Shown here piece after piece: positions 1-64,000 of a stretch of 64,000 bases of DNA (within the stretch, counting starts at the first letter, position 1; each line of letters starts with the position of its first letter). This DNA comes from Candidatus Fraserbacteria bacterium (GTDB lineage Bacteria; Bipolaricaulota; Bipolaricaulia; RBG-16-55-9): positions 14,062 through 78,061 of the forward strand of contig JBBIOR010000004.1 in NCBI GenBank assembly GCA_037443265.1. Direction: 5' to 3'. A program made the translations under genes and the position numbers. The notes under the pieces were generated by a model that was given only the letters and a program-made list of their open reading frames with translations, made no database searches and had not been told where the DNA came from.

Positions 1-214
1 TGGCGTTGATCTCGTCGCGGGCGATCTGCGCGCCCCGCTGGGCCGAAACACCCACCTGGAAATTCAAGATAAGAGGAACAAGAAGACCCACTCTGATGGG
101 AGGGGCTGAGCCTTGGGCTAGCGCCGGGGAGAGTGCCAGCGTGCCGAGCCCTGCCCCCAAGACCTTGAGAAACTGCCGGCGGTTGATGGCCGCCGCCCCT
201 CCAGAAGACATCAT
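1..214 (-). CDS. N-terminus of a Tat-exported ABC substrate-binding protein (LivJ/LivK branched-chain amino acid family); runs off the window start
   Basis: Not in the ORF track. My translation of the reverse complement from ATG at 214 is MMSSGGAAAINRRQFLKVLGAGLGTLALSPALAQGSAPPIRVGLLVPL...AQRGAQIARDEINA. It has a twin-arginine RRQFLK signal, an ALA cleavage site, the 'IRVG..VPL...GA.IA.DEINA' pattern of Leu/Ile/Val-binding proteins, and an upstream AGGGGGAG RBS. Confidence 0.8.
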   Translation of the reverse strand, partial: MMSSGGAAAINRRQFLKVLGAGLGTLALSPALAQGSAPPIRVGLLVPLILNFQVGVSAQRGAQIARDEINA

Positions 215-349
215 AATTGATTCTCCCCCTATAGGGCGCTGCTCCAGGGCCGGGAACAGAGTAGGGCCTCCTGGGCGTCGGCGTCAAGTCCGTGGAGGGA
301 TTGGCATCTCCTGGGCCAAGGGCTAGAGGAGAATCAAATTCAAGATGGA

Positions 350-769
350 CTAACGCCGCCGGCGGTCGAGATAGCCCTGCAGGATGAGAACAGCGGAGAG
401 CATATCGCGTAGTTCTTTGCGCTTCCTGCGGCTGAGATCCGCTTCGAGGAGCACCCGTTCGGCTTCCGCCGTCGTGAGTCGCTCATCGCAGAGTTCCACG
501 GGGATCGGGAGAGCTTCGGCGAGGTGGCGCCGGAACTCGAGAATCTCTTGGGCTTTCGGGCCGAGTGAGCCGTCCATGTTCACAGGCAGTCCGATCACGA
601 TCCTTTCGATTTCTTCAGCTTGTACGATACTTTTTAGATATTCGAGATCTTCCGTCAATGAGCGGCGAATATGCCTATCCAAGCCGCGGGCAATCGTTTG
701 GGTCTCGTCGCTGATTGCCAGCCCCATGCGCTTCTCTCCGAGATCGAGCGCTAAAATTCGTCGCTTCAT
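350..769 (-). CDS. ruvX: YqgF/RuvX family pre-16S rRNA nuclease / Holliday junction resolvase-like protein
   Basis: ILALDLGEKRMGLAISD, VIGLPVNMDGS, DERLTT, D..SAVLILQGYLD motifs; 139 aa. Confidence 0.95.
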   Translation of the reverse strand: MKRRILALDLGEKRMGLAISDETQTIARGLDRHIRRSLTEDLEYLKSIVQAEEIERIVIGLPVNMDGSLGPKAQEILEFRRHLAEALPIPVELCDERLTTAEAERVLLEADLSRRKRKELRDMLSAVLILQGYLDRRRR

Positions 770-824
770 GCTCTTCGCCTGGCAGCATAACGAAAAGCGC
801 TATAATGACGCAAGGGATTTTCTA

Positions 825-2069
825 ATGGAGCTGATCGAGAAGGCAGCTGCCATCTTAAAGAGCGAAGTGCTCTGCGATCGCTGCTTGGGGCGGTGTTTTG
901 CCCGGCTGGGCTGTGGGCTGAGCAACAGAGAGCGCGGACGGGCCCTGCGTGTTGTGCTGGCCATGTGGCAAAGAGACGCCTTCCAAGAGCCCGAGAGCTG
1001 CGCGATCTGTCGGGAGATTTTTCAATCGATCGATAGCTGGGTCAAGCGGGCCATCGAGTGCGCCAAGGGCTATGAGTTCCAGACGTATTTGATGGGCGCG
1101 CGCGTTCCTTCTGAGATTGAGGAGGCCGAACGGGCGCTTTGGGGGAGGCATCAAATCAGTCAGGAGCAGGCAGAGCCTCTCCGGCGAGAATTCAATCGCG
1201 AAGTGGGCAAGCGTTTCGGGGGGATTTTGGCCGGCTGCGGCCGAAGGATCCAAGTCGATTTTCACAAGCCCGAGATCGTATTTCTCATCGATCTCGAGCG
1301 AGAAGAACTTCAAATGCAAGTCCACTCGTTCTTCGTTTATGGGCGCTATCGCAAGCTCATTCGCGGCATCCCCCAGACCAAGTGGCCCTGCCGCCAATGC
1401 CATGGCCGAGGCTGTCCGCGCTGCCGCTATACGGGCAAGATGTACTCTGAAAGCGTCGAGGAGCTGATTGCCGGGCCCCTGCTTGAGGCCTCCCAAGGGG
1501 AGGGCCATGCGTTTCATGGGGCAGGCCGCGAGGACATCGATGCCCTCATGCTCGGGAGTGGGCGGCCCTTCGTGCTGGAGATCTCTAAGCCTCGCAAGAG
1601 AAGCCTCAATCTGTCAGAGCTGGAGAGGGCCATCAACGGGCGGGCCCAAGGCAAAGTCGAAGTGGAGGGACTTCGTTTCGTGGAGAGTCGCGCCGTCGAA
1701 GAGATCAAGCGGCTGGAGGCTGAAAAATCTTATCGGGCTCAGGTGGTCTTCGAGCGCGATCTTAAAGAAGAAGAGCTACAGAGCGCCCTCAAAAAGCTCG
1801 TTGGAGTGATCGAGCAGCGGACTCCGCGGAGGGTGAGCCATCGGCGCGCAGATCTCGTGCGCACCCGCCGGGTCCTCTCCATCGAGGGAAGACTCATCGG
1901 GCCACGCGAGGCACTAATCGAACTCATCTGCGAAGGGGGACTCTACGTCAAAGAGCTGATCTCGGGAGACGAGGGGCGGACGCGTCCGAGCTTGGCCGAG
2001 CTACTGAGGGCAAGAGCGCAAGTGACCGAGCTGGATGTGCTTGAAGTGCGAGGGAGATTCCCTGACTAA
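825..2069 (+). CDS. pus10: tRNA pseudouridine(54/55) synthase Pus10 (archaeal/eukaryotic type)
   Basis: Start taken at ATG 825 (MELIEK). N-terminal CDRCLGR...CAIC zinc site, THUMP-like region, GRYRKLIRGIPQTKWPC, catalytic FHGAGREDIDALMLGSGRPFVLE, QRTPRRVSHRRAD, GGLYVKELISGDEGRTRPS. Confidence 0.92.
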   Translation: MELIEKAAAILKSEVLCDRCLGRCFARLGCGLSNRERGRALRVVLAMWQRDAFQEPESCAICREIFQSIDSWVKRAIECAKGYEFQTYLMGARVPSEIEEAERALWGRHQISQEQAEPLRREFNREVGKRFGGILAGCGRRIQVDFHKPEIVFLIDLEREELQMQVHSFFVYGRYRKLIRGIPQTKWPCRQCHGRGCPRCRYTGKMYSESVEELIAGPLLEASQGEGHAFHGAGREDIDALMLGSGRPFVLEISKPRKRSLNLSELERAINGRAQGKVEVEGLRFVESRAVEEIKRLEAEKSYRAQVVFERDLKEEELQSALKKLVGVIEQRTPRRVSHRRADLVRTRRVLSIEGRLIGPREALIELICEGGLYVKELISGDEGRTRPSLAELLRARAQVTELDVLEVRGRFPD

Positions 2070-2482
2070 CTCTCGGGATTGATGCGATACTCGTAGCTGA
2101 TCTCGACACGGAGAGAGTTGGCCACGGTGCAATACTTTGCGAGCGAGAGCTCAATCGATCGTTTCAGGGCATCCTCGGGGATCTCTCGGCCCCAGATCTT
2201 GTAGATCAGATGAATCTTCTTGAGGTGTTTTGGGGGCCCCGGCTCGATCTCGCCTTCGACTTCGATCTCGAAGTCGTCGAACACTACGCGTTTTTTATTC
2301 AAAATGGAGATGACGTCCATGCCGGTGCAGGCGCCTTGGGCGATGAGGACAAGCTCTGTGGGAGTGGGAGCGGAGCTGAAGCCGCCCACGTCGGGCGACG
2401 TATCGGCGACGACGGCGTGATTGCTTCCAGAGAGCCCCACAAATTGCAGGCCGCGATTCCAGACGACTCTTGCTTTGGGCAT
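2066..2482 (-). CDS. OsmC family protein
   Basis: PTELVLIAQGACTGMDV and KYCTVANSL two-cysteine OsmC/Ohr pattern. Confidence 0.9.
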   Translation of the reverse strand: MPKARVVWNRGLQFVGLSGSNHAVVADTSPDVGGFSSAPTPTELVLIAQGACTGMDVISILNKKRVVFDDFEIEVEGEIEPGPPKHLKKIHLIYKIWGREIPEDALKRSIELSLAKYCTVANSLRVEISYEYRINPES

Positions 2483-2530
2483 GACGAGAAAATTTTAGCC
2501 GAACTTCGCGCCGAATGCTAGAATGCCATA

Positions 2531-2983
2531 ATGAGGGAAGGCGATCAAACTATGCAGGCCGATAAGTCCCGGCAATTTGCGATCCCCAAGGCCGAGAAGA
2601 AGCAAGTTGCACAGAGACTGCGTCAGGCACTCCAAGCCAAGCCTGAGGTGCTCTTTGCGTTCCTATACGGCTCGTTTTGGGAAGGGGCGTTCCGAGATAT
2701 CGACATTGCCGTCTTTCTGGGTGAGAAGAGCATTTCTCCTGAGCGACAGCTGGATTATCAGCTAGATCTCATCGAAGAGCTGGCTCCTTTGGTGGATTAC
2801 CCCCTCGATGTGCGCGTGCTCAATGGCGCTCCTCTGGCGTTTCGCTATAACGTCTACCGAGGTCAGCTGCTCTTCACAAGAGACGAACGCCTCTCAAGTC
2901 AGTTTGTGGAGCGCACGTGGGATGAGTATTTTGACTTTCTGCCGATCATCGATAAATATCTGGAGGAGTTTGCCCATGGCTGA
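2531..2983 (+). CDS. Minimal nucleotidyltransferase (MNT) antitoxin, MntA-like
   Basis: AFLYGS...RDIDIAV and VDVR.LN.AP motifs; directly upstream of a HEPN gene; alternative start at 2552. Confidence 0.85.
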   Translation: MREGDQTMQADKSRQFAIPKAEKKQVAQRLRQALQAKPEVLFAFLYGSFWEGAFRDIDIAVFLGEKSISPERQLDYQLDLIEELAPLVDYPLDVRVLNGAPLAFRYNVYRGQLLFTRDERLSSQFVERTWDEYFDFLPIIDKYLEEFAHG

Positions 2984-3292
2984 GCTGGATCGAGGGCGAA
3001 ATATCTTCTAGTGAAAGCTACGGAAGCGGCCATCGACATCTGTAACCACATTGCGAGCACTCAAGGAGGCCGCGCCCCCAAAGACTATGCCGACTGCTTT
3101 GCGGTCCTTGAAGAACTGAGGGTTATCTCCAGTGACCTTGCGGGTCGTCTCAAGCGAATGGCTCGCTTTCGCAACTTGATCGTCCATCTCTATTGGCAGG
3201 TGGATGATGCTAAAGTCTACAAGGTTATCAAGGAAGACCTAGGAGATCTAGAAGAATACCTAAAGCAAATTGCACTCTATATCCAGAGCTGA
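2976..3292 (+). pseudogene. HEPN (DUF86/HepT-like) RNase toxin disrupted by an internal deletion and frameshift
   Basis: Strong RBS (GGAGGAG) and ATG at 2976 give MAELDRGRNIF* (TAG 3009-3011). From about 2996 another frame reads AKYLLVKATEAAIDICNHI...RFRNLIVHLYWQVD, containing the HEPN R-x4-H motif. Confidence 0.8.
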
Positions 3293-3321
3293 TGATCGGG
3301 CCAGCTGGTAGTTCTGGCCGC

Positions 3322-3837
3322 TTAGCTCTTCTCAAACACCAGATCCCCGTGCCTCTTGATATATTCGATGATCCCGCCTTCACTCAGAATCTGCATCATG
3401 ATTGGAGGGATGCGCCCGGCCGGCAGCTGAGTGCCCTTCGTCTTGTTGTGAATTACGCCCTGCTCCAGATCGATCTCCAGCTCGTCTCCGTGATCGATCT
3501 TGTCGGTGTCTGTGGTGAGCGCCGGAAGCCCGATGTTGAAACAATTACGATAGAAGATGCGCGCGAAGGATTTCGCAAGCACTATGGGCACGCCCGAAAG
3601 TTTAATAAGCCGGGCCGCGTGCTCCCGCGACGAGCCCTGCCCGAAATTGCGCCCTGCCACGACGATGTACGCTTCTTTGCGCTCTAATGCCGCTGGAGCG
3701 AACTTTGGGTCGGCATCCTCGAGCACATGCTTGACGAATTCATTGAGATTATCCCGGAGATTGGCATAGCGCCCCGGGGCGATGAGATCTGTAGAGACAT
3801 AATCTCCAAACTTCCAGGCTCTGCCTCGGATGATCAT
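3322..3837 (-). CDS. leuD: 3-isopropylmalate dehydratase / homoaconitase small subunit (LeuD/HacB, short archaeal-like type)
   Basis: GRAWKFGD.VSTD.IAPG, NFGQGSSREHA, SFARIFYRN.FNIGLP. Confidence 0.88.
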   Translation of the reverse strand: MIIRGRAWKFGDYVSTDLIAPGRYANLRDNLNEFVKHVLEDADPKFAPAALERKEAYIVVAGRNFGQGSSREHAARLIKLSGVPIVLAKSFARIFYRNCFNIGLPALTTDTDKIDHGDELEIDLEQGVIHNKTKGTQLPAGRIPPIMMQILSEGGIIEYIKRHGDLVFEKS

Positions 3838-3856
3838 GCTCGTGCCTCCTCTATGC

Positions 3857-5134
3857 CTACTCTGTGCCGTTCTTGAGATAGGGCCTGGGATCGGCGATAA
3901 CGCCCTCGATGGCCGTGGCTGCGGCCGTGGCTGGCGAGGTCAGATAGATGAAAGAATTGGGATTGCCCAAGCGACCCTTGAAATTGCGGTTCTGCGTGGC
4001 CACGCAGACCTCTCCGTCGGAGAGCAAGCCAAATTGCATCCCGGGACACGGCCCGCAGGCGGCGTGCGCAATGATCGCCCCGGCTTCCTCTAGCTTCCGG
4101 ATGATCCCCTTCTTGAGCGCCTGGCGATAGATCCAGCGCGAGCCGGGATAGACTAAAAAGCGCAAGTCTTCAGCTACTTGTCTGCCCCTGACGATCTCCG
4201 CGGCCACTTTGAGATCTTCCAGCCGCCCATTCGTGCACGTGCCCAAGAAGACCTGGTGGACTTTTACTCTCTTTTGGGCCACCTCGCTGATGGGCTTAAC
4301 GTTGCCCGGCGTATGAGGCTCGGAGACCAAAGGCTCCAGCTTGGAGACGTCAATCTCATAGACGCGCTCATAGGAGGCATCCGGGTCGGGCTCGATGGGC
4401 TGCCAGTGAGCCTCGCGGCCGTGAAGCTTCAACCAGCGCTTTGTCTCTTTGTCCGATGGGAAAAGACCCAGCTTGGCTCCACACTCCTGAGCCATGCTCG
4501 TAATAGTAAAGCGCGCGTCCATGGAGAGCTCTTTGATCGCAGGGCCGCCGTACTCCATGGCCTTATAAGCGGCGCCGTCCTCGCCGATGAGTCTTATGAT
4601 CTGCAGAATGATATCTTTGGCATAGACACCCTGGGGGAGCTTCCCATGAAGCTCAAAGCGGATCGTCTCGGGAACCCGGAACCACTGCTTGCCCAGCGCC
4701 ATGGCGATCGCCGTGTCCGTCGAGCCCATGCCGGTGGCAAACGCGCACATCCCGGCGGCCGTGCTCGTGTGAGAGTCGGCCCCCACGACGACATCTCCCG
4801 GCTTGACATAGCGCTCTGAAAGCAGAATATGGCTGATGCCTTCGCCCACTTCAGCGAGAAGACATCCGGTCTCCTGCGCGAATTTTCTGAGGCGCCCATG
4901 CATGGTCGCGTATTCCGGGCGGCCCGGAGGACCCAAATGATCCAACACGATCAGGGCGCGCTCGGGATATTTTAAAAAATCCCGGCCCATCAGCTGCCGG
5001 ATGACATCGAAAGTGAGCGTGCCCGTGCCGTCTTGGACTATGGCCATGTCGACCTCACAGAGCGCGATGTCTCCGGCCCGGACGTCATAGCCCAATCTCA
5101 TGGAGAGAATCTTCTCGGCCAGTGTGAGTCCCAC
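3857..5134 (-). CDS. leuC: 3-isopropylmalate dehydratase / homoaconitase large subunit (LeuC/HacA)
   Basis: GADSHT, GMGSTD, [4Fe-4S] ligands GTCTNG and CGPCPG, NRNFKGRLG; GTG start with GAGGAGG RBS. Confidence 0.9.
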   Translation of the reverse strand: MGLTLAEKILSMRLGYDVRAGDIALCEVDMAIVQDGTGTLTFDVIRQLMGRDFLKYPERALIVLDHLGPPGRPEYATMHGRLRKFAQETGCLLAEVGEGISHILLSERYVKPGDVVVGADSHTSTAAGMCAFATGMGSTDTAIAMALGKQWFRVPETIRFELHGKLPQGVYAKDIILQIIRLIGEDGAAYKAMEYGGPAIKELSMDARFTITSMAQECGAKLGLFPSDKETKRWLKLHGREAHWQPIEPDPDASYERVYEIDVSKLEPLVSEPHTPGNVKPISEVAQKRVKVHQVFLGTCTNGRLEDLKVAAEIVRGRQVAEDLRFLVYPGSRWIYRQALKKGIIRKLEEAGAIIAHAACGPCPGMQFGLLSDGEVCVATQNRNFKGRLGNPNSFIYLTSPATAAATAIEGVIADPRPYLKNGTE

Positions 5135-5276
5135 AGTGCCGCCTCCTCGAAACGTGCGTCAGTATAGCATAGAGGAGCGCACAATGCGAGCTCTCAGTCG
5201 CAGGCACGCCATTTGCTCTTCTCGGATCTTGCGGCTATGCTGTAAGTTCAACATCACCCGTGAGAGGGATGAGCCT

Positions 5277-6785
5277 ATGGAAGATAAATTTCGCAAATTA
5301 AGAGAACTTCTGGCTAGAGTCAGCGATCTTGGCAGCGCCGCGGCGGTCTTGGGCTGGGATCAGGAGACGTACATGCCGCCGGGAGCTGCGGCGGCCAGAG
5401 CCGAACAGATCGCGACTTTGGGCAAACTGGCGCATGAGTTTTTCATCTCAGATGAGATCGGAGATCTCTTGGAAGCCCTGGAACCGCAAGTCCGCTCGCT
5501 GCCGTATGACTCCTTGGAGGCGAGCCTGGTACGGGTGACCAAGCGCGATTACGAGAAAGCGAGAAAGCTGCCGAGTGAGCTTGTCGCCGAGATCGCCCGA
5601 ACGGCTGCGCTCGGGCGACAGGCTTGGAAGGAGGCCAAAGACACAGCCAATTTCGTCAAATTCCAGCCGTATATGGAGAAGATCGTCGATCTCAGCCTCC
5701 AGAAGGCCGAAGCCTACGGCTACGAAGATCGCATCTACGATGCGCTGCTGGATGACTATGAGCCCGACATGAAGACGGCCCACGTCGAGAAGATCTTCGC
5801 GGATTTGAAAGCGGAGCTTGTGCCGATCGTGCGCGCCATCTCCGAGCGCGAGAAGCCCGATGACTCGTTCTTGCGCAAAGAGTACGATGAGCAGGCCCAA
5901 TGGAACTTCGGGCTCGAAGTCATCAGGGATTTTGGCTTCGATCTGAAGAGGGGCCGCCAAGATCTCTCGGCCCACCCCTTTACGACGGCCTTCTCCGTCC
6001 ATGACGTGCGGCTGACTACGCGCATCCAGAAGAACTATCTGCCCACGGCCCTCTTCGGCACGCTCCACGAGTGTGGCCACGGGCTCTATCACCAAGGCCT
6101 CGATCCCCAACTGGATCGGACTCCTCTGGCGGATGGAGCCTCCCTCGGCGTGCACGAGTCGCAATCGCGCTTGTGGGAGAATCTGGTGGGCCGAAGCCGC
6201 CTCTTCGGGAGTCACTACTACCCGCGCTTAAAGAAGCTCTTCCCCGCGCAGCTTAAGAACGTGAGCCTGGAGCGCTTCTATCAGGCGATCAATCGTGTCG
6301 AGCCCTCCCTCATCCGCGTCGAAGCCGACGAAGTGACGTACAATCTGCATATCATGCTGCGCTTTGAGCTGGAGAACGCCCTGCTGGAGGGGCGAGTCAA
6401 AGTGCGCGATCTCCCGGAGATCTGGAACGCCAAGATGGAAGAGTATTTAGGCCTTGTGCCGCCCAATGATGCCCAGGGCGTGCTGCAGGACATCCACTGG
6501 TCGCAGGCATATCTGGGATATTTCCCAACGTATTCGCTCGGGAATCTGATGAGCGCGCAGCTATTCGAGCAGGCCGTAAAAGACATCCCCTCGTTGCCGG
6601 AGCAAATCGCATCAGGCCAATTTGCTGAGCTTTTAGGATGGCTGAGGCAGAAGATCCATCGCCACGGCAGAAAATTTACGCCCATGGAACTGCTCCAACG
6701 AGCCACAGGCAAAGAACTCCAAGCGCAGAGCTATCTGACCTACATCCGCGAGAAATATTCCGACATCTACGGCGCGCTCGACTGA
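5277..6785 (+). CDS. Carboxypeptidase Taq family (peptidase M32)
   Basis: Start MEDKF at 5277; HPF, HECGH (HExxH), HESQS, IRVEADE, QDIHW, GYFPTY motifs. Confidence 0.95.
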   Translation: MEDKFRKLRELLARVSDLGSAAAVLGWDQETYMPPGAAAARAEQIATLGKLAHEFFISDEIGDLLEALEPQVRSLPYDSLEASLVRVTKRDYEKARKLPSELVAEIARTAALGRQAWKEAKDTANFVKFQPYMEKIVDLSLQKAEAYGYEDRIYDALLDDYEPDMKTAHVEKIFADLKAELVPIVRAISEREKPDDSFLRKEYDEQAQWNFGLEVIRDFGFDLKRGRQDLSAHPFTTAFSVHDVRLTTRIQKNYLPTALFGTLHECGHGLYHQGLDPQLDRTPLADGASLGVHESQSRLWENLVGRSRLFGSHYYPRLKKLFPAQLKNVSLERFYQAINRVEPSLIRVEADEVTYNLHIMLRFELENALLEGRVKVRDLPEIWNAKMEEYLGLVPPNDAQGVLQDIHWSQAYLGYFPTYSLGNLMSAQLFEQAVKDIPSLPEQIASGQFAELLGWLRQKIHRHGRKFTPMELLQRATGKELQAQSYLTYIREKYSDIYGALD

Positions 6786-6795
6786 AAGCCGGCGC

Positions 6796-7263
6796 TTAAC
6801 GGCCGAGCTTGCGGAGCATCCGTCGCCTGTGACGCCTCTTGGCTGCCAGCTTCCTCTTGCGCTTGCGCAGCCATTTGGGCATGTATTGCAATCTCATCTT
6901 GGCCATAGCTAAGGTCATGGGTAGCGGCCTAAGCTCGCGTCGCAGCGGGTCGAGCATGAGCCCTAAGGCCTCCAGGGTGACCATGCCCAGAAGATGGCTG
7001 TCTCCGGGCTCCCCGAAGATCACGGGTGAAGCGCCTCGCCGCCCGCCATACTCAAAGAGCGCATCGCCCAGCTCCCGCTCAATCGTATCGCCGTTGGCGA
7101 GAGTGAACTGCTGCTTGGAATGGGGTTTGATGCCCAACTCCGTCAACGCGCTCTTGGGGACCACGGAGTAGACTGCGCCTGAGTCTACCAGAAAGCGCAG
7201 CTTCATGGATCTACTGGGCCTCGCCGGATTCGCTATCGCGATTTGAATATATGTCAGTCCCAT
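6796..7263 (-). CDS. Clan AA retropepsin-like aspartyl protease (AF_0612-like) with a 36-aa Lys/Arg-rich C-terminal extension
   Basis: FLVDSGA catalytic motif, FTLANG, LLG..TLEALGL.LDP..RELRP, then an in-frame tail MAKMRLQYMPKWLRKRKRKLAAKRRHRRRMLRKLGR. Confidence 0.85.
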   Translation of the reverse strand: MGLTYIQIAIANPARPSRSMKLRFLVDSGAVYSVVPKSALTELGIKPHSKQQFTLANGDTIERELGDALFEYGGRRGASPVIFGEPGDSHLLGMVTLEALGLMLDPLRRELRPLPMTLAMAKMRLQYMPKWLRKRKRKLAAKRRHRRRMLRKLGR

Positions 7264-7283
7264 AAGCTCTCTCTTACAGTCTA

Positions 7284-8495
7284 TCAAATCCGAACTGTGT
7301 TTGCAGGGCGAAAGTCAACAGACAGCGCTAGGGCAGCCAGTAGGGCCAGCACACTCCCATAGATGAAGGCCATCGCTGGGTCGATCGTCTGCCAGAGCGC
7401 TCCTGCGACTAAGCCGCCCGCCAAAGCCCCAACTCCCAGGCTCATGTGGAAAAGACCCAGAGCGGTCCCCCGAGTGAGCGGCTCAGCCAGATCCGCGGCG
7501 AACGCCCGCTGATTGCTCTCGATCAGGGCATAGGCCGCTCCATAGAGCACAAATAGCCCGATAAATGGCCAAAGATCGCGCGTCCAGGCGAATCCCAGAG
7601 CCGTCATGCTGAACAGGAGATAGCCTGTGATGAGCACCCAACGCCGACCCCATCGATCCGAGAGGCGACCGGCTGGCGCCGCCAAGAGCGCGTAGACGGT
7701 GTTAAAGAGCACATACATGGCGATCGGCAGCCCCAGTGAGAGCTTCGACGGCTCGGTGCCCGGCGGAGCGAAGGCGACGTGTACCTTGAGCAAGAAGAAC
7801 ATGTAGCTGAAGTTGGCCAGCGCAAAGAGGGTCATCGCCAGAAGAGCGCGCCGAAACGTACGCGATAGTGACGTGAGCTGACCCCACCACGGCCCGGCGT
7901 GCCGATGGCCTGAGGGAGAGTTCTCCTGAACAAAGGCCAGAGGAATGAGCGAGCTTAGGGCAATGATTCCTCCTACGATCACGATGGAGCGTAGATCGAG
8001 TGCGAAGACCCAAAATAGAAGAAGAGCGCAGAGGGAGCCCAGGACAGCTCCGCTGGTGTCCATCATGCGATGGAATCCGAAGTTGATCCCTCGGGTGGCT
8101 GTCGGCACGGCATCGGCGATGAGGGCATCGCGCGCGGGCGTTCGAATCCCCTTGCCCACTCGATCTAACATGCGCAGGAACAAGAGATGCAGCCATGTGG
8201 TGGAGAATCCCATAAGCAGCCTCATGAGCGACGTGAAGCCATAGCCGGCGAAGACAAAGCCCTTGCGAGTGCGGGCCCGGTCTGACCAGAGCCCGGAGAA
8301 GGCACTGAGCAGGCTCTTGGCCGCCTCTTCTAAGCCTCCGATGAGTCCGATGATGAGCCCGCCACCGCCCAATTGGGCGATAAACAGCGGCAGCACCGCC
8401 ATGACGATCTCGCCGCTCAAGTCATTCAGAAGGCTCACGGCCCCCAGGAGCAGCACCGTCTTGTGGATCTGCCCTCTCCAGCTGAGTGGCTGCAT
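7284..8495 (-). CDS. MFS transporter
   Basis: About 12 hydrophobic segments, G.WSDR and G.LSDRWGRR motif A, DRVGKGIRTPARDALIAD; start MQPL at 8495. Confidence 0.9.
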   Translation of the reverse strand: MQPLSWRGQIHKTVLLLGAVSLLNDLSGEIVMAVLPLFIAQLGGGGLIIGLIGGLEEAAKSLLSAFSGLWSDRARTRKGFVFAGYGFTSLMRLLMGFSTTWLHLLFLRMLDRVGKGIRTPARDALIADAVPTATRGINFGFHRMMDTSGAVLGSLCALLLFWVFALDLRSIVIVGGIIALSSLIPLAFVQENSPSGHRHAGPWWGQLTSLSRTFRRALLAMTLFALANFSYMFFLLKVHVAFAPPGTEPSKLSLGLPIAMYVLFNTVYALLAAPAGRLSDRWGRRWVLITGYLLFSMTALGFAWTRDLWPFIGLFVLYGAAYALIESNQRAFAADLAEPLTRGTALGLFHMSLGVGALAGGLVAGALWQTIDPAMAFIYGSVLALLAALALSVDFRPANTVRI

Positions 8496-8536
8496 GATCC
8501 GCATTATAGAGAGCGCGATCCACTCGCGCGAGCCGT

Positions 8537-8565
8537 TTGACAAGCCCCCGCCCAGTTGGTAGGCT
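8537..8565 (+). promoter_or_regulatory. Sigma70-type promoter for infB-ylxP-rbfA
   Basis: TTGACA (8537-8542), 17 nt spacer, TAGGCT (8560-8565) with an extended TG. Confidence 0.6.
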
Positions 8566-8621
8566 GTAGCTGGCATTCATCCCAATCTTCTCAGCGCGGG
8601 GCGCTGAAGCGGAAAGGACGT

Positions 8622-10460
8622 ATGGCAAGTAGACAGATCGTAAAGTTGGCCAAGGAGCTGGGATTTAAGAGCAGCAAAGAGTTGATGGAGATTCTCAAAG
8701 GGTTAGGGATTGAGAAGCCGAGCAACTTCAGCGTCCTGGAAGAAGATGAGTACGAGAAATTTCGAAAGTACTATGAACGGCGCGGCCAAGCTGAGCCAGC
8801 CCCGCCTCAAGCTACCGCCCCCCTAGTAAGAGAAGCCCCGCCCAAACGGGAAGACGCGGCCCCCGCAGCCGTCAGCGTGATCGCCCCTCCAAAGGCAGCT
8901 CCCCAAGAAGAGACGGTGCAGGCTCCTGCGAAGCCGAAGGTCAAACCCACAGGTCAGCCGCGCCCGCCGGTGGTGGCCGTGCTCGGCCACGTCGATCACG
9001 GCAAGACAACTCTTCTCGACCAGATTCGAAAGACCCACGTGGCCCAAGGGGAAGCCGGAGGCATCACTCAATCCATCGGGGCTTATCAAGTCGAATATCA
9101 GGGCAAGAAGATCACGTTCATCGACACGCCGGGCCATCGGGCGTTCACCGGCATGCGCGCTCGCGGGGCCCAGGCCACAGATATGGCCATTCTGGTCGTG
9201 GCGGCGGACGATGGAGTGATGGAGCAGACCCGCGAGGCCATCGCCCACGCGCGCGCGGCAGGCGTCCCTATCCTTGTGGCCATCAACAAGATCGACAAGC
9301 CTGGCGTGGACCTAAAGCGCGTGAAGGCCCAGCTGGCCGAAGAAGGACTCACCCCGGAAGACTGGGGAGGAGAGACGATCACCGTCCCTGTCTCGGCCCT
9401 CACGGGCCAAGGGCTCGATGAGCTATTAGAGATGATCCTGCTGGTGGCCGAGCTGGAAGAGCTGCGGGCCGACCCCAAGCGCCCGGCTCAGGGCATCATC
9501 ATCGAAAGCCATCTCGATCCCACGCGAGGCCCGGTGGCCACAGCCATCCTCCGAGACGGGACGCTGCGAGAGCGAGATGTCGTGGTGGCCGGCACGGCGT
9601 GGGGCCGCGTGCGGGCACTCCTCAACGACCGGGGCCAGCGCATCACCGAGGCCAGTGCCGGCTTGCCCGTTCTGATTCTGGGCCTCTCCCATGTCCCGCC
9701 GTTGGGCATCCCTCTGGAAGTGGTGGACAGCCCGGCCCAAGCCAAAAAGATCGTCGAGGAGCGCCAGGAGCAAGAACGTCGCGCGCGACTCCAGCGGGCC
9801 CATCTTACGTGGGAAGACGTTCTAGCTCGTGCCGCTGCTCAGAAGGGTGTTCTGCGACTGATCCTTAAGGCCGATACCCTCGGCTCGCTCGAGGCCGCTA
9901 CTAACGAACTCCAGCAGCTCCAGACCGACGACCTCAAAATCGAGATACTCTTCGCCGGTGTGGGGACCATCAACGAGAGCGATGTGCTCTTGGCGGCCTC
10001 CTCAGAAGATGAGGTGAGCGTGCTCGGCTTCCGCGTCGAGCTTGATCCCAAGGCCAAAGAGGTTGCCGAAGGGGAGCAGGTGACCGTGCGCACGTATGAC
10101 ATCATCTATCAGCTCACGGAGGATGTGAGGAAGGCACTCAAGGGCCTGGTGGAGCCGGAGTTCAAAGAGCTCAAGATCGGCGAGGCCGAGGTGAGGGGCG
10201 TCTTCAAGATCCCCAAGGTGGGCACCGTCGCTGGCTGCTACGTGAGAGATGGGGTAGTCCTGCGCCATGCTCAAGTACGCGTGATGCGCAATGGATCCCC
10301 GATCTTCCAGGGGAAGCTCCAGAGCCTTAAGCGCTTCGATCAGGACGTCCGGGAAGTGCCCAAAGACAAAGAATGTGGCATCAAGATCGAGGGGTTTGAG
10401 GATGTGAAAGTCGGGGATCGGCTGGAGATCTTCACGCTGCGCCGGGTCGATACCCTCTAG
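8622..10460 (+). CDS. infB: Translation initiation factor IF-2
   Basis: [52 protein letters not shown]...ECGI; AAAGGA RBS before ATG 8622. Confidence 0.98.
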
Positions 10461-10477
10461 ATGAGTCGCGATGTCCC

Positions 10478-10759
10478 ATGCGGGTTGGGGTTGTACGGAT
10501 TACGCTTCGTCTGTCTCAGACGCTCTCTCTTAAGGACAAGCGCCGCCTGCTTAAGAGCCTGCTGGCCCGCGTCAAGCAAGAGTTCAACGTCTCCATTGCC
10601 GAGGTCGATCATCTGGACGATCATCGCTCGGCCGTCTTGGGGGCGGCGCTCGTATCCAATGACGGCCGACTCAACCAGCGAGTCCTCCATCGCCTGGTGA
10701 GCTTCCTTGAGCGCCACCCCGAAGTCCTCGTCGAGGACTATCAGAGCGAGATCTTCTGA
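10478..10759 (+). CDS. ylxP: DUF503 (YlxP) family protein
   Basis: SLKDKRR.LKSL..RVKQEFNVSIAEVD..D pattern; canonical position between infB and rbfA. Confidence 0.92.
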   Translation: MRVGVVRITLRLSQTLSLKDKRRLLKSLLARVKQEFNVSIAEVDHLDDHRSAVLGAALVSNDGRLNQRVLHRLVSFLERHPEVLVEDYQSEIF

Positions 10760-11097
10760 TGAATCGGAAAATTCGCGAGAAGATTCGCGAGGAGATCAAG
10801 CGGCGCCTGAGCGAGATTCTTCAATATGAGACGCGCGATCCTCGGCTGGAGCTCGTCACCGTGATGGACGTGCGACTCTCAAGCGACCTGCGTCATGCTA
10901 CCGTCTTTGTGGGCGTCGCTTCGCTTACGGCCTCGGAAGAGGAGGCCATCGCGGTGCTGAAAGAGCATCGAGGCTTCTTCAGAAGCGAGCTGGCCAAGCG
11001 CCTGCATTTAAGACATACCCCTGAGCTCGTCTTTGAGATCGATCCGTTGGAGCAGCAGGCCCGGCGCATCGAAGAGCTATTGCAAGATGAGAGATGA
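10759..11097 (+). CDS. rbfA: Ribosome-binding factor A
   Basis: DPRL..VTV.DV.LSSDL.HATVF, R.ELAKRL.LR.TPEL.F..D. Confidence 0.95.
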   Translation: MNRKIREKIREEIKRRLSEILQYETRDPRLELVTVMDVRLSSDLRHATVFVGVASLTASEEEAIAVLKEHRGFFRSELAKRLHLRHTPELVFEIDPLEQQARRIEELLQDER

Positions 11098-11601
11098 TCA
11101 CCCAGAACACTCTTTCAACTCGAAGTGTTTCTCCATCCATTCGCCCAGCACGTTCTTGCGCGCGCGGTGATGGGCGTAGTGCATGTGCAGGCACTTGACC
11201 CGATCCCAGTCCTGGAGTCCTCCGATCCCGCGCTCTCGAAAGAGGGGTGCTAGGCCCCGCTCGAAGATCCAGCGCCGGTCGCGCGCGGTAAGCTGTGCCC
11301 AGCGTTCTTCAATATATGCCCGATGGTTCTCGTGATACCGCGCGCGCAGGTTCTGGTCTTGCTGGATGAGTCGCTCGAGCTTTTCGATCCAGCCCTCATG
11401 CTCGAGGCGTGAGATCTGGCGGACAAGAACTGGGCAGCTCAACCAGAAGAGCGTCGGGAAGGGCTCTTCATCGATGAGCGGGTAGACTCGGATCACCTGA
11501 GGATGGCCCGCAGGGCAGTATCGTTCCACAGCGCGGAGGCCGCGTGGGTAGCGTCCCAGCTGCTCTAGCAAGAGTTGGAGATCGCGTGGGCTGATCATCA
11601 T
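11098..11601 (-). CDS. DUF501 family protein
   Basis: QLGR.PRG, CP.GHP, PFPT.FWLSCP...ISRLE, GIGG....VKCLH.HYAH; start 11601 or 11628. Confidence 0.88.
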   Translation of the reverse strand: MMISPRDLQLLLEQLGRYPRGLRAVERYCPAGHPQVIRVYPLIDEEPFPTLFWLSCPVLVRQISRLEHEGWIEKLERLIQQDQNLRARYHENHRAYIEERWAQLTARDRRWIFERGLAPLFRERGIGGLQDWDRVKCLHMHYAHHRARKNVLGEWMEKHFELKECSG

Positions 11602-11710
11602 CTGCCAACCCGAAGCATAGATGATCATCTCGAGCGTTGCAATCCAAACGCATGGAGGAGACGCTTCGCGCGAGTGTCAGGATCTTCGAAGCCGGGTTTA
11701 TAATATAGAA

Positions 11711-11826
11711 GCTCTTCTCAGCCTCCGGAAGAGCAGCTAAGGGGTGGATGCGAGTCGAAAGCCCTAGGCCAATCTACTACCCTCCACCCTAATCCCCGGC
11801 GGCCCCTCCCCCAGGGCCGCCGTTTT
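11711..11826 (+). ncRNA. Candidate sRNA, or micro-ORF MRVESPRPIYYPPP (11748-11792), with its own -10 box and terminator
   Basis: TATAAT at 11699-11704; three hairpins with CCUCC or C-rich loops; U-tract terminator. Confidence 0.45.
11797..11826 (+). terminator. Intrinsic terminator
   Basis: CGGCGGCCC (11797-11805) pairs with GGGCCGCCG (11814-11822), followed by TTTT. Confidence 0.7.
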
Positions 11827-13487
11827 CATTCTGCAATCTGAATCTGCCACGGACCGGTCACAAAGATCTCCGGGCCGTTGTACTCCGTAAGCTCCCCGGT
11901 GACTTCGATCAGTCGGCCCTGAAGCCCAAAGAGATCTAAGCCGCTGCCCGTAAAGCGCTCCAGCGCGCAGGCGGGGATGAAGGCCGTAAAATCCGTCTTG
12001 TAGTCTTCGCCGGAGTTCAGATAGATGTGGCCGTCGCGCCCCGTGGGCCGCGGTGGATTGACCACGCGAAAGCGGACGGTGACCCTCTGGTTCAAATAGC
12101 GCTTGAGTTCGCGCTCTGCTTCTTCAGCCGTCAAGATGGGAATCCCTTCGGGAATGCGAGCGCGATACGCATTGGAGTACTCTGTCCACTGATGGAGGGC
12201 TCGGCTGCGCACTCGATAGAAATACTCTGGCCCTGGGATGACTGGGCGATCGATGAAATACCAGCTCCAGCCAGGCAGCTCAGAAGAACGCTCGCACGCT
12301 CGGCTCTTAGGATCGCGCAACCGGCAGATCTCATAGCGCTCTACGGAGCCCAGGGCGCGGGGCCTCCACTGAATGAGCGCCGCATCGCGGGCTACCCCAA
12401 AGTGACGGATCTCAACGCGCGGAGGCGAAGAAGCCGAGATCTCGTAGGCCCGGGCATCGCTTAGGAGCATTTGAAAATTCTCGCGATAGCGCTGGGCGAT
12501 GCCCTCGTCATGCACAATTAGAAAATTCTCGTCATTGCGCTCCAGGGCGCTCTTGGACCAGTTCGCAGAGCCCGTAATCACAATGCGATCGTCTATGATG
12601 GCATATTTATGGTGCAAGAGGCCGGGACCGGCCTCTACGACGCCGATGCCCTGCTTTAGAAGATCGTCCACTCTAGAGAAGAAGCACCTATCTTGGCTTA
12701 GAAGATCCCAGATGGCTTCGAGGCGCACGCCGCGGTTTTGGGCCTCTAAGAGTGCTTCGTACAGCTCCTGATCCGTCAAGTCATAGAGGGCCAGACGAAT
12801 CGATTGGCGCGCGTTTTTTATCAGCTCGATCAAGCGCTCTCTGGGCCGATCGCTGGGAGAGAAATAGATCTCGATGGAGACGTCGCTTACGCGAAGGCGC
12901 TCTTCGTTCGTGTCTTGCTTGGTGGGGCCGTAGCGTCTATGGGAAAACATCTCTTCGAACTCCGCGCGGTAGTCTTGCGCGACCAAAGAGCTCTGAATGA
13001 TGACGGCGTTGTTGGCATCGAAATAGACGCCCGTCTCCGTCCAGTTGGTCGAGCCTGTCCAGACTGTTCTTTGATCGACGATCATGAACTTGTGATGCAT
13101 CAGGCGCTCATTCTCATCGAGCTTGAGCTGGACGCAATGGGGGAGTGTTTGAGGGCGGGATTGCTCGGCTTCCAGAACCAAGCGGATCGTCACGCGGCGG
13201 GCGCAGGCGCGTTGCAGAGCGTCCAGAAGAGCGGGCATCGTCAGATGATACATCGCGATGTCCAAAGACGATCTGGCTTGCTCGATGAGCTCGATGAGCA
13301 CTTGATCGAGGCCGCCCCCTTGCGTGGCGAAATCCTCCATCTCCGGAAGTCCGGCCAGTGGGTTGTTGAAATAGACGGCCACGCTCTCGCTAAGGGGGCC
13401 TGAAGCGGGACGCGAAGCCGTGATCTGGCAAGCCGTCAGCGCGAGCAGAATCCCCACGGCGCAAGGCAGGAGCGTGATGGATCTCAT
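11826..13487 (-). CDS. Lipoprotein phospholipase D-like (tandem HKD) nuclease with a C-terminal FN3-like segment and OB-fold
   Basis: Lipobox [14 protein letters not shown]...WTGSTNW and [10 protein letters not shown]...TGSANWS; C-terminal IYLN...DFTAFI...G..IEVTG....YNG.PEI OB-like domain. Confidence 0.82.
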
Positions 13488-13549
13488 GGCGGCTTGATTA
13501 TAGCGCGCCCTTAACACTATACTCATGGCGCGGACAGGAGGACCTTTCG

Positions 13550-14425
13550 ATGAGTATCTTGATCGATGAACACACCCGAGTCTTAGTGCAAGGGATCACG
13601 GGAAGCGAGGGGTCCTTCCACACCCAGCGCATGATCGAATACGGCACGAGGGTCGTAGCGGGTGTCACGCCGGGCAAAGGCGGAACTTCCTTCGACGGCG
13701 TGCCCATCTACGACACGGTGGCTGAGGCTGTGGGAAGACACAGCATTGATGCGACGGTCATCTTCGTGCCGGCCCGCTTTGCCAGCGACGCGATCCTCGA
13801 GGCGGCCGCGGAGAAAATTCCACTCATCGTCTGCATCACTGAGGGCATCCCCTTGCATCATATGCTCGCCACTTACGAGATTCTGCAGTATCGCGGAGTG
13901 CGTCTCATAGGCCCCAACTGTCCGGGTCTGCTCTCCGCGGGAAAGTCCAAAATGGGGATCATGCCGGGCCAGATCTTCCAGAGAGGGCCTGTGGGAGTCG
14001 TCTCGCGCAGTGGGACTCTCACCTACGAGATCGTGGATCAATTGACGAAAGCCGGGCTGGGCCAGACGACGGCCGTGGGCATCGGCGGCGACCCCGTCAT
14101 CGGCAGCTCTTTCATTGATATTTTAGAGCTATTTGAGAGAGATCCCGAGACAAAGCTTGTGGTGCTGGTGGGCGAAATTGGAGGCAACGATGAAGAAGAG
14201 GCTGCTGAATTTATCGCTCGCGAGATGAGCAAACCCGTGGTGGCCTATATTGCCGGCTTCTCTGCTCCGCCGGGCAAAAGAATGGGCCACGCCGGGGCGA
14301 TCATCACGGGCTCTTCCGGTACGGCCGAAACCAAGGTGCAGGCCCTCGCTGAGAGGGGGATTCCCGTGGCCCACACGCCCCGACAAGTCGTGGAGCTTGC
14401 CAAACAAGCGCTCCGTAAAGCCTAA
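13550..14425 (+). CDS. sucD: Succinyl-CoA synthetase alpha subunit
   Basis: [45 protein letters not shown] (phospho-His). Confidence 0.96.
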
Positions 14426-14428
14426 CAT

Positions 14429-15511
14429 ATGGGCTTTAAGTGTGGACTGGTAGGCTTTCCCAATGCGGGCAAATCGACCCTGTTTAATGCGCTTACAGAC
14501 GCGGGCGCCAAAGTCGCCAGCTTCCCCTTTAGCACCATCGATCCTCAAGTAGGAGTCGTGGCCGTGCCCGATGAGCGCCTAGAGAGACTCGCGGAACTCT
14601 TCCCGCAGAAGCGCAAAGTCCCCACGACGCTGGAGTTTATAGACATTGCCGGGCTTGTGCGCGGAGCCCATCGGGGCGAGGGCTTAGGCAATCAATTTTT
14701 GGCTGAGATTCGCAGCGTCGATGCCATCGTCCACGTTGTGCGCTGCTTTGAAGATCCGAACGTCGTCCATCCGGAAGGCACGATCGACCCGCGGCGGGAC
14801 ATCGAGCTCATCGAGACGGAGCTCATGCTGAAAGATCTGGAGATGCTGGAGAAGAAAGTGAAAAGCTTGCAGTCTCAAGTGCGGCTGGGGGACAAGGCCG
14901 CACGGGCAGAGCTGCCGTTTTATCAGACGCTTGTGGAAGCCATAGGCCGTGGGCAGCCCCTTCGACAGCTCTCCTTAAGCGAAGATGAGCGGGCCAAGCT
15001 CAAAGAACTCAGCCCTCTTACGCTCAAGCCGGTGCTCTACGTCGCCAACGTGGGAGAGGATGGGAAATACGTCGATGTGGTGAAAGCACTGGCTGTGCAG
15101 CGGGGCGGAGCGGTAGTCGTCATCTATGGAAAACTGGAGATGGAGATCACTGAGACGGCGGAATCGCTGGAAGAGCGCGAGGCCTATCTGAAAGAGTGGG
15201 GCGTGGAGGAATCGGGTCTCAAAAAGCTCGTGCGCGCGGGCTATGAGCTGTTGCATCTGGTGACGTTCTATACCGTTGATGGGCCCGAGGTGCGGGCGTG
15301 GACGGTCACCCAAGGGACAGGGGCCCGCCAAGCCAGCGGAAAGATCCACAGTGACTTTGAAAAGCGCTTCGTGCAAGCCGAAGTGACGACGGCAGAGGAG
15401 CTACGGACGCACGGCTCGATGGCCAAGCTGCGGGAACTGGGGCGACTGCGGCGCGAAGGCGAAAAGTATCAAGTTCAAGACGGCGATGTGATTCACTTCG
15501 TCATCGCTTGA
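14429..15511 (+). CDS. ychF: Ribosome-binding ATPase YchF
   Basis: GFPNAGKSTLFNALT, FSTIDP, DIAGLV.GA..GEGLGNQFL, NVGE, G.IHSDFE, TGS domain. Confidence 0.96.
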   Translation: MGFKCGLVGFPNAGKSTLFNALTDAGAKVASFPFSTIDPQVGVVAVPDERLERLAELFPQKRKVPTTLEFIDIAGLVRGAHRGEGLGNQFLAEIRSVDAIVHVVRCFEDPNVVHPEGTIDPRRDIELIETELMLKDLEMLEKKVKSLQSQVRLGDKAARAELPFYQTLVEAIGRGQPLRQLSLSEDERAKLKELSPLTLKPVLYVANVGEDGKYVDVVKALAVQRGGAVVVIYGKLEMEITETAESLEEREAYLKEWGVEESGLKKLVRAGYELLHLVTFYTVDGPEVRAWTVTQGTGARQASGKIHSDFEKRFVQAEVTTAEELRTHGSMAKLRELGRLRREGEKYQVQDGDVIHFVIA

Positions 15512-15517
15512 GGGGAG

Positions 15518-16138
15518 ATGCCGGCTCTTATTCTTCATCTCGAAGTCGAGCGCGGGTTTGCTCCCAAAGAACTTGAGAGGATTCGAGATGCCATCGTCAA
15601 CGGGATGATTTTTATTTTCCCGACAGACACGATCTACGGCTTGGGTTGCGATGCGAAGAGCGCGAGCGCTGTCAAGAGGATTTATGAGCTGAAGGGGCGT
15701 CCGCCGGAGCGCCCCTTCTCCGTGCATCTGGGAAGCATCTGGGAGATAGAGCACCATGCGGAGCTTACCGAGCGGCAGCGCCTCCTCATCGAAAAGCTCT
15801 TGCCCGGTCCCTTCACGGTCGTGCTAAAAGCAGCTAGCAAGGCTCCGCCGGCCTGCGTGAGCCCCGATGGGAAGATTGGCCTGCGCGTGCCGAAAAGCCG
15901 CTCATTTCGTCTTGTCTACCAGACAGCCGGACGTCCCTTAGTGGGCACCAGCGTCAATAGAAGCGGCGAGCCGCCTCTTATAAACATCGAAGAGATCAGG
16001 CAACAATTCGCGGATCACGTGGAGCTTATCATCGCTACGGATGAGCCCATGACTCAAGAGAGCTCCAGTGTGATCGATCTCACCGTCGAGCCGCCCGTAG
16101 CCCTTCGAGGCCGTCTACCCGCAGGGCTCTTAGGCTGA
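15518..16138 (+). CDS. tsaC: L-threonylcarbamoyladenylate synthase (TsaC/Sua5 short form)
   Basis: FPTDTIYGLGCD, IYELKGRP, PGPFT, GLRVP, TSVNRSG, SSVID. Confidence 0.92.
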   Translation: MPALILHLEVERGFAPKELERIRDAIVNGMIFIFPTDTIYGLGCDAKSASAVKRIYELKGRPPERPFSVHLGSIWEIEHHAELTERQRLLIEKLLPGPFTVVLKAASKAPPACVSPDGKIGLRVPKSRSFRLVYQTAGRPLVGTSVNRSGEPPLINIEEIRQQFADHVELIIATDEPMTQESSSVIDLTVEPPVALRGRLPAGLLG

Positions 16139-16144
16139 AGATCT

Positions 16145-17413
16145 ATGACAGAGCTGGCGGCCCTGCTCATCTTCATCGTTACGTATGTGATCATCGCCAT
16201 TCAAAAGATCCCGCGCGTGCACATCAGTCGAGCGGCAGGCGCTTTGATCGGAGCCGTGGCCATGGCGCTTTTGGGGGTACTCACACCCCAGCAGGCCTAT
16301 GCAGCTCTCGATATCGACACACTGGTCTTCTTGCTTGGCATGATGATCCTGGTGGCACATCTAGAAATTGCTGGCTTCTTTGAAGTGCTAGAGCTGTGGA
16401 TCTTACGTCGAGCCCGCAGCCGTCGCGGGCTTCTGGCTCTGGTGATTAGCTCCAGCGGCCTGCTCTCGGCTCTTTTCATGAATGACACGATCTGCCTGAT
16501 GTTCACGCCGGTGCTGGTGCGGCTCACCCAACGCCTTAAGCTCAACCCGGTGCCGTATCTTTTGGGACTCGTTATGGCGGCCAACGCCGGGAGCGTAGCC
16601 ACCATCATTGGGAATCCCCAACAGATGCTCATCAGCGTAAGAGGCCATCTGCCATTCCTGCCGTTTACGCTCGCCCTGGGGCCGGCGGCTCTCTTGAGCC
16701 TGTTTGTGACGTTTGCCGGGCTCTGGCTGCTCTTCCGCCGCGAGCTTCAAGGCGAACTGCCCCATCTTCTGGCAGATCTGCCGGAGTATCGCGAGCTATC
16801 GATTCAGCGCGGGCTCTTATGGAGCGGGCTTCTCGTGATGATGCTCTTTCTGGCCTTGCTCATAACCGGTATGCCTCCACAGTGGGCGGCCATCAGCTGC
16901 GCGGCACTTCTGCTCGTGCTCGCCAGCAACCGTCCGCGGCGTGCTCTCCAACACGTCGACTGGACGCTGTTGCTGCTGTTTGCTGGGCTCTTCATCGTGA
17001 TGCGCGGCCTGGAGGCCACCAGCTGGATGGATCAACTGATGAGACTCAGTAGCTCTTGGCTGAGCAGCGGGTCTTCTAGCATTAGCTCGCTCTTTGCGCT
17101 GGTAGGCGTCACTGTGATCGTGAGCAACCTTGTGAGCAACGTGCCCGCCGTGCTGCTTTTGGCTCCTCTACTGGAGCGCGCCGGAGCTGGACCCGATTCG
17201 TGGCTGGCTCTGGCTATGGCTTCCACGCTGGCCGGAAATCTCACGATCATCGGCTCGGCAGCCAATCTCATCGTGCTGGAGATCGCCGCGGCTCGTGGGG
17301 TTCACATCAGCTTTGGCGCGTACTGGCGCGCGGGGCTTCCCATTGCGCTCGCCTCCCTGGCTGCGGGCACTCTCTGGCTCATGCTGCGCTTTTTGTTCAT
17401 GGCGAGACTCTAA
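16145..17413 (+). CDS. ArsB/NhaD superfamily anion permease
   Basis: LSALFMND, AANAGSVATIIGNPQ, SNLVSNVPA, STLAGNLTIIGSAANL. Confidence 0.88.
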   Translation: MTELAALLIFIVTYVIIAIQKIPRVHISRAAGALIGAVAMALLGVLTPQQAYAALDIDTLVFLLGMMILVAHLEIAGFFEVLELWILRRARSRRGLLALVISSSGLLSALFMNDTICLMFTPVLVRLTQRLKLNPVPYLLGLVMAANAGSVATIIGNPQQMLISVRGHLPFLPFTLALGPAALLSLFVTFAGLWLLFRRELQGELPHLLADLPEYRELSIQRGLLWSGLLVMMLFLALLITGMPPQWAAISCAALLLVLASNRPRRALQHVDWTLLLLFAGLFIVMRGLEATSWMDQLMRLSSSWLSSGSSSISSLFALVGVTVIVSNLVSNVPAVLLLAPLLERAGAGPDSWLALAMASTLAGNLTIIGSAANLIVLEIAAARGVHISFGAYWRAGLPIALASLAAGTLWLMLRFLFMARL

Positions 17414-18239
17414 GGTCGGCTGCCTCCTCCACGCGGATTCGGATCCACGCCAGCCCGTTACGCTGATCATACGTGACGCCGAGCACTTGGCCGGGATACG
17501 GGGCCTTAAGATACAGCTTTTCGATCTGCGCGTTAAGAGCTAGCAGGCGCCCTTCATACGCGCGCTCGCCCAAGAGGAGTGCCCTGAGCCTGCCGATGAA
17601 CGAGGCCTGCTCCCTTTGCAAATCTTGAAGCTCCTTCTGGAGCTTGGCCAGGACAACTGGATCTTTTACGCACAACGGCTCTTCGCCCGTGATGAGCTGA
17701 TACGGCTGTACGAGCGCTTGCCCTGTGCAGGATAGTTCTTTGATCACGACCTGTGTGCCGGGCACCGGCTGAGTTCCGCTCTCGCGCCATTGCCAATCGA
17801 TGCGGGCAGCCTCGATCAGCTTTGCTACCACACGGCCTGGCTCACGCACGACCCAATACGCTTCACGCACTTCGTGCATCGGAGTTGCGCTACAGAGTTC
17901 CAGCTGAGCGGCCGCCATAGCCTGGAGCGTCCGAGTCGCATAGCGGAGCTCCAGCGTCCCATCGCGGTTGAAGAGCATTTCCTCCGGCTGAGGATTGAAA
18001 CGGAGCTGCGCCAGTGTCGCTTCTGGCAGAAAGCGCACGCGCAGCGCACTCACATAAGCCCCATCCACTTCATCTAAAGAGAAGCGGAAGATCTTGCTGG
18101 GTTGAGCGCAATCCGCTGGAAGTTCCATCTGCCCCATTCGCTTTGAGAAATTGGCCGTCTGGGATGCCCCCACGATAAGCAGTGCTCCCAAAGGCACCGC
18201 CATCGCGAGAATCTTCATGCGTCTTAGTCGAGTCATCAT
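17397..18239 (-). CDS. Secreted hypothetical protein with a C-terminal coiled coil and lipoyl-like 'APYPGQV' half-motif
   Basis: Signal peptide, AAAGGGGTG RBS, coiled coil LAKLQKELQDLQREQ...LNAQIEK followed by LYLKAPYPGQVLGV. Confidence 0.65.
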   Translation of the reverse strand: MMTRLRRMKILAMAVPLGALLIVGASQTANFSKRMGQMELPADCAQPSKIFRFSLDEVDGAYVSALRVRFLPEATLAQLRFNPQPEEMLFNRDGTLELRYATRTLQAMAAAQLELCSATPMHEVREAYWVVREPGRVVAKLIEAARIDWQWRESGTQPVPGTQVVIKELSCTGQALVQPYQLITGEEPLCVKDPVVLAKLQKELQDLQREQASFIGRLRALLLGERAYEGRLLALNAQIEKLYLKAPYPGQVLGVTYDQRNGLAWIRIRVEEAADLRVSP

Positions 18240-18364
18240 CTTGTGTCACCCCTTTCGGCTGTTGCTCAACGTACATCTACTCTTGGGGAGTCGAGGAGTT
18301 TCACTTCCATTTTTTTAAGCCAGCTCTTTCAGGGTCCCTCAAGAAGTCACTATAATGGGGCGCT

Positions 18365-20053
18365 ATGCACTTCGAGGGGATCACGCTCGCCGCTGTCATA
18401 GCGGAGCTCAAAGAGCTGGAGAAGAGCTTCATCCAGCAGATCTATCAACCCCTGCCCGAGTTGCTCTTGTTGCAGCTCTACTTGGGCCAGAGGCATCAGC
18501 TGCTCATCTCGCTCTCAGGTTCGGCGCGCGTCCATCTCACTTGGCAGAAGTATGAGAATCCATCAGCGCCATCGGCCTTCTGCATGTTGCTGCGCAAGCA
18601 TCTTAAGGGGGGAATGATTCAAGGGATTGCGCAACAGGGCCTGGAGCGCCTTGCCGATTTTATGGTCGTGCGAGGTGGGGAGGAGTACACGCTGCGCGCA
18701 GAGCTCATGGGGAATTTCAGCAACGTGATTCTGCTTAAGGGCACAGAGATTTTGGGTGCGCTTAAGCGCTCGGCAGGGCAGCGGAAGTTTTTTGCAGGCG
18801 CTCGCTATGAGCCCCCGGCCTCGCAGGGCAAGCTCGACCCGCGCGCGATCGCGAAAGATGATCTTCTGAAGGCGCTACAAGTCCGACCCGAAGAAGATGT
18901 GACGAAAGCATTGCTCAGGGTAACAGCGGGAATCGGCCCGCGCACGGCAGCTGAGATCACCCTGCGTGCAGGACTTAAGTTAAAGAGCTCGATCTCTTCG
19001 CTGAGTGCCTCAGAGTGGGACGCGCTTTGGGATGCCGTCCAGCAAGTGTTTTCTAGGATCGCCCTGAAAGATTTTCAGCCGTGCGTCTATCTCGAAGACG
19101 GAAGACCCATCGATTGTACGCCCTTTCCATTCGAGAGCTACGCGCATCTTGAGATTCAAAGCTACAAGAGCCTCTCTGAGGCGCTGGATGCTTATCATCG
19201 AGAGCGCCGTCAGGAGCCGTTCGAGCTGCTTACTAGAACAGTCGGGCAGCGGCTCAAACAACGCATCCGAAGGATTGAGAAGGCTCTTGGCCAAGTTGAA
19301 GGAGATCTAAAGGACGCCAAGCGCTTTGAGGAATACAAAGAGCAGGGGGATCTGCTGATGGCGAATCTGGCGCAGCTTAAGAAGGGCCAGAGCCAAGCGG
19401 AGATCGAAGATTTCATTCGAGGGGGCCGGCGGATGATCTCGCTCGATCCTACGCTCGATCCCGCCGCCAACGCCCAGCGTTACTACGAGCGCTACAAGAA
19501 GCTCAAACGCGCTGTTGAAAAATTGACGGAACGGCGGGAGGATCTGCAGAGAGAGCTCCGTTATCTCCACGAGTGCCAAGTGTATTTAGAGCAGGCCGAG
19601 ACGCTCGACGAACTCAAGGAGTTGCAAAAAGAGATCGAGCTGGAGGGTGCTCTGCCTATAGCTTCTGGAAGGGGAGCCAAGACGCCGTCTGGCCCCCGTC
19701 GCTACTCTGTGGATGGCTTTGCGATTCTAGTGGGAAGAAACGGGCGGCAGAACGACGCATTGATTCGCCAGGCTCATCGGGAGGACTACTGGCTCCATGC
19801 CAAAGATCGTCCGGGAGCCCATGTGCTCATCGTGAGCGATCGCAAAGGAGTGGTCCCTCCGGAGCGGGTGCTGTTGCGCGCCGCTCAGCTGGCAGCGTAT
19901 TATTCCCGAGGACGCGGCTCGACAAAAGTGCCCGTCACGTACACCCGGGTCAAATATCTGAAGAGGCCCCAGGGGGCCAAACCCGGTCAGGTGCTTGTCA
20001 TGCGAGCAGAAGGAACTTTGATCGTCTCCCCAAAGGAGAAGGAGGAGGAATGA
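18365..20053 (+). CDS. rqcH: Ribosome quality-control protein RqcH (NFACT/FbpA family)
   Basis: IQQIYQP, PSAFCMLLRKHL, ER, ELMG..SN.IL, NAQRYY..YKKLKR, VGRN..QND, WLHAKD.PGAHV, AA.LAAYYS. Confidence 0.93.
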   Translation: MHFEGITLAAVIAELKELEKSFIQQIYQPLPELLLLQLYLGQRHQLLISLSGSARVHLTWQKYENPSAPSAFCMLLRKHLKGGMIQGIAQQGLERLADFMVVRGGEEYTLRAELMGNFSNVILLKGTEILGALKRSAGQRKFFAGARYEPPASQGKLDPRAIAKDDLLKALQVRPEEDVTKALLRVTAGIGPRTAAEITLRAGLKLKSSISSLSASEWDALWDAVQQVFSRIALKDFQPCVYLEDGRPIDCTPFPFESYAHLEIQSYKSLSEALDAYHRERRQEPFELLTRTVGQRLKQRIRRIEKALGQVEGDLKDAKRFEEYKEQGDLLMANLAQLKKGQSQAEIEDFIRGGRRMISLDPTLDPAANAQRYYERYKKLKRAVEKLTERREDLQRELRYLHECQVYLEQAETLDELKELQKEIELEGALPIASGRGAKTPSGPRRYSVDGFAILVGRNGRQNDALIRQAHREDYWLHAKDRPGAHVLIVSDRKGVVPPERVLLRAAQLAAYYSRGRGSTKVPVTYTRVKYLKRPQGAKPGQVLVMRAEGTLIVSPKEKEEE

Positions 20054-20715
20054 ATCGTCTGCGCTCGATGTTCGCCTTGGCCAGCGCCACTCAGTATCTC
20101 GTCCTGGCCACCGTCATCGTCTATGCCCTTCAGATCCTGCAGCAGCCCAAAGGGGGCACGGGCTTCTTCGATCTCTTTGATGTCCGGCGGATCACCTGGA
20201 TCGAGGCGAAGTTTGGGCTCATCTCGCCTCCTCTGATGCCGGACATCCTCTGGCAATTGGTGACGTATATGTTCTTGCACGGCAGTCTCTGGCACATTCT
20301 TTTCAACATGTGGGCGCTGTGGCTCTTCGGCCATGCGCTCGAGATGGTCTGGGGTATGAAGCGTTTTTTATGTTATTATTTCTTCACGGGCATCGGAGCG
20401 GGACTCACCGTGACCGCCATCTCGCTTCTGACAGACCAGCCTGGCTTTAGCGTTACCATCGGCGCTTCTGGAGCGATTTACGGACTGCTATTAGCTTTCG
20501 GGATGCTCTTCCCCAATCAAGCGTTATATTTATTCTTCATCCCTGTGCCGATTCGAGCGAAGTATGCCGTGCTCATTTTGGGTGCGTTCGCCTTTGTGGC
20601 CTCGATGACGAACATTCTGCCGGGCATTAGCAACATCGGCCACTTGGGCGGGCTGTTCTTCGGCCTGCTCTATCTGAGGGGCCGGAGCTGGCTCTTAAGA
20701 TTATCCGGGCGTTGA
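20050..20715 (+). CDS. Rhomboid family intramembrane serine protease
   Basis: WQLVTYMFLH...HILFNM, catalytic GASGA and GHLGG; ATG overlaps the rqcH stop; GGAGGAGG RBS. Confidence 0.93.
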   Translation: MNRLRSMFALASATQYLVLATVIVYALQILQQPKGGTGFFDLFDVRRITWIEAKFGLISPPLMPDILWQLVTYMFLHGSLWHILFNMWALWLFGHALEMVWGMKRFLCYYFFTGIGAGLTVTAISLLTDQPGFSVTIGASGAIYGLLLAFGMLFPNQALYLFFIPVPIRAKYAVLILGAFAFVASMTNILPGISNIGHLGGLFFGLLYLRGRSWLLRLSGR

Positions 20716-20778
20716 GCGGAGCCATTTGAGAAGGGGTCCTTCGTCTGCTACAATGGCGCGAAAGCGAGGTCGAGCAGG

Positions 20779-21003
20779 ATGCGAACGTTTCTGCTGTTGC
20801 TCTTTGTGCTGGACGCCCTAGCCCTCATTGGTCTCATTCTCATCCAGATGAGCCGGCACGCGGGCTTGGGCGGGGCCTTTGGAGGAGGAGGTACCCATAC
20901 CGTCTTCGGGCGCGAAGAGCAGAGCGATCCCAAGCGCACGGCCACCGCTTGGCTGTCGGGCCTCTTTATGGTGCTGGCGTTGGCGCTGTCGCTCGTGCCC
21001 TAA
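20779..21003 (+). CDS. secG: Preprotein translocase subunit SecG
   Basis: TM - ILIQ...GLGGAFGGGG...VFG - TM architecture; 74 aa. Confidence 0.88.
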   Translation: MRTFLLLLFVLDALALIGLILIQMSRHAGLGGAFGGGGTHTVFGREEQSDPKRTATAWLSGLFMVLALALSLVP

Positions 21004-21015
21004 GTGAGGAGATTC

Positions 21016-21996
21016 ATGGCGGATACGCTCATTGAAGTCAGAGAGCTGAAGACATATTTCTACACGGAAGATGGGATCGTACGGGCCGTTGACGGTGTCT
21101 CGTTCGCCATTGAACGCCAGAAGACCCTGGGGGTGGTGGGCGAGAGCGGCTGCGGCAAGAGCCAGACGGCCCTCTCGATCATGGGGCTGGTGCCTATGCC
21201 TCCGGGCAAGATCGTCGGCGGCCAGGTGATCTATCACCGCAACGGCCAAGCTGTGGATCTTACTAAGCTCGACCCCAAAGGGAAAGAATATCGATCCATC
21301 CGGGGCAACGAGATCGCCATGATCTTCCAGGAGCCGATGACCTCTTTAAATCCCGTCTACACCATCGGCGATCAGATCATGGAAGCGATCATGCTCCACC
21401 AGAAGAAGAACAAGCGCGAGGCGCGAGAGTTGGCCATCGAGATGCTCCGCCAAGTCGGGATTCCGCTGCCAGAACAGCGCGTCGACGAATACCCCCACCA
21501 GCTCTCCGGCGGCATGAGACAGCGCGCCATGATCGCCATGGCTCTCTCCTGCAATCCCCACCTCTTGATCGCTGATGAGCCCACCACGGCCCTGGATGTG
21601 ACGATCCAGGCTCAGATCCTTGAGCTCATAAAAGAACTCCAGAGAGAATATCACATGTCACTCATGATGATCACCCACAACTTAGGGGTGATCGCAGAGA
21701 CGGCGGATGACGTGGTCGTCATGTACTTGGGGAAGGTGGTGGAGCACGCTCCAGCTTGGGAGATCTTCCACAACCCCAAGCATCCGTACACGCAGGGGCT
21801 CATGGAATCCATCCCAGCGCTCACCAAGAAGAAAGAGAGGCTCAAGCCGATCAAGGGCGTGGTGCCCGATCCGTATAATATTCCCAAGGGATGCCCGTTC
21901 CAGACCCGCTGCCCCTATGTGATGGATGTGTGTAAGGAGATGCCTCCTCTTAAGGAAGTCGTGCCCAATCACAAAGTGGCCTGCTGGCTCTACTAG
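21016..21996 (+). CDS. oppD: Oligopeptide/dipeptide ABC transporter ATPase (OppD/DppD)
   Basis: [44 protein letters not shown]-terminal CPF..RCP...C...VAC. Confidence 0.93.
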
Positions 21997-22011
21997 GAGG
22001 GGTGACAGGGT

Positions 22012-23064
22012 TTGTCTAACGAAGAGCTCTTGCTCGACGTGAAGAATCTGAAGAAATACTTTCCGGTCAAGCGGGGGATTTTCCGGCGCACCGTCGCTTG
22101 GGTGAAGGCGGTCGATGGGGTCAATTTCTTCATCAAAAAGGGCGAAACGCTCGGGCTGGTGGGCGAGAGCGGCTGCGGCAAGACGACGGCCGGGCGGGCC
22201 ATCTTGCGCTTGATTGAGCCTGATCCGGGCAGCCAGATCCTCTTCCACTGGGACGGCCAGCTGGTCGACATCGCCAAGCTCCGTCCGAGCCAACTCAAAC
22301 CCCTACGCCGCCAGATGCAGATCATCTTTCAAGATCCCTATTCGAGTCTCAACCCGCGCATGACCATTGGAGACATCATTGGGGAGCCGTTGGTCGTGCA
22401 CGGGGTGGCCCGCGGCAAGGAGCGCGAGGCCCGCGTGAGGGAACTCTTGGACGCCGTCGGACTCAACCCGGCGTACATGAAGCGCTATCCGCACGAGTTT
22501 TCCGGCGGCCAGCGGCAGCGCATTGGGATCGCCCGTGCGCTCGCCCTCGATCCCCAGCTCATCATCTGCGACGAGCCGGTCTCCGCGCTGGATGTCTCGA
22601 TTCAGGCTCAAGTGCTCAATCTGTTGGAAGATCTTCAGAAAGAATTCGGGCTGACGTATCTCTTCATCGCGCATGATCTCTCGGTGGTGCGCCACATCAG
22701 CGACAGAATTGCCGTGATGTATTTAGGCAAGATCGTGGAGATGGCCGACACCGAGGAGCTCTTCCGGAATCCCAAGCACCCCTACACGGAAGCGCTGCTT
22801 TCGGCCGTTCCTGTGCCCGATCCGGCTGTGAAGATGGATCGGATCATCCTCGAAGGAGATGTGCCCAGCCCCGTCAATCCGCCGGCGGGATGCGTCTTCC
22901 ACCCGCGCTGTCCCTATTACAACAAGAACCGCTGGGAGGCCTGCAAGACCAAGGTGCCCGAGCTGATGGACGTGACGGGGACGGGGCATTATGCGGCCTG
23001 TCACTTCGCCCGTGAGCTGAAGCTTCAGGGTGTGGAGGAGATCGTGGAGCGACGCGCGCGTTGA
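22012..23064 (+). CDS. oppF: Oligopeptide/dipeptide ABC transporter ATPase (OppF/DppF)
   Basis: [52 protein letters not shown]. Confidence 0.93.
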
Positions 23065-23636
23065 AAATCCTGCTCGGGACGAAAAACGACAAAAAAATCC
23101 CAGAATTTCTCGATATATTGGCAGGTCTCCCGGCTGTTCAATGGTTGACATATCAGGACTGTCCGTTTCGTGATGTAGAAGAGGACGGTCGCAGCTTTGA
23201 AGAGAATGCGCTTAAAAAGGCCCGCCAGATCTCGCAAGAGACGGGGCTGGCCACTTTGGCCGAAGACTCCGGACTGGAAGTGAGAGCGCTACAGGGGGCC
23301 CCAGGCGTGAGGAGTGCGCGCTTTGCGGGCGAGAAGGCCACAGACTCCCAAAACATCCAGAAGCTCCTCCAAGGGCTTAAGGGCGTAGCTGATCGAAGAG
23401 CTCGCTTCGTGTGCGTGGCTGTCTTGCGTTTCCCCGATGGAAGGGAGCTGATCTCGCGGGGGATGCTTGAGGGCAAGATTGCAGAGGAGCCTCGGGGACA
23501 AGCGGGCTTCGGCTATGATCCCGTCTTCATCCCTGAGGGCTATGACAAGACGCTCGCGGAGCTAGGGCCTGAGGTGAAAAATCACATCAGTCATCGGCGA
23601 AGGGCTCTTGAAAAACTCATGCAAGATCTTCTATGA
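23061..23636 (+). CDS. rdgB: Non-canonical purine NTP pyrophosphatase (RdgB/HAM1)
   Basis: T.N..K..E, EDSGL...[24 protein letters not shown]. Confidence 0.95.
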
Positions 23637-23655
23637 GCCCAATACGAGCGATGAA

Positions 23656-24762
23656 CTAGGCTTCTCGTAACTCCTGATCTAATTCTTCGAGCAGCTGCCG
23701 CCCTCGCTGTGTGAGGTTCTTCGGGGTCACGACTCTCACCGTCACGTACTGATCGCCCCGGCCCCCTCCTCTAAGATGAGGAATTCCCAGCCCCGGCAGC
23801 TTGAACATCTCGCCGGACTGCGTCCCTGGCGGTATGGAAAGTTCTTCCTGGCCGAAGAGCGTCGGCACTTTGATCTTCGCTCCCAACGCCGCCTGGGCGA
23901 AGGTGATGGGGACCTCGCAGTAGATATCATCGCCCTGGCGGGTGAAAGTATCGTGCGGCGTGATCTCCACGATGATATATAGATCCCCCGCTGGGCCGCC
24001 GTACAGCCCGGCGTTGCCCTCGCCTGCCAGCCTCAGGCGCGAGTCGGTGTCCACCCCCGGCGGCACTTTGATCGAGATCCGGCTCTGCTCCCAGATCCGC
24101 CCTTGCCCATCGCACTTTTGACAGAGCGTCTCAGAGATCTCTCCGGTCCCCTCGCAGCGCCGACAGGTCATGATGTTGACAAAGCTGCCCAGCATCGTCC
24201 GCCGGCGCGATTCGACTTGGCCTCGGCCCTGGCACGAGGGACAAGTGACCACTCGAGAGCCCGGCTCGCGCCCCTCTCCGCCACAGCGATCGCACGCGAC
24301 ATAACGGGGGACGGTGACCTTGACGCGCGTGCCCCCTGCGGCGTCTTCAAGGGTCAGCCGAAGCTTGTATTCAAGATCTTCGCCTCGCTGGGCCCGAGTT
24401 CTTTGATGGGCGCGAGCCGTGGTGCGCATCCCCTCGCCGAAGAACATGCTGAAGAGATCATCCCAAGCGGTGCCGAAGCCGAATTCCTCAAAGGCCTCGC
24501 GCGCCCGGCGGAAGTCTCTTAGATCAAACTCGAAGCCTTGCTCCGGCCCCACATGGCCGAAGCGATCATATTGGGCCCGCTTCTGCGGATCTGAGAGCAC
24601 TTCGTAGGCCTCGGCGATCTCTTTGAATTTCTCGGCGCTCCCGCCGTCTTTGGCCACATCGGGATGATACTTCTTCGCCAATCTGCGGTAGGCCTTCTTG
24701 ATCTCCTCCGGTGAAGCCTCCCGGCTGACCCCTAAAGTCGCGTAGTAGTCCTTCTTAGCCAT
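23656..24762 (-). CDS. dnaJ: Chaperone DnaJ
   Basis: J domain with HPD, G/F region, four CxxCxGxG repeats. Confidence 0.97.
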
Positions 24763-24783
24763 GGGTAGCGCTCAGCAGCGCAG

Positions 24784-26640
24784 CTATTTGCTGCCATCTT
24801 CCTTCTCGTACTCGGCCTCGACATACTCGCCCGAGTCGCGCTCTTCTCCCTCCGCGCCGTCTCGGCCCGCCTGGCCAGCGGCCTCGGCCTGCCGTTGATA
24901 GATCTGCTGGCCCAGCTCCAGTGACGCTTGACGGAGCTCCTCCATCGCCTGCCTGAGCTCTGTGGCAGAAGCCTCGCGCCTAAGTAGCTCTTTGAGAGAG
25001 TCGACCTTGGCCTGGATCTTCCGACGAGTTGCCTCGCTCAGCTTATCTGCGAACTCGCGCAGGCTCTTCTCGACGGTGTAGACCAGATGATCCGCCTGGT
25101 TGCGCGTCTCGATCTCTTCCACTCGCCGACGATCCTCTTCGGCGTACTGCTCGGCCTCGCGCTGCATCCTCTTGATCTCTTCTTCGCTGAGGCGCGAGGA
25201 CTCTTTGATCACAATGCTGGCCGACTTGCCCGTCCCCAGATCCTTCGCCGTCACGTTGAGGATGCCGTCGGCGTCGATAGAGAACTTGACTTCGATCTGA
25301 GGGACGCCTCGGGGGGCGGGCGGAATGCCCGTGAGCTGGAATCTCCCCAGGCTCTTGTTGTCCCTGGCCAACTTGCGCTCCCCCTGCACGATGTGGATGT
25401 CTACGCTCGTCTGGCCATCATCGGCCGTGGTGAAGACCCGCGTCTTCTCGCACGGAATTGTGGTGTTCTTCTCGATGATGGGGGTGGCGATTCCGCCCAG
25501 GGTCTCAATCGAGAGCGTAAGAGGCGTGACATCCAGAAGGACGATCTCATCGATCTCGCCTGCCAGAACCGCCCCTTGCAGAGCCGCTCCCAGTGCCACG
25601 ACTTCATCCGGGTTGATCTCTTTGTTGATCTTGCCGGGGACGAGTTGTTCAATCAGCTGCTGCACCTTGGGGATGCGAGTGGAGCCCCCAACGAGCACGA
25701 CTTGATCGATGTCTTTCTCCGTCATCTTCGCATCCTTGAGCGTCTGCTGCACGAGTACGATCGTGCGCTCCAGAAGATCTCCGATCAAGCTCTCCAGCTT
25801 GGCGCGGGTGAGCTTGCGCTCGAGATGCTTCGGCCCTTTCTCATCCGCCGTGATGTACGGCAGACTGATGAGGGTCTCCTGCTTGAAGGAGAGCTCCTTC
25901 TTGGCGTTTTCCGCCGCATCCTTGAGTCGCTGCATGGCCGAAAGATCTCTTCTAAGATCGATGCCGGTCTCTTGCTTGAATTCTTCGACGAGCCAATTCA
26001 TGATCCGCTCGTCGAAGTCTTTGCCACCCAGCTGGGTGTCGCCGCCGGTGGCCACCACCTCGAAGACACCCTCGCCGATTTCGAGGATCGAGATGTCGAA
26101 GGTGCCGCCGCCCAGATCGTAGACGAGGATCGTCTGGTCTTTCTCCTTGTCGAGTCCGTAGGCCAGCGCTGCCGCCGTGGGCTCGTTGAAGACCCTCATG
26201 ACCTCCAGGCCCGCGATGCGGCCCGCATCTTTCGTGGCTTGACGCTGCATGTTGTTAAAATAGGCCGGACAGGTGATCACGGCCTTCTTGATCTTGTGGC
26301 CTAGCCGCTCCTCCGCATCGGCCTTGAGTTTCTGCAAGATCATGGCCGAGATCTCCTCGGGCGAGTATTCTTTCGCGCCCTGCCGGGTCTGGATACGCAC
26401 ACGATAATCCGTGCCCATCTTGCGCTTAATTTCAAGAATGGTGCGCTCCGGATTCGTGACCGCCTGACGGCGGGCCAGCATGCCCACTAAGCGCTCCCCA
26501 TCCTCGCTGAAGGCCACCACCGAAGGGGTAATTCTCTCCCCCTCCGCGTTGGGGATGATCTCCGGCTTGCCGCCTTCGACGATGGCAAGGGCCGAAAATG
26601 TCGTTCCCAAATCGATTCCCACGATCTTCTCTTTCGCCAT
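24784..26640 (-). CDS. dnaK: Chaperone DnaK (Hsp70)
   Basis: [50 protein letters not shown]. Confidence 0.99.
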
Positions 26641-27209
26641 TAGCTCCTCCCTCCTTGCTCTTCACCGGCTCTTCTTCGGCTCACCTTGACGCGGCTGGGG
26701 CGCAGGAGCCGCCCGGCGCGCAGGTAGCCGCGCTCGAATTCCTCCAGCACCAGATTGGGCTTCTCATCCGCCTCCACGCTCAAAAGCGCCTCATGAAGCG
26801 CGGGATCAAACGGTCTTCCGAGGGCCTCAATGGGGTGGACGTCTTGAGCTTTCAAAAACTCGTGGAACTGGGCGAAGATGCGCTCCATGCCCTCGATGAA
26901 CGACTCTTTGTCGTTGTTCTTGCGAAACGCCCGAAACGCCAGCTCAAAGCTGTCATAGATGGGCAGGATCTTCAACAGGAGCTGATTCTCGACCAGATGA
27001 GCGAATTCCTCCTGTTGGCGGGCCACTCTCTTCTGGTAGTTCTCAAAGTCGGCCTGCAAGTGCTTCAATCGGTCGATATAGGCCTTCAATTGCTCGTCTT
27101 TCTCCTGGAGCTCTCTGCGAAGCTGTTCGACCGTCTCTTGTGGAGCCGTCTCCGTCTGAGTCATCTCCGGATTGGAGTTCATCTCCGGCCTTGAGTGCTT
27201 CTTCGTCAT
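26640..27209 (-). CDS. grpE: Nucleotide exchange factor GrpE
   Basis: ADFENY.KR, FDP.LHEA, GY....LLRP.RVKV; GGAGGT RBS before ATG 27209. Confidence 0.95.
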
Positions 27210-27210
27210 A

Positions 27211-28251
27211 TTATGCACCTCCCTCTACGGTGGGCACGCCCTCGCGGTGGCTGAGCGCCAGAATCGCCTGGAGGCGATTGCCAATATAAGTCGTGACCGA
27301 GAAGGCCTTGCTGTAGTCCATGCGGATGGGGCCGAGCACCCCCAGCACACCGGAGAAGCCGTACTCCATGAAGACCAAACTGCAAGAGCGCAGATCTCGC
27401 AGGGCGTTCTCTTTTCCGATGAGCGCCTGGACTCGAGGAGACGCCTCCGATTCCAGATAGCGACCGAAGCGATGGGCATCGCTGACGAGGGCAAGAATCT
27501 CACAGGCATCGGCGAGATCCTGGCCTTCCTCCAAGAGGCGTGGCAGAAGTCGAAAGAGCCCTTCGGCATGGAGCCTGCGCTCCAGTCGGCGCTCCAGGGC
27601 ACTCTTCAACAGCAAGAAGGCGCCTCTCACGATAGGGTCGTACCAGTCTTCCTCTTCGGCAAAGCGCAGGGCAAAAGCCCGGACTTCGTCCAGCCGGCGC
27701 CCGCGCAGCGTGGCGTTGAGCAGAGCGCTGACCTCTCGGATCTCCGCCTCGGAGAGCGCTGAGCGGATGACGGCGTGGTCGATGATCCCAAGCTCTGAGA
27801 CGATCACCACGAGCACGTTCTGCGCATCGAGCTTGACGAACGTGATCGACTCCAGGCGCGTCTCCTCCAGACGCGGGGAGAGCACAAAGCCGGCGTAGCT
27901 ACTGAGATTCGCCAGCAGGAAGGCTGTCTGGCGCAGGAGTTCACCAATCTCCAGGCGCTGAAAGCGATAACTCTCGATGAGCGCGTGCTCTGCTTGGCGG
28001 TGGAGCTCGCTGAGCTCCACGAGCCAATCGACGAAGAAGCGATAGCCCTTCTCGGTGGGTACCCGCCCGGCGGAGCTGTACTCCTTGCGGATGAGCCCTT
28101 GCTCCTCCAGATCCATCATGTCGTTGCGGATCGTGGCGGAGCTCACCGAGAGCCCATACTCCCCTAAGAGCGTCTGGGAGCTGACAGGCTGACCCGTGCG
28201 GATATAATGATCCACGATCGCCTTGAGCACCCATTTCTTCCGGTCTTCCAT
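27211..28251 (-). CDS. hrcA: Heat-inducible transcription repressor HrcA
   Basis: YI.TG.PVSS, SSATIRN.M.DLEE.G, SAGRVPT.KGYR.FVD, GVLGP.RMDY. Confidence 0.95.
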   Translation of the reverse strand: MEDRKKWVLKAIVDHYIRTGQPVSSQTLLGEYGLSVSSATIRNDMMDLEEQGLIRKEYSSAGRVPTEKGYRFFVDWLVELSELHRQAEHALIESYRFQRLEIGELLRQTAFLLANLSSYAGFVLSPRLEETRLESITFVKLDAQNVLVVIVSELGIIDHAVIRSALSEAEIREVSALLNATLRGRRLDEVRAFALRFAEEEDWYDPIVRGAFLLLKSALERRLERRLHAEGLFRLLPRLLEEGQDLADACEILALVSDAHRFGRYLESEASPRVQALIGKENALRDLRSCSLVFMEYGFSGVLGVLGPIRMDYSKAFSVTTYIGNRLQAILALSHREGVPTVEGGA

Positions 28252-28254
28252 GAA

Positions 28255-28281
28255 TTAGCACTCTCCATCAATGACTGCTAA
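28255..28281. promoter_or_regulatory. CIRCE element (HrcA operator)
   Basis: TTAGCACTC-N9-GACTGCTAA, one mismatch to the consensus, 3 nt from the hrcA ATG. Confidence 0.95.
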
Positions 28282-28290
28282 TCAAGGGGG

Positions 28291-28319
28291 ATGATACAGA
28301 TTTATGCGGAAGTTGTCAA
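28291..28319 (-). promoter_or_regulatory. Sigma70-type promoter of the hrcA operon
   Basis: On the minus strand: TTGACA, 17 nt spacer, TATCAT, just upstream of CIRCE. Confidence 0.8.
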
Positions 28320-28390
28320 GCTAGGCCGGACCAGCTGGGACCCGGCATTTCGAGCGGAGTAAGAGACGGCACCACTATAATCTCAAAGCC

Positions 28391-28933
28391 ATGGAGAACA
28401 TCAAGAAGCTCTATCCCCGAGAGCTGCGCAAGCGGATGCCGACCCCCGAGGAAGTCGCAGCCATCCCCCGTCAACCCCTCATCTTCGTGCTGGATAATAT
28501 CCTCGACACGTTCAACGTGGGGGCGCTCTTTCGCCTGGCGGACGCCGTGGCGGCCGAAAAGCTCTATCTCTGTGGGGAGACTCCGATGCCTCCCAACGCC
28601 CGCATTCACAAATCGGCCGTGGGAACGGAGAACTGGGTGCCCTGGGAGCATCGCCCCGATTCTATCTCTATCATAAAAGAACTTAAGGCTGGCAAGCTCC
28701 CTCGAAAGATCATCGCCGTCGAGCAACACCCGCGCAGCATCCCTTACGCGCAGCTCACGGCCTCGCTGCCAGCCGCTGTGATCCTGGGGCATGAGACGCG
28801 CGGCATCACCCCCGAAGCGCTGGCGCTGGCCGATGTGATTGTGGAGTTGCCGATGCTGGGGGTAACGCGCTCGCTCAACGTGGCAGCCACCGCAGCCGTC
28901 GTCGTGTACAAACTGCTGGAAGGCAGTCGGTAG
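28391..28933 (+). CDS. TrmH/SpoU family RNA 2'-O-methyltransferase
   Basis: VLDNI.D.FNVGALFR.AD, ILGHE..GI, ELPMLG..RSLNVA.TAAV. Confidence 0.92.
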   Translation: MENIKKLYPRELRKRMPTPEEVAAIPRQPLIFVLDNILDTFNVGALFRLADAVAAEKLYLCGETPMPPNARIHKSAVGTENWVPWEHRPDSISIIKELKAGKLPRKIIAVEQHPRSIPYAQLTASLPAAVILGHETRGITPEALALADVIVELPMLGVTRSLNVAATAAVVVYKLLEGSR

Positions 28934-28941
28934 GCAAAGAA

Positions 28942-28971
28942 TTGACATGACCTTAAGAGAATTCCTACAAT
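28942..28971 (+). promoter_or_regulatory. Sigma70-type promoter for the Omp85 gene pair
   Basis: TTGACA (28942-28947), 18 nt spacer, TACAAT (28966-28971); AAAGGAGG RBS downstream. Confidence 0.7.
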
Positions 28972-28997
28972 GCCTCTACTAAAGGAGGAATGCGGTG

Positions 28998-29972
28998 ATG
29001 AGAAGGGTTCTTCTGATGATCGGGATCGCGTGGGCGCTATTGGCCCTGCTGTGCCCTGCCAGCGAGGCACAGCAGATGCCGATCAAGCCGTTCTTCACTC
29101 AAACGGGTCTAGATGGGCAGCTGATCGGACTGGAGCTAGACACTCAATTGGGCATCTGGAAGCCCATTGCTGCCCTGGCGTATGGCCTGGAGAGCGGCCG
29201 CTTCCGCTATAAAGCGGGACTCCTGCTGGTCACGGGCTTGGAGCTTCCCCTCTTGGGCCAGAGGCTAGGGGATTTCAGTGTGGCTCTGGTCGATTGGCCC
29301 ACGAGCGCGATCTTGGGCCGAGAAGGCCAGATGGGAATCGAACTGGGCTGGAGCTTGGGCCGCGCTCACTTCTCGCTGTTTACCGGTAACCTCTGGACAA
29401 AAGGAGGCGAAGCGCCGCACGTCAATTATTTGCTCATCGACACGTCCTATTCCTTTGAGCTGCCCTTCGATCTTCGCTTGAGCACATCCGCGCAGATGGT
29501 CTTTGGAATGCTGGTGGAAGGCTCTTCTTCTGCCAAGCCCTTTCAGTCGATGGCGCGGACCCTCAGCTTGAGCTTGGGAGATCTTCGCTTGAGCGGCCGC
29601 TGGGGGACCCTCGCCAATGAGGCCCAGCTGGCAGGATTTCAGTTCACCACGGGCGTGAGGGGCATCTCTGAAACCCTCAAAGGGCATCAGTTCTGGAACG
29701 TGACCCTGGAGCGCACATTCCCTATGCACGAGAGCTCCATGGAACTTCCAGGCCCGCCTCTCCTCACACGGTTCTTGCCCAGGGCGCTTCCGGTGCGCCT
29801 GGCGGGCGTGCTCTTCTTCCAGGCCGGTGGTGCTATCCCTGAGGAGAGCGCCCAGTTTGAGATGCTCTTCAGCTGGGGGATGTCTGCTACGTTCTCTGTT
29901 CATGAGCTTCGCCTCAGAGCAGAGCTGATCTTCGCTCAAGACGGCCAGACCCGATTCAACTTCAGCTTCTAA
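28998..29972 (+). CDS. Secreted putative outer-membrane beta-barrel protein (Omp85-like barrel only)
   Basis: Signal peptide (ASEA/Q), amphipathic beta strands, GVRG loop motif, LFFQAG...SWG, C-terminal ...RFNFSF. Confidence 0.6.
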   Translation: MRRVLLMIGIAWALLALLCPASEAQQMPIKPFFTQTGLDGQLIGLELDTQLGIWKPIAALAYGLESGRFRYKAGLLLVTGLELPLLGQRLGDFSVALVDWPTSAILGREGQMGIELGWSLGRAHFSLFTGNLWTKGGEAPHVNYLLIDTSYSFELPFDLRLSTSAQMVFGMLVEGSSSAKPFQSMARTLSLSLGDLRLSGRWGTLANEAQLAGFQFTTGVRGISETLKGHQFWNVTLERTFPMHESSMELPGPPLLTRFLPRALPVRLAGVLFFQAGGAIPEESAQFEMLFSWGMSATFSVHELRLRAELIFAQDGQTRFNFSF

Positions 29973-29992
29973 AAGAGGGAGGGGGATGCACG

Positions 29993-32803
29993 GTGAGCGC
30001 AGCGATAAGCAAGCGAACGCTAGAGCAGGGGTACGGACGTAGTCTCTGGCTTCTGCTGGTGCTGGTGCTGGGTCTGCTCTGGTGGGGGATGAGCCTGCCG
30101 GCTTCGGGACAGATCTTCGGAGTGAGCATCGATCCGGCGCTTAAGTGGCAGACGTTGGAGACGGAGCACTTTCGCATCCATTTCCATGAGGGGCTTTTGG
30201 GCCCCGCGCAAGAGGTGGCCATCATCGCCGAGGAGTCTTATAAGATCATCGAAGAGGAGTTTGGACAGGCCCCGGCCAAGCTCGATATCTTCCTGCTAGA
30301 CGCCTTCGACTTCTCCAACGGCTTCGCCAACCCCTTTGGAGATCAAGTCGGAATTTTCACATCTCAGTATCGCCTCTCAGACTGGGCCAACGTGCGGCTG
30401 GACTCGTGGTGGCGCCTGGTGATCTTCCACGAGCTGGTCCACGCCATCGAGCTGGATCAGACCCGCGGCATCTCCAAGATCGCAAGAGCTATCTTCGGCA
30501 AGGCCGTGCTGCCCAACGTGATGAAGCCGATCCCCTTCATCGAGGGCCTCGCCGTCTATGAGAAATATAAATATTTGAAAGAATCTCGGCTGAACGACTC
30601 ACGCACGCGGATGATGCTCCGCCAGATGGTGCTAGATAATAAAATCCCGCGCTTTGACGAGATCAAAGGCTTCTACAGCCGGTCGGAGTGGCCTCCCCTG
30701 GGCCAGCTTATGTACAACTATGGCTCCTGGCTCATGCGCTATGTTGAAGAGAAGCACGGCAGGGATGCCCTGCGGAGATTCGACGAGGCCAACGCGAGAG
30801 GGCCTCTGAACCTGCTGGCTCTCTTCGGCTTCGGGGAGGATCTCAATCGAGTCACTTCTGAGGCGCTCGGCCTCTCGGCGGATGAGCTGTATGGGGGCTT
30901 TCGCGCCTGGTTGCGGGAGCAATTCAGCCCCGAGATCGAAGCCCTAAGGCGAGAGGGCATCACCGAGGCACTCCGGGTGACTACCCTCGGATTCTTGAGC
31001 GGCCAGCCCGCATGGTCTCCCGATGGGGAATGGATCGTCTATTCTCACGCGGGGCCCGGCCGCGCCGGCTTGAGGATCATCACGCCCTACGGCGAAGAAG
31101 ATCATGAGATCCTCCCCTCCGGCTCCTATCCCGCCTGGTCGCCCGATGGCCGCTCAATAATATATTCCAAGCTCGACTTCGAGAGCCCCTACTACATCCA
31201 GAGCGATCTCTATCGCTCCGATCTGGCCACAAAGCGCGAGGAACGACTCACCCGGGGCGAGCGGGCCTATTACGCAAAATTCTCCCCTGACGGCGGGAAG
31301 ATCTTCTATGCCAAGAACATCGGGCGGGACGGGAGCACCGCCTTGGCCGTCTTGGATCTTAAGACTCAAAAGACCCAAATCATCAAAGAATTTCCCGACA
31401 ACACGGGCGTGATTCATTCGTTCGCGATCTCACCGGACGGAGGGAGGATCGCGCTGGCCCTCTGGAGGCGTGGCGGCTTCCAGGATCTTTATCTTATGCC
31501 CTCCTCCGGTGGAGAGCTCACTCCCCTCACCCAAGACAGGAATCAAGACGCCGATCCCGCTTGGTCCCCCGATGGAAAGTATATTCTATTCAGCTCCGAT
31601 CCCAACCGCGTCTATAATCTCTACGCCTATCGCCTCGAAGACGGCCAATTCTTCCAGATCACAAACATGATGAGCGGCGCCTTCTATCCCACCCTCTCGC
31701 CCGACGGCCAGCAGATGGCCTTTGTGAGCTACAGCGGCCAGGGCTTCAATATCTACAAGCTGCCCTACGATCCCCCGAGCTGGAAATCCGTAGAGTTTCC
31801 TAAAGAGGCGATTCCGACTTGGGCGGGATACCCCACGACCCCCTATGCCGTTCGGCCCTACAACCCTTGGCCGCTGCTTGCGCCCAAGTTCTGGCTGCCG
31901 TTTCCGGCGCCCGAAGGCCTAGGCCTGGTGACGGCGGCCTTCGATCCGCTCTTCAAGCACAGCTATAGTGTGGTTGCGGGGTGGGACTTCCAGGCAAGCC
32001 GTCCGTTCTACTCGCTCACATATCAGAACAATGAGTCTCTGCCAGTAGTGCTCTTTGCCGGCGAGGCTTCCTCAGGGAGTCGCTACGGCTTGCGCGCCTC
32101 TATCCCGCTGGCGCTCTCGACGACGCGTCAGCAGTTCCTCTCCGTCGGCTATGAGCGCCAAAGACAACGGCCCAAAGGGGGAGAAGACAGCTCGAGTGGA
32201 GCGAAGCAGATCGTCTCCGGGTCATATAGCTTCACTCAGACCCGGCGGCAGGATCTCTTCGGGGATTCGGTGCGGATCAGAGTCAGCGGAGAGCTCTCCC
32301 ATGTTGAGGGGAGTGGCCGGTGGCACAAGAAGCTGGTGCTCGACTGGCAGGAGAGCTTCCGCTTGCCCCTCATCGCCAGACACGCTCTAGTGCTTAGAGC
32401 CACCGCTGGCTGGACGGATTCTGATGTCGAGGATGCAAGATTCAAGCTGGGTGGGCCGTATGGAAGATTTGTGCTGCGCGGCTTTCCAGACGCAGCGATG
32501 AGGGGGAAGCAGGCCGTCTCCGCCGGCTTGACGTATGAGTTCCCGCTCTTCTCCATCGAAAGGGGCATGGGTCATTGGCCCCTGTTCTTGGACGACGTGA
32601 GGCTGGGTCTTTTCGTAGACGCCGGAATGGCTGGCGATCAGCTCAATCTGCAAGATCTTCGCGTGGGCTTCGGGCTGGAAGGAAGGCTCTCATTGACGTT
32701 GGGATACTCCATGCCGTTTGAGCTGATCGCGGGGATCGCCCAAGGAGTGGCAGAGCGCCAGCCGAGGTTCTATGTGAACGCCTCGCTCCCGGAGCTCTTC
32801 TAA
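29993..32803 (+). CDS. Zincin + PD40/TolB-like beta-propeller + Omp85/BamA-type barrel protein
   Basis: W.TL.TEHF.IHF, HELVH...FIEGLAVY gluzincin, about 7 P.WSPDG repeats, C-terminal LRGF...G...YEFP...LFVDAG...GFG.E barrel. Confidence 0.8.
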   Translation: MSAAISKRTLEQGYGRSLWLLLVLVLGLLWWGMSLPASGQIFGVSIDPALKWQTLETEHFRIHFHEGLLGPAQEVAIIAEESYKIIEEEFGQAPAKLDIFLLDAFDFSNGFANPFGDQVGIFTSQYRLSDWANVRLDSWWRLVIFHELVHAIELDQTRGISKIARAIFGKAVLPNVMKPIPFIEGLAVYEKYKYLKESRLNDSRTRMMLRQMVLDNKIPRFDEIKGFYSRSEWPPLGQLMYNYGSWLMRYVEEKHGRDALRRFDEANARGPLNLLALFGFGEDLNRVTSEALGLSADELYGGFRAWLREQFSPEIEALRREGITEALRVTTLGFLSGQPAWSPDGEWIVYSHAGPGRAGLRIITPYGEEDHEILPSGSYPAWSPDGRSIIYSKLDFESPYYIQSDLYRSDLATKREERLTRGERAYYAKFSPDGGKIFYAKNIGRDGSTALAVLDLKTQKTQIIKEFPDNTGVIHSFAISPDGGRIALALWRRGGFQDLYLMPSSGGELTPLTQDRNQDADPAWSPDGKYILFSSDPNRVYNLYAYRLEDGQFFQITNMMSGAFYPTLSPDGQQMAFVSYSGQGFNIYKLPYDPPSWKSVEFPKEAIPTWAGYPTTPYAVRPYNPWPLLAPKFWLPFPAPEGLGLVTAAFDPLFKHSYSVVAGWDFQASRPFYSLTYQNNESLPVVLFAGEASSGSRYGLRASIPLALSTTRQQFLSVGYERQRQRPKGGEDSSSGAKQIVSGSYSFTQTRRQDLFGDSVRIRVSGELSHVEGSGRWHKKLVLDWQESFRLPLIARHALVLRATAGWTDSDVEDARFKLGGPYGRFVLRGFPDAAMRGKQAVSAGLTYEFPLFSIERGMGHWPLFLDDVRLGLFVDAGMAGDQLNLQDLRVGFGLEGRLSLTLGYSMPFELIAGIAQGVAERQPRFYVNASLPELF

Positions 32804-32835
32804 TCAGCTCCAAGCTGATAGCTGACAGGTAGAGC

Positions 32836-33387
32836 ATGCGCTGGACGCTGGCCACAGGGATTACAGTGGCTCGTCTGGGGCTCTTGCCGCCTGTGATCTT
32901 CTTGTTTGTGGGCGGATGGCGCCTTCTTGCGTTTGTCGTGCTCTTGGTCGTGTTGCTTTTAGATCTCGCAGATGGGGCGCTGGCCCGCAGTCGCCGGGAA
33001 GTGACGGAGCTGGGGAGGATCCTCGATCCCCTGGTGGACAAGTTGGTCTTCTTGACTCTCTTTGCGCTTCTCGTCTGGGTGGGAGAGCTTCCCTGGCCGC
33101 CGCTTGTGCTCTTGGCTCTCTTACAAGGCGGGATCGTCGTGGGTGGGCTCTTCTGGTGGAGGCTGCGGCGGGATGCCCCTCCGCCCAGGCTTCTGGGCAA
33201 GGTGGCCTCCTTCGGGCTCTCCCTGGGCCTCTTGAGTGCGTTTCTGCTGATCCCGCACTACACGGAGATCGTCTACGGCGGCGTGGCGCTGGCGTATCTG
33301 GCGGGGCTCGATTATCTCTTCAATTTCCTTCGGGCCCTGAGATCCCTGCCATGTAAGGCTGGAAAGGAGCGGGGAGAGGGGCCGTGA
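32836..33387 (+). CDS. pgsA: CDP-alcohol phosphatidyltransferase (PgsA-like)
   Basis: IT..RL, DLADG.LAR....T.LG.ILDP.VDK. Confidence 0.88.
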   Translation: MRWTLATGITVARLGLLPPVIFLFVGGWRLLAFVVLLVVLLLDLADGALARSRREVTELGRILDPLVDKLVFLTLFALLVWVGELPWPPLVLLALLQGGIVVGGLFWWRLRRDAPPPRLLGKVASFGLSLGLLSAFLLIPHYTEIVYGGVALAYLAGLDYLFNFLRALRSLPCKAGKERGEGP

Positions 33388-34231
33388 ATTCCAGGCTCTG
33401 GCCCGTCCGGGGATGAGTCAAGCGCAACTTCCAGGCGTGGAGCATCATCCTTGGGGCTGGTGGGGTTCGATTCTTCCGTCCGTAGAGGGGATCTCCCACG
33501 ATCGGATGCCCGATGGACGTAAGATGGACCCGGATCTGATGCGTGCGGCCCGTCTGGGGACGGACGAGGAGCAGTGTGGCCTCTCTCAGGCGCACCAGCA
33601 CGCGCCATTCTGTGGTGGCGGGCCGACCTCCCCAACAGCGCACCTCCATGCGACGCCGCTCGTGCCTGGCGCGTCCGATCGGGGCCTCAACGATGCCCCG
33701 ATCCCCTCTCACCCACCCGTGCACCAGGGCCAGATAGATCTTCTCGACTTGACGCTCTTTGAATTGACGAATGAGCTCATAGTACGCGAGATCGCTCTTG
33801 GCGAAGACGATGGCGCCGCTGGTCTCTTTGTCCAGCCGATGGACCACACCGGGCCGCTCCGGAGCCCCAACGCTGGCCAGCGTGCGCCCGTGGAGCAACC
33901 CCTGAAGGAGAGTGCCACGGGTGTTCCCTGCTCCAGGATAGACGACTAGGCCAGAGGGTTTATCGACCACCACGAGATCCTCGTCCTCGTACAGTATGGA
34001 AAGTTCTAGTCGTTCAGGTTCAAGCCCTCGAGAGACAGTCGCGGGAGTGTGCACCTCCACACGGGCACCTGCGGCGAGTGGAGAGCTGGGCTTGCCGGGC
34101 CGGCCATCGACGGTCACGAAGCCCTGCCGGATGAGTTGCTGGATCCGGCTGCGCGAGATCTTTAAATGCACAGCCAACCAGCGATCGAGCCGCTGGCCCT
34201 CGGCCTCCGTAGGCACTGTGAATACTTTCAT
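33320..34231 (-). CDS. rluD: RluA/RluD family pseudouridine synthase with S4 domain
   Basis: RLD.WL...SRS.IQ S4 domain, KPSGL, VHRLDKETSG, TGRTHQIRVH, GDPLYG, LHA. Confidence 0.92.
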   Translation of the reverse strand: MKVFTVPTEAEGQRLDRWLAVHLKISRSRIQQLIRQGFVTVDGRPGKPSSPLAAGARVEVHTPATVSRGLEPERLELSILYEDEDLVVVDKPSGLVVYPGAGNTRGTLLQGLLHGRTLASVGAPERPGVVHRLDKETSGAIVFAKSDLAYYELIRQFKERQVEKIYLALVHGWVRGDRGIVEAPIGRARHERRRMEVRCWGGRPATTEWRVLVRLREATLLLVRPQTGRTHQIRVHLTSIGHPIVGDPLYGRKNRTPPAPRMMLHAWKLRLTHPRTGQSLEFTAPLPAPFQPYMAGISGPEGN

Positions 34232-34474
34232 GAGCTTCTCTATATATAATATATACTCGAGAGGCCAGGGGGCTGCCTATGGCTTCGCTGTCTCTGGCAA
34301 AGCTCCAAATCGACATTGATTCTAGAAGAATTTCGAGTATAATGGGGGCCAGCCATGAGGATTCACAACGGATGGATTCAGACCCTAGGCGTCTTGCTGG
34401 CTGTGGATGGCTTCTCACCTGATCTCGACCTCACTTGACACTAGCCCCATGAGACAAGGAGCCGTGATCCGACG

Positions 34475-35452
34475 ATGAACGTGGAGTTCTTAGAAGCGCT
34501 GGAAGAGATGGCCAAGGAGGAAGGCATTGAGCGAGAGGAGCTCTACGAAGCCGTCAAGAAGGGTCTAGCGGCGGCCTATCGCGAGAAGTTCGGCCCGGCG
34601 ACCAATGTCGAAGTGGAGATCGACCGCAGTTCTGGGGACATCACCATTCGCGCCGATGGAGAAGAGATCGAGTTTGATCTCTCCAAGCTGGGGCGGATCG
34701 CCACTCGCCGCGCCGAGGAGACCATCCGCCAGGAGATCATCAAGCGGCGGCGGCAGATGATCTTCGAGCGCTATCACAAGCGCGTAGGGGAGATCATCAA
34801 TGGCAGCGTCCATCGGTTTGAGGGGCGAGATGTCTGGCTCAATCTGGGCCAGGCCGAGGCCCTGCTCGCTGAACAGGAGCGAATCCCTGGCGAGCACTAT
34901 CGCATCGGGCAGGTGCTGCGCACCCACCTCTACAGAGTCGAAGAGACGCCGGGAGACCCCAGGATCCTCGTCTCACGGGCTCATCCCGGCTTTGTGCGTG
35001 AGCTGCTCAAACTGGAAGTGCCCGAGATCGAGAAAGGGCTGGTGGAGATCGTGGCGATCGCGCGGGAGCCTGGAGTCCGCACCAAAGTGGCCGTGCGGGC
35101 GCTCGTCCCCGAGATCGAGCCGGTGGGGACGTGCGTGGGAGCCTCGGGCTCGCGGGTGCGTGAGGTCGTCAAAGAGCTCTCCGGTGAGAAGATCGACATC
35201 ATCCGCTGGAGCGATGACGTTCGTGAGCTCATCAAGAACAGCTTGGAGCCAGCTTCCGTCCTGCGCATTGAGCTGGACGAGCAGAACAAGAAAGCCCTCG
35301 TGGTCGTCCCGGATTCGGAGCTGAGCTTGGCGATTGGCAAGGGGGGCCAGAACGTTCGCTTGACCGCAAAGTTGACCGGCTGGAGCATTGACGTGACCAG
35401 CCCTGAGGAGCTCCCAGAGCCCTTCGCATCCTCCAAAGAGGCTGTGAACTGA
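34475..35452 (+). CDS. nusA: Transcription termination/antitermination factor NusA
   Basis: S1 and KH domains: ILVSRAHP, EVPEI..G, AREPG.RTKVAV, GEKIDII.W, LSLAIGKGGQNVRL. Confidence 0.96.
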   Translation: MNVEFLEALEEMAKEEGIEREELYEAVKKGLAAAYREKFGPATNVEVEIDRSSGDITIRADGEEIEFDLSKLGRIATRRAEETIRQEIIKRRRQMIFERYHKRVGEIINGSVHRFEGRDVWLNLGQAEALLAEQERIPGEHYRIGQVLRTHLYRVEETPGDPRILVSRAHPGFVRELLKLEVPEIEKGLVEIVAIAREPGVRTKVAVRALVPEIEPVGTCVGASGSRVREVVKELSGEKIDIIRWSDDVRELIKNSLEPASVLRIELDEQNKKALVVVPDSELSLAIGKGGQNVRLTAKLTGWSIDVTSPEELPEPFASSKEAVN

Positions 35453-35459
35453 AGGCTAA

Positions 35460-38327
35460 ATGCGCCAATGCTTGCTGCTCGGCCTATATCGCCTCACCCG
35501 GCACTATGCCTGGTGGGTCGCTATCGCCGTGCTGGCGCTGGCGATTCTCGCGCTCTACTCGTTGAAGGATCTGAAGCTACGGAGCTCCGTCCAGGAGTTG
35601 CTCCCCCGCAATGATCCCATCCTAGAGAAATTCACCCAGCATCAGGAAGCCCTCCAAGAGGCCCAAGTCATCACGATCCTGCTCACCCTGCGAGCTGCGC
35701 CTCCTTCGCCGGGCGAAGGGGTTGCCAGGCTGCTCGCGGCCGCGCAACAGATTCAACAGACTCTCCTTAACAATGAGGAGATCACTTTGGTAAGCTATCG
35801 CCAGGAGAAACCCGATCTGCCCTCCTTCCTCAACCTGAGCAACTTAAGCGAGGAGAGCCTGCGGACCCTCGCTGCGACGATGCAAGAGCTCAAGAGAGAA
35901 GTCGAGGGCTCGGGACAGCTACCGGAACTCGATGCCGTGTATGCCTCGATCTCTGAAGCTCTTGAGCAGCTGATCAGCGGCCTGGCCGTGCTCAACCCGC
36001 AGGCCCTGGCGGAGGCGCTAAAGCAGCTGGGCGGGCAGATCGAAGAGCTCAAGGCGCTCAACGAGCAAGTGTATGCCACGCTCTCTCGGCTTCCCCAGGA
36101 TCTAAAGCAGGCGGAGGGGCGCATCGATGAGCTGTCTCAACTGCTCTCCTCCTGGCAGAGTGCCCTGCTCCCTCCTCCGCCGCCCAGCGAGACGGAGTAT
36201 TATCTGTCGAAGGATCAGCGGTCCTTGTTGGTCCAGGTCTGGCCGCGCGAGTCAGCTCAGAAGAGCTTCGAGTACAATCGTCGAGTCACCGAGCTTGTAA
36301 AGATGGCCCTCGCCTCGCTCGACCTCCCAGGCCAAGGGCTGGACTGGGGTCTCAAGGGCCCGTATGTCTTCTCGGCGGAGACGAATGAGGCCCTCCGCCG
36401 AGACATGGAGAAGACGGCCATCATCACGCATATCGGAGTGCTCCTGCTTTTTATCCTTGTGTTGAAGCGCCTCTTCTACCCGCTCTTGGCGACGTTGCCG
36501 ATCCTCGTGGCGCTCATCTTCACAGTCACATGGGCCATGATTGCCTTCGGCGGGCTCAATCCGCTGACGGCCTTCCTGCCGGCGATCGTGTTGGGCATGG
36601 GGATCGACTACGGCATTCAGTTCATCAGTCATTATCTGGAGGAGCGCAACCAGTCTCGGCGGGTCGCCCCGGCTCTTCGGGCCACCTTGATCACCAAAGG
36701 CAGCGCCATGTTCGTGGCGGCGACAGCCACTTCGCTCGTGCTCTTTGGGCTTGGGGTCCTGTCCCGCTCGCAGGGGCTCTCAGAGATGGGGTTCATCGTG
36801 GCCGTAGGGGTAATCCTCTCTTGTGTGCTGACGTTGATTCTCTTGCCTGCGCTGATTGTGGCCGTTCACACCGTGTTGGGAAGGCGCTTGCGCGCTCGGC
36901 CCCCGCGACCGTGGAATTTGAGCGGGGCCGTCCGTGTGTTGATCCGACACCGTCTGGTCGTGATCGGCCTCGTTTTAGCCGGCACGGTCGCGCTCGCGTG
37001 GCCCGCCAGCCGCGTGCAGTTTGCCTTCATCACGGAGGCCCTCAGGCCGACGAACCTCTCCAGCCAGCGGGTGCGCGCCTACATCGAGCAGAACTTCGCT
37101 CTGCCCCAGGTCCCCGATCTGGAGAATTATTTCCTCTTCTTCGTGGATAACTCTGAGGAAGTCGTGCGCAGAATCTGTGAAGAGCTCGATGCGCTCGAAG
37201 CCATCGATCAGCCTCCTACGGCCTACTATTGCTTGTTTCCCGCGCCTCAAGAAATGGATGTGATCAAGCAGCGGCTGGCCACGCTGAGACAGCTGGACTT
37301 GGTCGCCCCACTAGACCAAGGGGCCCAGCGACTCCAGGCGCTCCAGGAGCAGTTCGCCCGGCGGGAGGCCATCCTGGCGGCGTTGACCCGCCTTGAGGAG
37401 TCCTTGAGCAGCGGTCAAGAGAACGTCCTTCGCGCGACGGGCGATCAAGTCTTGGCGGCAGAGCTCTCTTCGTTGCTTGACTCCACCCACGCGATTCGCG
37501 CACGACTGGAGGAGCTCGTTCCCGCCCGACTGGAGGACCAGATTCAGGTGCTCCGTGTGAAGCTCGTGGCCGTATCCGATCAAGCGAAGAGCATTCTGGG
37601 GGTGGCACCCACCCCACAACAAGTAGAGCAGATGGTCTATCTGTGTGACCAAGAGCCCGCGCACGCTCTCTGCCAGAAATTCTTCACCACCGACGCCACC
37701 GGCCGCAAGAAAGCCATCGTCTATGCGCACGTCCGACCCGATTGGTTGTGGAACAGTGCCCGCTATGATCAGTTCATGGAGGAGGCCCAGGCCGTCTGGA
37801 GCGACTTCATCGGGCTGCCCATGATCCAAGCTACGCTCAAGGAGTTCATGCAGCGCGATTTCTGGTGGTCCACCGGCCTGGCACTCTTGATCATCTTGAT
37901 CGTGCTAAGAATCGACTTCCATCGCTTTCCCATCCCGGGGGCGACGTGGCTTTCACTCCTCACGCTGGGCTTGGGGTATCTGTGGATGCTCGGCGTGATG
38001 GGGCTTTTGCGGATCGATTTCAATGTGGTGAATATTTTGATCTCGCCACTGATCATCGGCCTGGGGGTGGACAACTGTGTCTACTTGCTCCATCGCCATC
38101 GGGATTTTGGCGGCTCTTCCATCGAGCGCGCCACGGCCTCCACCGCCTTGCCCATTCTGGCCAACGCCCTAGCGACGATGATCGGCTTTGGGAGCCTCAT
38201 GCTGGCGGAGACCTCCGCGTTGCGGATTCTGGGCCTGTCGGCCGTGATGGGGATTGGGTTCATCACGCTGCTCAGCTTGACGTTTCTGCCTGCCGTGGTG
38301 GGCGCGCTCGCTTCGCGCTCGCGTTGA
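35460..38327 (+). CDS. MMPL/RND family exporter (HpnN-like)
   Basis: Two repeats of TM - large loop - 5 TM, with GMGIDYGI and GLGVDNCV signatures; long helical extracytoplasmic insertions. Confidence 0.85.
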   Translation: MRQCLLLGLYRLTRHYAWWVAIAVLALAILALYSLKDLKLRSSVQELLPRNDPILEKFTQHQEALQEAQVITILLTLRAAPPSPGEGVARLLAAAQQIQQTLLNNEEITLVSYRQEKPDLPSFLNLSNLSEESLRTLAATMQELKREVEGSGQLPELDAVYASISEALEQLISGLAVLNPQALAEALKQLGGQIEELKALNEQVYATLSRLPQDLKQAEGRIDELSQLLSSWQSALLPPPPPSETEYYLSKDQRSLLVQVWPRESAQKSFEYNRRVTELVKMALASLDLPGQGLDWGLKGPYVFSAETNEALRRDMEKTAIITHIGVLLLFILVLKRLFYPLLATLPILVALIFTVTWAMIAFGGLNPLTAFLPAIVLGMGIDYGIQFISHYLEERNQSRRVAPALRATLITKGSAMFVAATATSLVLFGLGVLSRSQGLSEMGFIVAVGVILSCVLTLILLPALIVAVHTVLGRRLRARPPRPWNLSGAVRVLIRHRLVVIGLVLAGTVALAWPASRVQFAFITEALRPTNLSSQRVRAYIEQNFALPQVPDLENYFLFFVDNSEEVVRRICEELDALEAIDQPPTAYYCLFPAPQEMDVIKQRLATLRQLDLVAPLDQGAQRLQALQEQFARREAILAALTRLEESLSSGQENVLRATGDQVLAAELSSLLDSTHAIRARLEELVPARLEDQIQVLRVKLVAVSDQAKSILGVAPTPQQVEQMVYLCDQEPAHALCQKFFTTDATGRKKAIVYAHVRPDWLWNSARYDQFMEEAQAVWSDFIGLPMIQATLKEFMQRDFWWSTGLALLIILIVLRIDFHRFPIPGATWLSLLTLGLGYLWMLGVMGLLRIDFNVVNILISPLIIGLGVDNCVYLLHRHRDFGGSSIERATASTALPILANALATMIGFGSLMLAETSALRILGLSAVMGIGFITLLSLTFLPAVVGALASRSR

Positions 38328-38398
38328 GTCCTGCCCCTTGCGCTATAATAGGGCGAAGATGAACTTTGAAGGCAGGCCTGAACTGAGGGAGAGGTGTT

Positions 38399-40000
38399 AT
38401 GGGGATGTGGATCTATTATGTGCTGGCCGGGCTGGGCGCGTTGGCCCTGGGATATGGATTAGGCAGTTGGCGGGCCGCGCGCGCTCGAGTGGAGCAGCTC
38501 CGTCGCGCCGAAGAAGAGCGGGCCAAGCAGGAAGAACTTAAGCGCCATTGGCAGGAGCAACACCAGCGTTGGCAAGAGGCGGAAAGCCGTCTGAAGAAGC
38601 AGCTGGAAGAGGAGCGGACGAAGCAGGAGGAACTGAGGGCAGCCTTCCAACAGCAGGAGCGACGCCTACAAGAAGCGGAGCGCCGGATCAAGCACCGCGA
38701 GGAGAAGCTCGAGCAGCTGGAGGCGCGCGTGCTCCGTCGCGAGGAACGGCTGGAGGAGAAGGCGGCTGAGCTCCAGAGGATCGAGAAGGCGCTCCAAGAG
38801 GACCTCGAGAGGATCTCTCAGTTGATCTCCCAAGGGGAGGCGTTGCTGGCCGGGGAGCGGGCTCGACTGGAGGAGCTGGCCGGCCTCACAGAGGAGCAGG
38901 CCCGCGAGGAGCTGATGAGGCGGATCAGTGAAGAGGCCGAGCACTTCTTTGCCAAGAAGATTCGAGAGATCAAAGAGCGAGTGGAGGAGACAGCGGAGCG
39001 CGAAGCTCGGAAGATCATCGCCACAGCCATCCAGCGCTACGCGGCCGATGAGGTCGAGCACTCTACGGTCAGTTTCGTGCCGCTACCCGACAATGATTTC
39101 AAAGGGCGCGTGATCGGCCGCGATGGGCGCAATATTCGCACCTTTGAGGCCCTTACGGGAGTAGATGTGCTGGTGGATGACACGCCCGATACGGTGGTGC
39201 TTTCGTGTTTTAATCCCATTCGGCGGGAGATCGCGCGTCTGGCGATGAAGGACCTCATCGAAGACGGGCGGATCCACCCTAGCCGGATCCGCGAGCAAGT
39301 GAATCGGGCCAGGGAGCGGGTGGCCCAGCGCATCAAAGAGGAGGGTGAGCGAGCCGCCTTCGAGGCCGGCTTAGACGGCATTCATCCAGAGCTGGTAAAG
39401 CTTTTGGGCCGCTTGAAGTTCCGCACCAGCTATGGCCAGAACCAACTGCAGCACTCCTTGGAGGTGGCTTTCATCGCGGGGGCGCTGGCAGCGGAGCTGG
39501 GGATGGACCCCAAGCCCGCCCGGCGCGCCGGGCTGTTGCACGATATCGGAAAGGCCGTAGATCACAAGGTCGAGGGGCCCCACTCGCTCATCAGCGCGGA
39601 GCTGGCCTGGCGCTATCATGAGTCTGAGGAGATCGTGCATGCGATCGCCGCACACAATGAGGAGGTCGAGCCTCAAACGGTGCTGGCTGTGCTCCTTCAA
39701 GCAGCCGATACGCTCTCGGCGGCTCGGCCGGGATCTCGACAAGAGACGTTTGAGGCCTACATCCAGCGCCTGACGGCCCTCGAAGAGCTCTGTCAGTCCT
39801 TCCCGGGCGTGGAGGAAGCGTATGCCATTCAAGCCGGCCGCGAAGTGCGCGTCATGGTCAAACCCGAAGAGATCAACGACGATCTGGCAGCCAAGCTCTC
39901 CTACGAGATCGCCCGGACGATTGAAGAAGAGCTCGATTATCCCGGTGAGATCAAGGTACAGGTGATCCGGAGCGTCCAGTTCACCGAGCGCGCTCGATAA
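38399..40000 (+). CDS. rny: Ribonuclease Y
   Basis: N-terminal TM, coiled coil, KH domain (KGRVIGRDGRNIR), HD domain (LLHDIGK), YAIQAGREVRV. Confidence 0.97.
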   Translation: MGMWIYYVLAGLGALALGYGLGSWRAARARVEQLRRAEEERAKQEELKRHWQEQHQRWQEAESRLKKQLEEERTKQEELRAAFQQQERRLQEAERRIKHREEKLEQLEARVLRREERLEEKAAELQRIEKALQEDLERISQLISQGEALLAGERARLEELAGLTEEQAREELMRRISEEAEHFFAKKIREIKERVEETAEREARKIIATAIQRYAADEVEHSTVSFVPLPDNDFKGRVIGRDGRNIRTFEALTGVDVLVDDTPDTVVLSCFNPIRREIARLAMKDLIEDGRIHPSRIREQVNRARERVAQRIKEEGERAAFEAGLDGIHPELVKLLGRLKFRTSYGQNQLQHSLEVAFIAGALAAELGMDPKPARRAGLLHDIGKAVDHKVEGPHSLISAELAWRYHESEEIVHAIAAHNEEVEPQTVLAVLLQAADTLSAARPGSRQETFEAYIQRLTALEELCQSFPGVEEAYAIQAGREVRVMVKPEEINDDLAAKLSYEIARTIEEELDYPGEIKVQVIRSVQFTERAR

Positions 40001-40074
40001 GGCCGGGAAACAGTTCAGTTGTAGCTGCTGCCCTCTTGCGCTATACTCGAAGCACCTAAGGAGGGGTTTTACCA

Positions 40075-40503
40075 ATGGGCATGCTCAAGATCTCAGCGCA
40101 GTCGAAGGCCACAGCCGCGGCCGGCGCTCTGGCCAACACCATCCGCCAAGAAGGCCAAGCTGAACTTCAAGGGATCGGCCCGAAGGCCATCAATCAGGCG
40201 GTCAAGGCCATTGCCATCGCCCGAAGATATCTGGCCTCCAGCGGCATTGATCTGGTCACGATCCCCTCCTTCGTGGACGTGGAGATCGAGGGCCAGACGC
40301 GCACGGCCGTGCGCTTTCTGGTAAAGCCTCGACATCTCTTGCAGGGCCCGGAGACGGAGCTTGCCGCGCGCCAGGAGGCGACTCCGGTCCGAGAATCTCC
40401 CTCCTTGGCCGAGGCCATCTCCGGCCGGTCGGCGATCGAGTCGCCTGCCCCCAATCCGAGCCCTCCTGAGAGTCACCTTGACAGAGAGGATGCCACGATC
40501 TAA
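40075..40503 (+). CDS. spoVS: SpoVS family protein with a low-complexity C-terminal extension
   Basis: LKIS..S...AAAGA.A, IG..AINQAVKAIAIAR.YL, PSF.DVEIEG..RTA. Confidence 0.9.
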   Translation: MGMLKISAQSKATAAAGALANTIRQEGQAELQGIGPKAINQAVKAIAIARRYLASSGIDLVTIPSFVDVEIEGQTRTAVRFLVKPRHLLQGPETELAARQEATPVRESPSLAEAISGRSAIESPAPNPSPPESHLDREDATI

Positions 40504-40588
40504 ACTCGATCCGTCACGTCCAGAGGCCTGGCGCCACATAGATCCGTTGCAGAGTGCCATCATACTGAGCTGAGGTGAGTGGAGTACC

Positions 40589-43500
40589 ATGCCACGAATA
40601 CAGCAATTCTGGGTCAATTTCACCCTGTGGGCCGTGATCATTGGCTTCGTCATCGGCGGGATCATCTTCTTTACGCCTGGACTGCAACTCTTCAATATCA
40701 ACTCGAATCCAGAGGAAGAAGTAGCCATTGTCGTCAACGGGCAGAAGATCACCCGTTCGGAGCTGGAGTTCGGCTATCAATCCCTCCTGCAGCAGTACCG
40801 TCAGCGGTACCAGCAGATCGGGGGCAACTTCGATGAACAACTCGAAGGAGCCAGTGGAGCGTATTATCAGCTACAGTTGCGCTCCCAAGCGGCGGATGCG
40901 TTGATTCGCACGACCCTCCTCCAACAAGAGGCCAATAGGCGGAACATCTCGATCCCTCGCACGCAAGTCGACATCAAATTCCGGGAGAGTTATGAGCAAT
41001 TCTTAAGGGCCAATCAGGTCACAGAAGAGCGGTTGCTAGAGTTCCTCAAGGACCCGAGGATTCGCGAGCGATTCCGCCAGTTCTTCAATTTGAGAACGGG
41101 CACGCTCTCTGAGTTTAAAGACAAGCTCCGCACTGAGGCAGAAAAGGAGCTCAAGCAGCAGAAGCTCAAGGAGCTCGTCGTAGGCCAGATCGAGCCCAAG
41201 GATCAAGAGCTCTTGGACTACGTGGAGCGGAACAAGCAGCGCTACTTTACGCGCATTCTCGGGCCGTTTTTGCCCACCGAAGAGGAACTGAAAGACTACT
41301 TCGAGCGCCACAAGGACGAGTACGCCAAGGAGGAAGTGAAGGCCAGTCACATTCTCATTCGAGTGGCGCCCGAGGCGCCTGAGGAGGAACGGGCTGCGGC
41401 CCAGAAGAGGATCGAGCAGATCCAGAGGCAGCTCCAAGCCGGAGCGGATTTTGCAGAGCTGGCTCGGCAATACTCTGAAGACTTGGCCACGAAAGAGGTA
41501 GGTGGAGACCTCGGTTATTTCCAGAAGGGCCAGAGCCGCTATGGCGAGCAATTCGATGAGGCTGCCTTTGCGACGGACGTGGGCGGGCTGAGCGGGGTTG
41601 TGCGCTCCGATGTGGGATTTCATCTCATCAAGGTGACGGATCGTCGCATCCGGGGCTTTGAGGACGTCAAGGAGCAAGTGAAGGGGGAGTTTATTAATGA
41701 GCAAGAGGAGCAGCGCTTCGAGGCGTGGCTCAAAGGCGCCCGCGAGCAGGGAACCTTCCCCCAGCTAGAGGAGGTCCACGCGCGACACATTCTGATCAAA
41801 GTGGCTCAGGACGCCCCCGAGGAGGAGGTGCAGTCGGCCTCGCGCAAGATCGCTGAGATTCGTGCGGAGCTTCTGGCGGGAGCAGATTTCGCGGAGCTGG
41901 CGAAGAAATACTCGGAAGATCTAGCCAACAAGGACCAGGGAGGAGACCTGGGCTGGTTCAGCCATGGGCGCATGGTGCCCGAGTTCGATCAGGCGGCCTT
42001 TGCCCTCCAAGAGGGGGAGATCTCGCAGCCGGTCCGCAGCCAGTTCGGGTTCCATTTGATTCAACTCCTCGAGCGGAGGAGGACGGACGACTTCAAGAAC
42101 GAGATTCGCACGGCTTATCTTCAGGAGGAGACGGAGAAGCGCTTCGAGGACTTTGTGAAGAAGACCACAGAGGCCGCGAAAATCGAAGTGCGCGAGCCGT
42201 TGCTTGCGGCCTATCGCCTGGAGGAGCGCGCCCGAGCCACAGACGACACAGACAAGAAGATTCAACTCTTCGATGAGGCCATAGCTTTGTACGGGGGCGC
42301 TCAACCAGAGCTGGTGACGGATCCCTATATCGGCTACTACCAGAGCCAGCTCTATCGCCAGAAGCTCAGCCAGCTGGAGGAGAAGTTCAAGGATTTGGGA
42401 GCTCAGGCCCCAGAGCAGGAGCGTCAGGTTCTCGAGCAGCAGATCGAGCAGGTCCGAGGGCAGGCCGTCCAAAGCTTTCTTAAAAGCACCTACGGAAAGC
42501 GCGATGCCTCTGCCTTCACCCAGATGCTGGAGATCGCTCCCAATAGCGCTGAACTGCGCTTCTACTATGCCCGCTATCTCATTGAACAGCAGGACAACGA
42601 AGACCAAGCCTATGAGCAACTCAAGAAGGCTGTGGAGATCGATCCTCAATACTGGCGGGCTCAAGAGCTGGCTGCGGACATTCAGGTCCTCCGCGGGCTG
42701 TATGCCTCGGCCATCGAGCATTTAAAGAGGGCCTTAGAGCTGGTGCCGGCCGGCTCTCGGGAAGAGCGCAATCTTCGCCTGAAGCTGGCTAAAGCCTTCT
42801 TTAACCAAGGGCGCCTCTTCGATCGCGAGGAGAATCTGGCCGAGGCAGAGAAGATTCTCATGCAGCTAAGGCAGGAGCTGGGAGAGACGGAGCCGCCTCT
42901 AGCGGACGTGCTGGCCGTCTTGGGCGATGTTTATATGGAGCGCGCCGAATTTCGCCAGGCTCAGACGGCCTATCGCGACTCGCTTAAAATCACAAACCGC
43001 ACGGCCATCGAAATCAGACTCGGCCAGGCCTATCTAGCCGCCGGACAGCTGGATCAAGCGGAAAAGACTTTCCAGAATATCACGGCCCGCGATCCCTATG
43101 CCGTGGAGGCTCGCATCGGCTTGGGTGACGTCTACCGCGCCCAAGGTCAAGCGGACAAGGCTCTTGCGAGCTATCGCGACGTCTTAGATCTTGTCCCCAA
43201 TACGGACGCGAAGCTGAGCGTCGCGAAGAAGATCTTGGAGCTCGATCCGCAGGATACAAAGACTCGCTTCCGGCTCGCGCAGCTCTATCTGGATCAGGGC
43301 AATTCCAAGAGTGCCATCGAGCAGTACCAGGCCATTTTGGCGCGCGATCCAGAGTCCTGGCAGGCCCAGAGGGGGCTAGGCGAGGCGTACTTTCTCCTGA
43401 AGGAGTACGGCCAGGCCAAAGATCACTACAAGTCTGCTCTTCTGCTTTCCCCGCCCAGCGAGCAGCAGATCCCACTCTATGAGAAAGTCCTTCAGGCGGA

Positions 43501-44140
43501 TCAAGCGCTGGTCGGAAGGGAGGGCCCGCTCACCGACGACGGTAAAGACGCCTTGCTGAAGCTAGCGGAGCTTTACCTCAAACGGGGCAGCTCGGCCCAA
43601 GCCAAAGAGCAGCTGGAGAAGCTCAGGAAGGACTATCCCGATTTCCGGATGGAGAAGGTCGCGGAGCTCATGAGCCAGCTGGAGGGTAGCCGTGTAAAGC
43701 AGGATGAGCTGCCGGGCGAGCCCGTGGAGGACCAAGGCCGGCTGCATGTCCGGCCCGGCGAGACACATCCGTCATACAACAGCAAGCCCCCCACATCCGG
43801 CTGGCACTACGACAACTCGGCCCCATGGGGCGTCCATAAAGCACCGATCCCGGATGAGCTTCAGATTCACAATCTGGAGCACGGCGGCGTGCTCGTTCAA
43901 TACAGACCCAACGCCCCGCAGGAGCTGGTCGCTCAGCTCACGTCCTTCGTGGAGAGGCTGCGCCAGCAGGCAAAATACTGCAAGCTCATCCTGGCCCCGT
44001 ATCCCGAGCTGGACAAGCCCCTTGCGCTCACGGCCTGGACGCGGATCTTGAAGCTTGAGAGCTTCGATGAGGAGCGCATGCTCGGCTTCATCGATGCCTG
44101 GATCGAGAAGGGGCCGGAGAAGGGCATCCCCTGTCGCTAG
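40589..44140 (+). CDS. Large PpiD/SurA-like foldase: TM anchor, SurA-N, two parvulin PPIase domains, TPR array, C-terminal DUF3105
   Basis: VNGQKIT; twice V.A.HILI...GADFAELA..YSED....GGDLG.F...F..AAF....S.VRS..GFHLI; multiple TPRs; GRLH...YNSKPPTSGWH...IHNLEHGGV.VQY. Confidence 0.85.
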   Translation: MPRIQQFWVNFTLWAVIIGFVIGGIIFFTPGLQLFNINSNPEEEVAIVVNGQKITRSELEFGYQSLLQQYRQRYQQIGGNFDEQLEGASGAYYQLQLRSQAADALIRTTLLQQEANRRNISIPRTQVDIKFRESYEQFLRANQVTEERLLEFLKDPRIRERFRQFFNLRTGTLSEFKDKLRTEAEKELKQQKLKELVVGQIEPKDQELLDYVERNKQRYFTRILGPFLPTEEELKDYFERHKDEYAKEEVKASHILIRVAPEAPEEERAAAQKRIEQIQRQLQAGADFAELARQYSEDLATKEVGGDLGYFQKGQSRYGEQFDEAAFATDVGGLSGVVRSDVGFHLIKVTDRRIRGFEDVKEQVKGEFINEQEEQRFEAWLKGAREQGTFPQLEEVHARHILIKVAQDAPEEEVQSASRKIAEIRAELLAGADFAELAKKYSEDLANKDQGGDLGWFSHGRMVPEFDQAAFALQEGEISQPVRSQFGFHLIQLLERRRTDDFKNEIRTAYLQEETEKRFEDFVKKTTEAAKIEVREPLLAAYRLEERARATDDTDKKIQLFDEAIALYGGAQPELVTDPYIGYYQSQLYRQKLSQLEEKFKDLGAQAPEQERQVLEQQIEQVRGQAVQSFLKSTYGKRDASAFTQMLEIAPNSAELRFYYARYLIEQQDNEDQAYEQLKKAVEIDPQYWRAQELAADIQVLRGLYASAIEHLKRALELVPAGSREERNLRLKLAKAFFNQGRLFDREENLAEAEKILMQLRQELGETEPPLADVLAVLGDVYMERAEFRQAQTAYRDSLKITNRTAIEIRLGQAYLAAGQLDQAEKTFQNITARDPYAVEARIGLGDVYRAQGQADKALASYRDVLDLVPNTDAKLSVAKKILELDPQDTKTRFRLAQLYLDQGNSKSAIEQYQAILARDPESWQAQRGLGEAYFLLKEYGQAKDHYKSALLLSPPSEQQIPLYEKVLQADQALVGREGPLTDDGKDALLKLAELYLKRGSSAQAKEQLEKLRKDYPDFRMEKVAELMSQLEGSRVKQDELPGEPVEDQGRLHVRPGETHPSYNSKPPTSGWHYDNSAPWGVHKAPIPDELQIHNLEHGGVLVQYRPNAPQELVAQLTSFVERLRQQAKYCKLILAPYPELDKPLALTAWTRILKLESFDEERMLGFIDAWIEKGPEKGIPCR

Positions 44141-44169
44141 GGAGACGCGTGCTATAAAGCGAGGCGAAG

Positions 44170-44424
44170 ATGACGGATGGCCATCGTCCTCCCCAGGATA
44201 CTGTGGATCTTTACGTGGAGATGAACGAGAAGGACGTGCATTTTTTAGAGGTGATCATTAAGGGCTACGATGGCGTGGCGCATCTGCGCCGCGACTGGAT
44301 CACGCAAGAGGGCCGTCGTTTCTTCAAGATCCTAGTTCCGCCCGATTTCCTCGATGAGGTGAGGCGCATCTTAGAAAACGCGCGAAAATACATCTGGTTG
44401 GGAGAGATCCGCACTGTGCTCTAG
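44170..44424 (+). CDS. DUF4911-like small protein
   Basis: KDVHFL..II.GYDGVA.LR, ILVPPDF..EV..IL; 84 aa. Confidence 0.7.
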   Translation: MTDGHRPPQDTVDLYVEMNEKDVHFLEVIIKGYDGVAHLRRDWITQEGRRFFKILVPPDFLDEVRRILENARKYIWLGEIRTVL

Positions 44425-44431
44425 GGCCTCT

Positions 44432-44947
44432 ATGGCTGGGTGGCTCTTGCCGGATGAGCAGCGAGATTCCGTCTATGAGCTGGATCTCGATGGTCTTTGG
44501 ACCCGCGGGATTCGAGGGATCATCTTCGATCTGGACAACACGTTGGGGCCGTGGGGATTTCCCAAGCTGGATGGAGAGGTCCGTCGCTGGCTAAAGGGCG
44601 TGGAGGCTCGCGGGTTTCGCATCGGGTTCCTGAGCAATCATGAAGGAGACGGGCGAGAGGAGCTCTGGGTGAGTCTGAATAGGCATCCGGTCGTCTTCCG
44701 TGCGGCCAAGCCGCGTCTGGGCGGGTATCGGCGCATGCTCGAGGGGATGGGCCTTCCTCCGGAAGCCGTCGCCATGGTAGGAGATCAGCTCTTCACGGAT
44801 ATTTTAGGGGCCAAGCGACTGGGCCTGTACGCGATCTTGGTCCGGCCGGTCGCTCCAGAGCGCGAGGAGGGTTTTGCGCGGCTGCGCCGCTGGCTTGAGC
44901 GGCAGATCCTTCGACTGGCACGCCCAAGAGCTTCACGGAAGAATTGA
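44432..44947 (+). CDS. YqeG family HAD-IIIA phosphatase
   Basis: IIFDLDNTL, LSN, AAKP, MVGDQLFTDILGAKRLG. Confidence 0.92.
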   Translation: MAGWLLPDEQRDSVYELDLDGLWTRGIRGIIFDLDNTLGPWGFPKLDGEVRRWLKGVEARGFRIGFLSNHEGDGREELWVSLNRHPVVFRAAKPRLGGYRRMLEGMGLPPEAVAMVGDQLFTDILGAKRLGLYAILVRPVAPEREEGFARLRRWLERQILRLARPRASRKN

Positions 44948-44953
44948 GGGCGC

Positions 44954-44983
44954 TTGACAACCCTGCCCGGGTGATCTTATGAT
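44954..44983 (+). promoter_or_regulatory. Sigma70-type promoter of the cop operon
   Basis: TTGACA (44954-44959), 18 nt spacer, TATGAT (44978-44983). Confidence 0.7.
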
Positions 44984-44987
44984 GGGC

Positions 44988-45016
44988 TAGCCCCACCCCG
45001 GGTGGGGTCGGATTAG
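44988..45016. promoter_or_regulatory. Probable CsoR operator
   Basis: C-tract/G-tract palindrome CCCCACC-CCG-GGTGGGG (44991-45007) at the predicted transcription start; csoR lies in the same operon. Confidence 0.75.
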
Positions 45017-45041
45017 ACCTGAATAGGAGGCCAGGATCGCA

Positions 45042-45254
45042 ATGAGGCAGCGCACATTGAGGGTGAAGGGCATGAGTTGTGAGCACTGTGTCAAGACGGT
45101 CAAGACGGCTCTGGAGAGCGTGCCGGGTGTGGCCCAAGCTCAGGTGTCGCTCAGTGAGGGGACCGCGGCCGTTCAGCTCACCTTGGAGCAAGTCTCTTCG
45201 GAGCGGCTCATTCAAGCCGTAAAAGACGCGGGCTATGAGGCTGAGGAAGCCTAA
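45042..45254 (+). CDS. copZ: Copper chaperone CopZ
   Basis: GMSCEHC HMA motif; 70 aa; AGY C-terminus. Confidence 0.93.
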   Translation: MRQRTLRVKGMSCEHCVKTVKTALESVPGVAQAQVSLSEGTAAVQLTLEQVSSERLIQAVKDAGYEAEEA

Positions 45255-45257
45255 GAG

Positions 45258-47468
45258 ATGGCTGTAAAGACGCGCTCTCATCACGATCAGGAGCGGACGG
45301 AGCAGCAGATCACCTTGCCCATTGAGGGGATGCACTGTGCTTCGTGTGTGGCCCGCGTAGAGCAGGCCTTAAAGGGCGTCCCCGGCGTGGTGGAGGCGTC
45401 TGTGAATTTCGCCTTGGAAGAGGCCTCGGTTCGCTTTGTGCCGGGGCAGGCCACCCCTCAGGCCCTTGTTCAAGCCGTGCGCAAAGCGGGCTACGACGTG
45501 CGCGAGGAGTCGCAAGAGCGCGCTGATGAGCATGCGCTCATTTTACGCAGGCGGCTGATCGCCGCAGCTCTTCTCACTACAGGTATTTTCATCTTGATGT
45601 ATGCCGAGTGGCTTGGACTTTCGCCCATAATGCTTCTGCTCCAAGCCCTCTTGGCCACTCCGGTGCAGTTCTGGGCGGGCTGGCAGTTCTATCAGGGGGC
45701 TTGGGCAGCGGCCAAGAACGAGACGACGGATATGAACACGCTCATCGCGGTGGGCACCTCGGCGGCCTACTTCTACAGCCTTGGCGTTCTCCTGGCCGGG
45801 GGCCAAGACGTCTACTTCGACACGGCAGCAGCGATCATCACGCTCATTCTCTTGGGGCGTCTTCTGGAAGCGCGCGCCAAGGGCCGCGCCTCCGCGGCCA
45901 TTAAGAGACTCCTGGGATTGCAGCCCCAGACGGCCCGGGTGCTTCGCAATGGCAACGAGTTGGACATCCCCGTGGCAGAGGTGCGCGTCGGGGATATTCT
46001 GCTCGTGCGTCCCGGCGAGAAGATCCCCGTGGATGGAGTGGTCGTCGAGGGAAGAAGCAGCGTGGATGAGTCGATGATCACAGGCGAGTCGCTGCCCGTC
46101 GAGAAGGGTCCCGGCGTAGAGGTCATCGGTGCAACCCTCAACAAGATGGGATCTTTCAAGATGAGAGCCACCAAAGTCGGCAAAGACACGGCGCTGGCAC
46201 AGATCATAAGACTGGTGGAAGAGGCTCAGGCCAGCAAGCCTCCGATTGCAAAACTGGTGGATGTCGTAGCCAGCTACTTTGTGCCCGCCGTGATTTTTGT
46301 CGCGCTTCTGGCGTTCTTTGGCTGGTCTTTTCTGGCGGGAGATCCTGTTCACGGGCTGCTCAGTGCCGTAGCCGTGCTGATCGTGGCCTGTCCGTGTGCC
46401 TTGGGGTTGGCTACTCCGACGAGCATTCTGGTAGGCACGGGCAGAGGCGCGGAGCACGGGATCTTCATCCGAAGCGGCCAGGCCCTGGAGCTCGCCCGCA
46501 AGCTCACCACCGTGGTGCTCGATAAGACGGGCACGCTCACGGTTGGGAAACCCCGCGTAACCGATGTGATTACCCTGGATGCCCTCGATGAGGCCGAAGT
46601 GCTCGCTCTGGCTGCCTCAGCAGAGAAGGGCTCAGAGCATCCGCTGGCCGAGGCCATCGTGTCGATGGCCCGTGAGCGAGGACTCCCGCTCGATGAGCCC
46701 CAAGAGTTTCTAGCCATCCCCGGCCGAGGGATTCGAGTCTCCCTCAAGAGAGAGAGAGGAGAGCATCGGGAGGTGCTTTTGGGCAACGAGCTTCTCCTGC
46801 GGGAGGAAGGCATCTCGCTCGATGGCGTGCTCGATCATGTCGGGAGGCTTGCGGCCGAGGGCAAGACGCCCATGTTTGTGGCGGTGGACGGCCGGGCCGT
46901 CGGCGTGATCGCCGTAGCCGACACTCTCAAAGAAGAAGCGCGCGAGGCCGTCCAAGCTCTCAAAGCGCTGGGACTCGACATCGTCATGATCACGGGGGAC
47001 CATCGCAGAACGGCCGAGGCCATTGCCAGACAAGCAGGCATCTCACACGTACTGGCCGAAATTCTTCCCGAGGGGAAGGCAAAAGAGATCAAGAGATTGC
47101 AAGATCAGGGGAAGGTCGTGGCCATGGTGGGCGATGGGATCAACGATGCGCCCGCGCTCGCGCAAGCGGAGGTGGGCATCGCCATCGGGACGGGGACGGA
47201 CGTGGCCATCGAGGCGGCAGACATCACCCTGGTGAGCGGAGATCTGCGCGGCGTGGTGACGGCCATAGCCCTCAGCCGCGCCACGATTCGCAATATCCAG
47301 CAGAATCTCTTCTGGGCGTTCATCTACAATGTCATTCTCATTCCTCTGGCGGCGTTTGGGCTGCTCAGTCCCATTCTGGCTGCTGCGGCCATGGGGCTCT
47401 CCAGCGTAAGCGTGGTCACCAATGCCCTACGGCTCAAGAGATTCCGTCCTTCGGTGGCCGTCTCCTAG
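45258..47468 (+). CDS. copA: Cu(I)-translocating P1B-1 ATPase
   Basis: GMHCASC HMA, TGES, CPC, DKTGT, SEHPL, GDGIND, YN and MxxSS transmembrane ligands. Confidence 0.95.
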
Positions 47469-47503
47469 ACAGAAGCCGCAATGCGAAAGGAAAGGAGAGG
47501 ACA

Positions 47504-47797
47504 GTGAACCCTCACGGCGGGCTAGTGCATCTGCCGCAGCTCAAACGCGAAGCATTGGAAAGGATGCGCACGGTCAGCGGGCATGTGCAGGCCATCGAGA
47601 AGATGATCGCCGAAGAGCGCTATTGCGTGGATATTTTAAAACAGATCGCCGCCGTGCAGGCCTCGCTCTCCCAAGTCGCGCACCTACTCACGAAGGGGCA
47701 CATGCACGCCTGCGTCACAGAGGCCATCGTCGAAGGCAAAGGCGAGGAGAAGATCGAAGAACTGATGGAAGTTCTCAAATACCTTAAGAGTTACTGA
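47504..47797 (+). CDS. csoR: Metal-sensing repressor CsoR
   Basis: R...GHV.AI.KMI...RYCVDIL.QI.AV...H..ACV (C-H-C ligands). Confidence 0.93.
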   Translation: MNPHGGLVHLPQLKREALERMRTVSGHVQAIEKMIAEERYCVDILKQIAAVQASLSQVAHLLTKGHMHACVTEAIVEGKGEEKIEELMEVLKYLKSY

Positions 47798-47831
47798 CAA
47801 CTGACTGCCCTTGGCAAGAAGCTTTATTGGC

Positions 47832-49805
47832 ATGCTAGACGGGCAGAGAGAATATAAGCGGGAGGAAGAGGGCCTGCCGATCTGGAGAAGGCGGGAAGCC
47901 ATCGCCACGGCCATCGCGGGCCTGCTCCTGCTGCTGGGTCTGGGCATCTCGTTCACCCACCGCGACCCAACGGTGGCATTCCTCCTCGGCCACCCCATTT
48001 CGGGCTCCACGCTCTTGTATTTGGCTTCCGTGTTGTTTGGGGCCTATCACTTCGCCCGCCGGGGCTTAGAGGGCTTACGCACGTTTTCCGTGGGCGTAAA
48101 CGCCCTCATGAGCCTGGCTGTGGTGGGTGCGGTCGCCATCGGAGAGTTTTTAGAAGCGGCCAGCTTGGCGTTTCTGTTCGCTCTGGCAGAGCTCTTGGAA
48201 GAATACTCCGTGGATCGCGCACGTCGCTCCCTTCAAGAGCTCATGAAACTGGCCCCAAATGAAGCCTGCGTCAAGCGCGACCTAGCTGAAGAGCTTGTGC
48301 CCGTCGAGCAGATCGAGATCGGAGAAATTATTATAGTCAAGCCAGGAGAACGCATCGCGCTCGATGGTGTTGTCGTTTCGGGTCGCTCGGCGGTCGATCA
48401 AGCTCCGATCACGGGCGAGTCGATCCCCCTGGAGAAGAAGCCGGGAGATCCCGTCTACGCTGGGACCATCAATCAAGAGGGTTATGTGGAGATTCGGGTG
48501 ACGAAGCGCCTGCAAGATACGACGCTTGCGCGGATCATTCATTTGGTGGAAGAGGCTGAGGCGCAGAAGGCTCCTTCGGAGCGCTTTGTGGATCGCTTTG
48601 CCCGATACTACACTCCCAGCGTGGTAGTAGTAGCCGTAGGCGTGGCCGCGATCCCGCCGCTCTTCTTGGGGGCGGCTTTTGGGGACTGGTTCGTGCGTGC
48701 TCTTTCGCTCTTGGTGATCGCCTGCCCTTGTGCTCTTTTGATCTCAACGCCCGTCTCGATCATCTCGGCCATCACCAGCGCCGCGCGCCATGGCGTGCTC
48801 GTCAAGGGAGGCGTCTATTTGGAAGAATTGGGCCAGATTCAAGCCATCGTGCTGGACAAGACGGGGACTCTTACCACAGGGCAACTCGAAGTCACGGATG
48901 TGATTGCCCTAGACGGCCGCTCGCCGGAGGAGGTCTTGAAGATTGCCGCGGCCTTGGAGCGCAAGAGCCAGCATCCGATCGCGCAAGCCATCGTGCGGCA
49001 CTTTGAACTCATGCACGAGGGGCGACTCCTGCCCGAAGCAAGAGGCTTCAAATCGCTGACGGGCCAAGGAGTCCAGGCACGGCTGGACGGGGACGCGCAG
49101 CCCTATCTCGTGGGCACGCTTCAGCTCTTTGCGCCCGATGGAGCTCCGATCTCGGTGCCTGCGGAATTTACGCGCTTAGAAGCTGAGGGCAAGACGGTCG
49201 TGCTCGTGGGCACGCCGGAGCGTCTGATCGGGCTGATCGCCTTAGCGGATCAGCTCCGTCCTGAGGCCCAGCGGACTGTGCATAAGCTCAAGCGCCTTGG
49301 GCTGGAAGTCGTGATGATCACCGGGGACAACCCGGGCACGGCTCAGGCCGTATCCGAGCAGCTGGGCATTGAGCACTATCACGCAGGAGTTCTGCCTGAG
49401 GGCAAAGTGGCAGAGATCGAAAAACTGCTTAAACAATATGGCAAAGTCGCGATGGTGGGCGATGGGGTGAACGATGCGCCGGCCCTGGCGGCGGCGACTG
49501 TGGGAATTGCCATGGGAGCGATCGGAACAGACGCGGCCCTGGAGACGGCCGATGTGGCCCTGATGGCGGATGATCTTAGCAAGCTGCCGTATCTCATTGA
49601 GCTTGCTCGCCAGGCGCGCCGGGTGATTCAGCAGAACATCGGGTTCTCGATTCTCACCAAACTCAGCCTGGGTCTGGGAGTCTTTCCCGGCTATGTGACG
49701 TTGGTGTTGGCCGTGCTGGTGGGCGACATGGGGGCCTCACTGGCGGTCACGGGCAATGCGATGCGCTTGGCGCGCGTACGTGCCAGGAGCCAGGAGGCAG
49801 GATGA
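47832..49805 (+). CDS. cadA: Zn/Cd/Pb-translocating P1B-2 ATPase lacking an N-terminal CxxC domain
   Basis: TGES, CPCAL.ISTP, DKTGT, SQHPI, GDGVND, TM Lys (LTKL) and TM Asp-x-Gly (GDMG). Confidence 0.88.
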   Translation: MLDGQREYKREEEGLPIWRRREAIATAIAGLLLLLGLGISFTHRDPTVAFLLGHPISGSTLLYLASVLFGAYHFARRGLEGLRTFSVGVNALMSLAVVGAVAIGEFLEAASLAFLFALAELLEEYSVDRARRSLQELMKLAPNEACVKRDLAEELVPVEQIEIGEIIIVKPGERIALDGVVVSGRSAVDQAPITGESIPLEKKPGDPVYAGTINQEGYVEIRVTKRLQDTTLARIIHLVEEAEAQKAPSERFVDRFARYYTPSVVVVAVGVAAIPPLFLGAAFGDWFVRALSLLVIACPCALLISTPVSIISAITSAARHGVLVKGGVYLEELGQIQAIVLDKTGTLTTGQLEVTDVIALDGRSPEEVLKIAAALERKSQHPIAQAIVRHFELMHEGRLLPEARGFKSLTGQGVQARLDGDAQPYLVGTLQLFAPDGAPISVPAEFTRLEAEGKTVVLVGTPERLIGLIALADQLRPEAQRTVHKLKRLGLEVVMITGDNPGTAQAVSEQLGIEHYHAGVLPEGKVAEIEKLLKQYGKVAMVGDGVNDAPALAAATVGIAMGAIGTDAALETADVALMADDLSKLPYLIELARQARRVIQQNIGFSILTKLSLGLGVFPGYVTLVLAVLVGDMGASLAVTGNAMRLARVRARSQEAG

Positions 49806-50344
49806 CCAGAAGAGCAGCCTTCACGATGCTCCTGAGTGCTGTGCTCACCGGTCTGTCAACAGTGCGAGTTGATGCGCACTTTTCGATTCCAGCGCGGGCT
49901 GATGGCCTGAATCTGACGCTGGAGGTAGTCGCCCTGGACATCCCTGAGGGTGAAGAAGGCGATGTGCGGCTGACAGTTGGCTCGCATCGCTTCAGGCTCT
50001 ACGTGTTGGATGAAGGATATCGCCCTGTGGACGGAGCAGACATCAAGTTGACCTTCCATCCGCCTTCAACAGAGCTAGGCGCACAACAGATACTCACACC
50101 GGAAGGTCAAGGGGCTTACCGTGCGGAAGGAGCGTTCCTCAGCCGGCCAGGAGCTTGGCGCGTGGCAGCTGTCATTCGGCTGCCGGGTCGGACAGAACCC
50201 ATTGTGGCTGATTTTGAGCTGGACGTTGCTCCTGCACCCTCAGCGGGTATACCCTTGAGTCTCTGGGCTGCCGTGGGCTTGTTGCTCGTGCTCGGCGGCA
50301 TCGGGGTGATCGCCTTGCGCGTACGCCGCAGGCGCCACGGATGA
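49802..50344 (+). CDS. Membrane-anchored YtkA/FixH-like Ig-fold protein
   Basis: Signal peptide ending VDA|H, D..G.PVDGA.I.L.F...G.Y.A....L..PG.W.V, C-terminal TM plus RRRR. Confidence 0.7.
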   Translation: MTRRAAFTMLLSAVLTGLSTVRVDAHFSIPARADGLNLTLEVVALDIPEGEEGDVRLTVGSHRFRLYVLDEGYRPVDGADIKLTFHPPSTELGAQQILTPEGQGAYRAEGAFLSRPGAWRVAAVIRLPGRTEPIVADFELDVAPAPSAGIPLSLWAAVGLLLVLGGIGVIALRVRRRRHG

Positions 50345-50547
50345 AGGGACCGAGCTCGAAGGGGCTGACTACCATCATGGCTAAGCCCTATGGTATCTTC
50401 TAGAATAGAGGCCGATGAACGTCCTCAAGTATGGAGCGCTCTTTAGGCAGTAAGGCATCACATATTTCTGGCTGGGCCCGATGTCCATGGAGACCATGGT
50501 GCAGGGCTTTCGCCAGACGACCCGCGCCTTGAAAGGAGAGCCCTGAA

Positions 50548-52182
50548 GTGCTGAAAGCCTTCACCAGTGACATCGGAACGTTCTTCTCTTCGAGGTGGGT
50601 CGTTGGCATGTTGCTGGCTCTCGGGCTGGTCGGGCTGATCGTCTCACTCTCTCAACCTCAGCTCTTCCCACCCACGCTCTTCTTCGCGGGCGTCTGGTAT
50701 ACGCGCTTGTTCTGGCTTCTGCTGGCTCTTAGCGTAGGAGTGCTTCTCGGACGCGGCGTGCGAGCGGCCTTCCGGCTCATGGCTCAGCAGGGAGTGAGTT
50801 GGGTCATCTATCGCTTCCTCACATCCATACGCCTGGCGATTGTGATGATCGCGCTCCTCGTGCTCATCGGGCTCATCAGCACGATCGTTCCACAGCTCAA
50901 CTTCAATCGGCGCATTGATCTCCTCAGCCGCTATGGAGGAGCCAACTTTGAGCTTTTGGAATCCCTTGGCTTCTTCACGATCTTCAGCAGCTGGTACACG
51001 TATGCGATTGTCGCGCTCTTTGTGCTCAATCTATCCGCCTGCACGATCAAGCGCCTGCGGGCTTCGCTTAAGTATGTGAGAATGCCGATGCGCCCCAAGT
51101 CCAAAGAAGCCTTCGCGTACATGCCATGCCAAAAGGAGCTGGCCTTCGTGCCTGAGAGGGCAGATGCCCTCAGGGAGCGCGTGCGCTGCCTGTTACAAGC
51201 CCGGAGATATCGCGTTCGTGAAGAGAACGGACAGCTTCTGGCCGAGAAGCACCGCTGGGAGCGCTTTTCGATCGACGTCTTTCATGTGAGCCTGCTGGTG
51301 GCCATCGGGGCTTTGATCCTCACCAACACGCTGGGGTATGACTTTGTGCAGATCAACTACAAGGGCGATGTCTTCTCCGTGCCGGGCCGGGATTTTCAAG
51401 TGCGGGTGGACGACTTCTGGAGCGAGAATTATCCGGACACCGATCGCGTGATGGACTGGAAGACCCGCCTTACTGTCATCGAGGATGGGCGCGCAGTTGT
51501 GACGGGCATCACCGAAGTCAACCATCCCTTCACGTATCAAGGGGTGAGCATCTATCAAGCGGCGATGGGAGAAGATTGGCTGGGCGGGGCGCGCGTGACG
51601 CTACGGGTCCAACAGGCCGATGGGACGGACTTGGGAGAATATCGAGCGAAAGTGAACGAGAGTTTCGAGATTCCTGAGCAGGGCATCTCCGTCAAGGTCG
51701 GGGCGTTCTTGCCGGATTTCGCGCTCTCCAATGGAATCGCCTATAGCAAGACCCAGAGGCTGCTCAACCCCGCGGTCTATCTCGAGGTGTATCCACAGGG
51801 CAAAAGCGCTCTGCTCTTCAGCACCTGGGCCTTCGCGCAGTTGCCCGAGATTCAACTGATGCTGAACAATCCGTATCGATTCTATCTGGAGGGCATGTCC
51901 GCTCCGCAGTTCACGGGGCTTGAGCTCAGCTGGGATCCGGGCCTGCCCGTGGCCTATGCGGCCTTCGTCCTGATGATCGCGATGCTCATCGCGCATCTTT
52001 ACTTCAAGCATCAGATGATCTGGGTCGAGATCGATGAAGAATCTGGGGTCTTGCGCTTGGGCGGGCGCAGCCGCAAGGGCGATTTCACGGCGGAATTTGA
52101 GGCCATCATCGAGAAGATTGGGGAGGCCGGCTTGGAGTGGCAACCCATCTTCGTAAGAGAAGAGGAGGAGCTCCACGTATGA
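50548..52182 (+). CDS. resB: Cytochrome c biogenesis protein ResB/CcsB (system II)
   Basis: FLTS..LAI..I......ST..PQ, LG...IFSSW, NL.ACT..R, conserved TM His (FHVS), VNHP..Y.G..IYQ, FTGL....DPG. Confidence 0.9.
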   Translation: MLKAFTSDIGTFFSSRWVVGMLLALGLVGLIVSLSQPQLFPPTLFFAGVWYTRLFWLLLALSVGVLLGRGVRAAFRLMAQQGVSWVIYRFLTSIRLAIVMIALLVLIGLISTIVPQLNFNRRIDLLSRYGGANFELLESLGFFTIFSSWYTYAIVALFVLNLSACTIKRLRASLKYVRMPMRPKSKEAFAYMPCQKELAFVPERADALRERVRCLLQARRYRVREENGQLLAEKHRWERFSIDVFHVSLLVAIGALILTNTLGYDFVQINYKGDVFSVPGRDFQVRVDDFWSENYPDTDRVMDWKTRLTVIEDGRAVVTGITEVNHPFTYQGVSIYQAAMGEDWLGGARVTLRVQQADGTDLGEYRAKVNESFEIPEQGISVKVGAFLPDFALSNGIAYSKTQRLLNPAVYLEVYPQGKSALLFSTWAFAQLPEIQLMLNNPYRFYLEGMSAPQFTGLELSWDPGLPVAYAAFVLMIAMLIAHLYFKHQMIWVEIDEESGVLRLGGRSRKGDFTAEFEAIIEKIGEAGLEWQPIFVREEEELHV

Positions 52183-53075
52183 TCGATAGCACGTTCTTCT
52201 TCTTTTTGAGCACACTCGGGTATTTTCTGGCGTTTCTGTTCTATCTGTTGGGAGCGGTGTTGGGGGGGTCTAGAGAAGGAACTAGCCCGCAGGCGTTAGG
52301 AATCACCGCGAGTCTCGCGCGCCCAAGCCAGATCAACTGGGGACTGCTGGCGCTGTGGATGACGCGTTTCAGCGTGCTTCTGGCCACCGTAGGGGTGGTG
52401 TGGCGCACAGTGGAGCTGGGAATCGCCTCCCACTGGGCGATCTCCGTCTTCTTGCCCGTGACGACCACCTATGAGACGCTCACCTTCATGGCCTGGATCA
52501 TCCCGCTTGCGTACCTCATTCTTGAACGTCGCTATCGCTTCTTGGGCGTCGGAGTGTTCATCACAGGGATGGCGTTTGTGATGCTGGCCCTGGCTGCCCT
52601 GCCGACGATCGCCCCTCGCCAGGTCGCTCCGGTTGTGCCCTCGCTGCAGAGCTATTGGCTGGTCATCCACGTGCTCTTCATGCTCATAGGCATCGCGCTC
52701 TTCACCACGGGGTTTGGGGCCAGCGTGCTGCTGCTCTGGAAGCGCTATCGAGGGACGGATCCCGCTCTGCTGCAAAGGCTCGAAGAGTTGAGTTACAAAG
52801 CGAATGCGTTGGGGTTCCCATTTTATGGGATCGGCGGGGTGATCTTCGGCGGCATCTGGGCCAAGCAGGCCTGGGGGGCCTACTGGGAGTGGGACCCCAA
52901 AGAGACTGCGATGCTCATCGCCTGGCTGGCGTATGCCGTGTACCTGCACGCGCGGCTCCGCTGGGGCTGGCGTGACCTAAAAGTCAGCTGGCTCTCTGTG
53001 GTCGCGTATCTCCTCGTGCTTTACACTTGGATCGGGATCAACTACTTTGTGCGCAGCTTGCATAGCTTCATCTGA
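52179..53075 (+). CDS. ccsA: Cytochrome c biogenesis protein CcsA/ResC
   Basis: LQSYWL.IHV, WWD domain GGIWAKQAWGAYWEWDPKET, YLH, C-terminal LHSF. Confidence 0.93.
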   Translation: MIDSTFFFFLSTLGYFLAFLFYLLGAVLGGSREGTSPQALGITASLARPSQINWGLLALWMTRFSVLLATVGVVWRTVELGIASHWAISVFLPVTTTYETLTFMAWIIPLAYLILERRYRFLGVGVFITGMAFVMLALAALPTIAPRQVAPVVPSLQSYWLVIHVLFMLIGIALFTTGFGASVLLLWKRYRGTDPALLQRLEELSYKANALGFPFYGIGGVIFGGIWAKQAWGAYWEWDPKETAMLIAWLAYAVYLHARLRWGWRDLKVSWLSVVAYLLVLYTWIGINYFVRSLHSFI

Positions 53076-53082
53076 CAGGATC

Positions 53083-53180
53083 AAAGGCAAGGGCGGCCCT
53101 TGCGAGCCGCCCTTTGGAGGTGAGAGGGTTAGCAACCTCTTGGCTCTATACCCCTGAGCCAAGCCCAAGGAGGTGATACC
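53083..53180 (-). ncRNA. Candidate sRNA with two anti-Shine-Dalgarno motifs
   Basis: Minus strand: TATAGT -10 box (53187-53192), AUCACCUCCUU, two hairpins, UCACCUCC, GC-rich terminator hairpin followed by GCCUUU. Confidence 0.45.
53089..53115. terminator. Terminator hairpin, probably bidirectional, between convergent ccsA and cca
   Basis: AAGGGCGGC (53089-53097) pairs with GCCGCCCTT (53106-53114). Confidence 0.65.
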
Positions 53181-53224
53181 AGTGTTACTATAGCCTTGGA
53201 GTGATGAGAAATCTGTGATGCGAC

Positions 53225-54697
53225 TCACACTGGCCTCTGTTTCTGTTCGGCCATTAACTTTCGAGCCTGAGCCAAGGCTTCGGTCCGACTGCGGATCTCC
53301 CCGGCGAAGATTTTTTCATAGAGCTCATCGAGGAGCCGGCCGAGCTCGGGCCCTCTCTTAACGCCCAGCCTCAAAAGATCATGCCCATCGATGAGCTTCC
53401 GCGCTTGAGTCAATTGCTCGAGTTCCTGCACATGGAGGAGCAGATCCTTCACGGCCTGCAACACCGGCAGCCAGCCTTGAGATCTCATGGCGCTCGCTTG
53501 ACAATCTGCGATCATAAGCTGGATGAGCTTGGAAAAATAGGGGAAGCGGCCGGGAAAATTCTCGATGCGCTGCGTAGGGTCTTCGCCGTGTTTGAGGAAT
53601 CTCACTTGCTTGCCCCTGGCCATCTGGGGGAAGTGGCCGATGCGCTGATGCTCTTTCACTAAATACTCGACGAGGCGAATCTCGGAGTTGCTCAAGCGCA
53701 GCCGGCGGCAGATCTCTTTGGCCATTTCGGCTCCGATTGCATCATGGCCTGCGGCGTTCTCCCCAAGATTGATCTTCAGGGCTTGAGGTTTCCCGATGTC
53801 ATGGAGCAGGATGGCCAGCTTGACCAGCGGATCTTTGATGAAGCGATCGGCCACCTCCAGGGCCAAGAGCGTGTGGGTGTACACGTCCCCTTCAGGGTGG
53901 TACCGCTCGGGCTGCGGGACGCCTTTGCAGGAGAGGAGCTCCGGGAGGATCAGATTAAGGAGGCCATGCTCGTCGAGCAGTTGGATGCCTCGTGCAGAGC
54001 AAGACGTACGCAAGAGCGCCACCAGCTCGTCGCGAATGCGTTCTGCTGAAATCCGCAACAAACCTTGATGATGAGTGCGAATGGCCGCGCTCGTCTCCGG
54101 GGCAAGTTTCGCCTCCAGATGGCAGGCGAAGCGGATGGCCCTGAGCAGTCTCAAATAGTCTTCCCGAAAGCGCTCGTTGGGATCGCCAATGGTGCGAATG
54201 ACCCTCCGGCGCAGATCGTCCACGCCTCCGATGAGGTCGATGACTTGCCCATCCGGACGGGCGGCCAACCCGTTGATCGTAAAATCCCTGCGGTGCACGT
54301 CTTGCTTGAGATCGCGAACGAGCTCCACGCGGGTGGGCCAGCGGCCGTCGTATTCGCCCTCCGTGCGAAACGTGGCGACCTCATAGGGCTTACCCTCTGG
54401 GCTGACAATCTTGAGCACGCCGAAAGCCTTTCCGACTTCGTGAATGCGATGGCCCTTGAAGATCTTTTGGACCTCCTCCGGCATGGCGGAGGTCGCGATG
54501 TCTACTTCCTTTGGCTCGAAGTCCTCCTCTTGTGCCCGTTCCAGCTGGGTGCGCAGGGCGTCGCGAACGATCCCGCCGATTAAGACCGCTTTATGGCCAG
54601 CTTGGGTGAGCCTTTCGAGGATTACTCTCGCAAAGGGATGACGAGTGAAGATCTTCTCAACGTCGATTCTAAGACCCTGGGATTTTGTGCGCCTCAT
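53225..54697 (-). CDS. cca: CCA tRNA nucleotidyltransferase (class II) with HD domain
   Basis: GG.VRD, EVDIAT, EVATFRTE, RRDFTIN, F.ED.LR.LRA.RF, SAERI, HPEGDV..HT, LLHDIGK. Confidence 0.93.
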   Translation of the reverse strand: MRRTKSQGLRIDVEKIFTRHPFARVILERLTQAGHKAVLIGGIVRDALRTQLERAQEEDFEPKEVDIATSAMPEEVQKIFKGHRIHEVGKAFGVLKIVSPEGKPYEVATFRTEGEYDGRWPTRVELVRDLKQDVHRRDFTINGLAARPDGQVIDLIGGVDDLRRRVIRTIGDPNERFREDYLRLLRAIRFACHLEAKLAPETSAAIRTHHQGLLRISAERIRDELVALLRTSCSARGIQLLDEHGLLNLILPELLSCKGVPQPERYHPEGDVYTHTLLALEVADRFIKDPLVKLAILLHDIGKPQALKINLGENAAGHDAIGAEMAKEICRRLRLSNSEIRLVEYLVKEHQRIGHFPQMARGKQVRFLKHGEDPTQRIENFPGRFPYFSKLIQLMIADCQASAMRSQGWLPVLQAVKDLLLHVQELEQLTQARKLIDGHDLLRLGVKRGPELGRLLDELYEKIFAGEIRSRTEALAQARKLMAEQKQRPV

Positions 54698-55500
54698 CGC
54701 AGATAGAGAGTGATCTCAGCTCTCACTTGAAGCTGAAGGGTTTTGTGCGCGCTCCCTTCTCTTAAGGCGATCTCCAAAAGATCGTGACTCCCTGGGACGA
54801 GACAGAGTTCGCCCGGATCGGCAAAGCCGTAGCTCTTCCTAAATCGAACGCGCGATTCGTGGCGCTCCGTCTTGAGCAGAAGCTCGTCATCGAAGACTAC
54901 GCGCTCCCTGATGAGCTTCGTCGGGATGTTCGTGATCGCGTTTCCGAAGCGATCCACATAGACCACTTGTCCATAGAACGCGCCTTGTTCTTCTAAAAAC
55001 CGGCCGCCCTGGAAATCCAAGTCGGGCTCGACCCACTGTGAGATGGGCTGGCCGATCTTAGCCGCCGGCACACCGTTACAGAGATGGGCGGCCACGGACG
55101 CGAAGATATCCCGTCCTTGGAAGGTCGACGAGACGGGATGCCGGAAGAAGCGAGGATTGACGATCTCATAGGCGTGCATCGTGGTCTTGATCGCTTTGAC
55201 AGCCGGGATCAATAGACCGTTATCTGGGCCGACGAAGATCCCTTGGCCGGAGGTGAAGATGAGCCCGCGGCGCGCGGTACCCACCCCCGGATCGACCACG
55301 GCGCAAAAGACGGTGCTGGCCGGGAAGTAGGGGGCCACACTCCAGAGAACAAACGCGCCTTCCAGCACATCACGAGGCCCGATGTCATGCGTGATATCGA
55401 TGATGCGTGCGGGGGTGATGCCGGCCGCCACAGCCCTCATGGCCGCGGGATAGGGGTTGCTCGAGCCAAAATCTGAAAGGAACGCGAGCACTCGCTTCAT
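54694..55500 (-). CDS. SAM hydroxide adenosyltransferase / chlorinase-fluorinase family (DUF62)
   Basis: FLSDFG, DITHDI, VVDPGVGT.R, GPDNG, SSTFQGRDIFA, VDRFGNAITN. Confidence 0.92.
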   Translation of the reverse strand: MKRVLAFLSDFGSSNPYPAAMRAVAAGITPARIIDITHDIGPRDVLEGAFVLWSVAPYFPASTVFCAVVDPGVGTARRGLIFTSGQGIFVGPDNGLLIPAVKAIKTTMHAYEIVNPRFFRHPVSSTFQGRDIFASVAAHLCNGVPAAKIGQPISQWVEPDLDFQGGRFLEEQGAFYGQVVYVDRFGNAITNIPTKLIRERVVFDDELLLKTERHESRVRFRKSYGFADPGELCLVPGSHDLLEIALREGSAHKTLQLQVRAEITLYLR

Positions 55501-55587
55501 GGCTTTTTGATCATAGCGGAAATTATCCCCCTAGACATCCCCAGGCAAAGCCCTTTATAATTTCTATCATTCAAGAGGTGGTCTCTT

Positions 55588-56145
55588 ATGCCCGATAAGA
55601 GCCTTCAAGAGCTGCGCCAGCACATGGAGAAATCCCTAAAGGTCTTCGAGGATGAGCTGAAGAAGCTGCGCACCGGGCGTGCCAGCCCGGCGATAGTCGA
55701 GGACGTGCACGTGGATTATTACGGCACGAAAGTCCCTCTCAAGCACATCGCCAACATCACCGCACCGGATGCGAGCTTGATTGTCATCCGCCCCTACGAC
55801 AAATCGCAAATCCCGACCATCGAGAAGGCCATCCTCGAGGCGAATCTGGGGTTCAACCCGGCTAAAGACAACGAGATGATCCGGATTGCCGTGCCCAAGC
55901 CCTCGGAAGAACGCCGAAGAGAATTGATCAAGATCATCCATCAGAAGGCCGAAGAGGCCCGGGTCTCCATCCGCAACATTCGGCGGCATCTAAAAGAACT
56001 CTTCGAGAAGCAGAAGGCCGATGGGCAGCTGAGCGAGGACGACTTCCATCGCGCCCTGAAAGAGATGGACAACATCACCCACGAGTTCACTGAAAAAATT
56101 GACCAGCTCATGAAGGAGAAGGAGAAGCAGGTTCTTGAAGTCTGA
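55588..56145 (+). CDS. frr: Ribosome recycling factor
   Basis: LRTGRASP, VDYYG, IEKAI..ANLG.NP, EERR.EL.K, ARVSIRNIRR. Confidence 0.97.
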   Translation: MPDKSLQELRQHMEKSLKVFEDELKKLRTGRASPAIVEDVHVDYYGTKVPLKHIANITAPDASLIVIRPYDKSQIPTIEKAILEANLGFNPAKDNEMIRIAVPKPSEERRRELIKIIHQKAEEARVSIRNIRRHLKELFEKQKADGQLSEDDFHRALKEMDNITHEFTEKIDQLMKEKEKQVLEV

Positions 56146-56148
56146 AAG

Positions 56149-56826
56149 CTAGATGTACTCAGGGTTGGCCGTCAGCCAATAGATCGTACGCGCGCAGATG
56201 TTGACGGCGTGATCTCCCACGCGCTCCAGATCGCGTATCGACCAGAGGACCGTGATCGTGTTGGCAGCAATCTCTTGAGCTTGTCCTGGGGTATGGGCTT
56301 GAGAGGCGTCGCGCATGATCCCCATAAGCGTTTCCGTGCGCAGATCCCAGCAGCGCTGATCCATCTCGCCGTCTCGCTCGATGATCTCTCGAGCTTTCTC
56401 CACATCCCGCGTGCGGAAGGCCTGCAAGCCGTCTTCCAGCATCCGACTGGCAAAGTGGCCCAGCGCCAGCAGCTCCTCTTTGGGAACGAGCACGAAGGCC
56501 TCAGACACGAGGGCATACTCTCCCAAATTGACCGCGAGATCCGCCACGCGCTCCAGATCCGTCACGATCTTGAAGGCGCTCAGGATCTGTCTGAGGTCCC
56601 CGGCCACCGGCTGCTGGAGCGCCAGAAGATCCGTGCACCTCTTCTCGAGATCAAGAGCCAGTCGGTCGATCGTGTTGTCCCAAGCATCGAGACTCTCGGC
56701 CAGGGCGCGATCGTGGTCGCGGATGGCTTGAAGGCCCCTATGCAAGCCCTCAAGCACGCGTCGGCCCATGTCCGAGACGGCTTCGAGCAAGCCATCCAGT
56801 TGCTGTTGGTAGCTTTCGCGCACCAT
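56149..56826 (-). CDS. phoU: Phosphate signalling protein PhoU
   Basis: LALQQPVAGDLR, DLERVADLA.N, DLERVGDHAVNI. Confidence 0.95.
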   Translation of the reverse strand: MVRESYQQQLDGLLEAVSDMGRRVLEGLHRGLQAIRDHDRALAESLDAWDNTIDRLALDLEKRCTDLLALQQPVAGDLRQILSAFKIVTDLERVADLAVNLGEYALVSEAFVLVPKEELLALGHFASRMLEDGLQAFRTRDVEKAREIIERDGEMDQRCWDLRTETLMGIMRDASQAHTPGQAQEIAANTITVLWSIRDLERVGDHAVNICARTIYWLTANPEYI

Positions 56827-56837
56827 GATTTTCTATT

Positions 56838-57617
<780 letters not shown>

Positions 57618-57642
57618 CCCCCTTGTGCGTGGTGAGATCATT

Positions 57643-59079
57643 CTACCACCTCCTCTGGAAGCGATTCCGCAGGACGATGGCCGTCATGTTGAGCAATAAT
57701 AAAATTCCAAGGAGCACGACGATGGCCGCGGAGGCGATCGTCGCAAAACCCTCCTGGGGCTTGGTAGCCCAGTCGAAGATCGCAAGCGGGATGACCGTAA
57801 AACTATCTTTTAAGCTTGTGGGAAGGTACGTCACATAGAGGAAGGCCCCCAGCAGGATGAGCAGGGCGGCCTCACCGATGGCCCGCGAGAGGGTTAAGAT
57901 CATGGCCGTAAAGATTCCCGGCAGAGCATAAGGGAGGACGTGATGGCGCACGGCCTGCCAGGGGGTGGCCCCCATGCTCAGGGCAGCTTCCCGCACCCAG
58001 GGGGGCACGCTTCTAAGAGCCTCGCGGGTTGCCATGATCATCACGGGGAGAATCAAAAGAGCCAGGGCGATCCCGCCGGCGAGGATGCTCCGGCCCAAGC
58101 CGGCTCCTCGGGCTAAGATCTCCAGTCCAATGATGCCATAGACCACAGAAGGCACGCCGGCCAGATTGGCAATGAGCACCTGAATGATCTCCAAGAGGGC
58201 ATGGCGTGAAGCATACTCTTCGAGATAGATGGCCGCTCCGATTCCCAGAGGAAAGGCCACGGTAGCCATGACGAGCATGACATAGAACGAGCCCAAGATC
58301 GCGCTGGCCAGCCCAGCCTGCTCGGGATAGCGTGGCTCGTTGAGATTCGAAACGAAGGCCCAGAGGGCTCTCAGTGCATTTCGCTTAAGAGGCAAATCGC
58401 CCTGCTGAGAAGCATCTAACGGCAGATCGAGAAATCTTCCCTCGCGCTCCACTCTGAGCGAGATAGGTCCACCGGAGATCTGCGTGGTGATCACGATGGC
58501 CTCCCAGGCTTGGCGCGTCCCTGTGATGGGCAGACCTCCGGCTGCCAGCAACACGTCTTCAGGCTTGAGTCCGGCGCGCTCCGCAGGCGAGCCGGCCGCA
58601 ACCTTGGCCAGTCTTACGCGAAATCGGCCAATCTCATGGGGGATGGGCTCCGCTCTAAGCTCGCCCAAGAGCTGCTTCACTGCCGGAACCCAGGAGATCC
58701 TTAAGCTAATCTCCTGTCCTCCGGGGGCTCGTTCTACGGCCTCCCAAACGGCTGACACTCTCTGGACGGGAAGATCGGCCACACGGATGAGGGCATCCCC
58801 CTGGTGCAGCCCGAGCTTCTCGGCCGGCGAGCCTCTGGCCACTTGAGCCAGCGTCACGTACGGGAAATAGCGCTGATCTCCGCCCACTTCGAGTTGGAGG
58901 CTGCGCAAGGAGAGCGAGACTCCTGCGTCGGCTGTGGCGCGCATGGCGATTAGCTGCGAGCTGCTTAGCAAAGTTTGCCGCAAGAGCACGGCGACTACAA
59001 TGAGCCCCAGAGCCAGTGACAGAGCTGCCAAAAGAGCAAACAACGCGCCTTGGCTGCGACGCCAAAGTCTTCTATTCAT
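57643..59079 (-). CDS. pstA: Phosphate ABC permease PstA with two tandem PDZ domains in the first extracytoplasmic loop
   Basis: Own RBS AGGAG and ATG at 59079; TM1, two V..GSPAE..GL...D.L PDZ units, then AG...[47 protein letters not shown]. Confidence 0.88.
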
Positions 59080-59988
59080 AGCGCTCCTGGAAGCGCGCAC
59101 GATGAAATAGCTGGCAATGTTGAGCACGAGTGTGATCACAAAGAGCAGCAGCCCAATGGCAAACAATGCCGACCAGATGAAGGCCGTGGCCTCATGGTCG
59201 CCAGTGGCGATGTTCACGATGGTCGTCGTAAGGACCATCATGGGCTGGGTGGGATCCGGCGGCCAAGCGGGAGTTCTTCCGGTGGCTAGGGCCACGATCA
59301 TCGTCTCTCCAATCGCCCGCGACATGGCCAGAATAAACGCCGCGCCGATGCCCGAAAGACCCGCTGGGATGACCACGCGGCTGATCACTTCAAATTTCGT
59401 AGCTCCAAGGGCGTAAGCAGCCTCTCTCAAGGAGCGGGGCACCGCATATAGAACGTCTTCGCTGAGCGAGGCCACCAGGGGCAGGATCATAAAGCCCATG
59501 ACCACTCCTGCCGAAAGCCCATTCCAGAAGCCGATCCCGGGGAAGAGCTGCTGCAGCGCCGGGGTGACGAAGCGCAGAGCAAAGAAGCCATAGACTACCG
59601 TGGGGATTCCCGCAAGAAGCTCCAGCGAGGGCTTTAGGAGGCGTCGGGCTCGCTCTGAAGCATATTCGCTCAAGAAGACGGCGCTTAAGAGCCCCAAGGG
59701 CAGGGCTACGGCCAGGGCGATGCCCGTAATCACAAGCGTATCCGCGATGAGGGCGAGCACGCCATAGCTCTGAGGCACGGTGAGCGGAGCCCAACGCAGA
59801 GAGCCGAGGAACTCTCCCAGGGAGACCCTCTGGAAGAAGGGGAGACTCCCCAAGATGAACGTCCCGGCGGTGATGGCAGTGATCAAGACAGCGACGAGGC
59901 TGCAACTGGCGAGGAGCCCTTGGATCAGCCCTTCTTTGAGATGGCGCCCGCGGGGGGCTTTCAGCTCACTGGCCACAATGCTTCTCAT
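59072..59988 (-). CDS. pstC: Phosphate ABC permease PstC (3' end shifted into frame with pstA by an apparent 1-bp deletion)
   Basis: LKPSLELLAGIPTVVYGFFAL, SEDVL.AVP.SLREAAYALGATK, SRAIGETMIV; an out-of-frame canonical ending FQERYE* is visible at 59092-59072. Confidence 0.88.
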
Positions 59989-61105
59989 AAAGCTGCCGGA
60001 CCTCTTCTCCAGTAAGCCCCGAGACGGTACCGCCGAAGGCCGTACCCGTGACGCGCTTCTGCCAGCACTCTCGGGCCGCCTCCCGCAGCTCCTCCGGAAT
60101 ATTGACATAGCCTATGTCCTGCATGAACTCCTCGTTTCCGAGGATATCCTCCGTCAAGAAGAAGTCGACGAAGGCCGAGACAGCCGCGCGCCGGGCGGAC
60201 TGAGTGTTGGTATAGAGGAAGAGCGGGCGGCTTAGGGGCTGATACTGAAAGCTCAAGATGGCATCCAGGCTAGGCAGGACACCCTGGCAGCTGCCGCCCT
60301 TAATTTCCAAGGGTCTTTTGCTATTGGCTGCCCGGCGGGCATTGATTTCAGAGAGAACGCTCTGGGGAGTGTCGATGAGTGTGCGGCGCGGATCGATGGC
60401 CACGGCCTGCACCCGCCCTTGATTGTTGATGAAGAAGGCAAAGCCAAAGTACGTCAAAGCCAGAGGATTCTGGCCGGTCTGCTCGGCCAAGAGCTGATCT
60501 TCCTCGGTGCCGAAGTAGTCACTACGGGTGTCTCCGGTCCGCTCGTTGATGGCCTCAGTGAAGAAATCGAACGTTCCTGAAGTCTCTGCGGCTCCGGAGA
60601 GCGTGATGGGGGCATCGATGAAGCGGTTGCCCAGCTGGCTCCAGTTTGTGATAAAACCCTCAGCCTCACGAGACCAGAGGAGCTCCAGCTCTCCCACGGT
60701 CATGCAGGGTTTGCCGTCTTGGAAGATCTGAGTGTCGCGAGCTACAGCCACTGTAAGTCCATCGAAGGCGACTAGCGACTCGATGTACTCCAGATTATTG
60801 TGCTGGGCTTGTTCCATTTCGGAGGGTCTGATGGGACGGGAAGCGTCATTTATATCAGTTTCTCTGGCCAAAAATCTCCGGAAGCCGCCGCTGGTGCCGC
60901 TTATGCCCACGGAGATCTTCACATCGGGGCGGAGCTTGACAAACTCGGCGGCGACGGCTTGGGTGAGGGGGGCCACCGTGCTGGAGCCATCGACGATGAC
61001 GTCTCTGGAATCCAGAGGGGCCGTGGGCTGTGAGTGGGAAAGAGCACCAATCAATCCAAGAAGTGCTAACCCCGTGACCAGTACCAGAAGGAATCGCCTG
61101 TGCAT
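59966..61105 (-). CDS. pstS: Phosphate ABC substrate-binding protein PstS
   Basis: DGSSTV.P, SGTSGGF..F...TDI.DASRPI, SGTFDFF, YFGFAF, Y.PLSRPLFLY; signal peptide with no lipobox Cys. Confidence 0.93.
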   Translation of the reverse strand: MHRRFLLVLVTGLALLGLIGALSHSQPTAPLDSRDVIVDGSSTVAPLTQAVAAEFVKLRPDVKISVGISGTSGGFRRFLARETDINDASRPIRPSEMEQAQHNNLEYIESLVAFDGLTVAVARDTQIFQDGKPCMTVGELELLWSREAEGFITNWSQLGNRFIDAPITLSGAAETSGTFDFFTEAINERTGDTRSDYFGTEEDQLLAEQTGQNPLALTYFGFAFFINNQGRVQAVAIDPRRTLIDTPQSVLSEINARRAANSKRPLEIKGGSCQGVLPSLDAILSFQYQPLSRPLFLYTNTQSARRAAVSAFVDFFLTEDILGNEEFMQDIGYVNIPEELREAARECWQKRVTGTAFGGTVSGLTGEEVRQLYEKHCGQ

Positions 61106-61292
61106 GTCGAATCAACCTCCGATATATATTTGCTATGCTGAATATATCTCTAAGCAATTCAGCGATCAAGAGCGGCAAAATTGTCAAGATGGACGGATTT
61201 CAGTCCTGTTTGAGAATCTCTAGATCTCCTTCTATCTAGACAATCTATAATATATATTGAACTCAATAGCCATTGGGAGGCCACAGGAGGAG

Positions 61293-62408
61293 ATGGGGTT
61301 GAAACAGCGAGGGCGGCCTCAGGAAGAGCGAATCTTAGGGACAACCGCTGGAGGCAGCACGTATATGATCACCCTGCCCAAAGACTGGGTGGAGGGGCTT
61401 AAACTCAAGAAGGGGGATGCCCTCACGCTGGTCCCGGTGGGATCGGGCATATATCTCTATCAGCGGCGTGAGCCGGAGTCCGCTGCCACCCGCACGCAGC
61501 TTAAAGTCGATGAGGCGTTGACCGGTGACGCGCTCGCTCGGGCTCTGATTTCGCTCTATATTGCCGGCTTTGATGTCATCGCAGTTTCAGGTCATCTCTC
61601 CGAAGAGCAGCGCGCCGTGGTGAGAGACACGGCCCAGCGCCTCATCGGGGAGATCCTCCAAGAGACCGATGACTGGCTCCTGATCCAGACTCTGCGCGAT
61701 CCACAGGTGCTCTCCGTGCCGCAGCTTCTGGGATACATCTATGAGAATGCGGAAGAGATGCTCAAGGAAGCCTCGGATGCTCTTCTGGAGGGGGATTTAA
61801 AGAAGGCCGGGCGGGTCATCCGGCGCGACGAGCGAGTGGATCGATTCTTCTTGCGCTTATCGCGCCAGCTCTATGCGGCCCTCAAGGAGCCCCTGGCGGA
61901 GGTCGAGCGAGGCATCTCACGGGTGGATTTCTTCAACATTCACACCGTGGGTCGTCAGCTGGAGCGCGTGGCAGATCATGCCGTCAAGATCGCCTGCGAG
62001 GCCCAAGCCCTCATCGAGAAGGAGCGCAGGCTCCCTGCGGAGCTGGAGAGGAGCGTCACCCGCGTGCGAGATGAGGTGCAGAGGCTCTTGGCTCAGGCTA
62101 TGGGTGCCTTCCTGCATCTCAGTGGAGAGCAAGCCCATCGGGCCATGGCGGCTCTGCGCCCCATAGAGAGGCTGATCCAGAGGCTCGATGAAAGAGTACT
62201 CGATCTCAAAGATCCTCATCTGGCCATTGTGAGTGACAGCTTTGGCCGAGTGAAGGATTACGCGGCCAATATTGCAGAAGTGGCGCTCAACGCGGAGGCG
62301 CTCACACGCGGAAGACCCTCGCGCGGCAACGGCCGGGGCAGTGAGTCATTCGGCCATGGGGACCACGAGTACAGGCCGAGTGGTGCCCCGGACGATCTGG
62401 GTGGCTAG
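61293..62408 (+). CDS. AbrB/MazE-PhoU fusion phosphate-uptake regulator (archaeal type)
   Basis: N-terminal GGSTYMITLPKDWV..L.LKKGD.L swapped-hairpin domain, ISLYIAGFD.I.V, two PhoU repeats (RDERVDRF, LERVADHA.KI, RVKDYAANIAE); divergent from pstS. Confidence 0.88.
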   Translation: MGLKQRGRPQEERILGTTAGGSTYMITLPKDWVEGLKLKKGDALTLVPVGSGIYLYQRREPESAATRTQLKVDEALTGDALARALISLYIAGFDVIAVSGHLSEEQRAVVRDTAQRLIGEILQETDDWLLIQTLRDPQVLSVPQLLGYIYENAEEMLKEASDALLEGDLKKAGRVIRRDERVDRFFLRLSRQLYAALKEPLAEVERGISRVDFFNIHTVGRQLERVADHAVKIACEAQALIEKERRLPAELERSVTRVRDEVQRLLAQAMGAFLHLSGEQAHRAMAALRPIERLIQRLDERVLDLKDPHLAIVSDSFGRVKDYAANIAEVALNAEALTRGRPSRGNGRGSESFGHGDHEYRPSGAPDDLGG

Positions 62409-64000
62409 ATCCGGTCCGGACACCGGCGGCCGGATGCTGGGAGAAGGCGCACCCAGGATAATCAGGTCATAGTCGCCCAGATGGGCCTCACGCAGAATGC
62501 GCTCCAACGCAGGCTCTTCTGCGATCTTGACTGCGCTTGTGATGCCCAGAGCCTCCAACGAGGCCTGGGCTTGGCACAGGTGCCTCTCCACCCGCGCTCG
62601 CTCCTCAGGAGTTTCTTGAAAGCGGTGTACATGTAGCACGGTCACAAAGGCGCCGATGTGTCGGGCTAGCCTTCCGCCGAAGCGCACAGCGGCCTTCCCT
62701 GGCTCGCCCGCCGCGGTGCAGATCAAGATCTTCTTCAGCGGCCGTGGCTCCACGATGAGCAAGACCGGAAGAAGAGCCCGCTCCAGCAGGGGCCGGCCCA
62801 GCCGATCCAGATCGACAGTCGACTTCGCAGAGCGACCCAAAATGACCAACTCATAGGGCTCCGCTTCCACTTCACTTAAGATCGCCTCGATCGTAGAGTC
62901 TCCTTGGCGCAGGCGGGTTTCGAGGCGTGGGAGCCGAGCCTGCCAGCGCTGGTGCAGCCCTTCCAAATGATCACGCATGGCGGAAGAGCTCGCTTTGCAG
63001 GAGGCTACAGCCAGCAGCGTGGCGGGGCCACGGGCCGCTTGAGCCAAGAGGCACCCATACTCGACGGCTGCCTCGCCCGCTGGAGAGCCGTCTGTACAGA
63101 TCAGAATCTTCAAGCCGGTTGGCTCAAGGATGTGGTATCGTCGGATCCCGATCCACAGCTTCTGGCCGGGAGTGAATAGACAAACCGGCTGGGCTTCGCT
63201 CGGTTGAACAGCCTCTATGGGCGTAGTGCGCTGGCCGTAGGCGCGTGGCGGAGCCACAGGCCGAACCCCTCCCAAGCCCTCGACCTCCAGGCGGAGGCGC
63301 TGCAGGGAACCCACAAAGACCCGCTCGACGACCTCTCCTTGGCCGAGCACGTGAAGGCCGCTATTGGGGGGAAAGGGCTCTGGCTGGAGCACGACGCTTT
63401 CGGGCCGGAAGAGGACCCGCACCGGCGCGCCCTCATCGTGGTCCGGCGCGTCCGCAGGGAAGGGCAGAGTCACGGCTCCCAGCTGAATCTTTTGGTCTAA
63501 GGCCCGGCCCACCAGCACGTTTCCGCTGCCGAGGAAGGCGGCCACGAATTCCGTCTGTGGACGATGATATAGATCCTCGGGGCTGCCAACTTCGATCAGC
63601 CGGCCTCGATCAATGACCCCGATCCTGTCGGCCAATTCAAAGGCTTCCTCTTGATCATGAGTCACGAGAATCGTCGTGATCTTGAGCCGACGTTGGATCT
63701 CCTTTAGACTTTGGCGCATCTGAGCGCGAATCTTCACGTCCAGTGCGCCGAACGGCTCGTCCAGCAGCAGCACGGCCGGCTGATACGCCAGGGCGCGAGC
63801 CAACGCCACGCGCTGCTGCTGTCCCCCCGACAACTGATCGGCATAGCGCGTGCCCAAGCCTGTGAGTCCCACCAGCTCCAAGAGTTCTTCCACTCGCTTC
63901 TTGCGCTCTTCTTTGGGAACATGGCGGATGCGCAGGCCAAATTCGATGTTCTCCGCCGCTGTCATGTGGCGGAAGATCGAGTAATTCTGAAAGACGAAGC
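62346..64000 (-). CDS. CysA/ModC-like ABC ATPase fused to two universal stress protein (USP) domains; 5' end outside the window
   Basis: [55 protein letters not shown]-like segment, then twice KILICT.....AV...A...T.L.V...Y.L.ILG.....PVL.V USP folds. Confidence 0.85.
   Translation of the reverse strand, partial: FVFQNYSIFRHMTAAENIEFGLRIRHVPKEERKKRVEELLELVGLTGLGTRYADQLSGGQQQRVALARALAYQPAVLLLDEPFGALDVKIRAQMRQSLKEIQRRLKITTILVTHDQEEAFELADRIGVIDRGRLIEVGSPEDLYHRPQTEFVAAFLGSGNVLVGRALDQKIQLGAVTLPFPADAPDHDEGAPVRVLFRPESVVLQPEPFPPNSGLHVLGQGEVVERVFVGSLQRLRLEVEGLGGVRPVAPPRAYGQRTTPIEAVQPSEAQPVCLFTPGQKLWIGIRRYHILEPTGLKILICTDGSPAGEAAVEYGCLLAQAARGPATLLAVASCKASSSAMRDHLEGLHQRWQARLPRLETRLRQGDSTIEAILSEVEAEPYELVILGRSAKSTVDLDRLGRPLLERALLPVLLIVEPRPLKKILICTAAGEPGKAAVRFGGRLARHIGAFVTVLHVHRFQETPEERARVERHLCQAQASLEALGITSAVKIAEEPALERILREAHLGDYDLIILGAPSPSIRPPVSGPDLATQIVRGTTRPVLVVPMAE

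Follow-up and report, generated by a model that had tools for sequence, protein, structure and literature searches.

In Bacteria, TruB and the pseudouridine at position 55 of tRNAs (Psi55) are treated as near-universal. The locus described here lies in a window of 64,000 nucleotides (the whole stretch of DNA that was analysed, from contig JBBIOR010000004.1 of the Candidatus Fraserbacteria genome GCA_037443265.1) and encodes a protein resembling the archaeal enzyme Pus10, which raises the question of how a bacterium came to carry such a gene and what kind of T-loop its tRNAs bear. Pus10 is said to be 'not in Bacteria' by one review (PMC7912444), a second recent review states likewise, and TrmY, the archaeal m1-pseudouridine-54 methyltransferase, is listed as archaeal (PMC9508554).

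The pus10 gene and the parts of its product are the following (phylum sequences are those of Bipolaricaulota):

825..2069, plus strand: pus10 coding sequence, 414 amino acids and a stop; predicted archaeal-type tRNA pseudouridine(54/55) synthase
873..1010, plus strand: N-terminal zinc site, Cys17/Cys20...Cys59/Cys62; 4/4 Cys invariant in 21 phylum sequences
1038..1292, plus strand: THUMP domain, residues 72-156; Pfam PF22023 (Pus10_THUMP_arc), E 8.1e-23, covering the entire profile (1-78 of 78)
1389..1457, plus strand: forefinger-loop region, with a second Cys cluster (C189/C192/C197/C200) and the 12-residue segment C200-V211
1515..1541, plus strand: catalytic motif H231-GAGR235-E-D237-I-D239; invariant in 21 phylum sequences
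1839..1844, plus strand: thumb-loop 'hook' His339-Arg340; invariant in 21 phylum sequences and aligned to HRR of human PUS10

The reading frame is translated without internal stops. A longer open frame extends back to position 384, antisense across ruvX, and the ATG at 825 matches the start-equivalent residue in the homologues of 26 other genomes of the phylum. The protein scores 515.2 bits against the Pus10 equivalog of NCBIfam, TIGR01213 (COG1258; cut-off 200), over positions 1-401 of the 402 of the profile, and a six-frame search of the source genome with the same model gives 514.8 bits. Pfam Pus10_C covers residues 170-408 (E 1.4e-69); the protein therefore displays the architecture of the family, with an N-terminal zinc-binding and THUMP part followed by a C-terminal pseudouridine synthase domain. 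The AF2 model (pLDDT 93, pTM 0.84) finds human PUS10 (2v9k) as its top PDB match with Foldseek (E 1e-31, TM 0.79), in an alignment of 490 columns that spans the whole chain, and the human sequence also matches the window protein in the catalytic domain (E 8.5e-34). The window enzyme is an ordinary Pus10, already named correctly by annotation pipelines. A search of sequencing runs for window positions 300-2600 returned no RNA run with the locus; every entry was a DNA contig set, all from a single study.

Gurha and Gupta reportedly established in 2008 that Pus10 of Methanocaldococcus jannaschii (MjPus10) is a dual tRNA Psi54/Psi55 synthase. The window enzyme is similar to MjPus10 in its equivalog family, its zinc site, THUMP and catalytic domains, its R-x-D-x-D, Tyr, Ile/Val-Lys and Leu residues, its His-Arg thumb hook and its long Cys-containing forefinger loop, which has the same spacing to the catalytic Asp; these residue equivalences, including that of the forefinger loop, are inferred from spacing and pattern. 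According to passages of Joardar 2013 (PMC3753934), a similarly placed four-Cys zinc site occurs in human PUS10 and MjPus10, and the catalytic Asp of MjPus10 has an Arg at -2 and an Asp at +2 (R273/D275/D277). In the window protein, D237 is presumed to be the catalytic Asp and R235 and D239 the flanking conserved residues; R235-E-D237-I-D239 is found in 21/21 phylum sequences and the motif aligns with GREDVD of human PUS10. The other core residues given for MjPus10 in the same passages, Y339, I412-K413 and L440, correspond to Y303, V375-K376 and L403 by pattern, spacing and the alignment with human PUS10; in the 21 phylum sequences, Y303, K376 and L403 are invariant and position 375 is V or I. 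The full-length Pus10 with intact zinc sites and a catalytic GREDID motif that a preliminary description of this DNA had recognized is thus borne out by the TIGR01213 match and both Pfam domains, by two four-Cys clusters that are each invariant in 21 phylum sequences and by the H231-G-A-G-R-E-D237-I-D239 motif.

The features associated with a dual-site subtype deserve separate mention. In MjPus10, the forefinger-loop segments ffl1 (C227-R231) and ffl2 (C238-V249), the latter starting 37 residues before the catalytic Asp, are each required for Psi54 formation, since deletion of either abolishes this activity or nearly so (PMC3753934). The window protein has, with MjPus10-like spacing, C189-H193 and C200-V211, the latter resembling ffl2 by its length, its end residues and its location (C200 is at -37 relative to D237). 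The Psi55-only enzyme of Pyrococcus furiosus has lost forefinger-loop segments and has Asn-Ser in place of the His-Arg hook (PMC3753934). The sequence features of the dual-site subtype (a long forefinger loop with ffl1 and ffl2, and a His-Arg hook) are present in the window protein, which is not of the P. furiosus kind. Although human PUS10 is its best structural match, the human enzyme differs from it by an identity of 23%, by a larger N-terminal domain and by having no ffl2 segment (PMC3753934, and a gap in the present alignment).

The distribution of the gene was examined in 184 genomes, assigned to Bipolaricaulota/Acetothermia by the labels of their nearest named records; all absences were called from six-frame HMM searches, mostly in incomplete metagenome-assembled genomes (MAGs), the source genome itself being 88% complete. 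Pus10 was detected in 169 of these genomes (167 over the cut-off), including 71/71 of those at least 90% complete, and all 15 misses concern genomes that are 66-87% complete. The matches span 11/11 families and 52/54 genera, and the 10 bacterial control genomes yielded none. Conversely, TruB_N (PF01509) is over the cut-off in 0/184 genomes of the phylum and in 14/14 controls, and the same method recovers Cbf5 in 5/5 archaeal genomes; TIGR00431 (TruB) has no match in the source genome and in 0/41 genomes of the phylum. Three single-contig genomes (G038, G045 and G129) likewise carry Pus10 and are devoid of TruB. Pus10 is therefore not an addition to TruB in these bacteria. Identity to the window Pus10 within the phylum is 40-66% and gene order is conserved in 1/41 loci, two signs that the gene is old. 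The event goes far back in time and concerns the phylum as a whole rather than the source genome in particular. Unlike MjPus10, the window enzyme, known here from its sequence, belongs to a bacterium that has neither Cbf5 nor TruB.

What happens at position 54 can be approached through the enzymes that would act there. The source genome encodes a TrmY, detected by NF002560 (216.5 bits, cut-off 183; residues 28-215 of the ORF at L133:1420-2586) and by PF04013 (178.5 bits, cut-off 25.5; COG1901), whose gene shares the contig of pus10 but is outside the window, 10.6 kb upstream. The trmY reading frame continues into a YciA-like thioesterase domain. The source genome has neither of the gene classes of the canonical bacterial T-loop pathway, TruB and TrmA/TrmFO, with no match to PF05958 (TrmA) or TIGR00137 (TrmFO), and ARAGORN finds GTTCRA in 40/40 of its tRNA genes. 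The bacterial pathway (TruB plus TrmA/TrmFO, yielding m5U54) and that predicted for the source genome would presumably act on the same two T-loop nucleotides, U55 and U54; however, TruB belongs to an unrelated pseudouridine synthase family and the chemistry at position 54 would differ. In Halobacteriota (Haloferax volcanii, Methanosarcina), Pus10 and TrmY yield m1Psi54-Psi55, and the two-enzyme pathway predicted here would be the same; these archaea also provide the nearest relatives of both proteins (44-50% identity for Pus10, 42-50% for TrmY).

Across the phylum, TrmY was found in 144/184 genomes and in 66/71 of the high-quality ones, the five high-quality misses all belonging to the genus g27 or the family f10. 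TrmFO is over the cut-off in 9/184 genomes, all from g27 (9/11 of its genomes), and TrmY is found in 0/11 genomes of this genus. Full-length TrmA-type genes occur in 0/184 genomes, PF05958 giving only partial matches, marginally over the cut-off in 3/184. TrmY and TrmFO are thus mutually exclusive across the 184 genomes, as expected if both act at position 54. The family f10 (19 genomes) has Pus10, TrmY in 0/19 and no TrmFO, so the pairing of Pus10 with TrmY is not universal. The Pus10 proteins of g27, and they alone, carry P183A, Y207A/S (within the ffl2 segment) and E252T/S/W, at positions where the 38 remaining Bipolaricaulota rows show 100% conservation and 65 archaeal rows at least 98%. 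Despite the presence of TrmFO, these enzymes have kept both the forefinger loop and the His-Arg hook, which indicates that these sequence 'determinants' are no clean predictor of site specificity.

These data bear on a first alternative, according to which the window Pus10 would form Psi55 only, U54 being unmodified or otherwise modified and the TrmY homologue methylating some other pseudouridine. Such a specificity has a precedent in P. furiosus, whose Pus10 makes Psi55 only in vivo (review PMC7912444; Joardar 2013, PMC3753934). P. furiosus combines this Pus10 with a TrmA-like m5U54 methylase, and g27, with Pus10 and TrmFO but without TrmY, is likely its functional analogue, although g27 keeps the forefinger-loop segments that P. 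furiosus has lost and is changed at P183, Y207 and E252. The gene sets of f10 and g27 indeed suggest that a Psi55-only mode probably exists somewhere in the phylum. For the window enzyme itself, it is unlikely: the long forefinger loop and the hook missing in P. furiosus are present, TrmY and TrmFO exclude each other, and the source genome encodes its own TrmY over the equivalog cut-off, an enzyme whose action, according to the review PMC9508554, is confined to tRNA that Pus10 has previously pseudouridylated.

The other pseudouridine synthases of the source genome raise a second alternative. Besides Pus10, only two were found, both of the RluA family (PF00849 matches at G000:C4:47579-48040 and C14:25018-25488), and TruA and TruD were searched for and not found. 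The window includes one RluA-family gene:

33320..34231, minus strand: RluD-like RluA-family pseudouridine synthase; TIGR00005, 285 bits, best equivalog-type match RluD

TruA is missing phylum-wide. TIGR00071 is over the cut-off in 0/184 genomes and in 12/14 controls, and PF01416 in 3/184, as partial matches within ORFs of about 1060 amino acids, and in 13/14 controls. The shortage of such enzymes leaves room for a Pus10 with additional or different substrates, such as the anticodon-arm positions of the TruA type or rRNA, the T-loop being one target among others, or a secondary one. This appears rather improbable: the sequence shows no departure from archaeal Pus10 proteins, being 44-50% identical to the Halobacteriota enzymes, and a TruA-type enzyme is retained in those archaea (three of the PF01416 controls are archaeal). 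We know of no Pus10 that acts at positions 38-40.

The origin of the gene was addressed by phylogeny. The Pus10 tree (78 rows, quick search, root assumed on Thermoproteota) drew its archaeal rows, a biased set, from the best 80 of 578 relatives and from samples of two phyla, leaving out Methanobacteriota sensu stricto, Asgard, DPANN and eukaryotes. Within this sampling, 26/27 bacterial rows group in a single clade (SH-aLRT 88, not starred), one long-branched bacterial row (L019) falling outside it. This clade is nested in a larger one, supported at 97%, that also contains Methanomicrobiales, Methanosarcinales and Halobacteria and from which Thermoplasmatota and Thermoproteota are excluded; the tree gives no firm order in which the bacteria and the three Halobacteriota groups branched. 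In the AU test, forcing the 27 bacterial rows together gave a tree 11.4 log-likelihood units above that of the free search (p-AU 0.749). The bacterial Pus10 proteins thus group together, either beside the Halobacteriota sequences or among them, and Halobacteriota also provide the best archaeal relatives, which match over the full length. The TrmY tree (39 rows) unites 23/23 bacterial rows in a single clade (91/79), whose sister group is Halobacteria (94/92). The acquisition from archaea put forward in the preliminary description stands as far as genomics shows, on the position of the bacterial clade within the Halobacteriota-containing clade and on the AU test; so does the Psi54 that it thought possible in bacterial tRNAs, since TrmY needs a Psi54 substrate and the window Pus10 keeps the forefinger-loop and thumb residues needed for Psi54 (PMC3753934).

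In 24/65 named archaeal loci, trmY immediately precedes pus10 in the same orientation, an arrangement that Methanosarcinales, Methanoperedens and Methanomicrobiales display today, whereas the two genes are 10.6 kb apart in the source genome, mostly unlinked in the phylum and adjacent in 0/41 Bipolaricaulota loci. Therefore, their co-transfer as a cassette is a conjecture.

The phylum is described as deep-branching in the titles of papers, and Pus10 occurs in 11/11 of its families, down to 40% identity and with no conserved synteny, as it might if the gene were ancestral, that of a lineage predating the separation of Bacteria and Archaea, and had been passed on by vertical descent here while other bacteria lost it. 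However, vertical descent predicts a place outside all Archaea, and the bacterial clade nests within the 97% Halobacteriota clade, to the exclusion of Thermoplasmatota, with Thermoproteota as outgroup. As TrmY shows a similar pattern, sister to Halobacteria, and Pus10 is found in 0/10 bacterial control genomes, ancestry of this kind is very unlikely.

The genes that surround pus10 are the following:

350-769, minus strand: ruvX (YqgF), divergent from pus10; TIGR00250, 120.9 bits, cut-off 43
2066..2482, minus strand: OsmC-family gene, convergent with pus10, the ends overlapping by 4 bases at the pus10 stop
8556-10460, plus strand: infB, bacterial IF-2; TIGR00487, 672 bits
10759-11097, plus strand: rbfA; TIGR00082, 90 bits
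11098-11628, strand opposite to rbfA: gene after rbfA, 176 amino acids, matching no NCBIfam family

In most bacteria, the infB-rbfA operon continues with truB. The flanks are bacterial, as previously described, ruvX, infB and rbfA each matching an NCBIfam model. The order ruvX-pus10-osmC-M32 peptidase recurs in 1/41 other Bipolaricaulota loci (L024, from the same family). A reading of the locus as a mobile island, based on synteny, was dropped, the neighbours ruvX, OsmC and M32 being common to this single locus and the gene being phylum-wide. A chimeric contig was ruled out, as pus10 also occurs in single-contig genomes, for example between LigA, HtrA and PriA in G129. In a MAG of 44 contigs whose Pus10 has archaeal proteins as its nearest homologues outside the phylum, an error of assembly or binning might be suspected, or else a transfer so recent that an archaeal fragment sits on a bacterial contig. 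Such explanations have practically no likelihood, given that ruvX lies 55 bases away and infB-rbfA 6.5 kb off on the same contig, that the GC content of pus10 (0.56-0.61) equals that of its surroundings, that contamination is 0.08% and that Pus10 is found in 169/184 genomes, including single-contig ones.

The best explanation, which is probable on these comparisons, is a single ancient acquisition from a Halobacteriota-like archaeon, through which the TruB/TrmA chemistry would have been replaced by archaeal Psi55 and (m1)Psi54, the window gene encoding a functional archaeal-type Pus10. The ancestor of Bipolaricaulota (Acetothermia/OP1) would have acquired pus10 once, most likely from such a donor, trmY possibly arriving alongside as a trmY-pus10 pair, and the bacterial T-loop enzymes TruB and TrmA/TrmFO would then have been lost. 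In the source organism, Pus10 would be responsible for pseudouridine 55 in the GUUCRA T-loop of all tRNAs and would convert U54 too, after which TrmY would methylate Psi54 to m1Psi54. The resulting tRNAs would carry an archaeal-style T-loop in place of the bacterial T54-Psi55.

An extended version of this scenario has, in our view, an even chance of being correct. The whole phylum would have exchanged T54-Psi55 for m1Psi54-Psi55 through a single, ancient capture of the trmY-pus10 pair, the donor being a Halobacteriota-like archaeon; subsequently, g27 would have regained TrmFO, lost TrmY and changed the forefinger region of its Pus10, and f10 would have lost TrmY alone. With TruA absent too, the phylum would have no dedicated tRNA pseudouridine synthase besides Pus10, the RluA family apart.

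Globally, a whole bacterial phylum consistently shows the opposite of what the reviews state about Pus10. This would represent a clean non-orthologous displacement, across domains, of a core enzyme related to translation, and it predicts the presence in bacterial tRNA of m1Psi, a modification ascribed to archaea and eukaryotes. As a first cultured member of the phylum has been reported (preprint 10.1101/2025.11.21.689855), this prediction would be directly testable. Marker-gene sets that include truB or truA are likely to underestimate the completeness of genomes from this phylum. Furthermore, the occurrence of TrmY, TrmFO or neither within the phylum offers a built-in comparative test of the site specificity of Pus10. 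If the extended scenario is true, the phylum would serve as a natural experiment, showing to what extent the 'universal' pseudouridines of tRNA are dispensable or replaceable.

The preliminary description had read one gene of the window as a full-length Pus10 with intact zinc-site cysteines and a catalytic GREDID motif, lying among bacterial genes. This reading holds for the protein as well as for its flanks (window positions unless stated otherwise):

825-2069, + strand: pus10, an unbroken reading frame of 414 codons
Residues 72-156 of its product: archaeal Pus10 THUMP domain (Pfam, E 8e-23)
Residues 170-408 of its product: Pus10 C-terminal catalytic domain (Pfam, E 1.4e-69)
55 bases upstream of pus10, divergent: ruvX
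Further along, same strand as pus10: bacterial-type IF-2 (TIGR00487, 672 bits)
Further along, same strand, near IF-2: RbfA
2531-3292, + strand: MntA-type nucleotidyltransferase antitoxin and HepT-type RNase toxin (type VII toxin-antitoxin pair), directly downstream of the OsmC gene
11098-11628, - strand: 176-aa ORF after rbfA, in the usual place of truB, with no NCBIfam match
L133:1420-2586 = G000:C4:3679-4845 (the window's own genome, outside the window), + strand: trmY ORF, same contig as pus10 and 10.6 kb upstream of it

Indeed, the protein scores 515 bits against TIGR01213, the NCBIfam Pus10 equivalog (cut-off 200), covering 401 of the 402 model positions, and its two four-cysteine clusters and motif HGAGREDID are invariant phylum-wide. 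The only strong match in a sequence search of solved structures is human PUS10 (2v9k, E 8.5e-34), followed by Cbf5/TruB-type chains at E 1e-5 or weaker. An AlphaFold2 model (input of 21 phylum sequences; mean pLDDT 93, pTM 0.84) also retrieves 2v9k as the top Foldseek match (E 1e-31, query-normalised TM 0.79), with TruA, PUS3 and Cbf5 ranked far below. The protein is a regular representative of a known family; what is unexpected is the domain of life in which it occurs. Since it exceeds the NCBI equivalog cut-off, it will already receive the correct name, Pus10, from annotation pipelines. The longest mechanical ORF extends 5' to 384; a start at this position was rejected, as the extension runs antisense through ruvX. 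The N-termini of Pus10 homologues from 26 other genomes match the ATG at 825.

A chimeric contig can be dismissed, given the bacterial flanks (RuvX, bacterial-type IF-2 and RbfA), the G+C at pus10 (0.56-0.61), which is that of its surroundings, the estimated contamination of 0.08% in the window's own genome (completeness 88%), and the presence of Pus10 in G129, a phylum member whose genome is a single contig, where it lies between the NAD-dependent DNA ligase LigA, the HtrA protease and PriA. Other neighbours on the contig of the window are the MntA/HepT pair, LeuCD, YchF, TsaC and SucD.

Pus10 is found in 169 of 184 species genomes of the phylum (one class, 11 families, 54 genera), 167 of them above the cut-off, and in 71/71 genomes with at least 90% completeness and at most 5% contamination; all 15 genomes lacking a match have a completeness of 66-87%. 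Identity to the window Pus10 inside the phylum goes from 40% to 66%, and the order ruvX-pus10-osmC-M32 peptidase recurs at 1 of 41 other loci, in the same family as the window. The gene is an old resident, not a recent arrival. Among the best 80 of 578 relatives, the nearest named records are labelled Candidatus Bipolaricaulota, Acetothermia or Ca. Fraserbacteria, and a few 'uncultured Thermotogae'. In the tree, the Pus10 of three MAGs labelled 'uncultured Thermotogae bacterium' (loci L032, L044 and L107) nests within one Bipolaricaulota family (f8), and this label is probably a misclassification.

In bacteria, truB is usually the next gene after rbfA. TIGR00431 (TruB) has no match in the window's own genome or in 41 genomes up to class level, and Pfam TruB_N is above cut-off in 0/184 phylum genomes, with one sub-threshold match (19.6 bits); the same search is positive in 14/14 control genomes and detects Cbf5 in 5/5 archaeal genomes. 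The own genome also carries neither a member of the TrmA/RumA family (PF05958) nor TrmFO. Phylum-wide, PF05958 matches only short parts of the methyltransferase core, each limited to roughly a quarter of the model or less (E <= 0.001 in 14/184 genomes, marginally above cut-off in 3/184). The absences extend to TruA, the near-universal tRNA pseudouridine (Psi) 38-40 synthase: TIGR00071 is above cut-off in 0/184 phylum genomes (controls 12/14) and PF01416 in 3/184 (controls 13/14), these three matches being partial (24-28 bits) and located inside ORFs of about 1060 aa in one genus (g50). TruD was found in 5 of 21 relatives, all from the window's own family f1 (G002, G003, G004, G007 and G008; 5/8 other f1 genomes), and neither in the own genome nor in 12 genomes of four other families; its distribution across relatives is patchy. 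Globally, the lineage appears to be devoid of TruA and TruB and mostly of TruD. Besides Pus10, only two pseudouridine synthases were found in the own genome, both of the RluA family and one of them RluD-like, and no enzyme but Pus10 is a plausible source of Psi55 there.

TrmY is a SPOUT methyltransferase that converts Psi54 into m1Psi54 in Archaea. Its Pfam family, PF04013, has one strong match in the own genome (G000:C4:3760-4320, 178.5 bits), in an ORF that also passes the NCBIfam TrmY equivalog cut-off (216.5 bits vs 183); among the 14 controls, only the three euryarchaeal genomes are positive for PF04013. TrmY is encoded by 144/184 phylum genomes and by 66/71 high-quality ones. The genomes lacking it are clustered (0/19 with TrmY in family f10, 0/11 in genus g27), and all five high-quality genomes without TrmY fall in one of these two groups. 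TrmFO is above cut-off in 9/184 genomes, all belonging to the 11 of g27. TrmY and TrmFO are mutually exclusive, because TrmFO is found only in the genus where TrmY is missing throughout, as expected if both enzymes act on position 54. This exclusivity is the strongest indirect evidence that Pus10 may make Psi54 in the TrmY-bearing majority, own genome included; together with the own-genome TrmY, it strengthens the earlier suggestion of Psi54 in bacterial tRNA. ARAGORN finds 40 tRNA genes in the own genome, 40/40 with GTTCRA at the T-loop (three of the 40 being scored from the printed tRNA sequence, ggttcga or ggttcaa).

The trmY reading frame has a peculiarity of its own: it runs stop-free from TrmY (residues 28-215) into a YciA-like acyl-CoA thioesterase domain (247-357), for a total of 388 aa. 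Open frames around TrmY reach 332-586 aa in several genomes of family f1, versus about 200-280 aa in the remainder of the phylum. The long frame could correspond to a fusion, to two genes in one frame or to a lost stop.

The own genome combines a Pus10 intact in all its catalytic and Psi54-associated features, an equivalog-level TrmY and canonical T-loops, and is devoid of TruB, any TrmA-type gene and TrmFO. In the proposed mechanism, Pus10 would bind the tRNA acceptor/T-arm via its THUMP-containing domain and isomerise U55 and U54, and TrmY would then methylate N1 of Psi54; a passage of the review PMC9508554 has TrmY acting only after Pus10. In genus g27, Pus10 would make Psi55 only and TrmFO would make m5U54, a proposed pattern resembling that of Pyrococcus furiosus, whereas in family f10 position 54 would remain Psi or U.

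The residues of Pus10 bear on this scheme. According to Joardar et al. 2013 (PMC3753934), D275 of the Methanocaldococcus jannaschii enzyme (MjPus10) is essential, R273, D277, Y339, I412, K413 and L440 have a bigger role in Psi54 than in Psi55 formation, and the forefinger loop segments ffl1 (C227-R231) and ffl2 (C238-V249) and the thumb 'hook' His376-Arg377 are positive Psi54 determinants; the Psi55-only P. furiosus Pus10 lacks both forefinger segments and hook. The window Pus10 carries R235/D237/D239, Y303, V375-K376, L403 and H339-R340, equivalence to MjPus10 being based on spacing and on alignment to human PUS10, not on alignment with the MjPus10 sequence. Its C189 and C200 reproduce the spacing of C227 and C238, both between the two cysteines and towards the catalytic Asp, and C200-V211, like ffl2, is 12 residues from Cys to Val. 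Unlike the P. furiosus enzyme, it has a Cys-rich forefinger region and the His-Arg pair. Six g27 and eight f10 Pus10 were then compared with 38 other Bipolaricaulota rows (15 of them named records, included irrespective of TrmY status) and 65 archaeal rows, to pick out columns that are altered in g27 or f10 but reach at least 90% conservation in the 38 and at least 85% in the 65 rows. Changes restricted to g27 are P183A, directly ahead of the forefinger loop, Y207A/S, within the ffl2-like segment, E252T/S/W and G31K; in f10, the altered positions are M242, L243, G276 and L325. The g27 changes would fit a relaxed Psi54 activity after takeover of position 54 by TrmFO and are suggestive only, because g27 Pus10 retains loop and hook.

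The horizontal acquisition from archaea proposed in the preliminary description is supported and extended by the trees. The best 80 of 578 confirmed Pus10 relatives comprise 15 from Bipolaricaulota-type bacteria and 65 from Archaea (44-50% identity), mostly Halobacteriota (Methanoperedens, Methanosarcinaceae, Methanoregula, Methanocellales and many Halobacteria) with a few Bathyarchaeia and Thermoplasmata. Rows were added from phylum samples around one Bathyarchaeia genome (14 loci) and one Thermoplasmatales genome (10 loci), samples in which Pus10 occurs in 41/41 and 31/31 genomes, respectively, and the 131 rows were thinned to 78 at 72% identity. In a quick IQ-TREE search (LG+C20, with an assumed root on Thermoproteota), 26 of 27 bacterial rows form one clade (SH-aLRT 88), inside a 56-row clade (97) that also holds Methanomicrobiales, Methanosarcinales/Methanocellales/Methanoperedens and Halobacteria and leaves Thermoplasmatota and Thermoproteota outside; the branching order among its four groups has no resolution. 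This archaeal sampling is biased, and Methanobacteriota sensu stricto, Asgard, DPANN and eukaryotes are not represented among the rows. The remaining bacterial row, a long-branched f10 sequence (L019), lies in the basal polytomy. Forcing all 27 bacterial rows into one clade raises the log-likelihood by 11.4 units over that of the free search (p-AU 0.749), so that a single bacterial origin is the best tree found and is compatible with the data.

For TrmY, a careful search with 39 rows (23 bacterial, 9 Halobacteriota, 4 Thermoplasmatota, 3 Thermoproteota; four weak paralogue-like matches left out) groups 23/23 bacterial rows (91/79; in 90% of bootstrap trees) as sister to three Halobacteria rows (94/92). 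At 24 of 65 named archaeal loci (including L039, L048, L074 and L090), all labelled Methanosarcinales, Methanoperedens or Methanomicrobiales, trmY immediately precedes pus10 in the same orientation, with gaps of 12 to about 460 bases where computed; this pair resembles an operon of two genes serving m1Psi54. Such adjacency is not seen at the Halobacteria loci examined, and trmY occurs in 0/41 Bipolaricaulota pus10 flanks of 1.5-4 kb. In the window's family, trmY and pus10 share one contig at a distance of 10-15 kb in four genomes (G000, G001, G005 and G006). This linkage and the archaeal adjacency make one transfer of the trmY-pus10 pair an economical hypothesis.

These data contradict statements of current reviews: a passage of PMC7912444 has Pus10 'not in Bacteria', and a table of PMC9508554 puts TrmY under Archaea. 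A full-text literature search did not find Pus10 together with Acetothermia or 'Bipolaricaul', and the literature joining TrmY, Pus10 and 'bacteria' contains, by title and abstract, none about bacterial homologues. The main interest is that the bacterial T-loop enzymes have been displaced across a whole phylum; from this, comparative genomics yields a testable prediction, namely that bacterial tRNA would contain m1Psi54.

Follow-up and report, generated by a model that had tools for sequence, protein, structure and literature searches.

Organization of the pst locus

The window analysed here, a stretch of 64,000 nucleotides from a Candidatus Fraserbacteria genome (phylum Bipolaricaulota), carries a phosphate-transport operon on its minus strand. 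Pfam and NCBIfam profile matches identified pstS, a single open frame holding both pstC and pstA, pstB, and phoU (Table 1). Within the 821-aa frame, TIGR02138 matches residues 61-339 and TIGR00974 residues 583-818, and the database gene call for this frame (P0002) is 781 aa long. The second half of the frame was assigned to PstA on three grounds: a score above the curated cut-off of the equivalog model TIGR00974, a type I ABC importer fold, and the pst operon context. The gene that lies divergent to the operon encodes an AbrB/MazE-PhoU fusion protein, which, judging from its domains, is likely a candidate phosphate-responsive regulator of the pst operon.

Table 1. Features of the pst locus in window coordinates.
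Feature	Position	Strand	Evidence
pstS, long form, 379 aa	59966..61105	-	PBP_like_2 2.1e-24; TIGR02136 206.7 bits (cut-off 206.6)
Open frame holding pstC and pstA, 821 aa stop to stop	57643..60108	-	
pstC-pstA from likely start Met41 of the 821-aa frame, 781 aa and stop	57643..59988	-	
PstC part, 303 aa	59080..59988	-	TIGR02138 263.2 bits (cut-off 196.45)
1-nt deletion site relative to three relatives, 7-8 codons ahead of the ancestral pstC stop	59095..59096	-	DNA alignment
PstA part, 478 aa and stop; ATG at 59077..59079	57643..59079	-	TIGR00974 219.3 bits (cut-off 193.45)
PstA TM1, residues 11-40	58960..59049	-	Model helix 2-40; hydrophobic run after a positively charged N-terminus
PDZ domain 1, PstA residues ~50-133	58681..58932	-	PF17820; model secondary structure; DegP/DegQ PDZ profile matches
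PDZ domain 2, PstA residues ~134-232	58384..58680	-	PF17820; PDZ_6 best stretch, residues 502-537 of the 821-aa frame
Conserved P1-loop tip motif, PstA residues 248-253	58321..58338	-	phmmer alignment to 9k3x_A; PMC12976172
pstB, 267 aa	56838..57641	-	ABC_tran 1.6e-31
phoU, 225 aa	56149..56826	-	PhoU 1.4e-39, two stretches
Divergent gene, AbrB/MazE-type DNA-binding domain and PhoU domain	61257..62408	+	MazE_antitoxin 2.9e-08; PhoU 3.2e-19

An earlier note on this DNA had treated PstA as an open reading frame of its own, 478 aa in length. This does not hold for the present genome, where no stop codon separates pstC from the PstA part. All 11 relatives' loci that were compared have a stop codon for pstC and a separate pstA frame, and the fusion is thus found in this genome only. 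It results from the 1-nt deletion listed in Table 1, which brings pstC in frame with pstA; the ancestral pstC stop (TAG) can still be read in another frame at 59072..59074, where it overlaps the pstA start. Such a fusion is topologically possible, as judged from the structural match of PstA, because both of the joined ends are cytoplasmic in E. coli PstC and PstA. Fused PstC-PstA proteins also exist elsewhere, with two permease stretches found by Pfam in 9 of 49 long PstA representatives. The sequence AGGAG, 4 nt upstream of the pstA ATG, could still permit separate initiation of PstA.

One Logan contig from run X1 spans positions 57600-59226 at a depth of ~17 and matches the window with 0 differences and no indel. 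The deletion site reads the same in this contig; contigs leave an error at the level of reads possible. Run X1 may be the source sample, and its contig is therefore a check on the assembler and not on the reads. Since this independently assembled sequence is identical and a PDZ part is also joined to a permease domain in 119 of the 120 best homologues, an assembly chimera, which the earlier note had named as a possible artefact, was rejected. Runs X2 and X3 yielded nothing. Two short Logan contigs of run X1 lie over the pstC part at 59197..59313, and the 5 base differences seen in one of them suggest that a variant strain co-exists.

PstA contains two PDZ domains

A Pfam search of the 821-aa frame returned BPD_transp_1 (3.3e-34) together with PDZ_6 (8.9e-14, two stretches), PDZ_2 (6.7e-12, two stretches), and PDZ (4.2e-08), the combination of two PDZ domains and a permease domain that the earlier note had expected of such a scan. 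At E <= 0.01, these families were the only ones found, with no protease or signalling domain among them. When the organism's 1.69-Mb genome was scanned with PF17820, PstA gave two separate matches above the cut-off of 27 bits, one for PDZ1 (27.7 bits, 58696..58848) and one for PDZ2 (34.4 bits, 58492..58605). The two peptides from which a PDZ tandem had been proposed are both present in the minus-strand frame at 57643..60108, as PstA residues 74-105 and 154-185. The insert to which they belong comprises ~190-200 residues (PstA 41-240) and is flanked by TM1 and by the region aligned to TIGR00974 from profile position 36 onward. In a profile search with the insert, the closest sequence relatives were the PDZ domains of DegP/DegQ (2e-09), and the PDZ tandem of the Aquifex RseP homologue aq_1964 (3wkl) matched in one stretch across both domains (4.4e-09). 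NCBIfam models for HtrA and RseP cover the PDZ parts only, with scores far under their cut-offs.

We built an AlphaFold2 model of the 478-residue PstA part from an alignment of 42 sequences (mean pLDDT 86, pTM 0.77). The insert, at residues ~50-232, is modelled in blocks of pLDDT 83-95 and shows the strand and helix pattern of two PDZ units. Foldseek matched it to the tandem PDZ domains of DegQ/DegP over 174-219 columns at E-values from 9e-07 (3pv2) to 4e-05, with TM-scores that are low because the query was the whole 478-aa model. The core of the model matched E. coli PstA (9k3x_A, 1.3e-12). VIA-align superposed the model (range 1..477) on the same chain with a Z-score of 24.1 and an rmsd of 3.5 over 275 of 281 residues at 29% identity, aligning TM1 and the core and looping out the insert; the next non-Pst entry was MetI (Z 20.0). 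These VIA-align matches concern the transporter cores only and say nothing on the PDZ part. Pfam, the PF17820 matches, and the model with its Foldseek hits agree on a tandem of PDZ domains between TM1 and the PstA core, as the earlier note had read it. The two PDZ domains in PstA are genuine.

In the 42-sequence alignment, residues G187, Q190, A191, and W192 of PDZ2 are invariant or nearly so. The main helix of this domain begins with a conserved G-T-R-Q-A-W motif. Residues R250, P252, and E253, which belong to the tip of the loop that follows the insert, are also conserved.

The PDZ pair is placed in the first periplasmic loop

PstA residues 242-253 align with residues 64-75 of E. coli PstA (phmmer, 9k3x_A). 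By this alignment, the PDZ pair belongs to the P1 loop, the first one on the periplasmic side, and directly precedes the tip that contacts PstS in E. coli. This homology and the positive charges at the N-terminus ahead of TM1 lead us to infer that the pair is extracytoplasmic, in line with the location that had been proposed for it. The passages of PMC12976172 on docking describe P1 loops (TM1-TM2) of E. coli PstA and PstC that reach into the cleft of the docked PstS, with PstA Pro71 and Pro73 contacting PstS and the PstS N-lobe resting on PstA. In the same passages, PstS did not bind PstCAB without ATP, and the encounter was transient enough that cross-links were needed to capture it (PMC12976172).

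PDZ-bearing PstA proteins form one lineage within Bipolaricaulota

Of the 120 homologues that best match the PstA part, 119 combine PDZ_6 with BPD_transp_1, most of these being 435-496 aa long; the remaining one is a fragment of 293 aa from a contig of 1.7 kb. Homologues that carry a name are labelled just 'PstA' of Candidatus Bipolaricaulota, Acetothermia, or Bipolaricaulis, with two labels of 'Planctomycetota' metagenome-assembled genomes. Because public records annotate the family only as 'PstA', the PDZ feature is invisible in current annotation.

A scan of 184 species genomes from the phylum gave pstA matches at E <= 1e-10 in 107; one truncated case (G087) is ambiguous, and 76 weaker matches are outside this count. 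By our reading, the match extends over the PDZ insert in 38 of the 184 genomes, which are members of families f1, f3, and f4 and of three genera in family f6. The other matches among the 107 begin at residue ~232-255 and thus correspond to canonical PstA. A pattern scan derived from the insert alignment confirmed 18 loci among 185,579 species genomes, labelled as Bipolaricaulota (11), Acetothermia (2), Fraserbacteria (2), and, automatically, as 'uncultured Clostridia/Thermotogae/Thermotogaceae' (3). Of 14586 matches in a library of 1.84 billion representatives, the best 150 included 7 that contained the insert. Pfam was applied to 49 of the 148 new representatives, namely those of at least 400 aa among P0122-P0195; the others were checked by the insert HMM alone, which added only a fragment (P0126). 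PDZ-PstA was therefore not found to be common outside the phylum among the best 150 of 14586 matches or by the pattern scan, searches that would miss one ranking lower or lacking the two search patterns.

In a FastTree phylogeny of the PstA core, the 22 PDZ-bearing proteins form one bipartition against the 127 others with a support of 0.999; 18 of 167 rows, two of them PDZ-bearing, had been left out for short core coverage. This topology points to one insertion event that was inherited within Bipolaricaulota. Among the 49 long representatives, Pfam detected DUF3333 in 19 and the PstS-like PBP_like_2 in one (P0192). The N-terminal periplasmic region of PstA seems to accept many different modules. 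PBP_like_2 stands ahead of the permease core in P0192 (740 aa), and CcmE takes this place in P0167 (988 aa). A divergent PDZ-bearing PstA (P0123, 602 aa, 41% identity) has ~120 extra residues in the PDZ1 region (~95-215); these resemble a parvulin-type isomerase domain by eye and gave no Pfam match at E <= 1e-4.

PDZ-PstA occurs with a long form of PstS

The closest solved homologue of the operon's PstS is 4jwo (5.5e-78). Compared with it, PstS has ~27 additional aa internally (profile positions 241-267) and ~33 more at the C-terminus (beyond position 344), which bears out the additional tail that the earlier note had seen. Its signal peptide contains no Cys; the four Cys residues are at positions 134, 273, 347, and 377. 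PstS has no lipobox, as had been noticed before. The argument that such a protein needs a tether is weak, however: with an Omp85/BamA homologue (77.6 bits) and two Lgt homologues encoded in the genome, a soluble periplasmic PstS would be normal in this cell.

Long PstS proteins with 55-79% identity to that of the window, nearly full length where complete, are found in 41 genomes of the phylum. All 38 genomes with PDZ-PstA are among them; in the remaining three (G092, G029, and G026, which are 70, 87, and 82% complete), PDZ-PstA was not found. With the exception of G092, a long PstS was found in no genome that has canonical PstA alone. Genomes with canonical PstA instead have a PstS of ~280-300 aa that aligns at residues ~30-240 only, with ~30% identity. 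This co-occurrence reflects co-inheritance and does not count as independent statistical support, since both genes lie in a single operon and the genomes that carry them are relatives of each other.

An alignment of 36 long PstS proteins shows the extra tail in every one of them, and 4 continue for a further 13-20 residues at the C-terminus. These proteins end in L (15 cases), Q (7, among them the window's own PstS), K (5), or one of N, S, P, R, F, H, and D (9 together). The four Cys residues are all present in 24 of the 36 proteins and all absent in 12. From this all-or-none pattern, Cys377, which lies two residues from the end, is probably part of a disulfide, and the pattern as a whole suggests two optional disulfides in long PstS, one of which would pin the tail.

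A contact between the PDZ pair and PstS is predicted

The complex between PstS (residues 25-379) and the PDZ-containing part of PstA (residues 41-250) was predicted from alignments that we supplied ourselves. The three runs scored 0.62, 0.55, and 0.63, against 0.00, 0.00, and 0.02 for three controls. They share at least 86% of their contacts, and the pLDDT of the partner is at least 82. Of 157 solved complexes, 116 reach the mark used here, as do 2 of 215 mismatched pairs; this calibration is rough here because of the supplied alignments. No solved structure of PstS with a PDZ domain is known to us, which makes it unlikely that the predictor merely reproduced a complex it had learned.

On the PstS side, the predicted interface includes residues 123, 226-233, 274-288, 325-330, 338, and 365, with nothing beyond 365. 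On the PstA side, it includes residues 57-62, 69, 71, 78-79, and 93-94 of PDZ1 and residues 140-153 and 187-190 of PDZ2, against which PstS 276-288 is placed. The contacting elements of PDZ2 would be the strand after the 'LLG' loop and the start of the main helix, which form the usual PDZ groove. The interface is no more conserved than the rest of the proteins (PstS, 0.59 versus 0.72 overall; PstA insert, 0.62 versus 0.56). Moreover, segment 274-288 is conserved in PstS proteins generally, as its alignment to 4jwo indicates, and it therefore leaves the exclusive pairing of long PstS with PDZ-PstA unexplained. The prediction supports binding of PstS by the PDZ pair via an internal segment. The general idea of the earlier note, that the PDZ pair holds the binding protein, fits this outcome (0.62 versus 0.02); the ligand that it had proposed, the C-terminal tail, does not.

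A possible role in PstS docking or retention and its alternatives

PstS is free in canonical Pst systems and meets the transporter by transient collision. In the present operon, the PDZ pair may be an accessory module that sits within the P1 loop of PstA and binds the operon's own long-form PstS. The contact would be made by the PDZ2 strand at 140-145 and the start of its main helix at 187-190, by the PDZ1 strand at 57-62, and by PstS 274-288 with neighbouring residues. By this contact, the pair would keep or pre-position PstS above the PstC/PstA pore, and a receptor kept close, whether by retention or by faster docking, should aid uptake when phosphate is scarce. The domains, their position and conservation, their single origin, and their co-occurrence with long PstS are observed, and the PDZ-PstS contact comes from the model only. 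The presence of different modules (DUF3333, PBP_like_2) at this site in further PstA lineages and the conservation of the PDZ2 groove residues both argue for this reading. We consider the chances that the PDZ pair is a built-in docking or retention module to be evenly balanced. A bolder version, in which the tandem is a permanent clamp on PstS that grips an internal surface segment and the P1 loop of PstA is a plug-in site that individual lineages have filled with receptor-handling modules of their own (PDZ, DUF3333, PstS-like domains), is put forward tentatively, as somewhat more doubtful than that.

The PDZ pair could also form a cap over the pore that acts as a steric gate or scaffold, admitting only the cognate PstS or stabilising the membrane domains without stable binding. 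The PDZ tandem of RseP is size-excluding, and the layout here is RseP-like: the two domains occupy a periplasmic loop of a polytopic membrane protein, next to the docking site. A gate of this kind is unlikely, however, given the confident and reproducible interface in the complex prediction. Slightly less probable again is a sensor or regulator as in DegS or RseP, which would sense peptides or unfolded envelope proteins and switch phosphate transport or Pho signalling. The relationship of the insert to the PDZ domains of DegP/DegQ and to the aq_1964 tandem across both domains would suit such a function, as would the conserved groove residues of PDZ2. However, Pfam finds no protease or signalling domain in the protein, the operon gives no hint of a link to envelope stress, and the strict pairing with a special PstS, together with the predicted contact, favours PstS as the ligand.

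The pair might instead bind another envelope component and place the transporter at particular sites, such as polar prosthecae. For the related organism Acetothermia Ran1, prosthecae and a connection to low phosphate are described (PMC6092417), together with an unusual envelope that resists classification and comes with some outer-membrane genes. This argument is purely circumstantial and leaves the pairing with long PstS unexplained, which makes an anchor of this kind improbable. Least probable of all is that the PDZ domains tether PstS by classical binding of its free C-terminal tail, since, although every long PstS has the tail and 15 of 36 end in Leu, a typical PDZ ligand residue, 21 of 36 end otherwise, 4 of 36 run on past this point, the Cys pattern (24 versus 12) suggests a tail pinned by a disulfide, and residues 370-379 lie outside the predicted interface.

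Comparison with known systems

The operon has the same content as that of E. coli PstSCAB, and the PstA core and P1 tip align with those of the E. coli structures (9k3x, 9k3s, and 9k3y; PMC12976172). In contrast to E. coli PstA, which is described there as a protein of 296 aa with a short P1 loop, PstA here carries an insertion of ~190 residues in P1 that makes up the two PDZ domains. PstS is also ~60-100 aa longer, and pstC and pstA share one frame in this genome. The PDZ tandem has the same fold and arrangement as those of DegP/DegQ and RseP (aq_1964, 3wkl), and it shares its setting in a membrane protein with RseP. Unlike the HtrA and RseP proteases, the protein has no protease domain and its host is the permease of an ABC importer; its predicted ligand would be a folded partner protein rather than a C-terminal peptide.

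PstA proteins that bear DUF3333 or a PstS-like domain also have an extra module in the N-terminal periplasmic region. However, the inserted folds differ, and the cores of the PDZ-bearing proteins form a clade of their own (support 0.999). The arrangement further differs from the OpuA/GlnPQ type, because PstS is encoded by a separate gene with its own signal peptide and no substrate-binding protein domain is present in PstC-PstA. In the maltose transporter MalFGK2, the P2 loop of MalF is a folded periplasmic domain in a permease loop that contacts the substrate-binding protein. The role proposed for the PDZ pair would be the same in kind, although the fold (Ig-like in MalF), the loop, and the transporter family differ, and the likeness is one of functional analogy only.

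Our literature searches found no description of a PDZ-bearing PstA, in agreement with the earlier note, which knew of no such Pst permease. The main text of two papers on Acetothermia (PMC6092417 and PMC9586279) mentions neither Pst nor PDZ. PDZ-PstA is thus a real and conserved variant of the Pst importer that is apparently undescribed. How binding proteins find and leave ABC importers limits uptake under nutrient scarcity. A transporter that holds its PstS, if confirmed, would provide a stable complex for structural work and a third mode of receptor attachment, in addition to covalent fusion and to anchoring by a lipid or a transmembrane segment. It would likewise extend the uses of bacterial PDZ domains past proteases. 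PDZ-PstA may help explain how small-genome subsurface Bipolaricaulota survive at low phosphate.

A further gene on the minus strand, at 62346..63998, is cut by the end of the window and encodes an ABC transporter ATPase with a C-terminal extension of ~270 aa. Pfam places a Usp (universal stress protein) domain at residues 422-547, and by eye, a second Usp-like stretch perhaps precedes it.
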